Positions 1 through 64,000 are shown, numbered from the stretch's first letter. The stretch is 64,000 bases of DNA from an uncultured Candidatus Saccharibacteria bacterium (GCA_964532425.1 CAZHIA010000001.1:44889-108888); one strand, 5' to 3'. The notes: generated by a model not told the origin, from the sequence alone. Made by a program: numbers and translations.

Positions 1-329
1 GCTTTCGCGCCTTCTTTGGCAGCGAATACGAAGTCAAAGACGGCGTGTTCACCGGCGAAGTCACGAACCTCGACACGTTCTATAAGAAAGCTTTCGTCCT
101 GCAGGAGTTCCTGCGAACCCATGGCGTGGATGCGGACCTGGAAGGCTCGACTGCCGTAGGGGACACGGAGAGCGACATCCCCATGCTCGAAGTGGTGGGA
201 CACCCCATAGCATTCAATCCCAATACCAAGCTCGCTGAGTATGCTCAGGAAAAAGGCTGGCGTGTTGTGGTTGAGCGCAAGGATGTCATTTACGAATTGG
301 ATACATTTACGATCCTGCCGCACAACTGA
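1..329 (+). CDS. HAD-superfamily hydrolase (SerB-like), C-terminal fragment; 5' end lies outside the window
   Basis: Frame is open from the window edge. Carries the HAD motif region ...GDTESDIPMLEVVGHPIAFNP. Confidence 0.6.
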   Translation, partial: FRAFFGSEYEVKDGVFTGEVTNLDTFYKKAFVLQEFLRTHGVDADLEGSTAVGDTESDIPMLEVVGHPIAFNPNTKLAEYAQEKGWRVVVERKDVIYELDTFTILPHN

Positions 330-345
330 ACCAGTATGCCACAGA

Positions 346-377
346 GCGCCTGGAATGCATTCCGGGCGCGTTTTTTT
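346..377 (+). terminator. rho-independent terminator
   Basis: GCGCCTGGAATG/CATTCCGGGCGC hairpin followed by TTTTTTT. Confidence 0.7.
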
Positions 378-548
378 ATGGTAACGATGAAAAACTTGCA
401 CCGTCACATACTCCAAACCTGAATTTGGAGGGTACTGGGACTGGCTTCTGGGACAACCGGGCACATCGGAGGAGTGTCCGGTCTTTTTTAATTCCTAGTG
501 GACAGTGATCAGTGACAAGTGGACAGCCTGGCGGGCTGCTGTCGCACG

Positions 549-618
549 CCCCTACGGGAAACAGAGTTGCAGTGTAGGGGCTGCCGACCCTGCCTACCGG
601 CAGGCAGGAGGCGCCCGC
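549..618. repeat. Compound hairpin repeat (family F). Other copies: 10072-10146, and variants at 45366-45418 and 56594-56630.
   Basis: About 90% identical to 10072-10146. GTAGGGG head and a 20-bp CCTGCCTGCCGGCAGGCAGG palindrome. Confidence 0.8.
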
Positions 619-671
619 ACATACATATCCTAATCTCAGAATTACAACAAACAATGTGATACAATTAACCT

Positions 672-2522
672 ATGAAAGAAAAATATCTGGTCCCGCTCCT
701 GGTGGCAGGCTGTCTCGTGGCCGCTGGACTGGCCTACGCGCTCGGAAACAAACTTATCTCGGAAATTATTTTGCAGATCGCCCTGGTGGCGGGCTTGCTG
801 CCTTTGCTGTGGAATACCGTAGTCCTTATTTTTAAAGGAAGGTTTGGTGTTGATGTGATTGCGATCACTGCTATCGCCTCATCGCTGGCTCTGCACCAAT
901 ACTGGGCTGGCGCGGTCATCATATTGATGATGAGCAGTGGCGAAGCGCTGGAGGCGTATGCCTTAAGCCGGGCTAGCAAGGAACTGACGCATTTGCTTTC
1001 AAAGGCGCCGACTATCGCTCATATTAAAACAGGCGAAGAACTTTCCGATGTGCCTGCGGCAGAAGTGCGGCCCGGTAATGTCATAGTAATCAAGCCGGGG
1101 GAGTCGTTGCCGGTTGATGGCGTGGTAATTGAAGGATCGGGTCTGGTGGATGAATCGGCCATGACCGGCGAGAGCGTGCCCGTGTCCAAACAAGTGCATA
1201 GTTATGTCAGCAGCGGCAGCGTCAACTTGGACGGAGTTCTGACGGTTAAGGCTTTAAAGCCTGCCAGTGAGAGCCAATACGAGCGGATCATTGCGCTGGT
1301 CAGGCAAGCTCAGGAAACCCGCGCTCCCATTGTGCGCCTGGCTGACCGCTACAGCATCTGGTTCACCTTCATTACATTTGCGATCGCCATTGCCGCATAT
1401 CTGGTATCGCACGACCCGGTTCGTTTCCTCTCGGTGCTCGTGGTGGCGACGCCGTGCCCGCTCATTTTGGCTACGCCCATAGCGGTCATGTCCGGCATTT
1501 CGTGGACGGCTAGTCGCGGCATTATCGTCAAAAGCGGCGGCAGCCTGGAGCGGCTCGGGGAGGCGCGCAGTTTTGTTTTCGATAAGACCGGGACCTTAAC
1601 GCTTGGCGTTCCCAAAGTGCTTGGCGCAGCCAGCAAGGAATTTGCTCCGGAAGAAATTATCTTTTTTGCCGCTTCGCTGGACCAGCTGTCCGCCCATATA
1701 TTCGCCCGCAGCCTGGTGAGTGCCGCGCGCAAGGAATTAAAGAAAGAATTGGCGTTTCCCGAGGAGTTCAAGGAACATATCGGCGACGGGGTGACGGGGC
1801 TCATTGACGGTTTGGAACATGCGTTCGGCAAGTTGAAATTTTTACAGACACTCGGATACCGCATCGATGAATTTTGGCACAGCCACTATCGCAAGGTACA
1901 GGATGACGGGCACGTGGCCGTGTATTTGGGACGGGAAGGCCGGGTAGTGGGCTGCGTGCTGTTTGCCGACGTGCCGCGGCCGGAAATAAAGAGCGTGTTT
2001 CATTCCATGCAGCACCAGGGCATTCGCCGGGTGGTCATGCTTACGGGTGACCGCCGGGCCGTGGCGGAAAAGATCGCGGCAGCGGTTGGTGTGCCGGAGT
2101 TCCGCGCGGAATGCCTGCCCGAGCAGAAGGTTGAGGAATTAAAAAAGATCCAGCAGGAATGCGGGCCGGTCGCCATGGTCGGCGACGGGGTTAACGACGC
2201 GCCAGCCCTAGCTGTGGCTGACATCGGCATTGCGCTCGGCGCCAGCGGGTCTACGGCGGCATCCGATGCGGGCGATATTGTCATTACGGTGAATAATATG
2301 GAGCGCGTGCCGGAAGCGCTCTACATTGCCCGGCGCGTCTTACACATTGCGCGGCAGGGTATCCTATTCGGTATTGGGGTTTCCATTCTGCTCATGTTGA
2401 TAGCCGCAGGCGGGTACATTCTGCCCGTGGCCGGCGCAATCATTCAGGAAGTTCTGGATGCGGTGGTAATCGTGAATGCGCTTCGGGTAAAATGGGGAAA
2501 GAGAGGGCATCGAAGGAATTGA
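672..2522 (+). CDS. P1B-type heavy-metal translocating P-type ATPase (no N-terminal metal-binding domain)
   Basis: TGES, CPC (ATPCPLILATP), DKTGTLT and GDGVNDAPAL motifs; N-terminal TM helices. Confidence 0.85.
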   Translation: MKEKYLVPLLVAGCLVAAGLAYALGNKLISEIILQIALVAGLLPLLWNTVVLIFKGRFGVDVIAITAIASSLALHQYWAGAVIILMMSSGEALEAYALSRASKELTHLLSKAPTIAHIKTGEELSDVPAAEVRPGNVIVIKPGESLPVDGVVIEGSGLVDESAMTGESVPVSKQVHSYVSSGSVNLDGVLTVKALKPASESQYERIIALVRQAQETRAPIVRLADRYSIWFTFITFAIAIAAYLVSHDPVRFLSVLVVATPCPLILATPIAVMSGISWTASRGIIVKSGGSLERLGEARSFVFDKTGTLTLGVPKVLGAASKEFAPEEIIFFAASLDQLSAHIFARSLVSAARKELKKELAFPEEFKEHIGDGVTGLIDGLEHAFGKLKFLQTLGYRIDEFWHSHYRKVQDDGHVAVYLGREGRVVGCVLFADVPRPEIKSVFHSMQHQGIRRVVMLTGDRRAVAEKIAAAVGVPEFRAECLPEQKVEELKKIQQECGPVAMVGDGVNDAPALAVADIGIALGASGSTAASDAGDIVITVNNMERVPEALYIARRVLHIARQGILFGIGVSILLMLIAAGGYILPVAGAIIQEVLDAVVIVNALRVKWGKRGHRRN

Positions 2523-2530
2523 CTAAACCC

Positions 2531-2612
2531 TGTTGAACATTTGACCTTTGACATGTAACATGTGACCTAACTGCAGTCGGTCAATGGTCAAAGGTTACAT
2601 GTCAAATGTTAT
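2531..2612. promoter_or_regulatory. ~80-bp palindromic element with TTGACC/GGTCAA half-sites ending in TGTCAAATGTT; a homologous element lies at 56327-56402
   Basis: AACATTTGACCTTTGAC...GTCAATGGTCA...ATGTCAAATGTT. The 11-mer TGTCAAATGTT recurs at 56391 and 59241. The element sits about 30 bp upstream of the ABC transporter start. Confidence 0.5.
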
Positions 2613-2640
2613 ATTTAGAATTTACTATTCATTTACCATT

Positions 2641-3390
2641 ATGGACACAAATGCAGTTGAGGTTAATAATCTTCAAAAGGCGTACCGGACGGTCCAGGCG
2701 GTAAAAGGTATTTCTTTTACGGTCGCACCTGGCGAGATCTTCGCCCTCATTGGACCGAATGGCGCGGGAAAATCCACCACGTTGCGCATACTTGCCACGC
2801 TGCTGCAACCGACCGGCGGCAGTGCAAGTGTATACGGTTTGGATGTAGTCAAAGACGGAGCGCGGGTACGCGAGAATATCAGCTATTTGCCGGAAGAGGC
2901 GGGTGCATACAAGAATCTGACCGGGCGCGGTTATTTGGAATTCATGGCAGGCTTGTTTGCCGACGATGCCGCCAAACAACGCGAATTCGTGAAATTTGCC
3001 GAAGACATTTCCGGACTTGGGCAGCGCTTGCAGGATAAGATTAATACCTACAGTAAAGGTATGACCAGGAAACTGCTGCTGGCGCGAACGGTCATGAGCC
3101 GGCCGCGGCTGGCCATCCTGGACGAACCGACCAGCGGGCTCGACATTATCAATGCCATGGAGATTCGGAAGAATATCCAGGCTTTGAGCCGTGAAGGCAT
3201 GGCTGTACTGCTCTCATCGCACAATATGCTCGAGATAGAGTTCCTGGCGCATCGGGTGGCGATAATTTACCAAGGCACTATCCATGAAACAGGGTCGCCG
3301 CAGGATCTGAAGAACAAGTATCATGCTTCTAATCTGGAAGAAGTATTTCTGGCGATCGTTCAAAGCCAGCAAGGAAAGGCGGCTGTATGA
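2641..3390 (+). CDS. ABC transporter ATP-binding protein
   Basis: Walker A GPNGAGKST, signature-like YSKGMTRK, Walker B LAILDEPTSGLD. Start taken at ATG 2641 rather than the track's 2584. Confidence 0.85.
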   Translation: MDTNAVEVNNLQKAYRTVQAVKGISFTVAPGEIFALIGPNGAGKSTTLRILATLLQPTGGSASVYGLDVVKDGARVRENISYLPEEAGAYKNLTGRGYLEFMAGLFADDAAKQREFVKFAEDISGLGQRLQDKINTYSKGMTRKLLLARTVMSRPRLAILDEPTSGLDIINAMEIRKNIQALSREGMAVLLSSHNMLEIEFLAHRVAIIYQGTIHETGSPQDLKNKYHASNLEEVFLAIVQSQQGKAAV

Positions 3391-4661
3391 AGAAATTTTT
3401 TGTACTCGTCAAAAAAGAAGTTAAAGAGTTGTTGACGCCGCAAATGCTTGTGCCGCTGCTGGTCGTCGTACTGGTATTCGTATTTATTGGTAAAGTGGTC
3501 GGAAAACAGACCCAGAAGAATACCGGCGCATCACCGGTAACCGTGGTAGATCTCGACAGGAGCGCCGCCTCAAACCAGTTAATCGCCTCAGCCAGGCAGA
3601 ACGGCCTTGAACCGATTATGCACGATACCGGCGATGCCGCAGAGCTCATGCGGTCAGACCGGACAAAGTCCGCCATCGTCATCCCCGCTGGTTTTGGCGG
3701 ACAGGTAGAGTCCGGCCAGTCTGCCGATGTGAGGGTCTATACGGTAATCTCCAATTTTTCCCTGCTCGGCAGCAAGCCGTCGCAGCAGGTTGTGGCTGCC
3801 TTAAATGCGGCTTCCCTCCAGATGTCAACGCAGTATGCCGGTCGTTTCCCAGGGGCGAATGCGGCGGTATTCCGGTCTCCGCTTAAGCCCGTTGACACGG
3901 TCATTGTCGGCAGCCGCCAGGCGCAGGTCAGTCCTTCGGCAATTGCCGGCCTTATGACCGGTCAAGCCACGTTGATACCCATCATTTTGTTCTTGGTTAT
4001 TACACTCTCTTCCCAGCTCATTGCCGTTTCTATGGCCACGGAAAAAGAGAATAAGACTTTAGAAACGTTGCTGTCTACCCCGGTTAGCCGGCGCGCATTA
4101 GTGGCTGCCAAGCTCATTGGTGCTGGCCTGGTTGCACTATTGACTTCGGTGGTCTATATGTTCGGCATGCGCTACTACTTGCAGGGCATGACCGGAGGCT
4201 CTATGACGACCGGCTCAGCCGATGCGGCAACGCATGCCGCTGCTGCTGCGCTCGGTCTGACTTTTAGCGCCCAGGATTATATATTGCTGGGACTCGTGCT
4301 CTTTTTGGCAATTTTGGTCGCTCTGTCGATCGCCATCATTTTGGGTTCATTCGCTGAGGATGCCAAGAGCGCCCAGGGAGTGGTGGCACCGTTGATGGTC
4401 CTGACGCTCGTTCCGTACTTCCTGACTTTGATGGTAGATATTTCTACGCTACCCGCCGGGTTGCGGGCTGTGGTTCTGGCTATCCCGTTCTCTCACGCTT
4501 TCCTTGCTGCGCCTAATTTAATGCTTCATCATTACGGCCAGCTGCTGTGGGGGATGGCGTATCTGGCTGTACTGTTCGTAGTCTTTGTCCTGCTTGCCAG
4601 CCGGTTGTTCGCTTCGGAAAAGATTTTGACCATGAAACTGTCGTTCAAAAAACGGTCATAA
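3387..4661 (+). CDS. ABC-2 family transporter permease
   Basis: Overlaps the upstream stop (ATGA). N-terminal TM, large extracytoplasmic loop, then a cluster of C-terminal TM helices. Confidence 0.7.
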   Translation: MKKFFVLVKKEVKELLTPQMLVPLLVVVLVFVFIGKVVGKQTQKNTGASPVTVVDLDRSAASNQLIASARQNGLEPIMHDTGDAAELMRSDRTKSAIVIPAGFGGQVESGQSADVRVYTVISNFSLLGSKPSQQVVAALNAASLQMSTQYAGRFPGANAAVFRSPLKPVDTVIVGSRQAQVSPSAIAGLMTGQATLIPIILFLVITLSSQLIAVSMATEKENKTLETLLSTPVSRRALVAAKLIGAGLVALLTSVVYMFGMRYYLQGMTGGSMTTGSADAATHAAAAALGLTFSAQDYILLGLVLFLAILVALSIAIILGSFAEDAKSAQGVVAPLMVLTLVPYFLTLMVDISTLPAGLRAVVLAIPFSHAFLAAPNLMLHHYGQLLWGMAYLAVLFVVFVLLASRLFASEKILTMKLSFKKRS

Positions 4662-4665
4662 AAAT

Positions 4666-4694
4666 AACCCCGCACCATTTGGTGCGGGGTTTTC
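4666..4694. terminator. bidirectional rho-independent terminator
   Basis: CCCCGCACC-attt-GGTGCGGGG flanked by A and T runs; lies between convergent genes. Confidence 0.7.
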
Positions 4695-4711
4695 ATACCA
4701 GGGGACTGACT

Positions 4712-5002
4712 TCAGGATCGGATGGTTTCCAGGCGGATGGCTTCCTCGTTGAGTTCCGTGATGTCCTCTTCGGACAGCGGTAGTGCTTTTGACGCGCGGT
4801 GGATGGCCACGATTTCGCAGATGCATCTTTCCGCACTCTCAGCGTCTGTTTCGATTATACCGCTGATGATCGCGCGGATGGATGACTCGTCCGTGCTCAG
4901 GACTAGGTAGTCCAGGAGCATGTCTTTGAAGAGATTGACTTCCCCGGGGGGAAGGTTGCGATACAGCGCGGTTTCGATTTTTTGCCTGAGATCCTTTGTC
5001 AT
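4712..5002 (-). CDS. hypothetical protein (96 aa)
   Basis: ORF with AGGAGG upstream on the minus strand; no recognisable domain. Confidence 0.45.
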   Translation of the reverse strand: MTKDLRQKIETALYRNLPPGEVNLFKDMLLDYLVLSTDESSIRAIISGIIETDAESAERCICEIVAIHRASKALPLSEEDITELNEEAIRLETIRS

Positions 5003-5611
5003 GAATTGAAAATGCCTCCTTCGGGTCGGTGTCGAAAGTGATAATACCGAAAAAACAGGAATAAGTCAATTCATATAGTAATCTCTAATATACGAATCAA
5101 GCACCAATCCGCCCTCTGGCGGAGGCGGACGAATGCAGCACACCGTCCTTTATTCCTTAGAACGGCCAATAGTTATTCGTATATTTGCGCTGTATTCGTT
5201 ATATTCGAGATTGCTAATAAAAATCCAGGACACCGCTGTGGTGTCCTGGATGGGAGTTCGTGCACGGCTATAGACAGCCGCGGAACGGGTCGAACCCGTA
5301 ACTGAAGAGTGGTGGGAATGGGGCGAATCGGTGGAACAGACGATCGAATTTAAGTTGAGTCCGGAAGGTCCGGTACTTGGTCTTAAACAGCCTGAAGGTC
5401 AGGCGCAGTCCACGTTGCTCGCCTTTCATACCGCGCTGGAACATGCGATCTCCTCCTACAGTTGGGATATATGGCAGTATATAACGGCTTTTTTCCAAAA
5501 GCAAGGGGTAATCAATAGAAAAATAAAAAGATAGAAAATAGAAAGATTGAGATTGCCATAATCTTTTGATCTTTTATTTTTCTATTTTTCTATTGTTTGC
5601 TATACTACAAA

Positions 5612-5733
5612 TACAACCTAAGCGTTATCGCGAGTCCGGCGAGAGCACTGGCTCTATGACCCGGCGGCAACCCTGAGTAGCCCGGCTATTCGATGGGTGC
5701 CCCATCCAGCCCATTAGTAATGGGAAAGATGAT
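5612..5733 (+). ncRNA. SAM-I (S-box) riboswitch
   Basis: TTATCgcGAG...GGCAACC...GGGTGCCCCATCCAGC...AAAGATGA matches the S-box consensus blocks. Lies directly upstream of metK. Confidence 0.75.
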
Positions 5734-5744
5734 TTGATTTTGCG

Positions 5745-5776
5745 CTCAAACCCTTTCCCGCGAAAGGTTTTTTGTT
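5745..5776 (+). terminator. riboswitch expression-platform terminator
   Basis: CCCTTTC-ccgc-GAAAGG followed by TTTTTTG, abutting the metK start. Confidence 0.6.
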
Positions 5777-5777
5777 T

Positions 5778-6812
5778 ATGTACCAGAGTAAGTTCTATAC
5801 GGCCGAGAATGTGGCCCTCGGGCATCCGGATAAGGTCTGTGATCAGATCTCGGACGCTATTTTAGATGAGATTCTCCGGCAGGATTCAAACGGCCGCGTG
5901 GCCATGGAAGCGTTCGGCAGCCACGGGCTTTTGGTTCTTGGTGGCGAGGTTACGGCTGAGGCTGAGGTTGATTATGAAGCTGTAGCCCGCCGGGTTTATA
6001 GCGATATCGGCTACCATGAGCCGCTGGAGGTGTTAGTTCATATTGCTTGCCAGTCGCCGGATATTGCCCGCGGCGTGGATACGGGCGGCGCTGGTGATCA
6101 GGGAATTATGTACGGCTATGCCACGGACGAGACGCCGGAATACTTGCCGACCGGCGTGGTGCTGGCCAGGCAACTGGCGCAAGGACTGGCGGAACTCGGC
6201 CGCAGCCAGCCGGGGATTGGGCCTGACGGTAAGACGCAAGTAACTATGGAGAACGGCATGGTGTGCCGCGTGCTGGTCAGTTGCCAGCACGGCGAAGGTA
6301 TGGAACTGTCCGAGCTGCGGCAGATGCTCGTCGAGCGAGTAATTGTTCCGGTCTGCGGCAGGTTGCAGGACGGGCAGATCCTGGTCAATCCGACGGGCCG
6401 GTTCGTGCAAGGAGGGTTTGCAGCGGATGCGGGCCTGACCGGCCGCAAAATTATGGTTGATACCTATGGCGGGCTGGCGCCCCATGGCGGCGGCGCATTC
6501 TCCGGCAAGGATCCTTCCAAGGTCGACCGCAGTGCCGCGTACCTGGCGCGCTTAGCCGCCAAACATATGGTATCTGCCGGGCTGGCGCACGAGTGCCTGG
6601 TGTCGGTGGCATATGCCATCGGCCAAGAGCAGCCGCTTATGGTTTCCGCGGTTTCGGAGAGCGGGCAGGATCTTTCGGCGGCAGTGAAGCGGCATTTCGA
6701 TTTCAGGCCGCTGGCAATTATTGAACGGTTAGGCTTGCGCCGGCCAATCTATCGACAAACTGCCTGCTTCGGCCATTTTGGCCGGCCGGGTTTGCCGTGG
6801 GAAGAGTTATAA
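5778..6812 (+). CDS. metK: S-adenosylmethionine synthetase
   Basis: GHPDKVCDQISDA and GGGAFSGKDPSKVDRSAAY motifs. Start taken at ATG 5778; the track calls TTG 5772. Confidence 0.9.
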   Translation: MYQSKFYTAENVALGHPDKVCDQISDAILDEILRQDSNGRVAMEAFGSHGLLVLGGEVTAEAEVDYEAVARRVYSDIGYHEPLEVLVHIACQSPDIARGVDTGGAGDQGIMYGYATDETPEYLPTGVVLARQLAQGLAELGRSQPGIGPDGKTQVTMENGMVCRVLVSCQHGEGMELSELRQMLVERVIVPVCGRLQDGQILVNPTGRFVQGGFAADAGLTGRKIMVDTYGGLAPHGGGAFSGKDPSKVDRSAAYLARLAAKHMVSAGLAHECLVSVAYAIGQEQPLMVSAVSESGQDLSAAVKRHFDFRPLAIIERLGLRRPIYRQTACFGHFGRPGLPWEEL

Positions 6813-6842
6813 AAAGAGCCCCGGGTTTACCGGAGCTAAAAG

Positions 6843-7364
6843 TCACAGCCGCGAAGAGTAGGGGCCGGGGTAGAGCTTGGCCCGAAACGTTCTCAGCAGT
6901 TCTATACGCGCGTCGAGCAGCGGCTTGGTGCCTTCAGTGGGATCAAGAAGCTTGGATGTCATGCGATCAATGAGCTGAAGCGCTTGCCGGTACTCGGGGC
7001 AGTTATGGCCAAGGAGTGCCTGCAGCATGAAGTATGAGCGGTCTTTGGCCCAGAGCATGCCCTGGCGCGCGCTTTCCAATTTGTCCCGGCTGTAGAAAAT
7101 AGTTTCCTGGTTGGTACTATCGGCCCAGGCAATCCCCGGTACGGATAGATTTACGGTGACCCGGAAGTTATCGTTCGGATGATGTGCAGGGTTAGTATGG
7201 ATGATACCGACGTGCAGTGAAATACTGAATTTGTAATCCTGGTGATTCACTCGGACCGTTTTTACATGCAAGAGTTCCGGATCCTGGCGGATGCATCCTT
7301 CCCGGACAGAGAATGTGCACGGGACTAGTTGGGCAGGGGCAGGCTGGACTGCGGCTGGCGTCAT
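6843..7364 (-). CDS. hypothetical protein
   Basis: 173-aa ORF convergent with metK; no recognisable domain. Confidence 0.45.
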   Translation of the reverse strand: MTPAAVQPAPAQLVPCTFSVREGCIRQDPELLHVKTVRVNHQDYKFSISLHVGIIHTNPAHHPNDNFRVTVNLSVPGIAWADSTNQETIFYSRDKLESARQGMLWAKDRSYFMLQALLGHNCPEYRQALQLIDRMTSKLLDPTEGTKPLLDARIELLRTFRAKLYPGPYSSRL

Positions 7365-7548
7365 GTTCCTCCTTGGTTTTTTGTCTCGAAAGCTTCTCTC
7401 TACCCGGTGTATGACGAAGCAATTTTGGCGCAGTTAACAGAAGAACTGGCACAAACGGAATACCGTGCTATACTGTAAACATGAATATTATCGCTTATAT
7501 ATGACATTTATAAAACCTTCTGCATCCGATTATGAAGGAGATGTAGGG

Positions 7549-8064
7549 ATGACAGAGACGGAATTTGAACGGCCCGGCACCGAGCTGCTGTATAACTCGA
7601 ACGAGACTTTAAAAACCCGTGAGTCCGGACCCATTCGTTTTTACTTTGTGTTTGATACGCCCGAGCAGAAGCAGGCTGCCCGCGAGTTCTTCAATAATTC
7701 TGACGTGTTCAATTACGCGCCGTTTGCCTATATCAAAAAAGACAGTCTGGCTATGGCCGACCCCATGCAGCCAGAACGCGGGCTTGTGATTGAGTGCTCG
7801 CAGGCGCCGGCCGGGAGGCAGGCACTGCAGGAGCAGTTCGAAAGTTTTTTGCGCGGCAAGGGATGGTCATTTGCAAGCCATCCCGTGCCGCTGGAGCGGC
7901 CGCCCTTGCAGCCTTTGAGTGAACCGATCATACCGGTGGTCGTGCCTGAGACAGAACTGACAGAATCAGCTGGCGTCACTCCGATTGATCAGCCCCGCAA
8001 GCGGCAACAGTCGGAAGAACCTGGCAAGCCAAAAACCCAACAACCCCCAGGAGTAGCCGCGTAA
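7549..8064 (+). CDS. hypothetical protein
   Basis: GAAGGAG RBS 8 nt upstream of ATG 7549; Pro-rich C-terminus. Confidence 0.5.
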   Translation: MTETEFERPGTELLYNSNETLKTRESGPIRFYFVFDTPEQKQAAREFFNNSDVFNYAPFAYIKKDSLAMADPMQPERGLVIECSQAPAGRQALQEQFESFLRGKGWSFASHPVPLERPPLQPLSEPIIPVVVPETELTESAGVTPIDQPRKRQQSEEPGKPKTQQPPGVAA

Positions 8065-8073
8065 CTGCAATTC

Positions 8074-8119
8074 AACCCTGGATTTGTCCTGCTGGACAAA
8101 TCCAGGGTTGTTTGGTATT
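8074..8119 (+). terminator. rho-independent terminator
   Basis: AACCCTGGATTTGTCC/GGACAAATCCAGGGTT perfect 16-bp stem followed by GTTTGGTATT. Confidence 0.6.
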
Positions 8120-8170
8120 CTGGGGTGACTTCGAGGCAGGCGTCAGTGTCTCAAGTGCTAAGGAGGCTGC

Positions 8171-8497
8171 ATGGAAAGAGAGTTAAAACCCGCGCATGAG
8201 GTGATCGTAGAGCTCATAGAGCAGCACTGCGCTAATATTCAGACGTTTGAAAGCGCTGCCGAAAAGCAGCGATCCGACCCTTTGCTTGACCATTTCCAGG
8301 ACATCACCCGGAATCAAAAGATCGGCGGTCTTGATGCCTTGCTGGAGGCGCTGACCAGAATGATCATCCCGCCGGACAAGCTGCCGGCAGTGGTGGAAGC
8401 ACTCAAGCGGCTGACCTACAGCCATTGCATCATCACCGATGCGATAGAAACGCTGGAACAGCGGCAGGCTGCATCGTCAGCGGTGGTGACGGCTTAG
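8171..8497 (+). CDS. hypothetical protein (108 aa)
   Basis: AGGAGG RBS upstream of ATG; no recognisable domain. Confidence 0.5.
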   Translation: MERELKPAHEVIVELIEQHCANIQTFESAAEKQRSDPLLDHFQDITRNQKIGGLDALLEALTRMIIPPDKLPAVVEALKRLTYSHCIITDAIETLEQRQAASSAVVTA

Positions 8498-9465
8498 ACT
8501 GTTACCGCACTCTCAACACAAGAGCTCTGATTGTAGTCCGCCGATTCATCGGCATTGATTCTACAGTAAACACAAGAGCCGCCCCGACTCGGAAGGTCGA
8601 GGGCGGCTTTTTTAGTTGGTTGTTTTTTGGCCTTGCGCGTCACGGCGACAACCTTTTTTGGCTGGTTCGGTTTTGGCTGGCCGATTGCATAAGCATAAGC
8701 CAGAACCACTTCGGGATAGCGGTGTGGGCTGCCGTAGTAGCGGGCCAGGGCTCCGCTTGGGTTCTGCTGCCACTTGAGCGTTTGTAAAAAGTTTGCGGCG
8801 CTAAGGTTTGCATCGTCAGCGGCGTAGAGGTTGGGGGCTCCGGAGCCTTTGGCCGAAACGCCGTAATGTTCGAGCGTGTAGGGGAGGAACTGGACCAGGC
8901 CGAGCGCACCTTCGCGCGAGCCGCGCAGGGAAAAGCAGTCAGTTTGGGCGTCCCGGCAATACGCTGCCAGGGCAGCAAAGTTCATGGCAGCCCACTTCCA
9001 TTGGCGATAGGTGCGGCTGACGGCGCGCTGGTAAAACAGCTTGTAAATTTCCCAGTCGCCGAAATTCTTGCCCAGGTCGGTTTCCACGCGCACTACGGCC
9101 GTGATTGATTCGGGCGGGACGCGGAAGCGCTGGAAGGCTGTGTCGAGAGTCTGGCGATTCTTTTCCAGATATTCCTTTCCGCGGGCTATGGATTCGGGGC
9201 ACTTAAGCCGGCGCAAGAATTCTGTCCAGGAGACGAACTCTTCCTTGGGTTTTACGAGCGGAAGCGTGAGTTCGGGACGGGCGAGTATGTCGCGCCGTTC
9301 GGTATCGCCGAATTTGCGCTTTTTAAGCTCTTGGTCCAGAAAAGCCAGACGCGGATTGGCCGTCGGAGCCTTCTGGACTGTCTTGTGTCCAACCCTCTTT
9401 TGCTTGGCTGTGCCCGATGGCGCAGCAGCCAGCATCAACGCAGTGGTGAACAAGGCTAAAAACAT
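8494..9465 (-). CDS. membrane-bound lytic murein transglycosylase (MltB-like)
   Basis: Signal peptide. LGLVQFLPYTLEHYG matches the MltB GxMQF(M/L)PxT motif. Lys-rich C-terminal tail. Confidence 0.7.
   Translation of the reverse strand: MFLALFTTALMLAAAPSGTAKQKRVGHKTVQKAPTANPRLAFLDQELKKRKFGDTERRDILARPELTLPLVKPKEEFVSWTEFLRRLKCPESIARGKEYLEKNRQTLDTAFQRFRVPPESITAVVRVETDLGKNFGDWEIYKLFYQRAVSRTYRQWKWAAMNFAALAAYCRDAQTDCFSLRGSREGALGLVQFLPYTLEHYGVSAKGSGAPNLYAADDANLSAANFLQTLKWQQNPSGALARYYGSPHRYPEVVLAYAYAIGQPKPNQPKKVVAVTRKAKKQPTKKAALDLPSRGGSCVYCRINADESADYNQSSCVESAVTV
8578..8614 (+). terminator. rho-independent terminator
   Basis: GCCGCCCCGAC...GTCGAGGGCGGC followed by TTTTTT; overlaps the 3' end of the convergent minus-strand gene. 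Confidence 0.65.
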
Positions 9466-9759
9466 AACCTGCCTCCTTGTATGAAGGCATTGTAGCAGAA
9501 AACGGCAATGGAGTGCAGGCCGCTGGCCTGCTGATAAATAAAAAGATTCAAAAATAGAAATATAAAAAATTATAAGAACTGTAGATTATGTAGGTAATAT
9601 CTACCCTACAATTTCTTGGATCTTTCTATTGGCAGGGCACGGCCCTGCACTACAAGAACAGGGGTGCATATGAATACCACTGTAGTACAGGCCCGTGGCC
9701 TGCTCCGTGTAGGGGCAGGCAGGAGGCGCCCTCTTCTTAAAGCACCAAAAACAAATCTC

Positions 9760-10052
9760 AAATTACAAATAATATCCAAATTTCAAATTCGAAATTCTGC
9801 AGATTGGATATTGAATATTGTCTCCCTCCAGGAGATCTACCGCAGGTACGAGGTATTAGGAAGTAGTCTCAAAACCTCCTTATGGCGTCATTCTGAGTCC
9901 TGAGTTCGACGAAGGACGAAGAATCTCATGATCGGTAAGAGATACTTCGGTCGTCTGACTCCCTCAGTATGACGCCGGAGAGGGAGTATCCTGGTTTTGA
10001 GACCGCTTCTAGAATAAATCTTAAAATTTGATGCTTGGGATTTGGAATTTGA
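9760..10052 (+). mobile_element. MITE-like element, copy 1 (~293 bp) with a long internal hairpin (GGCGTCATTCTGAGTCCTGAG...CTCAGTATGACGCC) and AT-rich CAAATTTCAAATTC-type termini
   Basis: About 95% identical to the reverse complement of 44737-45032; a partial core copy lies at 37694-37866. Confidence 0.8.
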
Positions 10053-10453
10053 ACGGCGGGCAGCTGCCGCTTGCCCCTACGGGGACCAGGTCTTTGCAGC
10101 GTAGGGGCCGCCGACCCTGCCTGCCGGCAGGCAGGAGGCGTCCTCTCGCACAAAGCCTAAATCCTAAATTTTAAATCCTTAATCCGTATTGATAGCCAGT
10201 CTCTTCAAAACCCGGTACAATGAGAGCAGGCTGTGACTTAATTTTTCTAGTTTCTATTTTTCTATTTATTATGTTGGCAATTATTTTCGGCCTTGTTGCT
10301 ATCGGAATATTCGTCCTGTTTCGGGAGGCGTTTTCGCATGCACCGACTTCGCCGCAGCGGCCAAAGCCGGCCGCTTCGGGTGATGCCCTCGTTCGCTTCG
10401 GCCTCGGGCAGCGCCGCAAGAGTCAGCGCCGATTGCATATAGAAAAGCCGGCC

Positions 10454-11755
10454 ATGGAGTTTAATCCCGAGAACAGCCGGGCTTTGGATTTGCTCGAGAA
10501 TTCCCGCCGCAATATTTTTCTGACCGGGCGGGCCGGGGCGGGTAAATCTACCTTGCTCATGTACTTTCGCGCTACTACCAAAAAGAACGTGGCTGTGGTC
10601 GCGCCGACCGGTGTGGCTGCCATTAACGTGCAGGGCCAGACCATTCATCGCTTCTTCCGCTTTAAGCCGGATATTACGCTCGACAAAGTGCCGAAGTATT
10701 TGGACCGCGACCGGGATCTCTATAAAGAATTAGACACACTGGTCATAGACGAGATCTCCATGGTGCGGGCTGATCTGCTCGATTGTGTGGATGCGTTCTT
10801 GCGTATGCACGGACCGGAACCGGGCAAGGTTTTCGGCGGCGTGCAAATGGTGTTCATGGGAGACTTATACCAATTGCCGCCCGTGGTCAAGGACGAGGAA
10901 GAGGAAATTTTCCAGACGCACTATCGCACGGAGTTTTTCTTTTCCGCCAAGTGCCTGCAGCAGACCACGCTCATTCCGCTGGAACTGACCCGCGTGTACC
11001 GCCAGAGCGATGAAGGCTTTAAGAAAATTTTAAACGACATCCGCGACGGTACAGTCAGTGACCAGGACTTGGCAGTTTTGAACTCCCGCGTTGACCGCGA
11101 TTTTTCGCCTGCACAGGAAGAGGGTATTGTCCGCGTATGGTTGGTACCGACGCGCGCCCAAGCCGCGGAAATTAATGGCTGGCACATGGAACATCTGCCT
11201 GGCGCCATGCGCATGTACCACGGTTCGGTAGAGGGTAGGTTTTCCGAGCGCGACATGCCAACACCGTTGGAATTGGAGTTGAAAGTCGGTACGCAGGTTA
11301 TGCTGCTCAATAACGACAGCAAGGGGCGCTGGGTTAACGGCGACGTGGCCCGGGTGGTAGATTTGCGCCAGGATTTTATCCGCGTCAAGTTCGACGACGG
11401 CACGTTCGATGATGTCGAACGCCATACCTGGGACGCGTTCCGTCATACGCTCGAAAAGGGGAGTAATAAGATTGTCGCGGTTTCCGACGGCAGTTTTACC
11501 CAGTTTCCGGTCAAGCCGGCTTGGGCGTTAACCATCCACAAGTCGCAAGGTAAGACGTATGATCATGTGGCCATCGATTTAAGCCGCGGTACTTTTGCGG
11601 CCGGCCAGGCTTATGTGGCCTTGTCGCGCTGCCGCACGCTTGAAGGTCTTATTTTAAAAACCCCGCTGCGCCGCCATCACGTTATGATAGACAAGGAAGC
11701 CGCGGAGTTCATGAAGGTGGTATCATTTTTAGCGGAGAAGGGACATATCCCCTAA
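10454..11755 (+). CDS. PIF1-family 5'-3' DNA helicase (paralog 1)
   Basis: Walker A GRAGAGKST and the C-terminal TIHKSQGKTYDHVAIDLSRGTFAAGQAYVALSRCRTLEGL motif. Start set at 10454 by alignment with paralog 2. The track's start at 10220 adds a doubtful TM segment that overlaps an AT-rich repeat. Confidence 0.8.
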   Translation: MEFNPENSRALDLLENSRRNIFLTGRAGAGKSTLLMYFRATTKKNVAVVAPTGVAAINVQGQTIHRFFRFKPDITLDKVPKYLDRDRDLYKELDTLVIDEISMVRADLLDCVDAFLRMHGPEPGKVFGGVQMVFMGDLYQLPPVVKDEEEEIFQTHYRTEFFFSAKCLQQTTLIPLELTRVYRQSDEGFKKILNDIRDGTVSDQDLAVLNSRVDRDFSPAQEEGIVRVWLVPTRAQAAEINGWHMEHLPGAMRMYHGSVEGRFSERDMPTPLELELKVGTQVMLLNNDSKGRWVNGDVARVVDLRQDFIRVKFDDGTFDDVERHTWDAFRHTLEKGSNKIVAVSDGSFTQFPVKPAWALTIHKSQGKTYDHVAIDLSRGTFAAGQAYVALSRCRTLEGLILKTPLRRHHVMIDKEAAEFMKVVSFLAEKGHIP

Positions 11756-11837
11756 ATCACCGCTGAAGGTGCGCTGATTACGACGCTGAAAGGTCGCTTA
11801 TGTAGGGGCGGCCATTGGCCGCCCTGTCCGTGATTCA

Positions 11838-11865
11838 GTAGGGGACGGTCGCGACCGTCCCGTAC
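11838..11865. repeat. REP-like palindrome (family E): GTAGGGGACGGTCGCGACCGTCCCGTAC. Related copies at 11797-11822, 11937-11965, 21590-21613, 22897-22924, 46565-46590, 50870-50899 and 51115-51144.
   Basis: Near-perfect palindrome with the GTAG head typical of RAYT-mobilised REPs; eight copies in the window. Confidence 0.8.
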
Positions 11866-11983
11866 GGGATTCAGATCATTTTATCCAAATAAGAGCGTAT
11901 CAGAGTTCATTTCACACTGAATGATTGCATATATAGAGGCGGCCAATGGCCGCCCTATCCGTGAACCAGGAACTATAATAACA

Positions 11984-12026
11984 AAAAAACGTCCCGGCTG
12001 CTTGCGCAGTCGGGACGTTGTTGTTT
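11984..12026. terminator. bidirectional terminator
   Basis: AAAAAAA-ACGTCCCGGCTG...CAGTCGGGACGT-TGTTGTTT. Confidence 0.7.
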
Positions 12027-12033
12027 GGCCTGC

Positions 12034-12951
12034 TCAGTCTTCCAGATCAAGCAGGGCTACAATGCGGTTGTCGAGGGACGGGTGCGTGGAAAGCAGGTCG
12101 TCCGGGTTCGGATCAGCGGTACAGAGGAAGCCGAACGCAGCGGCTGTGGCAGCTGAAGCTATGTGCGGTCGCCGGCAGACCTTTTTTAAGGCCGACACCA
12201 GAGGCCGCCCCGAACCCATGATGCGCGCGGAGGTTGCATCTGCCGCATATTCGCGCTGCCGCGAAACGAACATCTGCAACACCACGGCCAGGCCTCGTCC
12301 GACGAGGTAGAGGAGTACGCCTATCAACAAGGCGACAATCAGGGCCCATCCGCTGCCCTTGCGGTCGTCATCGTCGCTCGAACCTCCATACGGCGAGATG
12401 CGAAGCAGGAGCCAGCCGGTGAAGGCCATCATCATGACCGAGATGGTCAGCGCAGTGGAGACTAGGATGTCCTTGTTCACGATGTGGCCGGCTTCGTGCG
12501 CCATGACCGCGGAGAGCTCTTCATCGGTCAAGCCGCTAATGATTCCTTTGGTGGCGGCAACGGCCGAAAAGTAGGGGATGCCCCAACCAAAGGCCATGGC
12601 GTTCATGCCATCATCAGGAATGAGGTAGATGCGCGGGCAGGGCTTGGCCAGCATCGGAGTAGCGCGCAATACCGCATCCCAGAGCTTGGGATTTTCCTCC
12701 CGGACGTAAATCCGTTTGGCTCCCAACGAGATGACCACCAGCCATTCGTTGAATACGAGCATGAGTACGCCAATAATGCCGGCGCCCCACGCGCCATACC
12801 GGAAGTAATTCAGGTAGCCGTGGGCAAAGGTTGCCGTGAGCCAGTAGCACAGCCACCAGAACAGGCCTATGAGCCCGACAGCCAGAACGAACGAGAGCCA
12901 GCTGCGAACCCAGACAGCGAGTACGCGTTCCAAGCGCACCTTTGTACGCAT
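12034..12951 (-). CDS. M48-family zinc metalloprotease (HtpX-like)
   Basis: HEXXH motif (MAHEAGHIV) and TM helices. Start at 12951, preceded by AGGAGG; the track's longer N-terminus is rejected. Confidence 0.75.
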   Translation of the reverse strand: MRTKVRLERVLAVWVRSWLSFVLAVGLIGLFWWLCYWLTATFAHGYLNYFRYGAWGAGIIGVLMLVFNEWLVVISLGAKRIYVREENPKLWDAVLRATPMLAKPCPRIYLIPDDGMNAMAFGWGIPYFSAVAATKGIISGLTDEELSAVMAHEAGHIVNKDILVSTALTISVMMMAFTGWLLLRISPYGGSSDDDDRKGSGWALIVALLIGVLLYLVGRGLAVVLQMFVSRQREYAADATSARIMGSGRPLVSALKKVCRRPHIASAATAAAFGFLCTADPNPDDLLSTHPSLDNRIVALLDLED

Positions 12952-13022
12952 TGTGTATTTCCTCCTGAAGTTGAATAGGTACGATTCTTGCAAACTAGGT
13001 ATAGTACTAGATTTTGTCTTAT

Positions 13023-13051
13023 TTGTCAAGAGTATGAAAGAGGCATACAAT
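13023..13051 (+). promoter_or_regulatory. sigma70-like promoter upstream of radC
   Basis: TTGTCA, 17-nt spacer, TACAAT. Confidence 0.55.
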
Positions 13052-13072
13052 AGGGGCAAGAAAAGTTATATT

Positions 13073-13119
13073 TGTGTCATTCCGGAATCCGCCTCTTGCG
13101 GATATCCGGAATCTACACA
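13073..13119. repeat. hairpin repeat (family A): TGTGTCATTCCGGAATCC...GGATATCCGGAATCTACACA. Other copies at 16109-16156 and 24387-24455.
   Basis: Three copies sharing the GTCATTCCGGAATCC arms with variable loops. Confidence 0.75.
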
Positions 13120-13138
13120 TGCTTAGTCTCGAAACCAA

Positions 13139-13801
13139 ATGCCAATCAAAATGTTAGAGAGAATGTTACAACCACGCGAACGGCTCATGAAGTACGGTCC
13201 GGGGCGGCTTTCTGATGCCGAACTTCTCGCAATCATGCTCCGCACCGGGCCCAAAGGGTGCAATGTGGTTGAGCTTTCAAAGAAGCTGCTGAAAAAATAT
13301 CCGGACGCAAAACTGGCCCAAGCCAGCGTCCAGGAATTGTCCGAAGTACACGGCCTTGGCCCAGCCAAGGCCTGCGAGCTGTCTGCCTGTTTTGAACTGG
13401 GCAGGCGGATGCTCAAGGACAAGCAGTCCGTGCTCATTCTTTCCCCGCGCGAGGTGTGGGATCAGATGCAGGATATTCGCAACCACAAGAAGGAACACTT
13501 TGTCGTGTTCTTTTTGGACACCCAGAACCAGGTGGTCAAAAGGGAAGTGGTGAGCATCGGCACGCTGAATGCCAGCCTCATTCATCCGCGCGAGGTTTTC
13601 GAGCCAGCAGTGCGCTTTCTGGCCGCACATGTTATTGTCTCACACAATCATCCGTCAGGAAGTTTGGAGCCCTCGGACGAGGACCTGCGCATCACTAAGC
13701 GTCTTTGTGATGCGGGAAAGCTTTTGGGCATTGAACTGCTCGATCATGTCATTGTCACCGCATCCGGTTATGCAAGCTTCAAGGAGAAAAATCTGTTATG
13801 A
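13139..13801 (+). CDS. radC: RadC-like JAB-domain protein (UPF0758)
   Basis: N-terminal HhH region and JAMM motif region ...HVIVSHNHPSGSLEPSDED. Confidence 0.85.
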   Translation: MPIKMLERMLQPRERLMKYGPGRLSDAELLAIMLRTGPKGCNVVELSKKLLKKYPDAKLAQASVQELSEVHGLGPAKACELSACFELGRRMLKDKQSVLILSPREVWDQMQDIRNHKKEHFVVFFLDTQNQVVKREVVSIGTLNASLIHPREVFEPAVRFLAAHVIVSHNHPSGSLEPSDEDLRITKRLCDAGKLLGIELLDHVIVTASGYASFKEKNLL

Positions 13802-13812
13802 TGGTATAAGAG

Positions 13813-13843
13813 CCTATCCATCCTATCCATCTTATTCATCCTA
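13813..13843. repeat. period-9 tandem array (CCTATCCAT x3-4) directly after the radC stop and upstream of the PIF1-2 start
   Basis: cctatccat cctatccat cttattcat cc... Confidence 0.8.
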
Positions 13844-13865
13844 GAGGCCTTATTCCCTTTATTCC

Positions 13866-15968
13866 ATGTCCGAAGACAATTCTCCTCTTTACACGAAATC
13901 CTATTACGAAGAAGTCCGTAAAATCCACCCCCGCATGGGCAAGAAGTGGACTGCGGACGAAGACCAACAGCTTAAGAATGCCTACCTGCAATTCAAGGCG
14001 CAGCCGTCGGCGAATTTTGACGTGTTCCTGCAGGAACTGGTCGAGCAGTTCGGCAGGGCTTCGGGCGGCATTAAGGCAAGGTTAGCTAAATATTTTGAGG
14101 ACGTCCCGGGTTGGGACTATGGCCGCGATGCGTTCCGGCAGGAACAGCTCAATAAGGAGGCAGAGTCAGCCATTCCCAAAGACGACGAGGAGGTGCTGGT
14201 TCGGGCGTACCGCTTGTATGAAGAATCAAAAAATGAGACGTACATGGCCTTTTTACGGCGCATGTCGGAACGCCTTGGAAATATTGAGGGGAGGCTTATA
14301 ACGCACCGTTTATCGCAATTGGTCGGCGAGGTAAAAAAGTACAATAAGGAAGATGTAGGGGCGGCCAGTGGCCGCCCGCACCCAGGGAGTGATCGCGAAA
14401 AAAATACTCCCGACGTCTCAGATATCGACTTTTCTGGCAACCTTGAAGCAGGCGAGGCCTTGCGCCTTATGGAGCAGACCCGGGAAAATCTGTTTTTGAC
14501 CGGAGAGGCTGGAACCGGGAAATCGACCCTGCTGCAGTTCTTCCGCTATACCACCCAAAAGAACGTGGTGGTGCTCGCTCCGACCGGGGTGGCTGCTTTG
14601 AATGTGGAAGGCCAGACCATTCATTCGTTTTGCGGGTTCGGTCCGGATATTACGGTGCACAAGGTCAAGAAGCTAGGCCCATGGGCGCCCAAGCGCAAGC
14701 TGCTTAATAAGCTCGATGCGATTATTATAGACGAGATCTCCATGGTCCGCGCTGATCTGCTTGATTGCGTGGACAAGTTTTTGCGCATGAACGGGCCGAC
14801 TGGGACGCAAGCCTTTGGTGGCATTCAAATGATTTTCATCGGTGATCTTTATCAACTCCCGCCAGTATCCGCCGAAAGGCCTGTTGGCCAATCAGGCGGA
14901 CCCGCCACAATGTCCCGTTTTGGCGGGGCTTTGGGCGGGGAGAAGGGTTTTTATGGTGATCCTCTCCTGTCCCAATACGCCTCTCCTTATTTTTTTGATG
15001 CCCTTGCATATAAGCAGACGAAGTTCCACCACATCGCCCTCAAGCAAATGTACCGGCAGAAGGACCGGGTGTTCATCGACGTGCTGAATGCGGTGCGCAA
15101 CAATGCAGCCATGCAGGAACATTTGACCGTCTTAAACCAGCGCGCGCAGACTGCGGGTGCCAAGTTCACGTTCGAGAAATTTGCAATTTATTTAACTACT
15201 ACGAACCAACGCGCGCGGCAAGTGAATAATTTTTTCATTGAGCGCTTGAAGGGAGAGCTGAAGACTTTTCAGGGGCGCACTGCCGGAACCTTTGAGGACC
15301 GAGAGCTGCCCACAGACTTGAATTTGCAAATCAAGGTCGGCGCCCAAGTCATGATGCTCAACAACGACCGCAAGAAGCGCTGGGTCAATGGCACTATGGG
15401 GAAGATAGTTGCCATAGGTTTTGGTAATACCGATGTTGAGCAGGCCCGCGGCCTGCCCTCCCGGATGGAGAATGGTAGTGTGGTTTCTTCTCCCCAGGCG
15501 TGGGAAGATGCCCCGCAGGGGCAGAGAGGTCGAACCCTGGAAGCTGAAGATCAATCTCCCGAACTCACCTACGAACCCATCTCTCCATATGACTACCGCC
15601 CGCAATCTTCTGGCATGGTGGTAACCGTGGAATTGGAAACAGGGGAGACCGTAGACGTGACGCCGTTCACCTGGGAGATGCACAAGTTCGTGCTCGACAA
15701 GGAAACGGAGAAAATAGACATTCAGACCACGGGCACGTTCACGCAATACCCGTTCAAGTTGGCTTGGGCCGTGACCATACACAAGGCCCAGGGCAAGACG
15801 TTCGACAAGGTGTATGTGGATCTTTCCACCGGCACCTTCGCGCACGGCCAGCTCTACGTTGCCCTCTCGCGCTGCCGCACTCTGGAAGGTCTCTTCCTCC
15901 GCCGTCCCATCACCCCCGCCGACATCCTCCTCGACCAGCGCATTGTCCAATTTCTGAATTCGTTATAA
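13866..15968 (+). CDS. PIF1-family DNA helicase (paralog 2) with an ~200-aa N-terminal extension containing a Myb/SANT-like motif, plus two internal insertions
   Basis: Core ~65% identical to paralog 1 (GEAGTGKST ... TIHKAQGKTFDKVYVDLSTGTFAHGQLYVALSRCRTLEGL). N-terminus has GKKWTADEDQQLKNAYLQF...GGIKARL. Confidence 0.8.
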   Translation: MSEDNSPLYTKSYYEEVRKIHPRMGKKWTADEDQQLKNAYLQFKAQPSANFDVFLQELVEQFGRASGGIKARLAKYFEDVPGWDYGRDAFRQEQLNKEAESAIPKDDEEVLVRAYRLYEESKNETYMAFLRRMSERLGNIEGRLITHRLSQLVGEVKKYNKEDVGAASGRPHPGSDREKNTPDVSDIDFSGNLEAGEALRLMEQTRENLFLTGEAGTGKSTLLQFFRYTTQKNVVVLAPTGVAALNVEGQTIHSFCGFGPDITVHKVKKLGPWAPKRKLLNKLDAIIIDEISMVRADLLDCVDKFLRMNGPTGTQAFGGIQMIFIGDLYQLPPVSAERPVGQSGGPATMSRFGGALGGEKGFYGDPLLSQYASPYFFDALAYKQTKFHHIALKQMYRQKDRVFIDVLNAVRNNAAMQEHLTVLNQRAQTAGAKFTFEKFAIYLTTTNQRARQVNNFFIERLKGELKTFQGRTAGTFEDRELPTDLNLQIKVGAQVMMLNNDRKKRWVNGTMGKIVAIGFGNTDVEQARGLPSRMENGSVVSSPQAWEDAPQGQRGRTLEAEDQSPELTYEPISPYDYRPQSSGMVVTVELETGETVDVTPFTWEMHKFVLDKETEKIDIQTTGTFTQYPFKLAWAVTIHKAQGKTFDKVYVDLSTGTFAHGQLYVALSRCRTLEGLFLRRPITPADILLDQRIVQFLNSL

Positions 15969-15970
15969 AT

Positions 15971-16033
15971 CCTATCCATCCTATTCATCCTATCCATCTT
16001 ATCAATCCTATCCATCTTATAAATCCCATTTCA
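15971..16033. repeat. period-9 tandem array (7 units: CCTATCCAT, CCTATTCAT ...) directly after the PIF1-2 stop
   Basis: Seven consecutive 9-bp units; this array is the source of the spurious NPIHPIHPIH ORF. Confidence 0.85.
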
Positions 16034-16180
16034 CCCCTTCTTCCCCTTGGCTTCCATTAACCCCCCTTTACCCCCTTAAACCCCTTTTCACCCTTTCTTC
16101 CCTCACTCTGTGTCATTCCGGAATCCGAGTGCAGCCGAGGATGTCCGGAATCCAGTTTATTTCCCCATAAATTCTCTTAT

Positions 16181-16208
16181 TTGACAGGAATTTACCCGGT
16201 GCTATGAT
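16181..16208 (+). promoter_or_regulatory. near-consensus sigma70 promoter
   Basis: TTGACA, 16-nt spacer, TATGAT. Confidence 0.6.
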
Positions 16209-16214
16209 GGAAAA

Positions 16215-16302
16215 AACAACAAACATGCCAGTCGAGTCTCCCGTAAATAAAATAATAACTTAAACCAAAGCTCCAAGCCGCCGTTTTCGGCGGCTTTGTT
16301 TT
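16215..16302 (+). ncRNA. candidate small RNA (~85 nt) defined by a promoter and terminator
   Basis: Consensus promoter at 16181-16208. Terminator GCCGCCG-ttttc-GGCGGC followed by TTTGTTTT at 16277-16302. Contains only a 19-codon ORF with no RBS. Confidence 0.4.
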
Positions 16303-16489
16303 CCGGGCCTGCTCTCCTTCTACCGAAGGTCCAACGTAGCCTCGTGCGAAGTTGGAATAGGAGGAGTGCCCGCCGACTCGTCCGCCGTAGCTTTAGCGAA
16401 GGGGGAAGGCGGGGGAAGTGGTACGGGGTCTGTAGTGCCCCTCTCCCTTTCAAGGGAGAGGTAGGGTGAGGGTATTAATTAAAAATCCT

Positions 16490-16840
16490 ATGACAAAAAT
16501 TCAAAAAATCTGGCTCTCTATCTTCATTGCCATGTTTGCATTGCCTGAGATTTTATGGAGTCCAGTAATAAATCTGATTTACGAATTTTTACAAAATACT
16601 AATAAAGTTCAACCCTGGCGTGATAATTTTTTGATGAATAGCGATAACATTGCCTGGCTTAGTGTAATATACCTTATTCAATTGGTGGGATTGCTGGGGT
16701 GTTTGATGTTGATTATTTCACTTAAGCCAAAGAATATAGCTATGTGGTTAGTAAACTCGGTATTGATAATATGCAGTCTCACAGTTGCATTCTTGTTATT
16801 TGCCTCATTGACAATTGGGGGTCATGGAATTGGTTTCTAA
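16490..16840 (+). CDS. hypothetical small membrane protein (AT-rich gene)
   Basis: Three or four hydrophobic helices. Low GC compared with the flanks. ATG 16490; the track calls GTG 16466. Confidence 0.5.
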   Translation: MTKIQKIWLSIFIAMFALPEILWSPVINLIYEFLQNTNKVQPWRDNFLMNSDNIAWLSVIYLIQLVGLLGCLMLIISLKPKNIAMWLVNSVLIICSLTVAFLLFASLTIGGHGIGF

Positions 16841-16883
16841 CATACTCTAAAGATGCCCGTTAAATATAAGTATTCTAAATTTT

Positions 16884-19718
16884 ATGAGAGTTAGTAAACT
16901 TAATAGGTGTTTATTAGTGTTGGGCTGCTTAGCTCTACTAGGCGGTCAAGTAAGAATAGCGGCGAATGCTACTAGTGCTATTGTAGTCTGTGACCCAGGC
17001 TATAATGCTGGTAACTCTCCTATACAAGGTATTCCTACATATGATTACGGAACGGACGGAATGGTCCGTTTTCATTTTACCTTGGATGGTAATGGCTGGG
17101 CTCCCTCAAATAATTTTGTGGCCGTGTATGGAGAGAATTGTGAGTACCTTTATACAAAAGGTTATACGTACGCAAGTTCAGGTAGTATTCCGCAAGGTGT
17201 AATTCATCTTATGGTGAAAGCGCAAGAAGTAACACCAGGAGGCGGGTGGTATGTGTTCACAGCTTATGACGAGGACACAAACGAACCGGTAGGACTGGGA
17301 GGTATGCCGACCCAAGTAAACGAGCCGTTTGTTAGCTTTGCAATTTTACAGAACCCTAGCTACTACGTGTACAACGGAGCCAAAAGCCCTGCTGTGCCAG
17401 TGAGAGATCCGACACGAATGATTTCTAAGACCCCGGTATTGATTGTGCCAGGGGTGATGGGTACTGAATTAAAGATGGAGGGTGAGTTACTTTGGGTTGA
17501 TCTAGATAGAATGTTGGGTGATGTTGGTGACCAGTTTATGGATAAGTTGCAATTTAAGGAAGATCTTCAACCCGAAAATGAGAGTGTGTCACCAGATCAA
17601 GTAATTGCGCAAAAACCGTTATTTGATTACACGGGCTCTTTGGCTGATGAATTTAAAACCCAAGGGTATACCGAAAATCAGGATCTCTTTACTTTCCCAT
17701 ATGACTGGCGTTACGGGGTAACTGGAGTCGTAGATACTACAACAGGTAAAACAACGGTCGACTTACTGCAGCAAAGAATTGAGGAAATTAGTCAGCAAAC
17801 AGGAAGTTCTCAGGTGGATGTAATCGCACATAGCACTGGTGGCTTATTGGTGAAAAAGTATGTTATGGATCACCCGGATTCTCATCGGATTCGTAAGGCT
17901 GTATTTGTAGGTGTGCCAAACGTCGGCGCTCCCAAAGCCATAAAAACTCTTTTGATGGGGGATGGGTTTGGTATCCCTTGGCTTGCCGACGGAGAAATGC
18001 TAAAACTGTCTCAAAATCTTCCGGTTGTTTATGACCTCATGCCTAGTGCTCAATATTACTCTGTTCATACTAGCCCTATAAACATCCTTTCGGGTAAGGT
18101 TTTTGTTTCCGAGATGAAAAATCTTTCTTATGATGAATCCATTTCTTATTTGACAGAAAAAGGATTGAACATTTCTGCAATAACACAATCGCAGTCATTG
18201 CATTCAAGATCGTTCGATAGTTATGACATGAGGACGGCAGGTGTGGATGTATATAATATTGTCGGGTGTAAATCAGGGACTGTGACGCAAGTGTTGGACT
18301 ACGAACATCAAGACGGATCCCATATTAGATATGACGTGTATGAAGAAGGGACAGGTGATGGAACAGTACCGCTCGAGAGTTCAACTTATTTGCCAGTAAA
18401 CGATGACCATAAATTTTATGCGTTAAAGACAGAGCATGCGAAAATGTTGAGCCAGGATGGTGTTCGCCAGACAATTGTTAATGTTGTGTCCGGAGCCAAT
18501 CTTGCAGTCAGTGATAAAGCTGTTACCTCAGACATTGGAAAGTGTAAGTTGAAGGGGAAGGCTGTGGCTATATATAGTCCAGTTGATATTCAAATTTCCG
18601 ACCAATTTGGTAATAAACTAGGACTCGCGGAGGATGGGAGTATACAAAACACAATTCCCGGTGCGGATTTTGAAATCATGGGTGAACACAAGTATGCATT
18701 TTTGCCCGATGAGGATGGTGAAGTATATTCTTTAAATTTAAAAGGTACCGGGACCGGGCTCTTTACCGTGAAAGTTGATGATATTGATGGTTCGGTGATA
18801 GGCTCAAAAATCTTTGCGAGTCTCACCGTTACCCCTTCGCTAGTGGGTACCTTGTCTTTAACTGGGGACACTAAGATGGATTTGGACACGAATAATGATG
18901 GTTCAGTGGACCAGGAACTAACACCTTCAACACTTTCAAACCCCTCCCAATCCCAAGACTATCTTCCTCCCATCTCCACCTCCACCCTTTCTGGCATTAT
19001 GGGACAGGCGGGGTTTTATAGGAGCGAGGTGGTGGTGGCGCTGAATGCGACGGATACGGTGGTGTCGGGACTTGAGGATCAGACTTCCGGTGTTTTGGAC
19101 GTGCGCTATGCGCTGGACGACCATTCATCCAATCCATCCTATTCTTCCTATGCCAGCCCTATCACTGTTTCCACCGAAGGTCCTCACACCCTCTCGTTCT
19201 ATTCCGTGGACCGGGCGGGGAATAGGGAAGCGGTGCAGACGATTAATTTTACCATCGACAAAACCGCGCCAGAGGTTTCTTTGCAGTTTGACCAGAATGC
19301 AAAGGATCTGGTTTTCAGCGGCATCGACAATTCTCCGGTCTCGGTCAGCGACAAGGACGACATTATTACCGTAACCGATCAGGCCGGCAATGCCACAGTT
19401 ATGAAGCTCAAAGACAAGAACCGCAAGCGCTCGCTGAAGGCTGAAATTAAATCCATTAGCTACAACGGGCAGGTTGCGGATCTTTCTAAGAACAGCATGG
19501 CGTTCTCCTGGGCCTATGACAGAAAGGACAAAGACAAGCTTGTCTTGCTTTCGCAAATCGTGACTGCGAAAAAAGACTACCTCGTCTCAGCCATCTACAA
19601 TGGCAAGTCTACGGTGCTGCTTGGCCGTGACGCTTCGGGCAAAATAAAGAAAACTCTCCCCGGCCTGACTCTCCTCAAAATTGCCACCTCCACCGGCGAC
19701 TTGAATTGGAGTTATTAG
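16884..19718 (+). CDS. secreted LCAT/PGAP1-like alpha/beta hydrolase, fused through an S/T/P linker to a chitobiase-C-like Ig domain and a C-terminal region
   Basis: Signal peptide. PVLIVPGVMGTELK is LCAT-like. Nucleophile elbow VIAHSTGGL. A YYSVDRAGNRE-type beta-sandwich motif. The 5' 2 kb is AT-rich and the 3' 0.8 kb is GC-rich. Confidence 0.65.
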   Translation: MRVSKLNRCLLVLGCLALLGGQVRIAANATSAIVVCDPGYNAGNSPIQGIPTYDYGTDGMVRFHFTLDGNGWAPSNNFVAVYGENCEYLYTKGYTYASSGSIPQGVIHLMVKAQEVTPGGGWYVFTAYDEDTNEPVGLGGMPTQVNEPFVSFAILQNPSYYVYNGAKSPAVPVRDPTRMISKTPVLIVPGVMGTELKMEGELLWVDLDRMLGDVGDQFMDKLQFKEDLQPENESVSPDQVIAQKPLFDYTGSLADEFKTQGYTENQDLFTFPYDWRYGVTGVVDTTTGKTTVDLLQQRIEEISQQTGSSQVDVIAHSTGGLLVKKYVMDHPDSHRIRKAVFVGVPNVGAPKAIKTLLMGDGFGIPWLADGEMLKLSQNLPVVYDLMPSAQYYSVHTSPINILSGKVFVSEMKNLSYDESISYLTEKGLNISAITQSQSLHSRSFDSYDMRTAGVDVYNIVGCKSGTVTQVLDYEHQDGSHIRYDVYEEGTGDGTVPLESSTYLPVNDDHKFYALKTEHAKMLSQDGVRQTIVNVVSGANLAVSDKAVTSDIGKCKLKGKAVAIYSPVDIQISDQFGNKLGLAEDGSIQNTIPGADFEIMGEHKYAFLPDEDGEVYSLNLKGTGTGLFTVKVDDIDGSVIGSKIFASLTVTPSLVGTLSLTGDTKMDLDTNNDGSVDQELTPSTLSNPSQSQDYLPPISTSTLSGIMGQAGFYRSEVVVALNATDTVVSGLEDQTSGVLDVRYALDDHSSNPSYSSYASPITVSTEGPHTLSFYSVDRAGNREAVQTINFTIDKTAPEVSLQFDQNAKDLVFSGIDNSPVSVSDKDDIITVTDQAGNATVMKLKDKNRKRSLKAEIKSISYNGQVADLSKNSMAFSWAYDRKDKDKLVLLSQIVTAKKDYLVSAIYNGKSTVLLGRDASGKIKKTLPGLTLLKIATSTGDLNWSY

Positions 19719-19727
19719 TCTTATACG

Positions 19728-19772
19728 TCCTATTTGTCCTATTAGACCTATCTGCCCTATAGGTCCTATTCA
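19728..19772. repeat. period-9 tandem array (5 units, GTCCTATTn-like) directly after the hydrolase stop
   Basis: tcctatttg tcctattag acctatctg ccctatagg tcctattca. Confidence 0.75.
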
Positions 19773-19812
19773 AAATGCGCTATAATTAAAGCAAATTATA
19801 TTTAAACTTTTT

Positions 19813-20463
19813 ATGCAAGAAAAAGGATTCAGCGGGGCAGAGGCAAGCCTTGAGACCGAGTCTAAATTGTTTGGGGTTATAACGGAAGACCAAGCACGGG
19901 CTATTTGCGGCTCGCCGGAAAAGTTCGAGCAGGTAAAAGATGACTTTGTATCTCATGGCCAGCATGAATACTTGCTCAAAGGCGGTGGCAAGCTGGTCTT
20001 TCATCCCCGGGAGAACGAATGGACCATGAGTGGTTATGGAGACCGCAGTGATATTAAAGACGTCTTAGAAGCGGTGGAAGCGGGCTATACCGGTTTTATA
20101 GACGGCGAGCATGGGACTATGGAATATATAGACGGTGCGGACATTTCCAAAGCCCCTGATCGGGAAAAAATTTACAGCCTGGCTAGTCGCGTGGGGGTGG
20201 AGATCTCACTGTTCAACCGCGCCTTCCTGCAGGTCATAGAAGTTCGTCCGCATTTGAAGTTTAAAATTTATTCCAGCGGGTTTGGTGGGGAGCATAGCAT
20301 TTTGGAAGTTCAAAACGCGATCAAGGCAGGTAAGCCACTCCTGGCCGAAGATGCCGAAGAGCGGGTCAAGGACAGCATTGCCAGAATGGACAGTTTCCAA
20401 AGAATGTATGGCGAACCACTTTACGACCCCAACTCCATCGACAACCGTCCTAAGAAGAAATAA
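19813..20463 (+). CDS. hypothetical protein (216 aa)
   Basis: Clean ORF; no recognisable domain. Confidence 0.5.
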   Translation: MQEKGFSGAEASLETESKLFGVITEDQARAICGSPEKFEQVKDDFVSHGQHEYLLKGGGKLVFHPRENEWTMSGYGDRSDIKDVLEAVEAGYTGFIDGEHGTMEYIDGADISKAPDREKIYSLASRVGVEISLFNRAFLQVIEVRPHLKFKIYSSGFGGEHSILEVQNAIKAGKPLLAEDAEERVKDSIARMDSFQRMYGEPLYDPNSIDNRPKKK

Positions 20464-20654
20464 CCTCCCTGTTTTAAATGTAATGCAGGCTCTTGGCCTG
20501 CTTGCAGGTGCAGTACTCTCCTCCTGGGATAGGAGGAGTACCCGCCACAGGCGGGGGAGGTGGTATAGAGAAGTTGCGATGTAAATGTAGTGCAGTCCCT
20601 TGGCCTGCCTGCTTGTAGGGAACGGTTTGAAACCGTTCCCAACGGATCCAAGAT

Positions 20655-20885
20655 ATGTCCAAACATTCCAAAGAATCAGAACAATATCTGCGCGATATGC
20701 AGGACTGGCAGAACAAGCAATACCTCCCCGGGGCCTATACCGGCCACGAGATGCCTTTTGCAGTTAAACAATTGGGTAAGAAAAAATGGTTCCGCATTTG
20801 GACAGTTTTCTATCTTATTGTCTTTTTTGTCTTGGTCATTTTTGGTTTGGTGCAAATGGCAATTTATATTCTGCATTCGCGATAG
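20655..20885 (+). CDS. hypothetical small membrane protein (76 aa, one TM)
   Basis: ORF with a C-terminal hydrophobic helix; preferred over the overlapping 20590 ORF, which reads through repeat sequence. Confidence 0.4.
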   Translation: MSKHSKESEQYLRDMQDWQNKQYLPGAYTGHEMPFAVKQLGKKKWFRIWTVFYLIVFFVLVIFGLVQMAIYILHSR

Positions 20886-20958
20886 CTTTATGGCATTTTT
20901 GTCATCAATTTGGTATTTTTTCCTTAGCCCGCCTAACGGGGTTCGGGCAGCGAGGAAA

Positions 20959-21489
20959 ATGGTCAAGCGCATTCATAAGCGGTTGTTGCGGCTGATTTTT
21001 AATCCTACATATTGGGCAGCAGTGGATTACTTCCATATGGATGATGAAGAGGAAGAAAAGATTGTTAGCCTCTTGCGGTTTAATGCCCTTGCCATGACCC
21101 AACTTATGTTGGATTTTGCCGCAGATTCAGTGCATAACCCGGATCAGCGTGAGTTGTACCGCGAGACTAAGAACTGTTTGATTTCGGAATTCTTGGCAAC
21201 GCTTCAGCCGGACGATGACGAAGAGGGGGACGGAGATGCCGGATGGCGACAAATGGTAGCCATCCAGTACGAGCAATTGCGGCAGACGCATGATGCTTTA
21301 AAAGACCAACTGCCCGATCCTAAGCTTATCAACAACTGGGTTCTCGTTACCACGCTGAATACGTACATTAATATTCGGGAGAAAGAACCGGACTCTGAAG
21401 ATGACTTGTTCGAACTGCTTTATAATACCTTTGGAGAAATGTCCTCCGATGTCCTTGATCCTGTCATTAGCGAACTAAAACGGATTTGA
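20959..21489 (+). CDS. hypothetical acidic protein
   Basis: GAGGA immediately upstream of ATG 20959. The 5' part of the track's ORF 20590.. lies in a repeat, so it is trimmed. Confidence 0.45.
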   Translation: MVKRIHKRLLRLIFNPTYWAAVDYFHMDDEEEEKIVSLLRFNALAMTQLMLDFAADSVHNPDQRELYRETKNCLISEFLATLQPDDDEEGDGDAGWRQMVAIQYEQLRQTHDALKDQLPDPKLINNWVLVTTLNTYINIREKEPDSEDDLFELLYNTFGEMSSDVLDPVISELKRI

Positions 21490-21644
21490 GATTTGAGCTG
21501 TTTCCCTCTTCTCCTTCCAGGAGAAGATGTCCGCCTCCGGCGGACAGATGAGGTGATTATGTAGTGCAAGCCATTGACCTGCTGTTTCCTGTAGGGGCGG
21601 ATAGTATCCGCCGAAATCAAATAGTGTCATCCGGAATAAAAATA

Positions 21645-21674
21645 CCAGCACCAAAATTTGGTGCTGGCTTTTGT
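21645..21674. terminator. bidirectional terminator
   Basis: CCAGCACC-aaaattt-GGTGCTGG followed by CTTTTGT. Confidence 0.7.
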
Positions 21675-21699
21675 AATGGCACACGAGTGCCGTTTTGTG

Positions 21700-22779
21700 T
21701 CAGACTGTTGCACGTTTGAGAGTAGCAGGCAGTGGCTCCATTTCCATGACCGCTTTGCGGAGTGCTTCGGCTGCACGCTCGGGCGGCAGGGGGTTAATGT
21801 AGTACCCGGTGCTGAATTCGAATCCGGCAACCTTGGTGATGCGCGGAATAATGCGCAGGCGCCAGCGGAAGAATTCCTCGGGCTTGCAGTACACGTTGGG
21901 CGGGGCTTCCTCGAGGAACATATTAAACGGCGGCAAGTACTTGAGGACCTTGTCCAGGGCCTTGAACGACATACTCATCATGGTGGCCAGTTCCTGGAAC
22001 TGGGCGCGGTTGTCGGTCAGCCGGGCCGTACTCTTCAGGGGCAGGATGGTCATTTCGAACGGGACCTTGCTGGCATACGGGCAGTAGCAGAGGAAATTGC
22101 CGCTGTGGCGCACGACCAGTTTGTGCTGGTCGGCCTGGTTGATGGCGTCCTGGAAAATGTCGCGGTTGTGCTGCTGCTGGTATTCGCGGCAGCGGAACAG
22201 CCGGTGATTGATCTTCTCCGGAACATCCGGCAAGGCAATAATCTGCCAGTGCGGATGCTCCAGGCTGGCGCCGGCTTCGCTGCCGAAGTTCTTGAATAGC
22301 TGGACGTAGCGGATCCGCTCGTGGCTGTACAGCGCGGAGAAGCGGTCGTCGGCCACCTGCAGGACGTTGAGGAGTTTCCAGACCGGCATGGCCGAGATTT
22401 CCTCGTTGTGCACGGCGGTCTCAATAATGACTTCGTGCGCGCCGAACGCGTTGGTAATAACCGAACTGCCGGCATCCTGAATGACGAACGCGGACCGCTC
22501 TTCGGGCGTGGCGGCAGGGTACTTGTTGGGCACGACGCGGAGCGTCCACTTCTGGCCGGGTTCGCCGAGCCGGATAATTTCCGGCGGGGGAACCATGTCC
22601 TCGTTACCGGTACAGAACGGGCACTTGGGATCGTGGCACGGCTTTTCGAGCTTGGCTTCGACATCAACTTTCTTTGCAAAATCGTCGGGGCGCATGGCCC
22701 GGTCGGTTGCAACAATGACCGGAGTCTCGCTGATCAATGATCGCCTGATATCTGACATACAGGCCTCCTTTGCACCCAT
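21700..22779 (-). CDS. galT: galactose-1-phosphate uridylyltransferase (HIT superfamily)
   Basis: CPFCTGNE zinc motif and the SLEHPHWQI HPH active-site motif. Confidence 0.8.
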   Translation of the reverse strand: MGAKEACMSDIRRSLISETPVIVATDRAMRPDDFAKKVDVEAKLEKPCHDPKCPFCTGNEDMVPPPEIIRLGEPGQKWTLRVVPNKYPAATPEERSAFVIQDAGSSVITNAFGAHEVIIETAVHNEEISAMPVWKLLNVLQVADDRFSALYSHERIRYVQLFKNFGSEAGASLEHPHWQIIALPDVPEKINHRLFRCREYQQQHNRDIFQDAINQADQHKLVVRHSGNFLCYCPYASKVPFEMTILPLKSTARLTDNRAQFQELATMMSMSFKALDKVLKYLPPFNMFLEEAPPNVYCKPEEFFRWRLRIIPRITKVAGFEFSTGYYINPLPPERAAEALRKAVMEMEPLPATLKRATV

Positions 22780-22835
22780 TGTAGTCCAAAGCTAACTTAA
22801 TAGCAAAGGCTGGTGAAATAACCTTCTCCACATAG

Positions 22836-23200
22836 GTGTAGTGCAGGCCCTCTTGTCCGCCGAAGCCTTGGCGAAGGTGGATGACCTGCTCAGCCCCTGT
22901 AGGGGCGGATACCATCCGCCCGGGATTAAAGCAGACGAGGTAGAATGGTAAGTTTAAGCTGTCAGTAAATGTAGTGCAGGCCCTCGGCCTGCTGGGAGAT
23001 GGCGTTTCTCCCTCTCCTTATTCGCAGATCTGCCATAGTTTTAACGTAGGAGGACATAGGAGAGGATGAAGGTGAGGTTATTGACACAGAGAGTACTGAA
23101 GGTAGAGGTTGCAGTCACCCCCTCTCCTTGCATAGGAGAGGGTAGGGGTGAGGTTATTTGGTGTATGTAGTGCAGGCCCTTGGCCTGCAAGGTGCAGGAG
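22836..23200. repeat. cluster of hairpin repeats: family D (TGTAGTGCAGGCCCTTGGCCTGC; copies at 22838, 22968 and 23165), family E (22897) and CTCTCC/GGAGAG palindromes (23108-23160)
   Basis: Several dispersed families sit together here. D copies elsewhere: 9632, 9681, 20478, 20585, 21560, 46459 and 46517. Confidence 0.8.
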
Positions 23201-23272
23201 TTTAAATCCAATTCGCCATCATCTTCAAAACAAGTTACAATTAAGACAAGAAATTCTTAATTTGAAACACAT

Positions 23273-23536
23273 ATGGACCAAGTTTATAACAATTGCCAGA
23301 GCTGCGGCATGCCGCTCAAACGCGATCCTCAAAACGGGGGAACGAATGCGGATGGCAGCAAATCGACCATGTACTGCAGCTATTGTTATGTGAATGGCCA
23401 GTTTATGAATCCCACCATGACCGCCCAAGAGATGCAGGTCTTCTGCAAAGGCAAGTTAAAAGAAATGGGGTACCCTGGTTTTGTTGCCTCATTCCTCACT
23501 TGGAACATCCCCCGCCTCGCCCGGTGGAAGAAGTAA
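23273..23536 (+). CDS. zinc-ribbon domain protein (87 aa)
   Basis: CQSCGMPL...CSYCYVNG, i.e. two CxxC pairs. Confidence 0.55.
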   Translation: MDQVYNNCQSCGMPLKRDPQNGGTNADGSKSTMYCSYCYVNGQFMNPTMTAQEMQVFCKGKLKEMGYPGFVASFLTWNIPRLARWKK

Positions 23537-23798
23537 TCTGCATTTTCTCCTCTCCTTATGAGGAGAGGGATTAAGGGAGAGGTTGCAGTCACCCCCTCTC
23601 CTTGCATAGGAGAGGGTAGGGGTGAGGTTATAAACCCTCCTCTCTTTGCTCGAAGATCCAACGCAGCCTCGCGCGAAGTTGGATAAAGAGAGGGGTTAGG
23701 GGTTCCGTTGCATTTCCCCCTCTCTTTGTCTAAAGAGAGGGGTTAGGGGTGAGTTTAAAGCTAGGCACTATTTACTCGTTACTATTTACTCGTTCCCA

Positions 23799-24344
23799 AT
23801 GACCTGGAAAACCCACGCCGCCATCGGCGCCAATAGTATTTGGCTTGTTCCATTTTTCAGCACGGTCGACCAGACCATGCTTATGTATTTAATCGTGGCC
23901 GTAGTGGCCAGCCTTTTGCCAGACATCGACGCTGTCACCGCCAAAATCCATTACATTGGCGGGGGAGCGCTTGGTATTTTCCGCGGCATGTTCCGGGGCA
24001 AGCTCTTTCACCACCGTGGTATGATGCATTCCGTCTTCGTGGCACTGTTGTTCTCTATGATAATCTGGATCTTTTCGCGTCACACGTACCCAATGCTCGG
24101 CGCGGTCTTCTTTGTTGCCTACCTGAGCCACTCCGTCATTGACGGCTTTAACACTTCGGTGGGATTTCTCTACCCCTTCATCCCCAAACGCTTCGCCCTC
24201 GTCCCCAAACCCCTCCAATCTCACGTCGGCGGCCTCACCGACAACCTCTTCCTCTTCATCGGCCTCCTCGGCCTATTGCTATTCTTTATGACCTTCCGCG
24301 ATCAGCTTCTATTAAACAACCTCTCCACTCTCCCGAAATATTAG
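23799..24344 (+). CDS. YdjM-family membrane-bound metal-dependent hydrolase
   Basis: LLPDID, HHRGMMHS and HSVIDGFN motifs with TM helices. Confidence 0.6.
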   Translation: MTWKTHAAIGANSIWLVPFFSTVDQTMLMYLIVAVVASLLPDIDAVTAKIHYIGGGALGIFRGMFRGKLFHHRGMMHSVFVALLFSMIIWIFSRHTYPMLGAVFFVAYLSHSVIDGFNTSVGFLYPFIPKRFALVPKPLQSHVGGLTDNLFLFIGLLGLLLFFMTFRDQLLLNNLSTLPKY

Positions 24345-24561
24345 CTGTAGTATTTCCTCTCCTTGTCCAAGGAGAGGTGGAATGAGGTAATCCCCATTGT
24401 GTCATTCCGACCTACGACAGTGTCCGCCGTAGCTTTACGCGAAGGCTGGAGCCGGAATCCATGCCATACAGAACATCCTACCCGCCCATTTGGCGGGTTT
24501 TTTAAATGGGTGTAAAATACTTATAGAATGGCTGTTTTTGATAGCTTAATTACAGAAATGC

Positions 24562-27507
24562 ATGAGAATAACAGACTGCCACGCTAAATATTTTGCTTAC
24601 GAGTTGACTAAGCGGTGTTCGTCTGATAGTTTAGAAAAATTATCTTCTACTTTATCAAACGCGCAAGTCGATCTAAATCCGCACCAAATTGAAGCGGCTC
24701 TTTTTGCGTTCCGCTCACCATTATCAAGAGGTGCAATTTTAGCCGACGAAGTGGGCTTAGGCAAGACCATTGAAGCCGGTCTGGTGTTGTCCCAAAAATG
24801 GGCGGAGCGTAAACGTAATCTACTGCTAATAGTACCCTCAAGTTTGCGCAAACAGTGGAATGCGGAATTACAGGAGAAGTTTTTTTTGCCCTCGACAATT
24901 TTAGAAACCAAAACATTTAATCAGTATATCAAAGATGGAAACCTAAATCCGTTTATCCAAGAAGACAAAATAATAATTTGTTCTTATCACTTTGCTCGTT
25001 CCAAGGCGCCTTATATTAAACAGACTAAATGGGACCTGGTAGTAATTGATGAAGCTCATAGGCTACGCAATGTCTATAAGACCAGCAATAAAATCGCTAA
25101 AGAGATTAAAACTACACTGGCTGATTTTCCAAAAATCCTCTTAACGGCAACCCCACTACAAAATTCCCTTCTCGAACTTTATGGTCTTGTTAGTATTATC
25201 GATGACCATGTGTTTGGTGATTTGAAAAGCTTTAAAGCCAACTACGCAAGAGTTTCCCGGCAGCAAGATATCTACGAAAGCGAGGTCGGCTTAGTAGAAC
25301 CAAAGCAGGAGATGTTTTCAGACTTGCGGGACCGACTAAAAACTATCTGCATCAGAACGCTTAGGCGGCAGGTACTGGAATATATCAAATATACCAAGCG
25401 TATCCCTTTAACCCAGGACTACGTTCCGACTGAACAGGAAATTGAGTTATATAACGGCATGTCTGCGTATTTACAAAGACCCAGACTTTTTGCCCTACCT
25501 TCCAGCCAGCGCCAACTCATTACTCTTATTTTACGCAAATTACTTGCTTCTTCGTCTTTTGCCATTGCTAGCACACTCAATGGCCTGGTATATAAATTAT
25601 CTAAACTGATTGAAGAAGCCGAGAAGCAGAAGGCTTCAGCTCAAGATGCTGATATTGCTGGAATTGACCAAAACTTTGAAAACTTCGAAGATGTCTCTGA
25701 TGAGTGGATCGATGATGAAGAAGAGGAAGAAACCGGGGCTGATAAGAAGAGTGTTATTTATACCGAAGAAGAGATCGCTTTAATGAAGGAAGAAAAAGCT
25801 GAACTGGAAAAATATCGGGAATTGGCAAAAAAAATCTGGACCAATTCCAAAGGGGATGCTCTGCTGATTGCTCTGCAAAAAGGCTTCGAGATGACCGAAG
25901 ATCTTGGAGCCAAGAAGAAGGCCATCATTTTTACAGAATCGACAATAACCCAAAATTACCTGTTAAACTTGCTTTCTGAAAATGGTTACAAAGATAAAAT
26001 TGTACTCTTTAATGGCTCCAATAATGATGACAAGTCAAAGCAGGTTTATGCCGACTGGATCAAAGCCAATAAGGACACGGATAAAATAACCGGCTCTAAG
26101 ACGGCTGATATCCGCGCTGCGCTGGTAGAGTATTTCCGTGATGATGCGGAGATTATGATAGCAACTGAAGCTGCCGCTGAAGGTGTTAACCTACAATTCT
26201 GCTCCCTGCTTATAAATTATGATTTGCCATGGAATCCTCAAAGGATTGAACAGCGCATTGGTCGCTGTCATCGTTATGGACAAAAGCACGACGTGGTGGT
26301 TATTAACTTCGTAAACCGTAAAAATGCCGCTGATCAGAGAGTTTACGAACTATTGGACCAAAAGTTTAGCCTATTCAAAGGTGTGTTTGGTGCAAGCGAC
26401 GAAGTACTTGGCAGTATTGAATCCGGGGTAGATTTTGAAAAGAGAATCGCTGATATTTACCAGACTTGCCGCACTGAAGAAGAGATTAATACAGCATTCG
26501 ACAACCTGCAGAAGGATATGGATGAAAGCATCCAGGACAGCCTACGGGAAACCAGGCAAAAATTATTAGAAAACTTCGATACCGAAGTACACGAAAAGCT
26601 AAAAGTTAATCTAAAGGAAACTCAGGCCTGTCTTGATACCTTTGAACACTGGCTTTGGGACATTACCAGATATTATCTCAAGGAAAATGCGGATTTCTCC
26701 GAGCATGAGTACTCATTTACCTTAAAAAATAATCCTTTCCCCAAGGAGTCTATTGACGCTGGTCCTTACAGGATTGGTAAGAATATTGAAGATGCTCACA
26801 TATACCGTCCTGGTCACCCGTTGGCACAAAGGATATTAAACCAAGTTAAATTAAAACCTATCGAGGAAGCAGAGGTTATATTTGATTATTCCAACAATCC
26901 AACCATCGTTTCAGTATTGAAACCACTGGTAGGTAAAAGCGGAGTGATGAAAATTTCTAACTATACAGTCGAAGCTTTTGAGGCCGAGGATAATATTATT
27001 GCCTCTGCTATCGATGAATCTGGAGAAGCTATTAACCCCGAGGTTGTGAAAAAACTTTTTTCTTTGTCGGCAGAACATAAGAAGTCAGCATTAGTACCGC
27101 CGGATGTTAAAACTCACCTTGAAAAAATTGAGCAGGAAACGGTTGCTGTAACATCCACTAATATTGCCGAACGCAATAGCACTTTTTTTGACAATGAAGT
27201 CGATAAACTTGAAAAGTGGGCGGACGACGTTAAAAAATCTTTAGAACTGGATCTAAAAAAACTGGATATTGAGATTAAAGCGTCCAAAACAAACGCAAAA
27301 AAAATCGTAAACTTGGAAGATAAGCTAAAAACACAGCGAGAAATTAAAGAAATGGAGAAAAAAAGGAACGAAATGCGAAAAAAGCTTTATGATGCTCAGG
27401 ATGAAGTGGAAGAAAAAAAAGAAGAACTTATAAATAAAGTCGAGGCACAATTGCACCAGAGATCGCATTTAGAACCACTATTTACGATTTACTGGAGAGT
27501 GGTTTAA
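24562..27507 (+). CDS. SNF2-family helicase (SNF2_N plus HELICc) with a C-terminal coiled-coil extension; first gene of the low-GC island operon
   Basis: LADEVGLGKTIEAG (motif I), DEAHRLRN (motif II), and ...GVNLQFCSLLINYDLPWNPQRIEQRIGRCHRYGQKHDVVVINFV (motifs V and VI). The C-terminus has heptad-like KE-rich repeats. Confidence 0.85.
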   Translation: MRITDCHAKYFAYELTKRCSSDSLEKLSSTLSNAQVDLNPHQIEAALFAFRSPLSRGAILADEVGLGKTIEAGLVLSQKWAERKRNLLLIVPSSLRKQWNAELQEKFFLPSTILETKTFNQYIKDGNLNPFIQEDKIIICSYHFARSKAPYIKQTKWDLVVIDEAHRLRNVYKTSNKIAKEIKTTLADFPKILLTATPLQNSLLELYGLVSIIDDHVFGDLKSFKANYARVSRQQDIYESEVGLVEPKQEMFSDLRDRLKTICIRTLRRQVLEYIKYTKRIPLTQDYVPTEQEIELYNGMSAYLQRPRLFALPSSQRQLITLILRKLLASSSFAIASTLNGLVYKLSKLIEEAEKQKASAQDADIAGIDQNFENFEDVSDEWIDDEEEEETGADKKSVIYTEEEIALMKEEKAELEKYRELAKKIWTNSKGDALLIALQKGFEMTEDLGAKKKAIIFTESTITQNYLLNLLSENGYKDKIVLFNGSNNDDKSKQVYADWIKANKDTDKITGSKTADIRAALVEYFRDDAEIMIATEAAAEGVNLQFCSLLINYDLPWNPQRIEQRIGRCHRYGQKHDVVVINFVNRKNAADQRVYELLDQKFSLFKGVFGASDEVLGSIESGVDFEKRIADIYQTCRTEEEINTAFDNLQKDMDESIQDSLRETRQKLLENFDTEVHEKLKVNLKETQACLDTFEHWLWDITRYYLKENADFSEHEYSFTLKNNPFPKESIDAGPYRIGKNIEDAHIYRPGHPLAQRILNQVKLKPIEEAEVIFDYSNNPTIVSVLKPLVGKSGVMKISNYTVEAFEAEDNIIASAIDESGEAINPEVVKKLFSLSAEHKKSALVPPDVKTHLEKIEQETVAVTSTNIAERNSTFFDNEVDKLEKWADDVKKSLELDLKKLDIEIKASKTNAKKIVNLEDKLKTQREIKEMEKKRNEMRKKLYDAQDEVEEKKEELINKVEAQLHQRSHLEPLFTIYWRVV

Positions 27508-27516
27508 GCAAGGTTT

Positions 27517-28176
27517 ATGCACCCCCAATTATATTATCAACACCATTTTTATCCATTATGCTATGGTATTCTACAATCCCATGAGTCTTTTTACTTAACC
27601 TCTGAATTTTGGACCGCCATGGCAGTTGTGGTGGCATTGATTACACCTTGGATTGTAAATTGGCTGAGTAACAAACCTAAGTTGAGTAAAATAAAAGCGA
27701 TAGGAACGAGGGTAGTGGACCAGACAAATTATGATCATGATGAGACTCTAAGAGAAGCATATACTCTCCATGTTGGCAGGCTAGTGTTAAAAAATGAGGG
27801 GGAATACACAGCTAGATCAGTAGAAGCATACTTGGAAAGGATTGTATACGAAGGTGAAGAGAGGAAGGATTTTCTACCCATGCCTCTTTCTTGGACCCAT
27901 GGACAACTTAATAAAGATGGAATTACAGTAAGAGATATCTATCCTAATCAAGCAGTTTATTTGGATGTTTTCAACCATTTTTTTAATCCTTATATTGTTG
28001 GTGATAGGGAAACTAAATTTGCTGTTGGGACTGGCGAGAACTTCGAAAATCTATCTTATGTCAATACTGGAAAATCAGATGTATATATAAAGTTTTATCA
28101 AGAAAGTGGACAGGTTAATACAGTACATTTAATCAGTAATTGGGATAATGGGGTCCCTGAATTATCAATTGTATGA
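27517..28176 (+). CDS. hypothetical protein (219 aa, one N-terminal TM), sitting between the SNF2 gene and the methyltransferase
   Basis: Starts 10 bp after the SNF2 stop. Its stop overlaps the mod start by 4 bp. No recognisable domain. Confidence 0.5.
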
Positions 28177-29843
28177 ATGACCATAAACAAAAACTGGAAT
28201 TAACATGGATTGGTAAGAATGAAGAGCTTAGGCTCGAACCTCGAATTCTGATTGAGGATCCCGATAAATCTTATGGTGATGTGGAATCGGAGAATCTTCT
28301 CATTCATGGTGACAATCTTCTCGCTCTGAAAGCTCTTCAGCAAGACTTCGCAAGTCGTGTTAAGTGTGTGTATATTGATCCACCCTATAATACAGGTAAG
28401 GCTTTCGACAAATATGATGACGGTATCGAACATTCAATTTGGCTCAATTTAATGCGCCCACGGATTGAGTTGCTTCACAGCCTTTTGGCTACCGATGGGA
28501 TAGTTTGGATCTCTTTAGATGACGTAGAAGTACATTATATGAAAATATTGTGTGACGAAGTATTCGGAAGAAATAATTTTATAGCTTCGTTGCCAACTAT
28601 TATGAATCTCAAAGGTAATAATGATGAATTTGGCTTTGCTGGTACTCATGAATACACTTTGGTTTACGCAAAAGATATATCCACCGCAAAAATTGGAATG
28701 TATGAGATTGATGAAGAAGAGATGGAGGATTGGGAAAAGGATGATATTGGGTTTTTCAAAAGAGGTGCAAATTTAAAAGCGACTGGAACAAACGCTCCCA
28801 GAGAAAAAAGACCAAACTTATATTATCCTTTATATGTTAGCGAAGATAATACCGTATCTATTACAAGACAGTCTGCTTCAGATGTAGAAATATTGCCTAT
28901 TACTGATGGGAAAGAAATGTCTTGGAGATGGAGTAAAGATAAAGTAACCAATGAGCCTTACAATATTATCATAGTTAGGAATGGTGATAATGTCTCTGTT
29001 TATAAAAAACAAAGGCCAGAGATTGGTGAACTGCCAAGTAAAAAACCAAAAACGTTATTTTATAAACCAGAGTATAGTAGTGGTAATGGAACTTCCCAAT
29101 TAAAGAGGTTGTTTGGGGAGGTGGTTTCTGTTTTTCCTTATCCAAAACCAGAAGAATTGATAGCTGATTTTATAAAGTTAACTACTTCTCCAGGAGATAT
29201 TATCCTGGATTCATTTCTTGGTTCTGGTACTACAGCTGCGGTGGCGACAAAGTTAGGAAGAAAATGGATAGGTGTTGAGATGGGGGATCATTCCTATACT
29301 TTGTGTGTACCACGTTTGCGATTAGTAATAGATGGTAAAGATGATGGAGGTATATCAAAAAAAGTAAACTGGAAAGGTGGTGGGGGGTTTAAATTTTATA
29401 ATCTTGCTCCCAGCTTGTTACGGAAGGACGGCTTTGGAAATTTTGTAATTGATGAAAAATATAATGCAAACATGTTGGCTGCAGCTGTGTGCAAGCATGA
29501 AGGTTTTAAATACTTCCCTGACGAAACTTTGTATTGGAAACAGGGTAGATCCACGGAAGCTGACTATATTTTTGTAACCACAGGTTTTGTTACAGTTGAA
29601 CAGCTTGATAAAATCCACGCGGAGATGAAGGAAGGGGAGAGCTTGTTAATTTGCGCCAAAGCTTATGCTTCAGGGTGCGAAAATCATTGTGGAAATATCA
29701 CTGTCAAGAAAATCCCCCAAATGATTTTGGGGAAATGCGAATTTGGGAAAGATAATTATGATCTAAACATTATCAAAGCCACAGAGGCTGAAGCTGAAGA
29801 AGCCGAAATGGCGCAAGTAATCGAAATGTCAGATGAACAATAA
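28173..29843 (+). CDS. mod: DNA methyltransferase (N6-adenine/N4-cytosine family, type III Mod-like)
   Basis: Motif [12 protein letters not shown], and an FxGxG-like AdoMet-binding region [10 protein letters not shown]. Confidence 0.85.
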
Positions 29844-32520
29844 AGCACAAAATATCGAAAACAGGTTAAGCCTAAGAACTCCGCAGTCAGATAGCTTGCA
29901 GATCCTGGAACAACTAGCAGACGTGCTGGGGCTTAAAAAAGATGTTAATGTCGCTGCTGAACTTTCTAAGGTCCAGGCGCTTTATCCAACCTGTTCTGAC
30001 TTTGAGCGGGATTTTCCCTCTGTCTGCTTTTCGCTGGCTACCGGCGTGGGCAAAACCCGTCTAATGGGTGCTTTTATTTCTTATCTCTTTACGGCAAAGG
30101 GAATAAAGAACTTTTTTGTTCTAGCCCCAAATTTAACCATATATGAAAAATTAAAAGCTGAATTAAGCGAGCCTAATCATCCTAAGTACGTATTTAAGGG
30201 GATTAGCGAATTTGCAGTTGATAGACCCGTAGTTATAAGCGGAGACGATTATACCCAAGCCAGCTCAACGCTATTTAGTGATAAGGTCAGTATAAATATT
30301 TTTAATATTTCCAAAATAAATTCGGAAGTCCGGGGAGGAAAAGAGCCTAGAATTAAACGGCTATCTGAATATTTAGGTGAATCGTACTTTAACTATCTCG
30401 CGTCACTACCTGATTTAGTGTTACTGATGGACGAATCCCACCACTACAGGGCAGACGCCGGCTTACGGGCTATTAACGAGCTTAAGCCGATATTAGGTTT
30501 GGAGCTTACGGCTACGCCTATAGATGCCAATGGCAATAAATTTAAAAATGTAGTATTTGATTACCCTCTAGCCCTGGCTTTAAAAGACGGCTTCGTAAAA
30601 GAACCCGCAGTAGCCACGAGGAGGAATTTCAACCCTATTCAATACAGAAATGATCCAAAGGAGTTGGATTTGATTAAACTGGAAGATGGGATAAGGATTC
30701 ATGAGGATACCAAAGTTGCTCTTGATATATATTCCCGAGACTCAGGCCGTAAACTAGTAAAGCCATTCGTGTTAGTCGTGACTCAAAATACAGACCATGC
30801 CAAAGAAATACATGAACTTATAGAGTCAGACAAATTCTTTGAGGGACGATACAAGGGAAAGGTTATCGAAGTTCACTCCAGGCAAACAGGAGAAGAAAAG
30901 GAAGAGAATATCGAAAAACTTCTTGCCTTGGAAAAACCTGAAAATACAATCGAAATTGTCATTCACGTGAACATGCTCAAAGAAGGTTGGGATATTGCCA
31001 ACTTATACACCATCATTCCTTTGCGTGCTGCAAATTCGGTGATCTTAACTGAACAAACCATTGGTCGTGGGTTACGGTTGCCTTACGGCGAGCGTACTGG
31101 CGATGCAAAAGTAGATAAATTGACCATAATAGCGCACGATAAATTCCAAACTATTGTTGACGCAGCTAATGACCCCAACTCTATAATTCGGCTGGAGAAT
31201 ATTATCGAGATTGATCCGGAAATCCTATCTGGTACCCAAGAAGTGATAGTGTCCACTTCAAGTTTGGATTTTGCTTTAGAACAACAGCGAACGGAAATTG
31301 CCACGATAACGAACGCTGAAGAAAAAGAGAAAGCGGAATTAGGGCTTGAGACACAAAAAATTATTTCTGAAACCATTGCCCATATTGGCAGCGGTATCAA
31401 AAATATAAATGATCTAAAAACCGACGAAGTCCAAAAGATAGTCTATCAAAAAATGGCCGAAAGGATTGACTTAAATCCGCAAAAACTTTTGCCAAACTTC
31501 AAAGCCCAAATTATGGAACGGGCTAAGGAAGCTTATACTACGGTTGTCGATAAATTACTAGAAAAGACCATACCCATTCCTCGAATATTAATTCAGCGAA
31601 AAGATGAAATCAAAAGCGGGTTTCATGATTTTGACTTAGATATAAGCAGTCTCAACTACCAGCCTGTAACGGACGAGATAATCAGGCGCACTTTAAGAAC
31701 CAACACTAGCGAGATTTTACACACCGAAGGAACGGGTATAATTAAAGATCTACCAGAAAACATTTTGGTAAACGAGCTAATTAATTATCCTGAAGTGGAT
31801 TACGACCGGGAAGCAGCTCTCCTCTACAAGCTTGCTAAACAGGCCATAGCTAAACTGGGTGTAAACCGCTGCAAGGAAGATTTAGAAAATATTGTCTGGT
31901 ACTACAAACGAGAGATCGGAAAGTATATATATGCCCAACTGCAGCAACACTTCTATCTAGAAGAGAGCGGTTTTGAAGAACCAGTGGTATATCCCTATAC
32001 GAAGATTGAGCCACATAATTATTCGAAGTTCACTGCAGACAGCATTTTCAATTACAGCGAAACCATCAACCCAACGAGCGCAATACCAACCAAAATTTTT
32101 GGTGGGTTTAAGAAAGCCTGTCATAACTTATACAAATTTGACTCTAAAACAGAAAAGGATTTCGCGTCAATTTTAGAGAGTGACAGGAATGTATTAAAGT
32201 GGTTGCGTCAATCACCTAGTCAATTTAGGATATACTGGGCCAAAAATTCCAAACAGTATTATCCCGATTTTGTAGTAGAGACATCGGATTCGATTTACTT
32301 AGTCGAAACGAAAGCACAGGATCAAGTAGGCTCGCCGGATGTATTAGACAAAAAAGAATCAGCACTCAGATACTGTAAGTTTGCCAGTGATTATAATGCT
32401 AAAAATGGTGGGAAGCCGTGGAAATATGTTTTGATCCCTCATACAGAAGTTTCCTCGAATATGAGCTTTGACTACTTTGTTGATAGATTCCAACAAGAAC
32501 TAAATGTGATCCCTGCATAG
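29833..32520 (+). CDS. res: type III restriction enzyme Res-like subunit (superfamily 2 helicase plus C-terminal PD-(D/E)xK nuclease)
   Basis: [11 protein letters not shown] (motif I), LLMDESHHY (motif II), TATP (motif III), and a C-terminal YYPDFVVE...LVETK nuclease motif. Overlaps the mod stop. Confidence 0.8.
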
Positions 32521-32785
32521 AATAGATAACATACCAGGTACCTTTTTTATAATAATGTAAGGTTATGGCTAATTTCAATTTAACAGTAGGAGTGTTAAAG
32601 GAGGTGAAGGGCGTTGTTTAGATTTATCGAGAGAACAGCCGTACAATATTTTGTTGGGAACTACTAGAAGAGGGAAAGGGGTATTGTATAATCATTTATA
32701 TAGTCAGTTGGCCAGGCAAAACTCGCCGGAGGAGGTGGGTTTGTTTTTATAGAGGGTATAAAACTCAAAGTTATTTACCATCTGC

Positions 32786-32875
32786 CCTAATCCTACTGGA
32801 CCATTCGCTCGAAAGGTCCAGTGCCCTCGAGTGCTTATTCCCGCCAGAGGCGGGCAGGCGCACGAATAAGCACTC
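32786..32875. repeat. composite hairpin repeat (H: GGACCATTCGCTCGAAAGGTCC; G: GAGTGCTTATTCG..CGAATAAGCACTC). A direct-orientation copy lies at 35388-35457.
   Basis: The H+G composite is present twice in direct orientation, bracketing genes 33110-35221. Further G copies lie at 36231-36264 and 36562-36591. Confidence 0.8.
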
Positions 32876-32889
32876 CCAATAAGTAATGC

Positions 32890-32917
32890 AAAACTGCCAT
32901 TGACAGGCAGTTTTTTG
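32890..32917 (+). terminator. rho-independent terminator
   Basis: AAACTGCC-attgac-GGCAGTTT followed by TTTTGG. Confidence 0.65.
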
Positions 32918-33109
32918 GTGATTTATACTAATATGAAATCCTTAAGGAGGATCAGAGTCAGCTTATAGGTTTGGAGGCGGTTGCCACGATTGTTCGGCAA
33001 TTGATGCTTTCATGCTATTTGACTCTGGTTTAATCCTTCGGGATTGAATCTATACTTGCTTGCCCTGGTTAACACCGGGGTGTAGTAAGCGAAAGGAGAA
33101 ACAAATAAC

Positions 33110-33463
33110 ATGAATGCATCTACCCGAGTAATCCAGGGTGATGTGATCAATATGTATGTCTCGAATGAGCATACGTACGTCCAGATACGAAACAACGGAT
33201 TCGTGAAGACAGTGGTCATCACGGCTGTTGAATCGGTCGATCCGCGCCAAGAACCGCTGGAACTGTTTTGGCCTAAGGGGATGATTCGTGAATTGCACTA
33301 TCTCCAAAAGGCCGGGTACTTTACCTGGGGCGATGTGAGCAAGCAGTATCAGTCAGTGGTCGAAACCACTAAACACATTGGACCCGAGACCTGGAAAATT
33401 CTCCGACAGGGGTTGGAAAACCGGGGACTGAAGTACTTTAGCGATCAAATGAGCATGTTCTGA
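33110..33463 (+). CDS. hypothetical protein (117 aa)
   Basis: GAAAGGAGA RBS; terminator hairpin at 33479-33507 directly downstream. Confidence 0.55.
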   Translation: MNASTRVIQGDVINMYVSNEHTYVQIRNNGFVKTVVITAVESVDPRQEPLELFWPKGMIRELHYLQKAGYFTWGDVSKQYQSVVETTKHIGPETWKILRQGLENRGLKYFSDQMSMF

Positions 33464-33632
33464 CTCTGACATCATCTTGGTGCGCTGGCTCCCAGCGCAC
33501 CTTTTTTAGTTGGCTTACTTGTGCCATTCATGGTTATTTTATGGTATTATAGAGGCGTAATATAGCTTTATGAGTGAGCAATTTGCCCAATTTCTATACT
33601 GACTTTTAAATTAACGATTAAAACACTCTTAT

Positions 33633-34466
33633 ATGTCGAGCCAAGGTATCAAGATTTTTTTACCTGAAGGTGACCCGAACAGTTTACAAGTCATCACTGT
33701 TGAAAATTGGGCAGGCAAAGCCTTTGTTATTCCAAGAGCCAAATTAAAGGAAATGAACACCAGGGAAGAAAAAGACTGGCCGGGGGTGTATTTTCTTATA
33801 GGTGAGTTTACTGATTCGATATTACCAGAGGTATACATAGGCGAGTCGGAGCATTTTTGTGATCGTTTATATACTCATGATAGTGAAAAGCAGTTTTGGA
33901 ATCGCGCTGTTGTGTTTACTGGCTCTATTGATAAAGCTGATGTAAAGTTTCTAGAAGATAAAGCTATCAAAGTTGCTAAAAAGATAAACCGTTTTCATAT
34001 TCATAATGACCAGGGAACAACCCCAAATAAACTTTCTGAATTTAAGCAAGCAGCTATTGAGAATTATTTTGAATATATAAAGCTGGTTATGGCAGTACTT
34101 GGGTATACTCTTTTTCAGGAGGTGCCGAGTAATATTCGTCCCGAAGAAATGTATTTCTGCAAAGTTGATGAAGCGGTGGGTAAGGGAAAGTTGTTGGACT
34201 CTGGTGAGTTTATTGTATTCAAGGGTTCTACAGCTCGGGTCAAAGAAACACCTAATTATCAAGCACATAATTCTGGGATTCGGTCTCGATTGTTAGCTGA
34301 AGGTGTATTGTCTCAGATTGGGGATGGTCTGTATTATTTCCAGTCAGATTATATCTTTACCAGTCCGAGTGCAGCAGCAGACACTATAGCCGGTAGGTCA
34401 ATGAATGGTTGGAAGGAGTGGAAAGATTCTCAAGGGAAAACATTAGATGATAATAAGAGGCAATGA
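33633..34466 (+). CDS. GIY-YIG nuclease-domain protein with a C-terminal extension
   Basis: PGVYFLIGEF..(10)..VYIGESE...R...H...E...N matches the GIY-YIG core. Confidence 0.6.
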   Translation: MSSQGIKIFLPEGDPNSLQVITVENWAGKAFVIPRAKLKEMNTREEKDWPGVYFLIGEFTDSILPEVYIGESEHFCDRLYTHDSEKQFWNRAVVFTGSIDKADVKFLEDKAIKVAKKINRFHIHNDQGTTPNKLSEFKQAAIENYFEYIKLVMAVLGYTLFQEVPSNIRPEEMYFCKVDEAVGKGKLLDSGEFIVFKGSTARVKETPNYQAHNSGIRSRLLAEGVLSQIGDGLYYFQSDYIFTSPSAAADTIAGRSMNGWKEWKDSQGKTLDDNKRQ

Positions 34467-35221
34467 TCACTCTGGCAGAAATATTCTCTAACTTGATTAC
34501 TCCCGCAATCCTGCTGGCGGTTTTAGGGTATCTTATTAGATTATTCGGACGAATTATTACCGATGCTGAAGCGTTCGTTGATGACTACAAATGGCATGTT
34601 GAACTTTCCGGTTTAATGTTTGCTATAAATTATATAGCTTTCCCTGGGTTAGTTGCTGTTCTGTTATTATATTTTAATCCGATAAAGTTAATATTTAGTT
34701 TTTGGGTGGGATTGGTCATGCTTACGCTAGTGACCGGAATGTTATATGTAAACGGTTCAATGTCAGGAAAAACATTTTATAAGTTGCCAGAATTGAAGTC
34801 AGGAGCAGAAAGTAAAAATAATGATGATAGTTTTCAGCTATTTTTCGAAAAATTTTTGAGCTGGTTAAATAAACCATTTTCGAACTATGGACTATTTTTG
34901 ATCTCAATAGTTTTAATGTTGATTTTGTGTGCTCAGGCAGGATCTACTTCTACCATAAAGTTAGCTATTTTGATCCTCTACAATTTTATTGCCTATATTT
35001 TCATTTGCGTTTTGTACTCCTTGAATAAATCTAAACAATTGAGTCAAGCGAATATATATTTTATTTCCGGTGTAGAGCCTGTACGAGATTGTTTACTTTT
35101 AAAGATCAATAATGATAATTTGAGGGTTAGGGTTGGGGATCAGTTATTCATAATCAACAAGAATCAAGTATTAAAAGTGGAAATTTATAAGAAAATATCT
35201 ACGAAGGCCAAAAAGAACTAA
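34463..35221 (+). CDS. hypothetical multi-pass membrane protein, translationally coupled to the GIY-YIG gene
   Basis: ATGA overlap with the upstream gene. Five or six hydrophobic helices. AT-rich. Confidence 0.55.
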   Translation: MITLAEIFSNLITPAILLAVLGYLIRLFGRIITDAEAFVDDYKWHVELSGLMFAINYIAFPGLVAVLLLYFNPIKLIFSFWVGLVMLTLVTGMLYVNGSMSGKTFYKLPELKSGAESKNNDDSFQLFFEKFLSWLNKPFSNYGLFLISIVLMLILCAQAGSTSTIKLAILILYNFIAYIFICVLYSLNKSKQLSQANIYFISGVEPVRDCLLLKINNDNLRVRVGDQLFIINKNQVLKVEIYKKISTKAKKN

Positions 35222-35499
35222 AACAAATAATTGATATATATGCCGATCAACAAAGAATGGCACCTGAAGAACAGGATGCCGAAGAATGCGACACGGGAGC
35301 AACGTATAGCCTGGCATGAGGGGCATGCCAAGCATTGCTCGTGCCGGGATTCCAAGGCTCATCTTAAGAAACTAAAATCTTCCTAATCCGACCATGGGAC
35401 CATTCGCTCGAAAGGTCCGCTACCCTCAAATGCTTATTCGCACGAATAAGCACTCGGGGGTTTGCAGCAAAAGCAAAAAAACATTATTGGGGTGAATGT

Positions 35500-36204
35500 A
35501 TGAGCAAATCATCAAACACATCAAGCTGGTCCTTGAAGCTATTGGGGTTCATGCTGCGCCCGTTTGTGAAGCCTATCCGGTACGGCGCTTTGAAGTTGAT
35601 GAAAACTATGCACCAGCCTAATGACCGAAGGCCATCTATGGCGGCGGCTGAACATGTTTTGGAGGAGTATGTTTTTCCTTCCGTCTACCAGACATTTCAG
35701 GATGTACAACTCCGACAGCTAGCCCATTTCGAAAAATTACCGACATCGGAGCATGACCGGATCTTCAATGAATTGCTGGTGGCGGGAATCATCTCAGTTG
35801 AAAATTATTTAGACGCCCAGAAAGAACATGTCAGAGACGGGGACTTTCATTTTTGGCGTAATGTCCTGGAAGAATTGCCCAGACAATATACCAAAAAAAT
35901 GATCAGTCTCGGAGTGGATAGTGGCAATGCCAAATTAATGCGTCAGCTGGTGGAGATGCGATATACGGAATATGAAGAGTTGGCTGATGAAGTTTGGCAA
36001 GCCAGTAACGGTGCGAGTAAAGAGTTTCGTGACCTGGAGCCCGAACAAAAACGCCTCGCTTCCATGATTCAGGGTATAGCCATTGGTACCGCGAGTCATA
36101 TCTTCCGTGGAAAATTACAAGATGGCGATCCATTGACTCAGTACCTTGCCGCCTGGAACTTGCAGCTTCAGAGGAAGGTGGGAAAGTTCACGAGAAATCT
36201 TTGA
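35500..36204 (+). CDS. hypothetical protein (234 aa)
   Basis: Clean ORF; no recognisable domain. Confidence 0.45.
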   Translation: MSKSSNTSSWSLKLLGFMLRPFVKPIRYGALKLMKTMHQPNDRRPSMAAAEHVLEEYVFPSVYQTFQDVQLRQLAHFEKLPTSEHDRIFNELLVAGIISVENYLDAQKEHVRDGDFHFWRNVLEELPRQYTKKMISLGVDSGNAKLMRQLVEMRYTEYEELADEVWQASNGASKEFRDLEPEQKRLASMIQGIAIGTASHIFRGKLQDGDPLTQYLAAWNLQLQRKVGKFTRNL

Positions 36205-36300
36205 AGTTAGATCATTTGAATTACGATTCCCCGGAGTGCTTATTCGCACGAATAAGCACTCCGGGAAGAATACAACAAAAATATTAAGCGGAATAAAAGT

Positions 36301-36561
36301 ATGAAAGAGCTTGAACGACAGCTGAAAGCCCTGGCCAACCGGCGGCGGCTGGGGATAGTCAAGTTCTTGGGCAAGGCCAAGTCGGCTTCGGTAGGAGAGA
36401 TTGCGAAAGAGATTAAACTCTCTTTTAAATCCACTTCCCGTCATTTGGCGGTGCTCCGGTCGGCGGATATTGTCAGCCGCGACCAGGCGAGCCTGCAGGC
36501 TATTTATAGCCTGCACAATGCGCCGCATCCGATCTCGCGCTACATAATCTCGCAGTGTTGA
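36301..36561 (+). CDS. ArsR/SmtB-family transcriptional regulator
   Basis: wHTH region ...SASVGEIAKEIKLSFKSTSRHLAVLRSADIV...; flanked on both sides by 13-2-13 G palindromes. Confidence 0.75.
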   Translation: MKELERQLKALANRRRLGIVKFLGKAKSASVGEIAKEIKLSFKSTSRHLAVLRSADIVSRDQASLQAIYSLHNAPHPISRYIISQC

Positions 36562-36622
36562 CCAGTGCTTATTCGCACGAATAAGCACTGGGGCGGAGAG
36601 TGGGGTGGGGTGGGAGGGGAAT

Positions 36623-36657
36623 AAAAAAGACCCGGGGTGATCGGGTCTCAGAGTTTT
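36623..36657. terminator. bidirectional terminator
   Basis: AAAAAA-GACCCG-gggtga-TCGGGTC followed by ..TTTT. Confidence 0.65.
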
Positions 36658-36673
36658 GCTGGCAGGGTGCGGG

Positions 36674-36964
36674 CTATCGGGCGCCGCGCCGTATGAGTTC
36701 CATTTCCATGGCTTTGCCATGGGCTTCCCGCGCGTACTGCAGGGGAGTCTTGCCGTCTTTGTCCGGCTTGTTCACATCTACGCCTCGCGTGTTCATCACT
36801 GCTGTGAACAGGGTGAACTGGTTTCTCCGGATCGCCTCGATGAGCGGTGTCACGCCGTCGCGGCTGAGAGCATTGATGTCGTTGTTGCTGTAGTGTGCGA
36901 GCTGCAAAAACGTCATGACGTTTCCGTCCCTGATGGACTCCACGAGCATGGAAGAATCTGCCAT
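36674..36964 (-). CDS. ankyrin-repeat protein (96 aa)
   Basis: Two ANK repeats (DGVTPLIEAIRRNQ..., DKDGKTPLQYA); AGGAGG RBS. Confidence 0.7.
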   Translation of the reverse strand: MADSSMLVESIRDGNVMTFLQLAHYSNNDINALSRDGVTPLIEAIRRNQFTLFTAVMNTRGVDVNKPDKDGKTPLQYAREAHGKAMEMELIRRGAR

Positions 36965-37112
36965 TGCTAATTATTGCCTCCTGTAGAATGTAAGATATTC
37001 TATGGTGGCATTTTTTTTAAAAAAAGTCAAGGAATAATGCCGTCGAGAGAAAAAAATGGTATGATATAAGCGCAAAAGATTTGAGCTGTAACCGCATGAT
37101 TAACATATTTGT

Positions 37113-37682
37113 ATGCAGATAACTTCCGCAAAATTCGTGAAAGGGGTAGTGGGTCCGGACGGGGTCTTAGACGACGGAACGCCGCAGATTGCGGTCATTG
37201 GCCGCTCTAATGTGGGCAAGTCCAGTTTGATCAATTCCCTGACGCGGCAAAAAAGTCTGGCCCGGACCAGCTCGTTTCCCGGGCACACCCAGGAGATCAA
37301 CGTCTTTTCCATCAACAAATTATTTTACCTTATTGATCTGCCCGGTTACGGGTTTGCCAAGGCCTCGAAAGAAACCCAGGAGCGGCTGCAGCGGATCATC
37401 TATTGGTATTTGTTCGAATCGGGCTGCGAGCAGAAAAAAGTCGTATTGATCGTGGATGCTGTCGTCGGTCCGACAGTCAATGACGAGCAGATGCTGAACA
37501 GCCTGGAAGAGCACGGCAAGGATGTGGTCGTGGTGGCCAATAAGGTAGACAAGCTCAAAAGTTCCGAGTACAAAAAGAAACTGAAGGTCATTCAGGATAT
37601 GGCCGGCGCAATCCCGGTGGTGCCATACTCGTCGGAAAAGAAGATCGGCATTCAGGAATTGACGAACTTATTATTTGATTAG
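37113..37682 (+). CDS. engB: ribosome-biogenesis GTPase EngB (YsxC/YihA)
   Basis: G1 GRSNVGKSS, G3 DLPGYG, G4 NKVDK. Confidence 0.85.
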   Translation: MQITSAKFVKGVVGPDGVLDDGTPQIAVIGRSNVGKSSLINSLTRQKSLARTSSFPGHTQEINVFSINKLFYLIDLPGYGFAKASKETQERLQRIIYWYLFESGCEQKKVVLIVDAVVGPTVNDEQMLNSLEEHGKDVVVVANKVDKLKSSEYKKKLKVIQDMAGAIPVVPYSSEKKIGIQELTNLLFD

Positions 37683-37693
37683 GGAGTAGTTTT

Positions 37694-37866
37694 AAAATCT
37701 CCTTGTGGCGTCATTCTGAGTCCTGAGCCTGCCAACTCCTCGAGTCTGAGCGATCTCGGAATCGAAGACCAACAGGCAGGTTCGAAGAAGGACGAAGAAT
37801 CCCATTATCGGTAATAGATGCTTCGGTCATCTGATTCCCTCAGCATGACGCCGGAGAACAGATATT
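37694..37866 (+). mobile_element. partial (core hairpin) copy of the MITE-like element, carrying a 53-bp internal insertion
   Basis: GGCGTCATTCTGAGTCCTGAG...CTCAGCATGACGCC, homologous to the cores at 9885-9978 and 44800-44905. Confidence 0.7.
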
Positions 37867-37897
37867 TTTGTTACGAAACTATCTCTAGGCTTATTGT

Positions 37898-38317
37898 ATG
37901 GTATTTGAGTGTACGGAGGACGAACAATATTTTAAAAAGCTGCTCGGCGCGCGCGATTTGGAGCCTTACGCCGCCTTGTTCGATTTCCGTCCGGTTGCCG
38001 TTAAGCGCGCGGAGTTTAATAGGTTGCATATACAGCTGTATCAAAAGCTCGTCGAACGAGACGGGAGGCGGTGTGCCTGGCACCTGGTTGATGATTGCGA
38101 ACAGGACAATCACCTGGCTATAGACCATCTGGTACCGCTGTCCAGCAACAAGCTGAACAAAGACCTGAGGCGCATGCAACCTTCGCGCGGCAAAAAAGTG
38201 CCGACCCAAAGTTTGGGATCGAATAATCCGGCTAACTTGGTCCTGGCCTGCGCCAAATGCAATAACCATAAGAAACACCGGCTGCTGGATATTCGCCAGT
38301 TCATCCGGGGCCTGTAA
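37898..38317 (+). CDS. HNH endonuclease-domain protein
   Basis: CAWHLVDDC...DHLVPLSSN...LACAKCNNHKKHR. Confidence 0.7.
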   Translation: MVFECTEDEQYFKKLLGARDLEPYAALFDFRPVAVKRAEFNRLHIQLYQKLVERDGRRCAWHLVDDCEQDNHLAIDHLVPLSSNKLNKDLRRMQPSRGKKVPTQSLGSNNPANLVLACAKCNNHKKHRLLDIRQFIRGL

Positions 38318-38349
38318 ATCGTCATATATACATCAGTAATCCCAGACGT

Positions 38350-38829
38350 ATGGAAAAATTGAAATATAAACTTACCACGCCGCAGCTGATGTGGGCCATC
38401 GTGCTGGCCGGTGGCGTGGTGCTCGCCTTGGCAGTACCTAAAGGGAAATTGTTTGATAGCGGCTGGTGGGGTATTGCGGTGCTGGCGCTCGGCGTGATCA
38501 ACTGGATCGCAGTAGCCCGGGCCGCCGGCCACATTCACCGCCAGGCTTTGCGCAGCGTGCAGGGAATTGACCACATTGTTACCGAAGGCATGTATGGGGT
38601 TGTCCGGCATCCGATGTATGCGGCCGGCATGATGGCAGCCTGGTCCATCTTTATTTGGCAGCCGTACTACCGGGTACTGGCCGTGGTCATGTGGGCCACA
38701 GTGGTATTGTTGTTCTGGTCGAACCTCGAGGATCGCATGCTGGAGGAGAAGTTTATGGAAGAATACCGGGAATATAAAAAGCGCGTGCCGATGATTGTGC
38801 CGAGGATAGGGGGAATAGTAAACAGATAG
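38350..38829 (+). CDS. isoprenylcysteine carboxyl methyltransferase (ICMT/PEMT) family membrane methyltransferase
   Basis: VVRHPMYAAGMMAAWSIF motif with TM helices. Confidence 0.65.
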   Translation: MEKLKYKLTTPQLMWAIVLAGGVVLALAVPKGKLFDSGWWGIAVLALGVINWIAVARAAGHIHRQALRSVQGIDHIVTEGMYGVVRHPMYAAGMMAAWSIFIWQPYYRVLAVVMWATVVLLFWSNLEDRMLEEKFMEEYREYKKRVPMIVPRIGGIVNR

Positions 38830-38939
38830 AAAAATAAAAAGATAGAAAAATAGAAAGATGGAAATTAGAAAGATTTAAAATGATGGATTCCGGATGGCAC
38901 TTCGCTCCGCTTCGTTGCCTCCGGAACGACACAGAGAAC

Positions 38940-39209
38940 ATGAACAAGTACGAGCGCCAGCCGGAATACATTGTCGATTTGCACGGCTACACCACGCGGG
39001 AAGCCAAAGAGGTTTTGGATGACCTCATTGCAGGCCGGGAATACCGTCACGTCCGCATCATCACGGGCAAGGGACTGTTCCGCGGTACGGGCCCGGTGCT
39101 GCGATCGTATGTTGAAAATTATCTCCGTAATCACGACATCCGCTACGAGTACGCAAAGCTCTATAACGGCGGTGAAGGAGCACTGGAAGTGTATTTCGGA
39201 GGCAATTAA
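38940..39209 (+). CDS. Smr (small MutS-related) domain protein
   Basis: VDLHGYTTREAKEVL...VRIITGKG...GPVLRSYVENYL. Start trimmed to ATG 38940. Confidence 0.65.
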   Translation: MNKYERQPEYIVDLHGYTTREAKEVLDDLIAGREYRHVRIITGKGLFRGTGPVLRSYVENYLRNHDIRYEYAKLYNGGEGALEVYFGGN

Positions 39210-39298
39210 TCATTTCGGATTACGTATTGGAAACAGTCATCAAAGCAGCAATCAGGAATTGCTGTTCTTTTTTGGTGTATAATACAGTTACGAGAGCT

Positions 39299-39853
39299 AT
39301 GAAATATTTTATTCTCATTATCGTGATCGTGGTTGGGTTGGGTACAGCCGTCTCTGCACATGCTGCCTGGGTGCCCATTCAGCCGCGCGGGCCTGAGCCA
39401 AAACCAGTGGCGCAAAAACTGCTGGAAGCCGTGCTGGGAGTGCAGACGGAGGTACAGCCCGGTTCGGCAGAAGCGCCTGCGCAAGCGGCGCCGGACAAAC
39501 GTATTGTCGTTAGCCTTAAGGACCAGGACCTTAAATATTTCGAAGACAACAAACTCATCGGCGAATTTAAGATCTCGAGCGGCATTAAAGGCCGGTCCAC
39601 TCCCGCAGGGGAATTTGAGGTGCTGGCGAAGAAGCCGTTCGTGGACTATATCGGCCCGGATTACAACTACCCGCACACCAAGTGGAACCTGCAGTTCAAG
39701 AAAGGCCAACCCCTCGGGTATTACATCCACGGCGTATATTGGCACAAGAATTTCGGCCATCCCATGAGCCACGGCTGCATTAACGTTTCGTATGCCGACA
39801 TGGAACCGCTCTATAATTGGGCGGACGTGGGGACTAAGATCAGCATAGAATGA
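39299..39853 (+). CDS. L,D-transpeptidase (YkuD domain), secreted
   Basis: Signal peptide MKYFILIIVIVVGLGTAVSAHA. Catalytic HG...SHGCINV. Extended -10 TGGTGTATAAT at 39274. Confidence 0.75.
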   Translation: MKYFILIIVIVVGLGTAVSAHAAWVPIQPRGPEPKPVAQKLLEAVLGVQTEVQPGSAEAPAQAAPDKRIVVSLKDQDLKYFEDNKLIGEFKISSGIKGRSTPAGEFEVLAKKPFVDYIGPDYNYPHTKWNLQFKKGQPLGYYIHGVYWHKNFGHPMSHGCINVSYADMEPLYNWADVGTKISIE

Positions 39854-39994
39854 TTTGTAGCGAGTTGCGCGTCTGAATAGTAACAAAGTACTCTGAAAAG
39901 AGGTAATTAAATAATTTCAAATTTCCAGTATCCAATCAAATAATATATAACAAATATTAGAATTTAGAAATTTTGATCAAAAAATTTCAGTTAT

Positions 39995-40195
39995 ATGAAC
40001 GGACAAAATAGGGATGATATTTACGAGGGATTGGAGGTGGACATAGTGCTCAAAGAAGACCAGGGTACGGGACAGCTGACGCGCGGCATCGTACAGGATA
40101 TTTTAACTAATTCGCAGTTCCATCCCCGCGGCATCAAGGTGCGTCTGACTACGGGCCAAGTGGGCCGGGTCCAAAGCATTGTCGGGAAGCCATAG
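39995..40195 (+). CDS. YwbE-like (DUF2196) small protein
   Basis: GLEVDIVLKEDQGTGQLTRGIVQDILTNSQFHPRGIKVRLTTGQVGRV. Confidence 0.55.
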   Translation: MNGQNRDDIYEGLEVDIVLKEDQGTGQLTRGIVQDILTNSQFHPRGIKVRLTTGQVGRVQSIVGKP

Positions 40196-40258
40196 TTGAC
40201 AGAACCCAATAGCAGTGTATGATAGGGGTACTATTATCCGCTTACATAAAGGCAATTT

Positions 40259-40402
40259 ATGCCTGACGTGCAGGAAAAAGAAAAGCTGGAAGACGAAACG
40301 GATGCACTGGCAGACGACCTGCCGGATGACATCTTAAACGATGGAACCGGCGAGCCTGCTGCCCAGGACGACAAGAGCGACCTGGACGATTTCGACGTGT
40401 AG
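40259..40402 (+). CDS. candidate 47-aa highly acidic small protein (not in the ORF track)
   Basis: MPDVQEKEKLEDETDALADDLPDDILNDGTGEPAAQDDKSDLDDFDV, followed by the terminator at 40426-40460. Confidence 0.3.
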   Translation: MPDVQEKEKLEDETDALADDLPDDILNDGTGEPAAQDDKSDLDDFDV

Positions 40403-40425
40403 TTTTTGAGCGGCGCGTATACATA

Positions 40426-40460
40426 AACCCCGCAAGGTCTTTTTCCTTGCGGGTTTTTTG
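40426..40460. terminator. bidirectional terminator
   Basis: ACCCCGCAAGG-tcttttt-CCTTGCGGGTT followed by TTTTTG. Confidence 0.7.
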
Positions 40461-40463
40461 CGG

Positions 40464-40982
40464 CTAGTTCGGGCCATATGGGCTCTGGAGTCGGCGGCGT
40501 TTGGCAGCCGGTTTTGTTGTTCGGGGCGGGAAAAAAGGCGCGCCTTGGGACGAGGCAATCCAGTGGCGCATAGCCTGGCGAAAACGGCAGTCGCGGAATG
40601 TTCCTGCGAGCAGTTCGGGCTGGGCGCCGGCTAGGACTATGGGTGCCAGGGCCATCTGCGCCAGAAAAGCTTCTTTCCTGCCGGAAAACCTGCCGTCGGT
40701 GTTTCCCTGGTAGCGTTTGGCTGCGTTCCGGATTGGCAATAGGTCGTCTTCAGCCAGGATATCGCAGAACAGGCGCAGGGGAGTGAACGCCAATACCTGG
40801 CGGATTTGAAATATGCTACTGCGCCAGTGGGCGCTGCCAGCACTTTGGGCGGCGGCTTCCGCTGCTTTCTCCCGGATAAAATCATAGAGAATTGCAAGCG
40901 CCTGTTTGGCGGAATGGGAATCTTCACAGGGGCGCGCGATAAAATGGCGGCTTATCTGCAATAAAAATTCAGAGCTGTCCAT
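40464..40982 (-). CDS. hypothetical protein (172 aa)
   Basis: ORF with GGAGGA upstream on the minus strand; no recognisable domain. Confidence 0.45.
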   Translation of the reverse strand: MDSSEFLLQISRHFIARPCEDSHSAKQALAILYDFIREKAAEAAAQSAGSAHWRSSIFQIRQVLAFTPLRLFCDILAEDDLLPIRNAAKRYQGNTDGRFSGRKEAFLAQMALAPIVLAGAQPELLAGTFRDCRFRQAMRHWIASSQGAPFFPPRTTKPAAKRRRLQSPYGPN

Positions 40983-41069
40983 TGGTCCTCCGTCAATGCA
41001 ATGCGTCCCTTTCCGTGTCGAAAGGAAACAATTGTAAAGACGTCAGGATATCTGTAATCATACATCGGT

Positions 41070-41567
41070 ATGCATACAGACACATATTACGAAATCCTAA
41101 AAGTGCGGGGAGATGCCACGGATGAAGAAGTTTTTTTGAATTTCCTGCGCCTGGAGTATGAATGCCGCCAGCGTCAAGATGAGGCGAGCTTTTTAAAGTT
41201 GTGCGAAGCTTTTTATGTGCTGCGAGATCCGATTCTGCGCCAGGGGTATGACCGCTGGCTGGACAAAACATTCATCCAGCCGAAGCTGCGGGCCCGGAGC
41301 GCCCTGTTCATATTTTGGACTACGTTTTTTTCCATAGAAGTTCTGGTGCTGTGCCTGTCCCTGCGCGCCACTGCCCGGTTCTGGAGCGGACTGGTCCTAT
41401 TTTTAGCCAGCCTGTTCGCGGTGCAATGGGTGGTGCGTGATCCCAGTTTTCATGTCAAAATACAAAACATGGATTTTTCGGCAGACGGCCCACTCCAGTA
41501 TCGCGGGGACAATAATGCGATACTGGTGAACTTCAAACGGTTTTGGTGGAGAAAAATTTTGCGGTAA
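41070..41567 (+). CDS. J-domain-like membrane protein lacking the HPD motif
   Basis: TYYEILKV...FYVLRDPILRQGYD resembles a J domain with HPD absent; two C-terminal TM helices. Confidence 0.45.
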   Translation: MHTDTYYEILKVRGDATDEEVFLNFLRLEYECRQRQDEASFLKLCEAFYVLRDPILRQGYDRWLDKTFIQPKLRARSALFIFWTTFFSIEVLVLCLSLRATARFWSGLVLFLASLFAVQWVVRDPSFHVKIQNMDFSADGPLQYRGDNNAILVNFKRFWWRKILR

Positions 41568-41582
41568 AGAATTTGCTGCCAT

Positions 41583-41618
41583 AAAAAAACAGCAGACATC
41601 ACAGTCTGCTGTTTTATG
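41583..41618. terminator. bidirectional terminator
   Basis: AAAAAAA-ACAGCAGAC-atcac-GTCTGCTGT followed by TTTAT. Confidence 0.7.
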
Positions 41619-41633
41619 ATGGCAGTCCCGCGC

Positions 41634-42014
41634 TCAACGGCGCCGGGTGCAGTTGATGAAGCATATCAGCATGTGGTGCATGCCCATGCGGCCGTACTGG
41701 CTGGCCTGGACCAGCGGTGACAAGCCGCTTTTGTCCGGCGCGAGCGGATCGATAGCATCTTTGAGCATAAGCCGGGTAAAGGCGAAGTGATCGCCTTGTA
41801 CAATCGCCTCAGTAAGGGGAGTGGTGCCAAAGCTGCCCGGCCGGTTGATATCGATATCATCGCGCTCGAGCATGGCAGCGAGCCCTATTTTGTCCTTGTT
41901 GCGGATGAGTACGGTCAGGTCTGCGGTTTGTCCGGCAACTGCAGTCATGAATCCTCCTGGATACCGCATTGTAAAATAGGCCGGTGTAAAAGTAAAGCCT
42001 GCCTCCATGGACAA
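41634..42014 (-). CDS. ankyrin-repeat protein (paralog of 36674..36964)
   Basis: ANK repeats (FGTTPLTEAIVQGDH..., DKSGLSPLVQASQYGR). Confidence 0.65.
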   Translation of the reverse strand: MSMEAGFTFTPAYFTMRYPGGFMTAVAGQTADLTVLIRNKDKIGLAAMLERDDIDINRPGSFGTTPLTEAIVQGDHFAFTRLMLKDAIDPLAPDKSGLSPLVQASQYGRMGMHHMLICFINCTRRR

Positions 42015-42091
42015 GCCGGATTCGTAAACGGCAATTGACTTTTCTTCGGGTTTGGCCTACGCTCAGGGAGCTATACGGAGGAAATTTCCCA

Positions 42092-42346
42092 ATGACCTGG
42101 GTTTTAAGCCGCCTGTCCCTGCTCTGTTCTATTGTTGCCGCCAGTGTCGCGCGCAGCCTTCGCTACGAGCGTCCAGTGACCGTCTGCCGCCTGTGCCAGC
42201 GCCCCATTTACAAATCGGACCCGTTTGAGCGGCGCTTTGCATACATCTCGGATGCGCAAGATTTTGGCTTGCATCCCGATACCTATGGCAGCTGCCTCGT
42301 GCATGCATGTTGCCAGGGCATTCCTGTCATTGTGCCCGGTGAGTAA
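42092..42346 (+). CDS. hypothetical Cys-rich small protein
   Basis: GGAGGA RBS 8 nt before ATG 42092; CRLC...CLVHACC. Confidence 0.4.
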   Translation: MTWVLSRLSLLCSIVAASVARSLRYERPVTVCRLCQRPIYKSDPFERRFAYISDAQDFGLHPDTYGSCLVHACCQGIPVIVPGE

Positions 42347-42448
42347 CGCGTTTCTGTCCCGCCCTTTTTCTTATTAGGGCGGGACAATTTTCTTTTATGC
42401 CCAATTTTGATATAGTGTAAGAAAGCATTCTTCCCGAAATAAACATTC

Positions 42449-43168
42449 ATGGCACCTGTATACGGATCTGACAGTTCATACCTGTCCCGCAAAGAGCGTG
42501 ATTATTACTTGTGGTGGCTGGCGCTGCTTTTGGTTCCCATTGCCGGCGTGGCCGTTGCGGCGCGGTTCGGCTCACCGCTGGCACTTTTGGTAACGGCGGT
42601 GGCCGGCTTGGGATTTGTCTTTTTCATTTGCGAACCGGCAGTAAAGTGGATGCGCAAAAAGACCGGACAGGTCTACACCGGGCGCTGGGGCGAAATCAAC
42701 ATTAAAGAAGTACTCAAAGCATTGCCGTCCGACTATGCAGTGTTCGAAGGTGTGGTAACGGAAGCGGACAGGGGAGATATTGACTACGTCGTGATCGGCC
42801 CGACTGGGGTTTTTACAGTAGAGGTTAAAGCCCACAAGGGGGAAGTGGGGTATGATGGTTTTGGTATTACGCTGGATGGCCGTCCATTTCCTGACAAGAA
42901 TATCCTGCGCCAAATGCATGGCGAAACCCATGGGTTGAAGATTTTTTTGCAGGAGCGCGTGCATGCGGATTTTTACGTCCGTCCCATCCTCGTGTTTTCG
43001 AATGACCGGGCCCGGGTGTCCATTGGCGGCACTCCAGTCCAGAACGTCCATGTCGTCCATAAGAGCGGGCTGCTTGACCTCATTCAAGCGTTTCCCTATT
43101 GCCGTTTCCCCGTACCCCAACCGGTGGTAGAAAAAGCTCTGCGCCGCACGGTGAGTAGGAATAGCTAA
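42449..43168 (+). CDS. NERD (nuclease-related domain) protein with N-terminal TM helices
   Basis: GEINIKEVL...DYAVFEGVV...IDYVVIGPTGVFTVEVKAHKG. Confidence 0.7.
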   Translation: MAPVYGSDSSYLSRKERDYYLWWLALLLVPIAGVAVAARFGSPLALLVTAVAGLGFVFFICEPAVKWMRKKTGQVYTGRWGEINIKEVLKALPSDYAVFEGVVTEADRGDIDYVVIGPTGVFTVEVKAHKGEVGYDGFGITLDGRPFPDKNILRQMHGETHGLKIFLQERVHADFYVRPILVFSNDRARVSIGGTPVQNVHVVHKSGLLDLIQAFPYCRFPVPQPVVEKALRRTVSRNS

Positions 43169-43213
43169 ACATTAAAAACTCTCAAAACCCCAATAAAAAT
43201 GGGGTTTTTTCTA

Positions 43214-43242
43214 TTGACAAAATATTGTAATTATGCTATAAT
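43214..43242 (+). promoter_or_regulatory. consensus sigma70 promoter
   Basis: TTGACA, 17-nt spacer, TATAAT exactly. Confidence 0.7.
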
Positions 43243-43273
43243 ATTAGGTTATTATTTATCTTATCTTTAGCAT

Positions 43274-43894
43274 ATGTTTATATACACCTTGCTCGTCATT
43301 CTTCTGTTTGTGGTCATCGGACTCACTGCCTGGCAGCGGTCTGATTTCCAGTTTCCGGCAGATTCCGTCCGCCGCCGCAAGAAGGTTTCCAAGATTCCCG
43401 AACAGGACGTGTTCCCGCCGCACCTGGCCGGTGCTCTGCATAAAGCGGTTGAGGCAGGCGAGTCGCTGTTATCCAGGACCGAAGCGGAAATATATTCCGT
43501 TGTCCAGCGGGTAGTCGGGGACCTCTATTATGTATTCCCTCGCATGCAGTTGTCGCACTTGTTGGAAACCAAGGCACAGAAGAAACGGCTGACCGGTTGG
43601 CAGCGCTGGAAAATGTCTGGGCACACTGTTGATCTTGTCGTGTGCGAAAAAAATACCTGCAAGGCAGTTGTCGCCATCCAGATCATTAATACCGATCATT
43701 ACCGCCAAAGTGAAATGGAACATGACGCATTTGTGGTCCAGTCGCTCGATAATGCCGGCATCCGCACCGTGCGGCTGGCCTCCCACTGGGCAGGAGACAT
43801 TAACCGCCTCCGCGCAGTCGTCGGCGAAGCGCTCTGCGATCATAAGCTCGACCAGCTGAAATACCGCATAGTATTCCCGGCACTTGTTCAGTAG
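43274..43894 (+). CDS. membrane-anchored DUF2726-like (restriction-endonuclease fold) protein
   Basis: N-terminal TM; YVFPRMQL...VDLVVCEK...AVVAIQI resembles a PD-(D/E)xK arrangement. Confidence 0.45.
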   Translation: MFIYTLLVILLFVVIGLTAWQRSDFQFPADSVRRRKKVSKIPEQDVFPPHLAGALHKAVEAGESLLSRTEAEIYSVVQRVVGDLYYVFPRMQLSHLLETKAQKKRLTGWQRWKMSGHTVDLVVCEKNTCKAVVAIQIINTDHYRQSEMEHDAFVVQSLDNAGIRTVRLASHWAGDINRLRAVVGEALCDHKLDQLKYRIVFPALVQ

Positions 43895-44102
43895 CTGTAT
43901 ATTTCTCCACCCCCTCTTTCCTAGAAAGAGAGGGTGGTTTTTATTTGTCCCAGGACAAGGTGTCTGGCACTGTTCTGAAGAGTTCCTGCCACCTTCGGAT
44001 TCCAACAGGCATTCAAGCGCCGGTTCGCGCCTTTTTTCTGTCTGTCAGGAGATCTGGTCATATAGTATAATTAAGAAAAGCTTTCCGCGTCCGTTGCTTC
44101 AT

Positions 44103-44657
44103 ATGAGCAAAATATTAATATTTTTTGTGCTTGTTGCAAGTTTGGGGGCGTTTTCCTGTTCCAGGGAGACACCCGCTGAATCGCACCGCCAAGGAGAGAA
44201 AGGCCGACCTATGCTCGTTATTACCAGCCCGGAATTCGAACAAGAAGGCACCATCCCAGCCAAGTTCACCTGTAAGGGTCAAAACGCCAGCCCGCCCCTG
44301 ACAATCTCAGGTTTTCCGAATGATACCCAGAGCGTGGCATTAATATTAGATGATCCCGATGCACCAAAAGGGACGTTCACCCACTGGGTCGTTTGGAATA
44401 TTATGCCGAGTGTGCAAATTAAATTTCCCGAAGGACAGATGGCCGAGGGGGGAATTAGCGGAGTGAATTCTACGGGCGGCTCCGGGTATGTTGGCCCTTG
44501 TCCGCCGTCCGGCACTCACCGTTATTATTTCCGCGCGTACGCGCTGGACCAAAAACTGAACCTGCCGGAAGATGCCGATCATACCATGCTCGAGCAGGCC
44601 ATGGCAGGGCATGTGTTAAGCACTGGCGAACTGATGGGGAAGTTTTCGGCAGAGTAA
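44103..44657 (+). CDS. PEBP/YbhB-YbcL family lipoprotein
   Basis: Signal peptide with lipobox-like ...GAFSCS. DDPDAP...HW...GPCPP...HRYYF motifs. Confidence 0.75.
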   Translation: MSKILIFFVLVASLGAFSCSRETPAESHRQGEKGRPMLVITSPEFEQEGTIPAKFTCKGQNASPPLTISGFPNDTQSVALILDDPDAPKGTFTHWVVWNIMPSVQIKFPEGQMAEGGISGVNSTGGSGYVGPCPPSGTHRYYFRAYALDQKLNLPEDADHTMLEQAMAGHVLSTGELMGKFSAE

Positions 44658-44736
44658 CAACATGGAGAGTGATCACTCGTAATTGTTTTCTTGCGAATAG
44701 CATCTGTCTAGGGCAGATTGTGGTTGCCTGTTACTA

Positions 44737-45032
44737 AAATTCCAAATTTCAAGCATCAAATCACAAATAAACTCGAAGCGGTCTCAAAACCAGGACACTC
44801 CCTCTCCGGCGTCATACTGAGGGAGTCAGACGACTGAAGTATCTCTTACCGATCATGAGATTCTTCGTCCTTCGTCGAACTCAGGACTCAGAATGACGCC
44901 ACAAGGAGGTTTTGAGACTACTTCCTAATACCTCGTACCTGCGGTAGATCTCCTGGAGGGAGACAATATTCAATGTACAAATCCTTTTTGGACTATTGAA
45001 TTTGAAATTTGGATATTATTTGTGATTTGAGG
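44737..45032 (-). mobile_element. MITE-like element, copy 2 (inverted relative to copy 1)
   Basis: Reverse complement is ~95% identical to 9760-10052. Confidence 0.8.
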
Positions 45033-45311
45033 CTTGTTACTTCTATAAGCGGGCGGATCCAGCCTTCGCGTAAAGCTCCCTCCTTCGCTTAAGCTACGGA
45101 GGACAAGACGGCGGACTCAGTAAATCTCGTCCCTACACTGCATGGAACGCTTGACTGAAGTTAAAAACAGCCTTAGACTAAAGGAACTATGAATAAACTT
45201 CGCGCATCCAACATGCTGGCATCCAGCAATAAGTTCTATTTTGCGGCCTCTGGCAAGAGGCTGGTTTTTGGGTGCCGAAGGCTGCGCGTTCCATAATTCC
45301 TTCGACGTCTG

Positions 45312-45342
45312 TAACCGGCCTGTTGTCAGGCCGGTTTTTTTA
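45312..45342 (+). terminator. rho-independent terminator with no evident upstream gene
   Basis: AACCGGCCTG-ttgt-CAGGCCGGTT followed by TTTTTT. Confidence 0.6.
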
Positions 45343-45464
45343 GTGGAGGTTTAGGTGAATGTTACCATGTAGGGCCGGTCGCGCCTGCCTGCCGGTAGGC
45401 AGGACCGGCCCCTACACAGTTACCCATGGTACAAAACCACCGGACCTTTCTATAGGAGGACTCT

Positions 45465-46385
45465 ATGAACATCGAACGCGAATGGAATATTCCCGCGATC
45501 AACAACCGCCCCATCAGTATTTACGCACTACTCATGGACGGCGAGACCATGCTGCTCGGCTGCGGCCTTTGGGACCGCAAGACCCAGGAGCATTCAATGG
45601 AAATCAAGAATGCCACGCCGGGCATGGTCCTGCGCGTTGGCATGGATGGAAAAATCATCAGCCAGAGCCCGCAGCTCGACAATATAGTCTATCCGCTCAT
45701 TCGCAGCCCGTGGGGCGGTTTGTTTGCCGGCTGCCGGACCGGGGCAGGATATTTTGTCGACGTGGCCCTGCATGCAATTAAAGCCGGTGATTTCGGGGGA
45801 GGCATTTACGGTATTTCTTCCAGCAGGTCCATGAAGGGGATTCTGCTCGGATGCCGCAACGGCCAACTGGTGGCTATTGATGCGGCAGGAAGGCCGATGG
45901 TAGTCACCACAACCTCGGCGAATCGGCTGTGGAATTTGTGTCCCGATCCTTCCAGTGACCACATTGTCTGGGCGTCTTCGTACGAAGGGGTGTTGCGGAA
46001 GATTGACGCCTATCGCAGCCGCATTACTTATGAGCGGCCATTCGGTCCCGGGGCATTGACGCTCATCTGCCGCCTGCAGGGTGATATGCTGGCAGTCGGC
46101 TCGCTGAAGAAGAAAATCCATTTGCTCACGCGATTCGGGCAGCCACAGAAAGAAATTTCCGTGCTGGGCGGTATTTGTTTTATTGCAGACCTGCCCGAGC
46201 TGGAAAACTTCTATGCAACAGACCACGACGGCCGTATCTACCGGTTCGATTATGAAGGTACATTGCTCGACCGGTTCGACGGCGATGTCTCGCGCAATAA
46301 TCCTATTTGGATTGCCCAATCAAGCGGGCCGGGACGCTTGATTGCCGCCTGGGCCAACGGGATCGTGCGGGAACTTTCGCTGTGA
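45465..46385 (+). CDS. beta-propeller repeat protein (PQQ/WD40-like), hypothetical
   Basis: AGGAGG RBS; repetitive beta-strand-rich sequence with D/G-rich turns. Confidence 0.5.
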   Translation: MNIEREWNIPAINNRPISIYALLMDGETMLLGCGLWDRKTQEHSMEIKNATPGMVLRVGMDGKIISQSPQLDNIVYPLIRSPWGGLFAGCRTGAGYFVDVALHAIKAGDFGGGIYGISSSRSMKGILLGCRNGQLVAIDAAGRPMVVTTTSANRLWNLCPDPSSDHIVWASSYEGVLRKIDAYRSRITYERPFGPGALTLICRLQGDMLAVGSLKKKIHLLTRFGQPQKEISVLGGICFIADLPELENFYATDHDGRIYRFDYEGTLLDRFDGDVSRNNPIWIAQSSGPGRLIAAWANGIVRELSL

Positions 46386-46662
46386 ATGTGTTCGTGATGC
46401 TTTGACGGGTACTTGTCTCTAAGACGGTGCCCGTCATTTTTAATCCATTGGAGAGGATTGTAGTGCAGGGCCACGCTAAGCGTGGCAGGGCCTTGCTCTG
46501 CCCAACATTCAACTATGCGGCAGGCCGAGGGCCTGCGCTACATTATTGGCAATCAGCGGACAAGGAACGGTCGCGACCGTTCCCTACAGGCAGACCCCCG
46601 GGCTTGCGCCACAGCCTTACAATAGACATCAAGGCCAGCACTGTATCTTCGTCTTACACAAC

Positions 46663-47067
46663 ATGAACAAAAGCGTATCGCAGGGAATTAAAGTCGTCAC
46701 TGCACTGGCTGAAGATGTCTATCGAACGCTCGGCAGCGGTTTTTCCGAAGTGGTCTATGACAAAGCCATACAAGTCGGCTTGCGGTTGGCCGGCATCCGC
46801 TACGAAACACAGCGGGTAGTTGAGCTCACCTACAAAGGCCACTTTGTCGGTGAAGGGTACCCGGACTTGGTCGTGCACTTTGGCCGGCAGCGATTGGTAG
46901 TTGAGCTTAAAGCTATAGCAGGCGAGTTGGGTCCGCCGGAAGAACAGCAACTGAAAAATTATTTGCGGTATCTAAAAATCCCTCGCGGCCTCCTCATTAA
47001 CTTCCAATATCCGCCGTACCGGAAAGAAGCGAAGACGAAGCTGGAAGTGAGGGAAGTAAGGCTTTAA
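46663..47067 (+). CDS. GxxExxY protein (PD-(D/E)xK nuclease superfamily)
   Basis: LGSGFSEVVYDKAIQVGL...YKGHFVGEGYPDLVV...LVVELKA. Start trimmed to ATG 46663; the track's N-terminus runs through repeats. Confidence 0.75.
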   Translation: MNKSVSQGIKVVTALAEDVYRTLGSGFSEVVYDKAIQVGLRLAGIRYETQRVVELTYKGHFVGEGYPDLVVHFGRQRLVVELKAIAGELGPPEEQQLKNYLRYLKIPRGLLINFQYPPYRKEAKTKLEVREVRL

Positions 47068-47165
47068 GAATTTCAAACTTAAAATTTCAAATCAAATCCT
47101 AATGTCATAATATCAAATCTGACATTGAGTTATTGGACATTGATTTGGAATTTATCATTTGAAAT
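47068..47165. repeat. AT-rich palindromic element with GAATTTCAAA/TTTGAAATTC termini; related copies at 52907-53001 and 39890-39990
   Basis: Perfect 10-bp terminal inverted repeat; AATTTCAAAT-type motifs also terminate the MITE-like element. Confidence 0.65.
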
Positions 47166-47180
47166 TTGAAATTCATATTT

Positions 47181-47570
47181 ATGAAGTCTCGTCTTCTCAC
47201 CGCCATCCTTATCATTCAAGGTTTGTACTACGCCGTGTTTGGTGCATTGGCGATCTTTAACTTGCCGATTTTTTTCCGCATCGTGCGCGATGCTGCCGAT
47301 CCGTACAAAAGCCAGGTCAATGCCGTGCTGTTCTTGGCACTGGGGTTGTGGTACCTCTATGGGGCCTGGCGGCCTGATGCCCGCCGCCTGGCCGGCGCCT
47401 TGGCTGCCCTGGTGGCGCTGATGGTCGCTGCAGTGACTATCTTTTATGCGGTACAGCTGCCATGGACCTTCCGGCTCGATGCGGTAGAAGAGATTGCCGT
47501 CGCGGTGTTACTGATACTCAGTTTATATCAGAAAGAAAAGCCGTTGTTACCGGGCGGTAACAACGGCTGA
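47181..47570 (+). CDS. hypothetical membrane protein
   Basis: Four hydrophobic helices; ATG 47181 (the track calls TTG 47166). Confidence 0.5.
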   Translation: MKSRLLTAILIIQGLYYAVFGALAIFNLPIFFRIVRDAADPYKSQVNAVLFLALGLWYLYGAWRPDARRLAGALAALVALMVAAVTIFYAVQLPWTFRLDAVEEIAVAVLLILSLYQKEKPLLPGGNNG

Positions 47571-47588
47571 ATGTGCGATCTTTCGTTG

Positions 47589-48344
47589 TTATACTGCTTG
47601 AGACAGTGCTTCCTTGCCCTGGCTGGCAGCATCGTTCATCATCGACAAGCAGTCTTTTATGTCGGCCAAAGGGCCTGCCAACTCGGGTCGGTTCAGGCAA
47701 TCCTTTTCAGCTTGGACAACAGCTTTTTCCAGGTGTGCAATGCTGTTGGATAAATGGTCCCATGCCGTGCGTGCGCGGAAAGTCCCTTCGCTCACCTCTC
47801 CTTTTGGCGGGAGGGGCGTGCTTGGGGGCTGGGGGAGAGGGTGTGATTCGGAAGGGAGTACGGCAGGATGTCTGAGCGGCGGTTTGACCGGGCTTGCCGC
47901 GGCTGCGGCAGGCGGGATTGTCACCAGTGGGGCAGGCAGGCCTGCAGCAGGTGCAATTGGCGGACGAACGGCGGATGAGGTCCCATTGGTGTGAGGTGTT
48001 ACTGGGGTCGTTACGATTCGGTCGTTTATCACGACGAGCTGCTTGAGTACTTCGGACGCCTCAGGCTTGTTTTGCGCGTATCGGATCTTCGATCCCTGCT
48101 GACGCTGTTCCAGTAGTTCCGTCAGTTGGGATTCGACCTTGTCGAGGCGGCTTTCAACGATCAGGATGGCACCGATACTGTCCTGGTTTGGAATATGGCG
48201 GCTCGCAAGAATGCGGCGAACCTCGGCCAGGTCCCAAGCCGTCATGATGTGGCGGTGGTGGTGCTCGGCCAGCAGCGGTCCTGGACGGTCGGCGACCAGG
48301 ATGAGCTTTTTACTGCGTTCGACTTCCAGTTGTTCGGTTCCCAT
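47589..48344 (-). CDS. hypothetical protein with a Pro-rich central region
   Basis: AGGAGA RBS; PPIAPAAGLPAPLVTIPPAAAAASPVKPP linker. Confidence 0.5.
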   Translation of the reverse strand: MGTEQLEVERSKKLILVADRPGPLLAEHHHRHIMTAWDLAEVRRILASRHIPNQDSIGAILIVESRLDKVESQLTELLEQRQQGSKIRYAQNKPEASEVLKQLVVINDRIVTTPVTPHTNGTSSAVRPPIAPAAGLPAPLVTIPPAAAAASPVKPPLRHPAVLPSESHPLPQPPSTPLPPKGEVSEGTFRARTAWDHLSNSIAHLEKAVVQAEKDCLNRPELAGPLADIKDCLSMMNDAASQGKEALSQAV

Positions 48345-48539
48345 GGCTTATCTCCTTATAGAGGTGATGAACCGAGGAGAAGATCCCTTCCTGTCCGCCC
48401 CAAAGGGACGGGTACACGAAAGATCATTTCCGCCTCCTTTGGCTTATCTGTAAGCATCAAACCAGATAATTCGGGACTGGTCAAGCATAAAAAAGCACCC
48501 GGTGAGCTTCGCGGAGAAGCGGCGGGTGCAGGAAGGTCC

Positions 48540-49163
48540 TCATGCCAGTGATGTGTTGATAACATCGAATGAGAACCGTTCCGGAGGCAGTGACGATACC
48601 GGGTCGGGCGCCGTATGAGCCCATCGGTTGAACGCGGAAGCGGCTATTTCCCCATTGAGGTACTGGAGGAAGTCGCTCGTGAAGTAATGGATGGGCGGCA
48701 AATGACGGAACGACAGCCGGGCGCCCACTGCGCTGTGCAACGGTACATTGGTCTGGATCCCTTTGTCGATGAGTAGGTCGACAAAACTTTTGCGGCTGGC
48801 GTGCGGCCAGATGTCTGCACGCAGGAGGCTGCGTAGCGGCGCGCGCATTTCGAAGGTCTCTTCGCATTGGCGGATCCAATCCATGATCCCGTCGCCCCAT
48901 TGCCACAGGCACTTGAATTCCAGGTATCGGTCAACCTGGGCCAGGGCCAGGCCCATGCGTCGGCGCTCCAGCATCACATCCAACTCCGGGTCATCAACGG
49001 GTACAAGCGGTATCAATTCCTCCTGGTCGATGTTCTCTTTTGACATCTCGATGATCTTATCGCTTTTTGCTTTGGCAGACATTCGAACGAGCAACGGCGG
49101 CAATTCGTACGGATGGTCTGCGGGCGGCAGTTCTACATACCGTCTGTCTCCTACGATATCCAT
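48540..49163 (-). CDS. hypothetical protein (207 aa)
   Basis: ORF; a minus-strand terminator-like hairpin lies at 48487-48530 downstream. Confidence 0.45.
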   Translation of the reverse strand: MDIVGDRRYVELPPADHPYELPPLLVRMSAKAKSDKIIEMSKENIDQEELIPLVPVDDPELDVMLERRRMGLALAQVDRYLEFKCLWQWGDGIMDWIRQCEETFEMRAPLRSLLRADIWPHASRKSFVDLLIDKGIQTNVPLHSAVGARLSFRHLPPIHYFTSDFLQYLNGEIAASAFNRWAHTAPDPVSSLPPERFSFDVINTSLA

Positions 49164-49356
49164 TTCTGTGTACCTCTTTCAAACGGAGTAATACAACAAT
49201 AATAAACACTTTCGTGTGAAATTGGCAAGCCCCGCCCTTTGCCAGCAAAGGGCGGGGCAAGTCCAAGTATACTCTTGATGGCTCTCGTCAGGGAGCCAAG
49301 GGAAGATTTCCTTTCAGAAAATGTGAAGCTTTGGTATGATGAAAGAAAGGAGCTTT

Positions 49357-49818
49357 ATGGCACATAATCACGATTCAGGCTATTTGTTCGGGGAAATGGA
49401 CCCTTCAAGGCGCTTTTCGGCTAGTCCCAATAGCCCGGATGGGCCTTCCCGCCCATCCCGCCGCGAGAGCAGGATAAACGATGAGAATGAGGGCGATGTT
49501 TGGCATATTCGCGTGGATGAGGAGGCTGTTTCCAGACGGCAAAGAGTGAGAGTTAAAACAGAACGCGCAGATGCCGACCCGTTTGACCGGGTATGTGCGG
49601 AAGTGGAAGCGGAAATGAATCGCAAGCTCAAGGCTGCCGAGCGCAATGACATCCAGTTTGCCGTGCTGCAAGCAGAACGGATCGAAAAGAATCACGCTGA
49701 TGCCAAGATGGTGGATTTTTACAAACGGGATACGGAAAAATTTCTTCGGACCATTGCCGGCCATCGTCCAGGGGTCCAAAAGAAGATACGGGAGATTTTG
49801 GAACCGTATCTCAAATAA
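49357..49818 (+). CDS. hypothetical protein
   Basis: AAGGAG RBS before ATG 49357. Confidence 0.5.
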   Translation: MAHNHDSGYLFGEMDPSRRFSASPNSPDGPSRPSRRESRINDENEGDVWHIRVDEEAVSRRQRVRVKTERADADPFDRVCAEVEAEMNRKLKAAERNDIQFAVLQAERIEKNHADAKMVDFYKRDTEKFLRTIAGHRPGVQKKIREILEPYLK

Positions 49819-49829
49819 ATTTGAAATGC

Positions 49830-49971
49830 TGTCATTGCGAGCTTCGGGGCTTTGACCGAAGCGCGGCAATCTTTCCATTTAAAGAGATCCCTCGGATGCA
49901 CTCGGGATGACGCCAAAGGCATCAGATTGCTTCGTAAGCAAGCCCAAGCCCTTGCTTCCTCGCAATGACAT
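49830..49971. repeat. nested hairpin repeat (family B): GTCATTGCGAG ... GCAATCT..AGATTGC ... CTCGCAATGAC. Other copies at 53660-53756, 55538-55627 and 56469-56631.
   Basis: Four copies with conserved outer and inner stems and variable loops. Confidence 0.8.
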
Positions 49972-50021
49972 ACTAAGAAGCCTATTATTAGCATGGCCTG
50001 ATTTGCCGAAACGTCTTTTAT

Positions 50022-50555
50022 ATGAAAGTCAATCATACTGAAATCCAAATCATCCAAGACGACATTACCCGGCTTGCGGTCGACTGCATCGTCAATGCCG
50101 CGAACAAAAAATTGTCAGGCGGGGGAGGGGTGGACGGCGCCATCCACCGCGCGGCGGGGGATGAGCTGACCAAGGCCTGTTTGCGTTTGGGCGGGTGCAA
50201 TACCGGGGAGGCCAAGATTACGCTCGGCTACAATTTGCCGGCCAAGTTCGTTATCCATACGGTTGGGCCGGTCTATGGGGCTATGGACGGCATGGAAGCG
50301 TCCTATTTGGAAGACTGCTATAAAAATTCCCTGGCCTTGGCCGATGTGAAGCATATCAAGACCATTGCTTTTCCTTCTATTTCCACCGGCGCATACGGAT
50401 TTCCCATCGAGGAAGCGGCACCCATCGCACTCGAGAGTGTGCGGGAATATATAGAGGAGCATCCGGACACAGGACTTAAGCAAATTATCTTTGTCTGCTT
50501 TGACAGCACGGATGCGGGGGTATATAGAAGGACGGCGGGAGAAATGGGGATGTAG
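50022..50555 (+). CDS. macro-domain protein (ADP-ribose binding / O-acetyl-ADP-ribose deacetylase family)
   Basis: IQDDITRLAVDCIVNAANKKLSGGGGVDGAIHRAAG. Confidence 0.85.
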   Translation: MKVNHTEIQIIQDDITRLAVDCIVNAANKKLSGGGGVDGAIHRAAGDELTKACLRLGGCNTGEAKITLGYNLPAKFVIHTVGPVYGAMDGMEASYLEDCYKNSLALADVKHIKTIAFPSISTGAYGFPIEEAAPIALESVREYIEEHPDTGLKQIIFVCFDSTDAGVYRRTAGEMGM

Positions 50556-50584
50556 AGACAGGTCGTGACCTGTCCGTATAGGGG

Positions 50585-51118
50585 ATGAATATGTTTCAAA
50601 GAAAAGTCCATCGTTTGCAAGAATACGACTATTCCCAGCCAGGGTATTATTTTGTTACCCAGTGCGTACAAGATCGGAGATGTTGTTTGGGAGCGATGGC
50701 AGGAGGGGAGGTAATGTTGAATGAATACGGGAAGATCGTGCAGCGACAATGGCAATGGTTGGCCGAACATTTTCCAAATGTACAATTAGATGAATTTCAG
50801 ATCATGCCCAACCACGTGCATGGGATTGTGATCATAACCCCGGCGGGAAACGGCCAGGGTGGTGTGTTTGTAGGGGACGGTCGCGACCGTCCCGTACAGA
50901 AACCGCTTCCCGATTTAATCGGCGCATTTAAAACTACATCGTCAAAACTAATCCATCGTGCAGGTTTTACCGATTTCTCTTGGCACCGGTCCTTCTACGA
51001 CCACATCATCCGTAAAGACGAATCGTTAGACAAAATCAGGGAATACATTCGTACCAATCCCAAGCAGTGGGAATTGGATGAGGAGAATCCAAAAAAATTT
51101 AATAATGTTATTTCGTAG
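50585..51118 (+). CDS. REP-associated tyrosine transposase (RAYT; IS200/IS605 TnpA-like HuH Y1 transposase)
   Basis: HuH motif MPNHVHGIV. Catalytic-Tyr region SWHRSFYDHIIR. A 30-bp REP (GTAGGGGACGGTCGCGACCGTCCCGTACAG) lies in frame at 50870-50899 and another copy overlaps the stop codon (51115-51144). Confidence 0.8.
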   Translation: MNMFQRKVHRLQEYDYSQPGYYFVTQCVQDRRCCLGAMAGGEVMLNEYGKIVQRQWQWLAEHFPNVQLDEFQIMPNHVHGIVIITPAGNGQGGVFVGDGRDRPVQKPLPDLIGAFKTTSSKLIHRAGFTDFSWHRSFYDHIIRKDESLDKIREYIRTNPKQWELDEENPKKFNNVIS

Positions 51119-51160
51119 GGGCGGGTCGCGACCCGCCCGTACAGAAAAAGACGACAAAAT

Positions 51161-52906
51161 ATGAAACTAAAAATATTTATCTTGGCTACTGCTGCCATCT
51201 TCGTCCTCCCGTTTGCGGCCAAGGCGGAAAAGATCACGGACTTCCAGAGTGATATCTCCATCAAGGCAGATGCTTCCATCTCGGTCCGCGAAACCATCCA
51301 GTATGATTTCGAGGGTGCGAGCCGGCACGGCATTTTTCGCAACATCCCCGTATCCTACAAGGCCCGGGGCGGCAATTTTAACCTGCGCCTGGCCAACGTC
51401 CGTGTGACCGATGACGGCGGTGCATCGATACCTTTTACCAGCTCCAAGAGCGGAGCCAATATGCAGATCAAGATCGGCGATGCCAACACGCTGGTGAGTG
51501 GAGTAAAGACATACGTGATCTCGTATGATGTCAGCCGGGCTATTAATTTTTTTAAGGATCATGATGAGCTGTACTGGAATGCCACAGGCAACAACTGGAC
51601 CGTCCCAATAGAAAAATCACTGGCAACGGTCACGCTGCCGAAATCAACTGCTCGAAACGGCCTGCAATTCGACTGCTTTGCGGGGCCGTATGGTTCATCC
51701 GCCAAATGCCCGGTCATTATGGAGAGCGGCGCGTCTGAGGTTGATCGCGTGCTCTTTGGCCAGCCGGCGGAGCTTGCTTCGGGCGGCGGATTAACGGTTG
51801 TGGTCGGCTTCCCGAAAGGGCTGGTGAGCCAGCCGACGTTCTGGCAAAATCTTGTAGAAATCATTCGTGACAATGGGGTGCTGGCCGTGCCGCTACTGGT
51901 GTTGGTACTGATGTATTACCTGTGGCATACGCGCGGCCGGGACCCGAAAGGTTTCGAGACTATTGTACCGCAGTACGAAGCGCCGGAAGGGTTAACTCCG
52001 ACCGAGGTTGGGACTATTGTGGATGGGTCTGCAAGCAACCAGGATATAACGGCTGATATTATTTATCTGGCATCGCGCGGGTTCATCAAGATTACCCGGC
52101 TCGACAAGAAGATTTTGTTTTTCAACAATACCGATTACCAGCTCGACCTGGTCAAGAATCCTACCGGCCAGCTGGCTCCGTTCGAGGAGCGCATGCTCCT
52201 TGGCCTGTTCGGTATTATTGCGCCGATCGATGGCAAGGGGAGTATTCAAATTTCCGAATTGAAAGGAAAGTTCTATAAGGACCTGGCAGAAATTAAGAAC
52301 CAGGTGTACAAGTCCACGGTAGACAAAGGATATTTTGTGAGGAACCCGAAGAACGTACGCGCGGCGTACATGGCCGCAGCCTTCTTCGTCCTGGCGCTAG
52401 GGATATTTTTGGGGGCCAAGATGGGGTCGCTCTATGCGATCATAGCATTTGTGCTTTCGGCTATCATCATTTTCATTTTCAGTTTCGTGATGCCTGCCAG
52501 GACAGGCAAGGGTGCTCAGGCCCGGCAGTATATTTTAGGCCTCAAGCGCTATTTGTCTGTGGCCGAAGCTGACCGCTTGAAGTTCTTTAATGCGCCGGAC
52601 AAGACGCCGGAACGATTTGAAAAATTATTGCCCTATGCCATGGTTCTCGGCGTGGAAAATGAATGGGCCAAGCAATTTGAAGGCATGTATGTTCAGCCGC
52701 CTTCATGGTATTCAGACCCGAGCGGGCATGCATTCAATTCTGTCCTGTTGGCAAGCAGCTTGCATGGTTTTAGTAGTGCGGCCAATACCACCTTCGCGTC
52801 CCAGCCGTCCAGCCATGGCAGCGGAGCCTGGGGTGGGGGCAGCGGCTTAGGAGGAGGCGGTTTTTCTGGCGGCGGTTTTGGCGGGGGAGGAGGAGGGAGC
52901 TGGTAG
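51161..52906 (+). CDS. DUF2207 family membrane protein with a Gly-rich C-terminal tail
   Basis: Signal peptide, central TM helices, C-terminal GGGSGLGGGGFSGGGFGGGGGGSW. Confidence 0.7.
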   Translation: MKLKIFILATAAIFVLPFAAKAEKITDFQSDISIKADASISVRETIQYDFEGASRHGIFRNIPVSYKARGGNFNLRLANVRVTDDGGASIPFTSSKSGANMQIKIGDANTLVSGVKTYVISYDVSRAINFFKDHDELYWNATGNNWTVPIEKSLATVTLPKSTARNGLQFDCFAGPYGSSAKCPVIMESGASEVDRVLFGQPAELASGGGLTVVVGFPKGLVSQPTFWQNLVEIIRDNGVLAVPLLVLVLMYYLWHTRGRDPKGFETIVPQYEAPEGLTPTEVGTIVDGSASNQDITADIIYLASRGFIKITRLDKKILFFNNTDYQLDLVKNPTGQLAPFEERMLLGLFGIIAPIDGKGSIQISELKGKFYKDLAEIKNQVYKSTVDKGYFVRNPKNVRAAYMAAAFFVLALGIFLGAKMGSLYAIIAFVLSAIIIFIFSFVMPARTGKGAQARQYILGLKRYLSVAEADRLKFFNAPDKTPERFEKLLPYAMVLGVENEWAKQFEGMYVQPPSWYSDPSGHAFNSVLLASSLHGFSSAANTTFASQPSSHGSGAWGGGSGLGGGGFSGGGFGGGGGGSW

Positions 52907-53001
52907 GAATTTCAAATTTCAAATTACAAATTTCAAATTGATTTCAGTAAGAATTTGTTATTTGTAATTGATTTGAAATTTGACATTAGGAATTTGAAAT
53001 T

Positions 53002-53655
53002 ATGGATTATCGACTGTTCCGTTCCCGTCGCCGTACTGTCTCACTCTGTATCTCTGAAGGTCAATTGGTCGTCAGGGCGCCTCTGCGATTGCCGGCTCCT
53101 GAGATCGAACGATTTATAGCCCTAAAGCAAAAGTGGATACAGAAGCATCTCCAGCACTCAAAAGCCAAAGCCCCTGCCCATGCATATAACGCAGGTGAAT
53201 TATTTTGGTATCTCGGCAAGCAATACCCGCTCTTAATAACGGATCATTTCCGCAGTAGCGTGGAATTCGACGGCGCATCATTTCATCTTTCGCGGCACAA
53301 GGCCATGCACGGCAAGAGCGTGTTCGAAAAGTGGTACCGGCAGCAGGCAGAAAAGTTGCTGGCAGAACGCACCAGGTATTATGCGGGATTGATGGAGTTA
53401 TCATATAAACGCATTACCATCAAAGATGCAAATTCGCGCTGGGGCTCGTGTTCCAGTCTCGGCAACATCAACTATTCCCTGCGCCTGGTAATGGCCCCAC
53501 TTGAGGTGATTGATTACGTGGTAGTCCACGAACTCTCGCACCTCAAACATCAGAACCATTCATCACGTTTTTGGGAGTTAGTCGGCCGGTTTTGTCCCGC
53601 GTACCGAAGTTTCAGGATGTGGCTCAAAAAGAACGGGCAGAAATTAACATACTAA
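53002..53655 (+). CDS. YgjP-like (DUF45) metal-dependent hydrolase
   Basis: WGSCSSLGNINYSLRL...YVVVHELSHLKHQNHSSRFWELV. Confidence 0.8.
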   Translation: MDYRLFRSRRRTVSLCISEGQLVVRAPLRLPAPEIERFIALKQKWIQKHLQHSKAKAPAHAYNAGELFWYLGKQYPLLITDHFRSSVEFDGASFHLSRHKAMHGKSVFEKWYRQQAEKLLAERTRYYAGLMELSYKRITIKDANSRWGSCSSLGNINYSLRLVMAPLEVIDYVVVHELSHLKHQNHSSRFWELVGRFCPAYRSFRMWLKKNGQKLTY

Positions 53656-53785
53656 CAGGTGTCATTGCGAGCCCGAGTGCAGCCGAGGGCGTGGCAATCT
53701 TACAAGATGAGATTGCTTCGTCAGCAAGATAAGGCCCTTGCTTCCTCGCAATGACAGCGCCATAAATAATTTTGTCAATTGTACT

Positions 53786-54244
53786 ATGCTCGTTATTACT
53801 CCTCCTCATCAATATTTTAAAACTGGTCAATCATCGGTAATCTTTTTAGCCGGCAGCATAGAAATGGATAAGGCTGAACCGTGGCAGGATCGGGTCATTG
53901 ACCAGCTCAAAGAGCTGGATGTAACTGTTTTAAATCCCCGCCGAGAACACTGGGACACCAGCTTGCGCCAAGCGGTGGACGAGCCTAAATTCAGAGAACA
54001 GGTGGAATGGGAGCTTGAGGGGCTCGAACAGGCGGATGTTATTGCCATGTACCTGGACCCAGCAACCAAGTCGCCCATTTCTCTATTGGAGCTTGGTCTC
54101 CACGCCCGCAGCGGCAAACTCATTGTCTGCTGCCCGAACGGTTTCTGGCGGCAGGGGAATGTGGCAGTAACCTGCCAAAAGTACGGTGTGCCATATTTTA
54201 CCAACGAACAAGACTGGTTGGCAGAAATTCGGAAAAGATTATAA
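53786..54244 (+). CDS. nucleoside 2-deoxyribosyltransferase-like domain protein
   Basis: Rossmann-like VIFLAGSIEMD...VLNP...SLLELG...KLIVCCPNGF pattern; start trimmed to ATG 53786. Confidence 0.5.
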   Translation: MLVITPPHQYFKTGQSSVIFLAGSIEMDKAEPWQDRVIDQLKELDVTVLNPRREHWDTSLRQAVDEPKFREQVEWELEGLEQADVIAMYLDPATKSPISLLELGLHARSGKLIVCCPNGFWRQGNVAVTCQKYGVPYFTNEQDWLAEIRKRL

Positions 54245-54253
54245 AGATCACCA

Positions 54254-54316
54254 TACAAAGAGAGTCTTTTGCTCCGTTAATCGGCGGAATGCAAAAGACT
54301 CTCTTTGTATTTTAAT
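54254..54316 (+). terminator. rho-independent terminator with a long stem
   Basis: ATACAAAGAGAGTCTTTTGC...GCAAAAGACTCTCTTTGTAT (20-bp perfect stem) followed by TTTAAT. Confidence 0.65.
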
Positions 54317-54371
54317 GGTTGACCGTATTGCCTTTTTCCATTAAAATAGTGAGAATATATACGGAGGAATT

Positions 54372-54779
54372 ATGGCTGAACTGTTTGTGTTGGCATTGCT
54401 GGGCCATTTGGTTGGTGATTATTTGCTGCAAAGCAAACGCATGGCCTTGGGAAAATCCCAAGAGGGGATCGCGGGAATTGGATGGTGTGCTTTCCATGTT
54501 GCACTCTACACCGCAGCAGTTGCCGTATTCTGGCAGCGGTTCGATCTCGTGACGTTGCTGCTCATCTTCGTACCGCACTTTGTGATGGATCGGTATTCAC
54601 TGGGGAGTGCATGGCTGAAACTGATCCGCGGCCGGACGTTCGAGTCGGCCTACACCTCGACCGACAAATACCGCGAGTTCGACATTGCCTTTACCTGTCT
54701 GGTCTACGCGGTGGTTGACAATACCTTCCACTTGCTGTCGCTGTGGGCGGTAGCAAAATTCTGGTTACTCAGGAGCTGA
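54372..54779 (+). CDS. DUF3307 family membrane protein
   Basis: HLVGDYLLQ motif; GGAGGA RBS. Confidence 0.65.
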   Translation: MAELFVLALLGHLVGDYLLQSKRMALGKSQEGIAGIGWCAFHVALYTAAVAVFWQRFDLVTLLLIFVPHFVMDRYSLGSAWLKLIRGRTFESAYTSTDKYREFDIAFTCLVYAVVDNTFHLLSLWAVAKFWLLRS

Positions 54780-54780
54780 T

Positions 54781-55272
54781 ATGGCACGCACAATCGCTGT
54801 TTTTCCGGGCACATTTGACCCTCCGCATCTGGGACATCTCGACACGCTGAATCAGGCTGTTGCCACCTTCGACCAGGTCTATTGGGTGGTAGGCACTTCC
54901 GGTGCCAAGGTCCCTATGTTTCCTTTGCCGGCCCGTACGGCCATGATGCTTGCTATGGCCGAGAAGCATCCGGACGCTTCCAAAATCGTCGTGGCCGACT
55001 TCCCGGACCTGTTGGTTGACTATGCGGATTCGGTCGGGGCGACTCACATTGTGCGCAGCTTGCGCATGGGTACGGATTTCGAGTTTGAATATCCCATGAC
55101 CCTGACGAATCGCCATATGAAACCAGGGTTGATAACGGTCTACTTTCCGGCTTTCCAAGAGCACATGCACATCAGTTCCACCGCGGTGCGGGAATTGATT
55201 CGCCTCGGGAAAGACCCGGAATTCATGGTCGGACCGACTATTGCCCAGATGATCAGAGTGGCAGCGCGGTGA
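54781..55272 (+). CDS. coaD: phosphopantetheine adenylyltransferase
   Basis: PGTFDPPHLGHLD (H/TxGH), SLRMGTDFEFEYPMTLTNRHM, ISSTAVRELIRLGKD; 163 aa. Confidence 0.75.
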   Translation: MARTIAVFPGTFDPPHLGHLDTLNQAVATFDQVYWVVGTSGAKVPMFPLPARTAMMLAMAEKHPDASKIVVADFPDLLVDYADSVGATHIVRSLRMGTDFEFEYPMTLTNRHMKPGLITVYFPAFQEHMHISSTAVRELIRLGKDPEFMVGPTIAQMIRVAAR

Positions 55273-55281
55273 ACAACGCCT

Positions 55282-55311
55282 GGCGTTCCCTTCGGGGAAC
55301 GCTTTTATTTT
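55282..55311 (+). terminator. rho-independent terminator
   Basis: GCGTTCCC-ttcg-GGGAACGC followed by TTTTATTTT. Confidence 0.7.
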
Positions 55312-55642
55312 ATAATATCCTTGATGGAAATCTTCCTGAGGTATGCGCTCAGCGTTATATCCGCGTAGAAATCCGCGATAGATCAGCGGTTAGATCTATC
55401 GGTATTTTGGTCGCTTGCGAAATTAAAGTGGGTTGTGGATAATAAGTATTCTTGCGAGTTTTCGGGCACTTGACAGGTTTTTGAAAGCGGTTTAATATGT
55501 GTATGTAATACACTAATTGGACGTCAGACAGCGTAGGTTGTCATTGCGAGTGAAGCCGAAGCAATCTTCTGATGGGGGAAAGATTGCTTCGGCTAAAAGA
55601 TAAAGCCCTTTTAGGCTCGCAATGACAAGGAGAAGAGAAGAC

Positions 55643-56317
55643 ATGAAGACTATTACCCAAAAATATGAGTTTGCCGTAATAGCTACCGATGTGGTCATTT
55701 TTACGGTCAAAGACGGCCAGCTCCAGGTTCTGCTCATCAAAATGAAAAAGGCTCCGTTTACGGGCAAGTGGGCGGTACCGGGTGGGTTGGTTCGGGGTAA
55801 TGAATCGGTGGAAGCTGCGGCTCTGCGGCAGCTGCTCAGTAAGACCGGGGTAGGCGACGTGTATTTGGAGCAGCTCTATACTTTTGGCGACGTTGGACGG
55901 GATCCGTTTGGGCGGGTGGTCTCCGTAGCTTATTTTGCCTTAATTCCGAATGCGGGCATGAAAATTTTTACCACAGACGAATACGAGGATATTGCCTGGT
56001 TCCCGGTCAACAAGCTGCCGGTCTTGGCTTACGATCATGACAAAGTCATCAAGACCGCTGTCTCGCGCCTGCGCAGCAAGCTGGAATATACTAACGTAGT
56101 CTATAGCCTCTTGCCGGCAAATTTCACTCTGAGCGAACTGCAGGAAGCATATGAAGTCATTTTGGGCCGGAAGCTGGATAAGCGCAATTTTCGCAAGAAG
56201 ATCTTGTCTTTAGGGCTCATTAAAAAGACTGGCAAGAAGCGCCTCGGGGGAGTGGGCCAGCCAGCAGAGTTGTTCTGCTTTGCCAAACGCAAGCCGCAGA
56301 ACGTGGAGATGTTGTAA
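55643..56317 (+). CDS. NrtR-like regulator (Nudix-like domain with a degenerate Nudix box, plus C-terminal winged helix)
   Basis: GGLVRGNESVEAAALRQLLSKTG (REx2EE degenerate); C-terminus ...FTLSELQEAYEVILGRKLDKRNFRKKIL; AAGGAGA RBS. Confidence 0.55.
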   Translation: MKTITQKYEFAVIATDVVIFTVKDGQLQVLLIKMKKAPFTGKWAVPGGLVRGNESVEAAALRQLLSKTGVGDVYLEQLYTFGDVGRDPFGRVVSVAYFALIPNAGMKIFTTDEYEDIAWFPVNKLPVLAYDHDKVIKTAVSRLRSKLEYTNVVYSLLPANFTLSELQEAYEVILGRKLDKRNFRKKILSLGLIKKTGKKRLGGVGQPAELFCFAKRKPQNVEML

Positions 56318-56326
56318 AGCTTGAAA

Positions 56327-56402
56327 AAACATTTAACCTTTAACAATTGACCTTTGACCGGTTCGATTAAGTTAAATGTCAATGGTCATATGTCAAATGT
56401 TG
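56327..56402. promoter_or_regulatory. second copy of the TTGACC/GGTCAA palindromic element ending in TGTCAAATGTT
   Basis: AACATTTAACCTTTAACAATTGACCTTTGACC...AAATGTCAATGGTCATATGTCAAATGTT; homologous to 2531-2612. Confidence 0.5.
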
Positions 56403-56771
56403 GCCCCCTATATTTTTTTCTTCTTAATTAGTGTAAAAAATACACCATATGTAAACTATCCATTGGGTATGTCATTGCGAGGAGTACAATCGATCGAAGA
56501 TCCGCCATATCCGTCTTGGCGGAGGAGGCGGACAAAGCAATCTTTATTTTTTACTCTTTGTTCATGGGTAGGAAAGATTGCCACGCTCGGATGCACCTGC
56601 CTACCGGCAGGTAGGCTCGCTCGCAATGACAGATAAGTCGCAGGTTTTGCCAGGGAGCCTTTGGGCCACTGCTTGATGTCGCGTTGGGCAGCGGTATCCA
56701 TGGGCTCCCCGGCAAGCCCTGCCTCAAAAGCAGAGCCTGAAGCAGTACCTTGTTTGGCATAAGGAGGAACT

Positions 56772-57659
56772 ATGTTAGGTTTAGGATACTACCGTCCCCA
56801 TTCGACGACGGATTTCGTCGCCAAGTTTGTGGAAGGGAAGCTGCGCAGCCAAGGCCAGGGTAAGCCGTTCTTTTACGGCCCCCGCACTTCCATTGCCCGC
56901 GTGCCCACCACCGAACAGGCCATTACGTTCCTGTTCCGTGAAGCGACGAGCGACAGCCAGCAGCTGGTTGTCCAGGGTACGTGCTACGTGAAGTTCGATC
57001 CCGCCCGGCTCATCCAGCGGTACGATTTCACCATCAACCCGGTGCGCGACGCGTACGTGGATGCCGATGTACTGGAACGGATCAAGAACGAGATTCGGTC
57101 CCAGCTGCAGCAGTATGTTCGCGAACAGGTTCAGGACAAGGAGTTGGAAGAGCATATGGCCAATACCGCCGTGCTTGACCAGTCCATCAGCTCCTCGGCA
57201 ACAGCCGGCAAAGAAAAGTTTGCCGCGCTCGGCGCGCTCGACCTTCGGCTGTTCGTCAGCGGTATCGAGCCGGGTAACAAAGACCTGCAAAAGGCTTTGG
57301 AAGCCAAAAAGCGCGAAGATCTGCTGTCGCAGGCTGACCGCGCCCAGGCCGATCGCCACAAGGCTGCCGCTGAGAACCAGCGGGAGCTGCGCGAGTACGA
57401 ATCGGAGACCGAGCTGATCATGGAGAAAAAGCGCGAAGAGCTGATCGCCGTGCAGAACGGCAACTTGGTCAAGGAAGCTGAAGCGCAGGCCGAAGCATCG
57501 TCCAAAAAACTGGGACCCTACGTGAACCTCGAGCCTTCGCTCGTATTTGCCCTGGCGCTCCAGGAACTCGCCCGCGAAGGCCATGTCGGCCAGCTCAACA
57601 TCAGTCCCGATCTGCTGACCGCGCTGCAGCACGCCACTAATGGCAGTGTGCGGTCATAA
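56772..57659 (+). CDS. SPFH/band-7 (flotillin-like) domain protein, putative, with a coiled-coil C-terminus
   Basis: AGGAGG RBS; beta/alpha N-terminal domain followed by an EA/Q-rich coiled coil (QADRAQADRHKAAAENQRELREYESE...). Confidence 0.45.
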   Translation: MLGLGYYRPHSTTDFVAKFVEGKLRSQGQGKPFFYGPRTSIARVPTTEQAITFLFREATSDSQQLVVQGTCYVKFDPARLIQRYDFTINPVRDAYVDADVLERIKNEIRSQLQQYVREQVQDKELEEHMANTAVLDQSISSSATAGKEKFAALGALDLRLFVSGIEPGNKDLQKALEAKKREDLLSQADRAQADRHKAAAENQRELREYESETELIMEKKREELIAVQNGNLVKEAEAQAEASSKKLGPYVNLEPSLVFALALQELAREGHVGQLNISPDLLTALQHATNGSVRS

Positions 57660-57671
57660 GGAGCAATCCAT

Positions 57672-58592
57672 ATGTTCGAACGTATCGTTGTCGTGACGAA
57701 GAAGACGCCGCTCGAGGAACTCCTCGAGCGGCACTACAGCAGGGAACAGGCTGCGTTCTTTCTGAAAAGCCGCGGCAACGACATTGCGGCATATGAGGCA
57801 GTGCATGCCCGGTACCAATCATCACTCCAGTACCTGCTCTCCGCGCTACCTGAAACCGTTCCAAACCACCGCATCGAACGCGGTTCAGTCGCCAGTTTTT
57901 TATTCCGGGCGACAGATCTCATTATCGCGATCGGACCGGACGGGCTGGTGGCTAATGTCGCCAAGTATGCGGCTGGTCAGCCTATTCTTGCGGTGAATCC
58001 CGACCCGGCCAACATTGACGGCGTCCTGGTAAGGTTCCAAGTTCAGGAGGTTATCCGGATATTGCCCGAAATTTTGCGCGAGAAATATTCCGTCGATGAA
58101 TTGACGCTCGCGGAAGCGACTACCAATGACGGCCAGCGCCTGCTGGCCGTCAATGACTTCCTGGTGGGCCGCCGTGACCAGATCTCGGCCCGTTACACTA
58201 TTGAATTCGCCGGTTGCCGCGAGCGGCAGTCCAGCAGTGGCATTTTGGTCTCGACCGGGGTTGGTTCCAGCGGTTGGCTGTCCTCCGTGGCCGGCCAGAT
58301 AGAACGGCTTTCCGGTTGCCGGCCTGTCATAGCAGGGGAGAATATCCCGTTTTCTTGGCAGGCTAAACATCTGGTATTCGTGGTCCGCGAACCATTCGCC
58401 TCACGCTCCACCGGGACCGGGATTGTCTGTGAGAAGATTACCGGGTCCCTACCGCTGACCGTCTATTCCGAAATGCCGGAAGGTGGCGTCGTCTTTTCCG
58501 ACGGCGTTCCGGAAGATGCGTTGGAATTCAACTCGGGAAGTGTCCTAACTATTAGCCTTGCATCCCAGCGAGCTCGGCTCATTGCCATATAA
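57672..58592 (+). CDS. ATP-NAD kinase family (NAD kinase-like) protein, divergent
   Basis: DLIIAIGPDGLVANV (GGDG-like), NDFLV (NE/D motif), GILVSTGVGSSGWLSSVAG (DGxxxSTxxGSTAYS-like). Confidence 0.5.
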   Translation: MFERIVVVTKKTPLEELLERHYSREQAAFFLKSRGNDIAAYEAVHARYQSSLQYLLSALPETVPNHRIERGSVASFLFRATDLIIAIGPDGLVANVAKYAAGQPILAVNPDPANIDGVLVRFQVQEVIRILPEILREKYSVDELTLAEATTNDGQRLLAVNDFLVGRRDQISARYTIEFAGCRERQSSSGILVSTGVGSSGWLSSVAGQIERLSGCRPVIAGENIPFSWQAKHLVFVVREPFASRSTGTGIVCEKITGSLPLTVYSEMPEGGVVFSDGVPEDALEFNSGSVLTISLASQRARLIAI

Positions 58593-58698
58593 TCAAATAC
58601 TGCGGCAGTATTACATACTGCCGCAGTTCCGCTTTAAATCCTGTTGTAAAGAAAAGAACGCCGAGAATTATTCCCGGCGCTCGAGCTGCACTCTGCTT

Positions 58699-59178
58699 TT
58701 ATTCGATCCAGACGATGATCCCTTCCTTGGGATCCATCTCGTAATCCGACGGTTCCCGTCCCATAACGTTCCGAAACAACTCAAGGAATAACGGTTTGAA
58801 CGCCGTGCTCAGTGTTGGCCTTGATTCCCGCATGAAGCTTTCGCTGTTTCTGAATCTGCCCCACAGTCTAATAGCGCTCAGGATATCGAACTCCTTTCCT
58901 TTGAAAAAGCTTTTGTCATCGGGGAAAATTGGCCCGAGGAATTTGTGGTGGACGCGGCATGCCAGACCTTTCCAGATGTCAAATTTACCTTCGTTTATGA
59001 CGAGAATGCAATCTTCGCCTTCACACTTGCACTTTTTCAAATCGGAATTTCCGTGACTGAGAGGGACTTCTTCGGCGGTCTCGTAGAGGGTGGCGAGCAT
59101 TAATTCGCTCGTCCCGTAGTACCGGCCGTAGAGTCGGAAACCGTCTTTGAAGACAACCTCGGTTGGATAGTGTGCCAT
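58699..59178 (-). CDS. hypothetical protein
   Basis: AGGAGG RBS on the minus strand before ATG 59178; divergent from the phosphatase-kinase operon. Confidence 0.5.
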   Translation of the reverse strand: MAHYPTEVVFKDGFRLYGRYYGTSELMLATLYETAEEVPLSHGNSDLKKCKCEGEDCILVINEGKFDIWKGLACRVHHKFLGPIFPDDKSFFKGKEFDILSAIRLWGRFRNSESFMRESRPTLSTAFKPLFLELFRNVMGREPSDYEMDPKEGIIVWIE

Positions 59179-59277
59179 ATTTTCCTCCTGAAATCGTAAT
59201 GAAAATGTTGACCACATACTATACATTAATATGTTAATTTTGTCAAATGTTTCAACGTTTTTATAATAATTAATCTC

Positions 59278-59306
59278 TTGACAATAAGTGGTTTGTTATG
59301 TATACT
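59278..59306 (+). promoter_or_regulatory. consensus-like sigma70 promoter with a ~170-nt structured leader
   Basis: TTGACA, 17-nt spacer, TATACT. The leader contains the GCAAGAG...CTCTTGC hairpin. A second TTGTCA-16-TATAAT promoter at 59240-59267 overlaps a TGTCAAATGTT copy. Confidence 0.6.
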
Positions 59307-59473
59307 CCTAGGTCAACAAAAATTGAGAAAAGCAAGAGGCCAGGGACTTGGAGTCACAACGCGACCACTCTAAGTCTCTTGCCTTATGCCCAAAAAGCTT
59401 TAAGACAAGAACGAACCTTAAAAATTTGCTCTCACTCGATTTACGCAGTTAGTTTAGAATCAGGAGGTAACGG

Positions 59474-60358
59474 ATGCCCCAGCAATACCAGGAGTTTGAA
59501 ATAGCCGGTGGCAGCATTGTGGGAACGGACCATGTCGGACCGCCCCAGCTGCTGCTCGGTAAGAATAACCAGGATGCGTACGCCATCGTAGACCAGCCGA
59601 CCTATAAGATCGGTATCGTGTGCGACGGCTGCGGATCTGGATCCCATAGCGAAGCTGGCTCCCAGTTAGGCGCCATCCAAATTGCGACCGCTCTCGACAA
59701 TTGCCTGGTCCGGCAAGGCTTCGGTTCCCTAAGCTTTGAACAAGCTGAAGGTTCCGTCGCCATGATGCTGGAACGGGTGCGTCAGGACGTTCTCGCACAT
59801 TTGCGCATACAAGCGCTGACCATGGGGAGCAGCCTGTCTAAGACTGTGAACGAATATTTTCTGTTCACGGCCGTAGGCGCGGTTTTGACCCAAGGTTGGA
59901 CGGCGATTTTCACTCACGGCGACGGAGTGTTCCGCCTCAACGGAGAGGAAGTGTTCATTCCTCCCGAGGAGGGGAACCAGCCGCTGTACATGGCCTACGC
60001 CCTCACCGGATCTTCATTGACGGATACCAGGCCGGAACTGCTTCAGTTCCGCATTCACCGTTTGATCAAGACCTGGAACGTCAACGACATTGTCATCGGT
60101 TCCGACGGTGCGGCAGACTTCGCCTCGATCGCCAACAAAATCGTTCCCGGCAAACAGGAGCCGGCAGGAGACCTGTCCCAGTTTTTAGCGGACAAGTACT
60201 TTGCCATTCCTGATGCCATCCGCAGAAGACTCGCCATGATCAATACCCGCAGAACTCGCATGAATAGCGAGCGAAACGGACTATCGATCGAGAATGGCCT
60301 TCTGCCGGACGATACGACTGTTGTCGCTATCCGGCGCAAGCCGGCCCAGGAGGGCTGA
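59474..60358 (+). CDS. PP2C-family (PPM) Ser/Thr protein phosphatase
   Basis: NQDAYAI...IGIVCDGCGSGSHSEAGS metal-binding motifs; AGGAGG RBS. Confidence 0.7.
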   Translation: MPQQYQEFEIAGGSIVGTDHVGPPQLLLGKNNQDAYAIVDQPTYKIGIVCDGCGSGSHSEAGSQLGAIQIATALDNCLVRQGFGSLSFEQAEGSVAMMLERVRQDVLAHLRIQALTMGSSLSKTVNEYFLFTAVGAVLTQGWTAIFTHGDGVFRLNGEEVFIPPEEGNQPLYMAYALTGSSLTDTRPELLQFRIHRLIKTWNVNDIVIGSDGAADFASIANKIVPGKQEPAGDLSQFLADKYFAIPDAIRRRLAMINTRRTRMNSERNGLSIENGLLPDDTTVVAIRRKPAQEG

Positions 60359-60359
60359 G

Positions 60360-62231
60360 ATGTACGTCTATATCAACGGCAAGCGCCTCAATCTCGATCC
60401 GACGAAGTCGATCGGCAAAGGCGGCGAAGCTGACGTGTATGACATCGGCTCCGGGCTGGCAGGCAAGATCTTCAAGACTCCGGACCATCCGGATTTTGAG
60501 AACCAGCCGGTCGAACAGCATGCCGCAAAGATGCGCCTGGAAGAACATCAGCGAAAACTGCCGGCTTTCCCCAAAGGACTGCCGGAAACCGTGATCACGC
60601 CGCAGGACCTGCTCAAAAACCAGGCCGGCGACCGCATTCATGGTTACACCATGAAGTTCATTCGGGGCGCTGAACTCTTGCTCCGTTATTCGCAGCAGGA
60701 TTTCCGCCAGGCCGGCGTTTCGAGCAATGAGGTAGTAGAAGTCTTTCGAAATCTGCACACAACCGTCGACGGCATTCATAAAGCCAAGGCGGTGATCGGC
60801 GATTTCAACGACCTTAACTGCCTGGTGCTCAACAAGCAGGTTTACATTATCGATGCCGACAGTTTTGCGTTCGAGCAGTTCCCGTGCCGGGTGTTTACCC
60901 AGCGCTTTGTCGACCCGACCCTTTGCGATCCGAACGCGAACGCTCCGCTGCTGATGCAGCCGCACAACGACAATTCCGATTGGTACGCTTTTAGCGTAAT
61001 GCTCATGCAGTCGCTTCTGTTTGTCGATCCGTATGGCGGTATGTACCGTCCGAAGGATCCATCCAAACGAATTCCGCATGACAAGCGGCCGCTGCTGCGC
61101 GTAACCGTATTCGATCCGGAAGTGAGGTATCCGAAGCCGGCCATCCCGTATGGCAGGCTGCCGGACGACCTTCTTCAGTACTATCATAAGCTGCTCAAGG
61201 AAGATGCGCGCGGAACTTTTCCGTTCAAGCTGCTCCAGCAGCTCCGGTGGACCGTCTGTACCCAGTGCGGCACCGAGCATGCGCGAGGCGCTTGTCCGGA
61301 GTGCAAGTTCGCGGCCCCCGGGGCGGTGAAAGAGGTGACTCAGGTGCACGGCCAGGTTATTATCAGCAGAATTTTTACCACGCCGGGCACTATTCTGTAC
61401 TCTACCGTGCAGAAAGGGAAGCTTTTGTGGTTATACCATGAGAGCGACCAGTTCAAGCGGGAAGGTAATGTTGCCGTGCTGCCCGGGGAACTGGACCGCA
61501 ACCTGCGGTTTAGGATCCAGGGGCAGTCGACATTGCTCGGCAAAGGCAACACGATGGTCACTCTGACCCCGGACAAGCCTCCTTCACGGACCATGATCGA
61601 AAGCGTGGGAACGCTCCCGGTCTTTGACGCCAATAGCCAATTCAGTTATTGGATAGAGAACGGCCGGCTCATGCGGAGCGGTGAGTATGCTTCCGAGTAT
61701 CTCGGCGATGTTCTTTCCGGCCAGACCCTGTTCTGGGCCGGGGAGCGTGTCGGTTTCGGTTTTTACCGCGCCGGCAACCTCTGCGTGTTCTTTGTGTTCG
61801 ACGCCAAGAATCCGGGCATTAATGACCGGGTCAAGCTGCCGGTCCCGAAAGGCCAGCTGGTCGATGCGTATTGTCTGTTCTCAAGCGGGAGAATTTGGTT
61901 TTTCCTCTCTACGCGCGAAGCCGGCAAAACCATTAACCAGTGCATGGTCCTGAAGGAGAACGGCGAGCTGGAGGCGAGCGCCTCTCAGGAAGAAGGCTCA
62001 AATGGCTGGTTGTCTACATTGCGCGGCAAGTGTGCAACCGGCAATCTGCTATTTGCCCCCACGGACGAAGGAATCGTGCGCGTGGAACCGAAAGGCGGCA
62101 GCCTGGAAGTTACGAGCCGGTTCCCTGATACGGAACCGTTTGTGAATTCCGGCAGCCAGATGCATGTTGGCGCTGATGGATTGTATATCGTCGGCTCCAA
62201 AGAGATCGTTCGCCTGCAACTCAAGAAGTAG
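60360..62231 (+). CDS. Ser/Thr protein kinase-like protein with a zinc ribbon and a large C-terminal beta-rich domain
   Basis: Gly-rich loop IGKGGEADVYDI, Lys AGKIFK, catalytic-loop-like IGDFNDLNCLV, DFG-like IIDADSFAF. CxxC...CPEC. Start 2 bp after the phosphatase stop. Confidence 0.65.
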   Translation: MYVYINGKRLNLDPTKSIGKGGEADVYDIGSGLAGKIFKTPDHPDFENQPVEQHAAKMRLEEHQRKLPAFPKGLPETVITPQDLLKNQAGDRIHGYTMKFIRGAELLLRYSQQDFRQAGVSSNEVVEVFRNLHTTVDGIHKAKAVIGDFNDLNCLVLNKQVYIIDADSFAFEQFPCRVFTQRFVDPTLCDPNANAPLLMQPHNDNSDWYAFSVMLMQSLLFVDPYGGMYRPKDPSKRIPHDKRPLLRVTVFDPEVRYPKPAIPYGRLPDDLLQYYHKLLKEDARGTFPFKLLQQLRWTVCTQCGTEHARGACPECKFAAPGAVKEVTQVHGQVIISRIFTTPGTILYSTVQKGKLLWLYHESDQFKREGNVAVLPGELDRNLRFRIQGQSTLLGKGNTMVTLTPDKPPSRTMIESVGTLPVFDANSQFSYWIENGRLMRSGEYASEYLGDVLSGQTLFWAGERVGFGFYRAGNLCVFFVFDAKNPGINDRVKLPVPKGQLVDAYCLFSSGRIWFFLSTREAGKTINQCMVLKENGELEASASQEEGSNGWLSTLRGKCATGNLLFAPTDEGIVRVEPKGGSLEVTSRFPDTEPFVNSGSQMHVGADGLYIVGSKEIVRLQLKK

Positions 62232-62335
62232 CGGGTTGCGGCAGAATTCCTTCTGTACTATTTTAGCGGCCTTGGCAACAGCCGGGTCGTAAGCAATTGC
62301 GTAAATCCATTCAAACAAAAAAAAGGAGAGAAGTT

Positions 62336-63400
62336 ATGACGACTTCCACGAAGTCTAATGTTATTGCGATCAATGAGTTTCCGCCGCATTACAACCCGGC
62401 GAACTCCCGCAAAGCCGACTACCAGGCGAACCCGACTCAACTGCAGAAGGCGGCTGAGGACTGGAAGAAGCGGTTCGGCCTGAAGCCGGTGGCCAGCGAC
62501 CAGAACCAGATCGTCGTGCTCGATATCGATGACCAGGGTGATTTCGACTTTCCGTCGGGCTCCTTGTTCGTCGCCGGGCGCAGCGGTACTGGTGCAATGG
62601 ATGCCATGCGTCGCCGCGTCGAATTCGGCTATCGCTACATGGCAAACATCTCGGAATGGATCGACACGATGGACAGCCATCTGCCATACCAGGTGTTCTA
62701 CGGCAGTGCCCATATGACGCGCGACGGCGAGCTGGTTCAGCCCAATACCATGATCTCGGCTGACGAATACAAGGGTGGCGTGTACCGGCCCAATCCGGCC
62801 ATGGCTGCCCAGATCGGTGCAGACACGAATTGGCTCCACCGTCAGTGGATCCATTACTGCGAGCGGCTCGAAGAAAGCGGCAAGTATAAGCTCTTCATTT
62901 GGCCGTACCACTGCATGATCGGTTCACCCGGCCATCGCCTGGCAGGCCTGACCGAAGAGTTCCGCCTGTTCCATTCGTTCGCCCGCGGCGCTGCCAATAA
63001 TCCCGAGATCAAGGGCGGCAACCCGCTAACCGAACATTACAGCATTTTCGCTCCCGAAGTGACCACGACGTGGGACGGCAAAACCATCCCCGGCGCGCAA
63101 AAGAACACCCGGCTCATTAACCGGCTGCTCCGCGCGCACCGTGTGTTCATCATCGGCGAGGCGGCGAGCCACTGCGTGCGCACGAGCATCGCCGACCTGC
63201 TGACCGAGATCAAAGCGGTCGATATCAAGCTGGCCCAGAAAGTGGTCATCTTGCGCGACTGCACTGCTGCAGTGGTTATCCCGAACGTGGTTGACTTCAC
63301 TGACGAGGCCGAGAAGGCGCTGCAGGAGTTCCAGGATGCCGGCATGAACGTGGTCAGCTCCACGGACTATGGCCGCATTGAGGAATTGATGGCGGCGTAA
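62336..63400 (+). CDS. isochorismatase-family (cysteine hydrolase / nicotinamidase-like) protein, extended
   Basis: VVLDIDDQGDF..PSGSLFVAG ... DSH ... VFIIGEAASHCVRTS (D-K-C triad context); AAGGAGAG RBS. Confidence 0.55.
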   Translation: MTTSTKSNVIAINEFPPHYNPANSRKADYQANPTQLQKAAEDWKKRFGLKPVASDQNQIVVLDIDDQGDFDFPSGSLFVAGRSGTGAMDAMRRRVEFGYRYMANISEWIDTMDSHLPYQVFYGSAHMTRDGELVQPNTMISADEYKGGVYRPNPAMAAQIGADTNWLHRQWIHYCERLEESGKYKLFIWPYHCMIGSPGHRLAGLTEEFRLFHSFARGAANNPEIKGGNPLTEHYSIFAPEVTTTWDGKTIPGAQKNTRLINRLLRAHRVFIIGEAASHCVRTSIADLLTEIKAVDIKLAQKVVILRDCTAAVVIPNVVDFTDEAEKALQEFQDAGMNVVSSTDYGRIEELMAA

Positions 63401-63455
63401 CAGCCGATCAAGATTTCAGAACCGACCGAAAACCAGACCGTACAGGAGATTGAAA

Positions 63456-64000
63456 ATGAACTACTCAACCCCAGACGTTTCGTCGTTGTTCCAGACTGCC
63501 CACGAAGAGGGCGATATTTCCGCAGCTTCCCTAAACGTGCTGAACATCGCTGACGTCGGCGCCGCCATTCAAGGCGCGCTCGGCGTGAACGTGAGCGTGG
63601 TTCAAGCGGGAGAGACCATGCTGGTGACCGTTGTTCCTGACGATTCCGGTTCCATCCGATTCGTCAGCGGCAATGCACAGGCTGTTCGCGAAGGCCACAA
63701 CGGCGTCATTGCCGCGCTGAAAGGCTCAAAGCAGACTTCCAACATCCTGGCCCAGTGCCGGTATCTGAACGGGACCGTGCTGTACCCGTTCGTGCCGTTG
63801 GACCAGGCAGTGCTGATGACTGCCCAGAACTACAATCCCAACCTCGGGACCCCGCTCTACGACCAGGCGGTGCTCGTGCTCGGCACGGTTATCGCCAAGT
63901 GCCAGGAGTTTATCGACAACGGCCAAGTCCCGCGCAGCGCCACGCTGTTTGTCACCGACGGCAAGGACGAGCATTCGCCCGTTTACGCCGGCGGTAAAGG
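63456..64000 (+). CDS. hypothetical protein, 3' partial (runs off the window); not in the ORF track
   Basis: AGGAGA RBS before ATG 63456; I translated it by hand to the window end and saw no stop, but this was not machine-checked. Confidence 0.4.
   Translation, partial: MNYSTPDVSSLFQTAHEEGDISAASLNVLNIADVGAAIQGALGVNVSVVQAGETMLVTVVPDDSGSIRFVSGNAQAVREGHNGVIAALKGSKQTSNILAQCRYLNGTVLYPFVPLDQAVLMTAQNYNPNLGTPLYDQAVLVLGTVIAKCQEFIDNGQVPRSATLFVTDGKDEHSPVYAGGK

What the first reader, a model, noticed from the sequence alone, without database searches (positions are those of the whole stretch)
50585..51150. RAYT transposase with a REP element inserted in frame and another over its stop codon; it is the likely driver of the GTAG-headed REP families
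The gene has the HuH motif (MPNHVHGIV) and the catalytic-Tyr region (SWHRSFYDHIIR) of REP-associated tyrosine transposases.

A 30-bp palindrome, GTAGGGGACGGTCGCGACCGTCCCGTACAG, lies inside the ORF at 50870-50899. It adds about 10 codons (..FVGDGRDRPVQK..) between the HuH motif and the downstream helix, without breaking the frame. A second copy overlaps the stop codon.

The same REP family recurs at 11797-11965, 21590, 22897 and 46565. Two other GTAG-headed families (D, TGTAGTGCAGGCC...; F, ..GTAGGGGC..CCTGCCTGCCGGCAGGCAGG) are also scattered across the window.

A REP inside the coding sequence of its own RAYT is unusual. It could be self-targeting, or a way to regulate the transposase.
Basis: partly seen in the sequence, partly recalled or inferred. 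Interest (0 to 1): 0.7.

Follow-up and report, generated by a model that had tools for sequence, protein, structure and literature searches.

The report
RAYT transposase gene carrying in-frame REP
This is a REP-associated tyrosine transposase gene with copies of its own hairpin repeat just upstream, inside its reading frame and over its stop codon; the arrangement is real, but it was already described in 2018 as the hallmark of this transposase subclass.

Summary
ORF 50585-51118 encodes a Y1/HUH transposase of the RAYT (TnpA-REP) kind. A 30-nt GTAG-headed palindrome lies in frame at 50870-50899 (codons 96-105). A second copy covers the stop codon (51115-51144).

The interpretation needs correcting. 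The in-frame REP is not an oddity of this lineage. About 61 of 80 homologous genes, from species spread over many phyla, carry a strong GTAGGG...CCCTAC palindrome in the same loop after the HuH motif. The DNA is what is conserved, not the peptide. The palindrome is read in both stop-free frames. In one set of genes it stays 99% identical while synonymous sites are scrambled. It also matches the REPs flanking its own gene (31 of 62 loci against 2.5 expected).

Quentin, Siguier, Chandler and Fichant (2018, PMC6006769) described this as the "remarkable and unique feature" of TnpA-Y1 subclass 2.4, which equals RAYT Group 4. So this is a new member of a known kind.

Why the REP sits there is still unresolved. 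It may be a tolerated passenger kept uniform by the enzyme's local activity, or a selected cis-element. The claim that this gene drives every GTAG-headed family in the window is untested.

The parts
50552..50581 (+). Upstream flanking REP (GTAGAGACAGGTCGTGACCTGTCCGTATAG). Its GTAG head contains the TAG stop (50553-50555) of the Macro-domain gene, and it ends 3 nt before the RAYT start codon.
   Evidence: (family D1). Its stem differs from the other two copies by compensatory changes.
50585..51118 (+). RAYT / TnpA-REP gene, 177 aa, of the subclass 2.4 (RAYT Group 4) type.
50813..50821 (+). HuH motif codons (H77-V78-H79 within PNHVHG).
   Evidence: H77 and H79 are invariant in 51 sequences.
50870..50899 (+). 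Internal in-frame REP (GTAGGGGACGGTCGCGACCGTCCCGTACAG), codons 96-105 (VGDGRDRPVQ), in the loop between the HuH strand and the next helix.
   Evidence: In the model the loop is disordered.
51044..51061 (+). YIRTNP motif: the inferred catalytic Tyr154 and metal-binding Asn158.
   Evidence: The alignment to 4ER8 places Y115 and N119 on these residues. Y154 and N158 are invariant.
51115..51144 (+). Downstream flanking REP (GTAGGGGCGGGTCGCGACCCGCCCGTACAG). Its GTAG head contains the RAYT stop TAG (51116-51118).
   Evidence: It differs from the internal copy by two compensatory base-pair changes.
11838..11867 (+). Intergenic copy of the same REP family (1 mismatch in 30), paired with a different-stem REP at 11802-11824.
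46564..46587 (-). Intergenic copy of the same REP family (GTAGGGAACGGTCGCGACCGTTCC).

Best explanation
The locus is a REPtron. It has one RAYT (TnpA-REP) gene of subclass 2.4 / RAYT Group 4, bracketed by two cognate GTAG-headed REP hairpins. A third copy lies in frame in the variable surface loop between the HuH strand and the following helix.

The protein is an HUH/Tyr single-strand DNA endonuclease. By analogy with the studied E. coli, Stenotrophomonas and Marinomonas enzymes, it should recognise the folded REP plus its GTAG foot on single-stranded DNA, cut next to it and rejoin strands. That activity would spread and homogenise REPs.

Inferred mechanism for the in-frame copy: REP insertion or copying is strongly biased to the immediate neighbourhood of the gene. 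Inside the gene, only the disordered loop tolerates 30 extra bases, and only the two frames that do not read GTAG as a TAG stop can survive. The copy is then kept like the genome's other REPs by repeated re-insertion, strand transfer or gene conversion, while the encoded 10 residues are a passenger.

Shown: the identity of the gene, the three-REP anatomy, conservation of the site across the family, and conservation at the DNA level together with co-variation with the flanks. Inferred: enzyme activity on these REPs, the local (cis) bias as the cause, and neutrality of the peptide.
For: Identity of the gene:
- Pfam Y1_Tnp scores 27.8 bits, above its cut-off of 23.
- The profile search of solved structures has 4er8_A (TnpAREP) as its best hit.
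- The AlphaFold model has pLDDT 86 and pTM 0.82. The top 30 Foldseek matches in the PDB are all Y1 transposases, and 4er8_A has the best TM-score (0.59) and rmsd (2.8 A).
- The motifs NHVH and YIRTNP fit those tabulated for subclass 2.4, NH[IFV]H and YIxNNP.

Anatomy:
- There are three REP copies with compensatory stem changes.
- The REP-coded residues 96-105 lie in an unstructured, low-confidence loop (residues 85-107).

Across the family:
- The internal palindrome is strong (score 9 or more) in 61 of 80 loci and is a perfect or near-perfect 28-mer in 35.
- The GTAG foot is in frame 0 in 24 genes, frame 1 in 20 and frame 2 in none.
- The same palindrome is read as RGTACRAPT in L032 and L048 and as VGARHAVPLQ in L051.
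- In nine genes with 62% protein identity, third-codon identity at invariant HuH residues is 52%, yet the 22-nt REP core is 99% identical.
- The internal core recurs within 400 nt of its own gene in 31 of 62 loci. Permutation gives a mean of 2.5 and a maximum of 8 in 2000 trials.
- Hairpin density is 2.1 per kb in the 200 nt upstream and 1.8 per kb in the 200 nt downstream, against about 0.1 per kb beyond 2.4 kb. Of 76 intragenic hairpins, 71 fall in the fifth and sixth tenths of the gene.
- The closest relative with DNA available (P0002, 67% identity, locus L081) also has upstream, internal and downstream REPs. All three have a TCTAGA centre, where the window has TCGCGA or TCGTGA.

Literature: Quentin et al. 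2018 report the same feature and judge the loop to be peripheral.
Against: - No enzyme of subclass 2.4 / Group 4 has been tested biochemically; the 2021 study covered groups 2 and 3 only. Activity on these REPs is therefore an analogy.
- Three results fit selection on the DNA hairpin as well as, or better than, a passenger kept uniform by turnover. Internal occupancy (about 61 of 80) exceeds that of either flank (33 hairpins in 78 upstream flanks, 27 in 76 downstream flanks). Internal copies are at least as perfect as flank copies (better in 21 comparisons, equal in 14, worse in 5). The core is 99% identical across saturated divergence.
- The NCBIfam REP_Tyr_transpos model scores 45 bits, below its cut-off of 80.
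- The window protein has WH where the subclass has WQ, and its REP foot is imperfect (GTAG...GTAC).
Confidence: 0.72

Rival explanations
1. The in-frame REP is a selected cis-element rather than a passenger. The hairpin, in the mRNA or in the single-stranded gene DNA at the replication fork, would be bound or cut by the gene's own product, or would slow translation or trigger decay. That would limit transposase output, or physically tie the enzyme's specificity to a resident copy of its substrate so that the gene and the REP population co-evolve.
For: - Occupancy of the internal site (about 61 of 80 loci) is higher than that of either flank.
- Internal copies are as perfect as flank copies or better (21 better, 14 equal, 5 worse).
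- The 22-nt core is 99% identical where synonymous sites are only 52% identical.
- All three copies in a locus change together between the window (TCGCGA centre) and L081 (TCTAGA centre).
Against: - Some intact-looking family members have no strong loop palindrome (score below 9), for example L011, L033, L036, L037, L040 and L072.
- Position within the loop, copy number (tandem and dimer forms), reading frame and degree of decay all vary. That pattern looks like turnover rather than a fixed regulatory site.
- There is no U-tract, so it is not an intrinsic terminator.
- No experiment addresses the idea, and the authors who described the feature regarded it as having little impact.
Confidence: 0.22
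2. The segment is an ordinary protein loop (VGxGRDRSL) conserved for a protein function, and its palindromic coding is incidental.
For: V96 and G97 are at least 90% conserved, and the consensus VGxGRDRSL appears in the 50 closest homologues.
Against: - The same DNA palindrome is translated in two frames into unrelated peptides.
- Amino acids co-vary as base pairing predicts: N with S, D with P, and T with L-S.
- Synonymous positions are frozen only inside the palindrome.
- The palindrome matches extragenic copies beside the same gene.
- The region is modelled as disordered.
Confidence: 0.03
3. The gene is an autonomous IS200/IS605-type insertion sequence whose left and right end hairpins are the flanking palindromes, rather than a domesticated single-copy RAYT.
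For: Hairpins lie at both ends. The fold also matches the IS608 and ISDra2 transposases. NCBIfam transpos_IS200 gives a weak hit with E = 0.0056.
Against: - The flanking hairpins are members of a dispersed family of GTAG-headed short repeats found away from any transposase gene.
- There is only one copy of the gene in 64 kb.
- The YIxxNP and W motifs and the lowest rmsd point to TnpAREP 4ER8.
- The gene is packed tightly between housekeeping-type genes, sharing stop codons with the REPs.
Confidence: 0.03

Closest known systems
TnpA-Y1 subclass 2.4 of Quentin, Siguier, Chandler and Fichant 2018 (BMC Genomics 19:475, PMC6006769), equal to RAYT Group 4 of Bertels et al. 2017 (PMC5581495)
   Same: - HuH motif of the NH[IFV]H type, and a YIxNNP-type Tyr motif.
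- A variable insertion between strand beta3 and helix alphaC.
- GTAG-headed long 'double-foot' REPs flanking the gene, and REP sequences inside the gene that keep the reading frame, located between the HuH and Tyr motifs.
- A scattered distribution over many phyla.
   Different: - The window protein has WH instead of WQ, and YIRTNP instead of YIxNNP.
- Its REP foot is imperfect (GTAG...GTAC rather than ...CTAC).
- I could not run the authors' subclass models, so the assignment rests on motifs, architecture and homologues.
E. coli TnpAREP / REPtron (PDB 4ER8; RAYT Group 2, subclass 2.2)
   Same: - An HUH/Tyr fold; this is the best structural superposition (TM 0.59, rmsd 2.8 A).
- The catalytic Tyr and Asn align.
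- The gene is flanked by GTAG-headed REPs.
   Different: - About 18% sequence identity.
- E. coli REPs have bulged stems and are not found inside the tnpAREP gene.
- The NCBIfam REP_Tyr_transpos equivalog cut-off is not reached (45 bits against 80).
Intragenic REPs in unrelated genes (Di Nocera, De Gregorio and Rocco 2013, PMC3733652)
   Same: GTAG-tagged palindromes inserted in frame in coding regions, adding about 10 or more residues, presumably in tolerant loops.
   Different: Those insertions are sporadic and sit at different sites in different species. Here the same loop of the cognate transposase is occupied in about three quarters of family members.

Membership tests
RAYT / TnpA-REP (Y1 HUH transposase superfamily) | HuH metal-binding motif on a beta strand | tested here: met
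   PNHVHG is present. H77 and H79 are invariant in 51 sequences. They lie on strand E77-84 of the model.
RAYT / TnpA-REP (Y1 HUH transposase superfamily) | Catalytic Tyr on the C-terminal helix, with Asn or Gln four residues downstream (the YIxxNP motif) | tested here: met
   Y154 and N158 in YIRTNP are invariant. They align to Y115 and N119 of 4ER8.
RAYT / TnpA-REP (Y1 HUH transposase superfamily) | Y1 transposase fold | tested here: met
   The model has pLDDT 86. The top 30 PDB matches are all Y1 transposases, and 4er8_A gives TM 0.59 and rmsd 2.8 A.
RAYT / TnpA-REP (Y1 HUH transposase superfamily) | Curated sequence-model thresholds | tested here: inconclusive
   Pfam Y1_Tnp scores 27.8 bits, above its cut-off of 23. 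NCBIfam REP_Tyr_transpos scores 45 bits, below its cut-off of 80.
RAYT / TnpA-REP (Y1 HUH transposase superfamily) | Gene flanked by GTAG-headed REPs that are also dispersed in the genome (a REPtron) | tested here: met
   Flanking copies lie at 50552 and 51115. Dispersed copies lie at 11838 and 46564.
RAYT / TnpA-REP (Y1 HUH transposase superfamily) | Single or low copy number per genome, in contrast to insertion sequences | not testable with these tools
   There is one copy in the 64-kb window. The rest of the genome is not available, and exact look-ups found no source contig.
RAYT / TnpA-REP (Y1 HUH transposase superfamily) | Binds and cleaves single-stranded cognate REP DNA | not testable with these tools
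   This needs biochemistry. No Group 4 enzyme has been assayed in the papers read.
TnpA-Y1 subclass 2.4 / RAYT Group 4 | Motifs NH[IFV]H, WQ and YIxNNP | tested here: inconclusive
   NHVH fits. The window has WH where the homologues have Q134 in at least 90% of sequences. YIRTNP has T in place of the first N.
TnpA-Y1 subclass 2.4 / RAYT Group 4 | Variable insertion between beta3 and alphaC that contains in-frame REP sequence | tested here: met
   The REP lies at codons 96-105, in loop 85-107 between E77-84 and H108-125. The same holds in about 61 of 80 homologues.
TnpA-Y1 subclass 2.4 / RAYT Group 4 | Long or 'double-foot' REPs (5' GT[AG]G ... C[TC]AC 3') | tested here: inconclusive
   The homologues have mostly perfect GTAGGG...CCCTAC palindromes. 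The window copies end in GTAC or GTAT, so the second foot is imperfect.
TnpA-Y1 subclass 2.4 / RAYT Group 4 | Assignment by the authors' own subclass profiles or tree; 8-aa insertion at the end of alphaB | not tested
   The profiles are not available here, and the alphaB insertion was not examined.

The most novel reading that the evidence does not exclude
The in-frame REP may be a selected cis-element, not a tolerated passenger. It would be a resident copy of the substrate inside the transposase gene. Through binding or cleavage by the gene's own product, or through an mRNA hairpin, it would limit expression and lock the enzyme's specificity to the REP population. This would explain why the internal site is occupied more often than the flanks, and why its sequence stays frozen across phyla while synonymous sites are saturated.
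Probability: 0.22. Interest if true: 0.7.

Novelty: new member of a known kind. Interest (0 to 1): 0.3.

Why it matters
For annotation: the VGxGRDRSL, RGGSRTAPT and RGTACRAPT-type peptides seen in many "transposase" entries from uncultured bacteria are translated REP hairpins, not protein motifs. Reading-frame calls around such genes are also shaped by GTAG feet that supply stop codons.

For biology: the locus adds a clean three-REP example to RAYT subclass 2.4, the only subclass in which the enzyme's own gene carries its substrate. The family-wide numbers obtained here cover site occupancy, the use of two frames, a frozen DNA sequence and co-variation with the flanks. They turn the open question of passenger versus cis-element into a simple recoding experiment. 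They do not overturn anything already known.

Tried and rejected
- Exact-sequence look-ups meant to find the source contig or the 94%-identical relative's contig returned nothing (P0001, the RAYT itself and the DUF2207 neighbour). The organism stays unidentified, and short-range comparison was possible only with the 67% relative.
- The single-sequence search of solved structures found nothing. The profile search was needed.
- My first motif regex caught only 21 of 80 loci. I replaced it with the reported match coordinates.
- Rfam at gathering threshold finds no RNA family at the locus.
- Native protein loop: rejected on the two reading frames, base-pair-like amino-acid co-variation and frozen synonymous sites.
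- Autonomous IS200-type element: rejected because the end hairpins are dispersed short repeats and there is only one gene copy.
- Intrinsic terminator: rejected because no T-run follows the internal hairpin.
- I did not establish whether a degenerate older REP lies just upstream of the internal one (50841-50869, encoding PAGNGQGGVF). The resemblance is weak.

Full report
**1. What is in the sequence**

ORF 50585..51118 (+ strand, 177 aa) contains PNHVHG and a C-terminal YIRTNP. Three related GTAG-headed palindromes sit at this locus (family D1).

- 50552-50581, GTAGAGACAGGTCGTGACCTGTCCGTATAG.
- 50870-50899, GTAGGGGACGGTCGCGACCGTCCCGTACAG.
- 51115-51144, GTAGGGGCGGGTCGCGACCCGCCCGTACAG.

The internal copy starts exactly at codon 96 and encodes VGDGRDRPVQ. 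The GTAG of the downstream copy contains the RAYT stop codon (TAG, 51116-51118). The GTAG of the upstream copy contains the stop codon of the preceding Macro-domain gene (50553-50555; Macro domain identified).

The three stems differ by compensatory changes, so each copy still folds. As single-stranded DNA they give -6.1, -12.6 and -13.7 kcal/mol, and the internal copy has z = -4.8. The 30-mer with up to 3 mismatches is not expected by chance: 0 hits in 100 shuffles.

**2. Other REPs in the window**

- True members of the same stem family lie at 11838-11867 (1 mismatch) and 46564-46587(-).
- The window holds 19 GTAG-headed hairpins.
- These fall into several stem subfamilies:
  - GTAGGGGCGGCCAnTGGCCGCCC at 11802 and 14355.
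  - GTAGGGGCGGATAnnATCCGCC at 21591 and 22899.
  - GTAGGGAACGGTTTGAAACCGTTCC at 20615.
  - Family D, GTAGTGCAGGCC..GGCCTGC, about six copies.
  - Family F, GTAGGGGC..CCTGCCTGCCGGCAGGCAGG, at 574, 10101 and 45369/45415.
- Compared with the ORF list, most copies lie between long ORFs.
- A six-frame search with a profile built from the homologues finds only this one RAYT gene in the 64 kb.

**3. What the protein is**

- Pfam Y1_Tnp scores above its gathering cut-off (27.8 against 23).
- NCBIfam REP_Tyr_transpos is the best NCBIfam hit but falls below its cut-off (45 against 80).
- A profile of 51 sequences finds E. coli TnpAREP (4ER8) as the best solved relative. That alignment places Y115 and N119 of 4ER8 on Y154 and N158 here. 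Both residues are invariant among the homologues, while the Tyr in SFYDH is not.
- The AlphaFold model is confident (pLDDT 86, pTM 0.82). The exception is residues 85-107, which are coil with pLDDT near 50. This loop lies between the HuH strand (77-84) and the next helix (108-125), and the REP-coded residues 96-105 are inside it.
- The 30 best PDB matches are all Y1 HUH transposases. 4ER8 gives the best TM-score (0.59) and by far the lowest rmsd (2.8 A).

**4. Is the in-frame REP specific to this lineage? No.**

The protein search returned 1696 homologues. In the 50 closest, the segment has the consensus VGxGRDRSL, with V96 and G97 at least 90% conserved.

A scan of one genome per species returned 80 loci. 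They come from Patescibacteria, Chloroflexota, Bacteroidota, Nitrospirota, Omnitrophota, Nitrosomonas, Planktothrix and others. In 61 of the 80, the loop just after the HuH motif contains a strong palindrome. In 35 of them the palindrome scores 14 or more, usually a perfect 28-mer GTAGGG...CCCTAC. A minority lack it, for example L011 (Pontibacter), L036 (Flavobacterium), L033, L037, L040 and L072. Others carry tandem, dimeric or decayed copies.

**5. Is the DNA or the peptide conserved? The DNA.**

- The GTAG foot lies in codon frame 0 (GTA GGG, read as VG) in 24 genes, in frame 1 (xGT AGG) in 20 and never in frame 2, which would read TAG as a stop.
- The identical palindrome GTAGGGGCACGGCATGCCGTGCCCCTAC is translated as RGTACRAPT in L032 and L048, and as VGARHAVPLQ in L051.
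- Within the frame-0 group, amino acids co-vary as base pairing requires: N with S, D with P, and T with L-S.
- Nine genes share the GGSRTAP-type REP but are only 62% identical as proteins. Third-codon positions of the invariant HuH residues are 52% identical, whereas the 22-nt REP core is 99% identical.

**6. Does the internal copy match the REPs of its own genome? Yes.**

- The 20-nt core of the internal palindrome, allowing up to 2 mismatches, recurs within 400 nt of its own gene in 31 of 62 loci. Random re-pairing of cores and loci gives a mean of 2.5 and a maximum of 8 in 2000 permutations (raw positions).
- Density of GT[AG]G-headed hairpins is 2.1 per kb in the first 200 nt upstream and 1.8 per kb in the first 200 nt downstream. 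Beyond 2.4 kb it is about 0.1 per kb.
- Of 76 hairpins inside the genes, 71 fall in the fifth and sixth tenths of the gene.
- Internal copies are at least as perfect as the flank copies: better in 21 comparisons, equal in 14 and worse in 5.
- The closest relative for which I could get DNA is P0002 (67% identity, locus L081). It has the same three-REP layout, and all three copies have a TCTAGA centre where the window has TCGCGA or TCGTGA.
- The 94%-identical protein P0001 has the same loop peptide.

**7. Comparison with the literature**

[quoted passage not shown] Their model places that region at the periphery of the protein, and they suggest it has little impact on activity. They also describe "double-foot" REPs (GT[AG]G ... 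C[TC]AC) for this subclass. Its listed motifs are NH[IFV]H, WQ and YIxNNP, and it equals RAYT Group 4 of Bertels et al. 2017 (Group 4 features).

Di Nocera et al. 2013 describe in-frame REPs in other genes, and flanking REPs that overlap RAYT gene ends. Corneloup et al. 2021 give biochemistry for groups 2 and 3 only. A second full-text search found no other paper on the feature.

The window gene fits subclass 2.4 in architecture and in most motifs. The deviations are WH for WQ, YIRTNP for YIxNNP, and an imperfect second foot on the REP.

**8. Mechanism**

Shown:
- The gene is a RAYT-type Y1 enzyme in a REPtron.
- The in-frame element is a REP.
- The site is a hotspot across the whole family.
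- The DNA, not the peptide, is maintained, and it evolves in concert with the flanking copies.

Inferred: the enzyme acts preferentially near its own gene, so REPs pile up at both gene ends and inside the gene. Within the gene only the disordered loop, and only the two stop-free frames, survive selection on the protein. Continued strand transfer or gene conversion then keeps the internal copy like the rest of the REP population.

I give about 0.9 to the identity and anatomy, and about 0.55 to the passenger-with-homogenisation mechanism. The main rival, at about 0.2-0.25, is that the hairpin is itself selected as an autoregulatory or specificity-coupling element. Its support is the higher occupancy and perfection of the internal copy. 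Against it are the members that lack the REP and the variability in position, copy number and frame.

**9. The "driver" claim**

It is reasonable that this RAYT mobilises the GTAGGG(G/A)ACGGTCGCGACCGT-type family. For families D and F there is no evidence either way. Only one RAYT is visible, but only 64 kb is visible too, and the literature usually finds one RAYT per REP type.

**10. Verdict**

It is a new member of a kind already described, not a new phenomenon. Interest is modest. The residual interest lies in the unanswered question of why this subclass keeps its substrate inside its own gene.

Noticed in passing
window 5622-5735 (+): A SAM riboswitch (Rfam RF00162, 55.5 bits against a gathering score of 44.4) lies just upstream of ORF 5772..6812.
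   Followed up: no
window 14355-14377 (+), inside ORF 13866..15968: A GTAG-headed REP (GTAGGGGCGGCCAGTGGCCGCCC) lies in frame 0 (codons 164-171) of the longest ORF for a PIF1-like helicase, upstream of the helicase domain that starts near residue 201. Either this is a second in-frame REP, or the true start codon lies downstream of it. A paralogous PIF1-like helicase is at 10220..11755.
   Followed up: partly
window 11802/11838, 20587/20615, 21561/21591, 46587/46541(-): REPs of different stem subfamilies occur as closely spaced pairs in the same orientation, with heads 28-46 nt apart. These are composite clusters in direct rather than inverted orientation.
   Followed up: no
window 45369-45415: A long 'double-foot' composite, GTAGGGCCGGTCGCGCCTGCCTGCCGGTAGGCAGGACCGGCCCCTAC, with GTAGGG heads on both strands around the family-F core. 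Related copies are at 574 and 10101, and a headless copy is at 56596.
   Followed up: no
window 35431-35452, 36230-36265, 36562-36591; also 23120-23142 and 23594-23616: Other palindromic repeat families without a GTAG head..GTGCTTATTCGCACGAATAAGCAC.. (three copies, stems up to 17 bp) and CCCTCTCCTTGCATAGGAGAGGG (two identical copies).
   Followed up: no
L039 3005-3592; L058, L075, L024 (loop regions near 10250-10400): Some homologues carry several REP-derived units in the loop. L039 has a tandem array (GQARDAGK repeated three times). L058 and L075 have REP pairs separated by a spacer, which look like REPIN-type dimers inside the gene.
   Followed up: no
L008 8905-9411: This Chitinophagaceae homologue has an in-frame stop in the W motif (FA*QRSFHD) and only a degenerate loop repeat. 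It is probably a decaying pseudogene.
   Followed up: no
window 50552-50555 and 51115-51118: Two adjacent genes (Macro-domain and RAYT) both end on the TAG within the GTAG head of a REP. P0001, the 94% relative, has a different C-terminus (NPINIKKS against NPKKFNNVIS), which suggests that REP turnover reshapes gene ends.
   Followed up: partly
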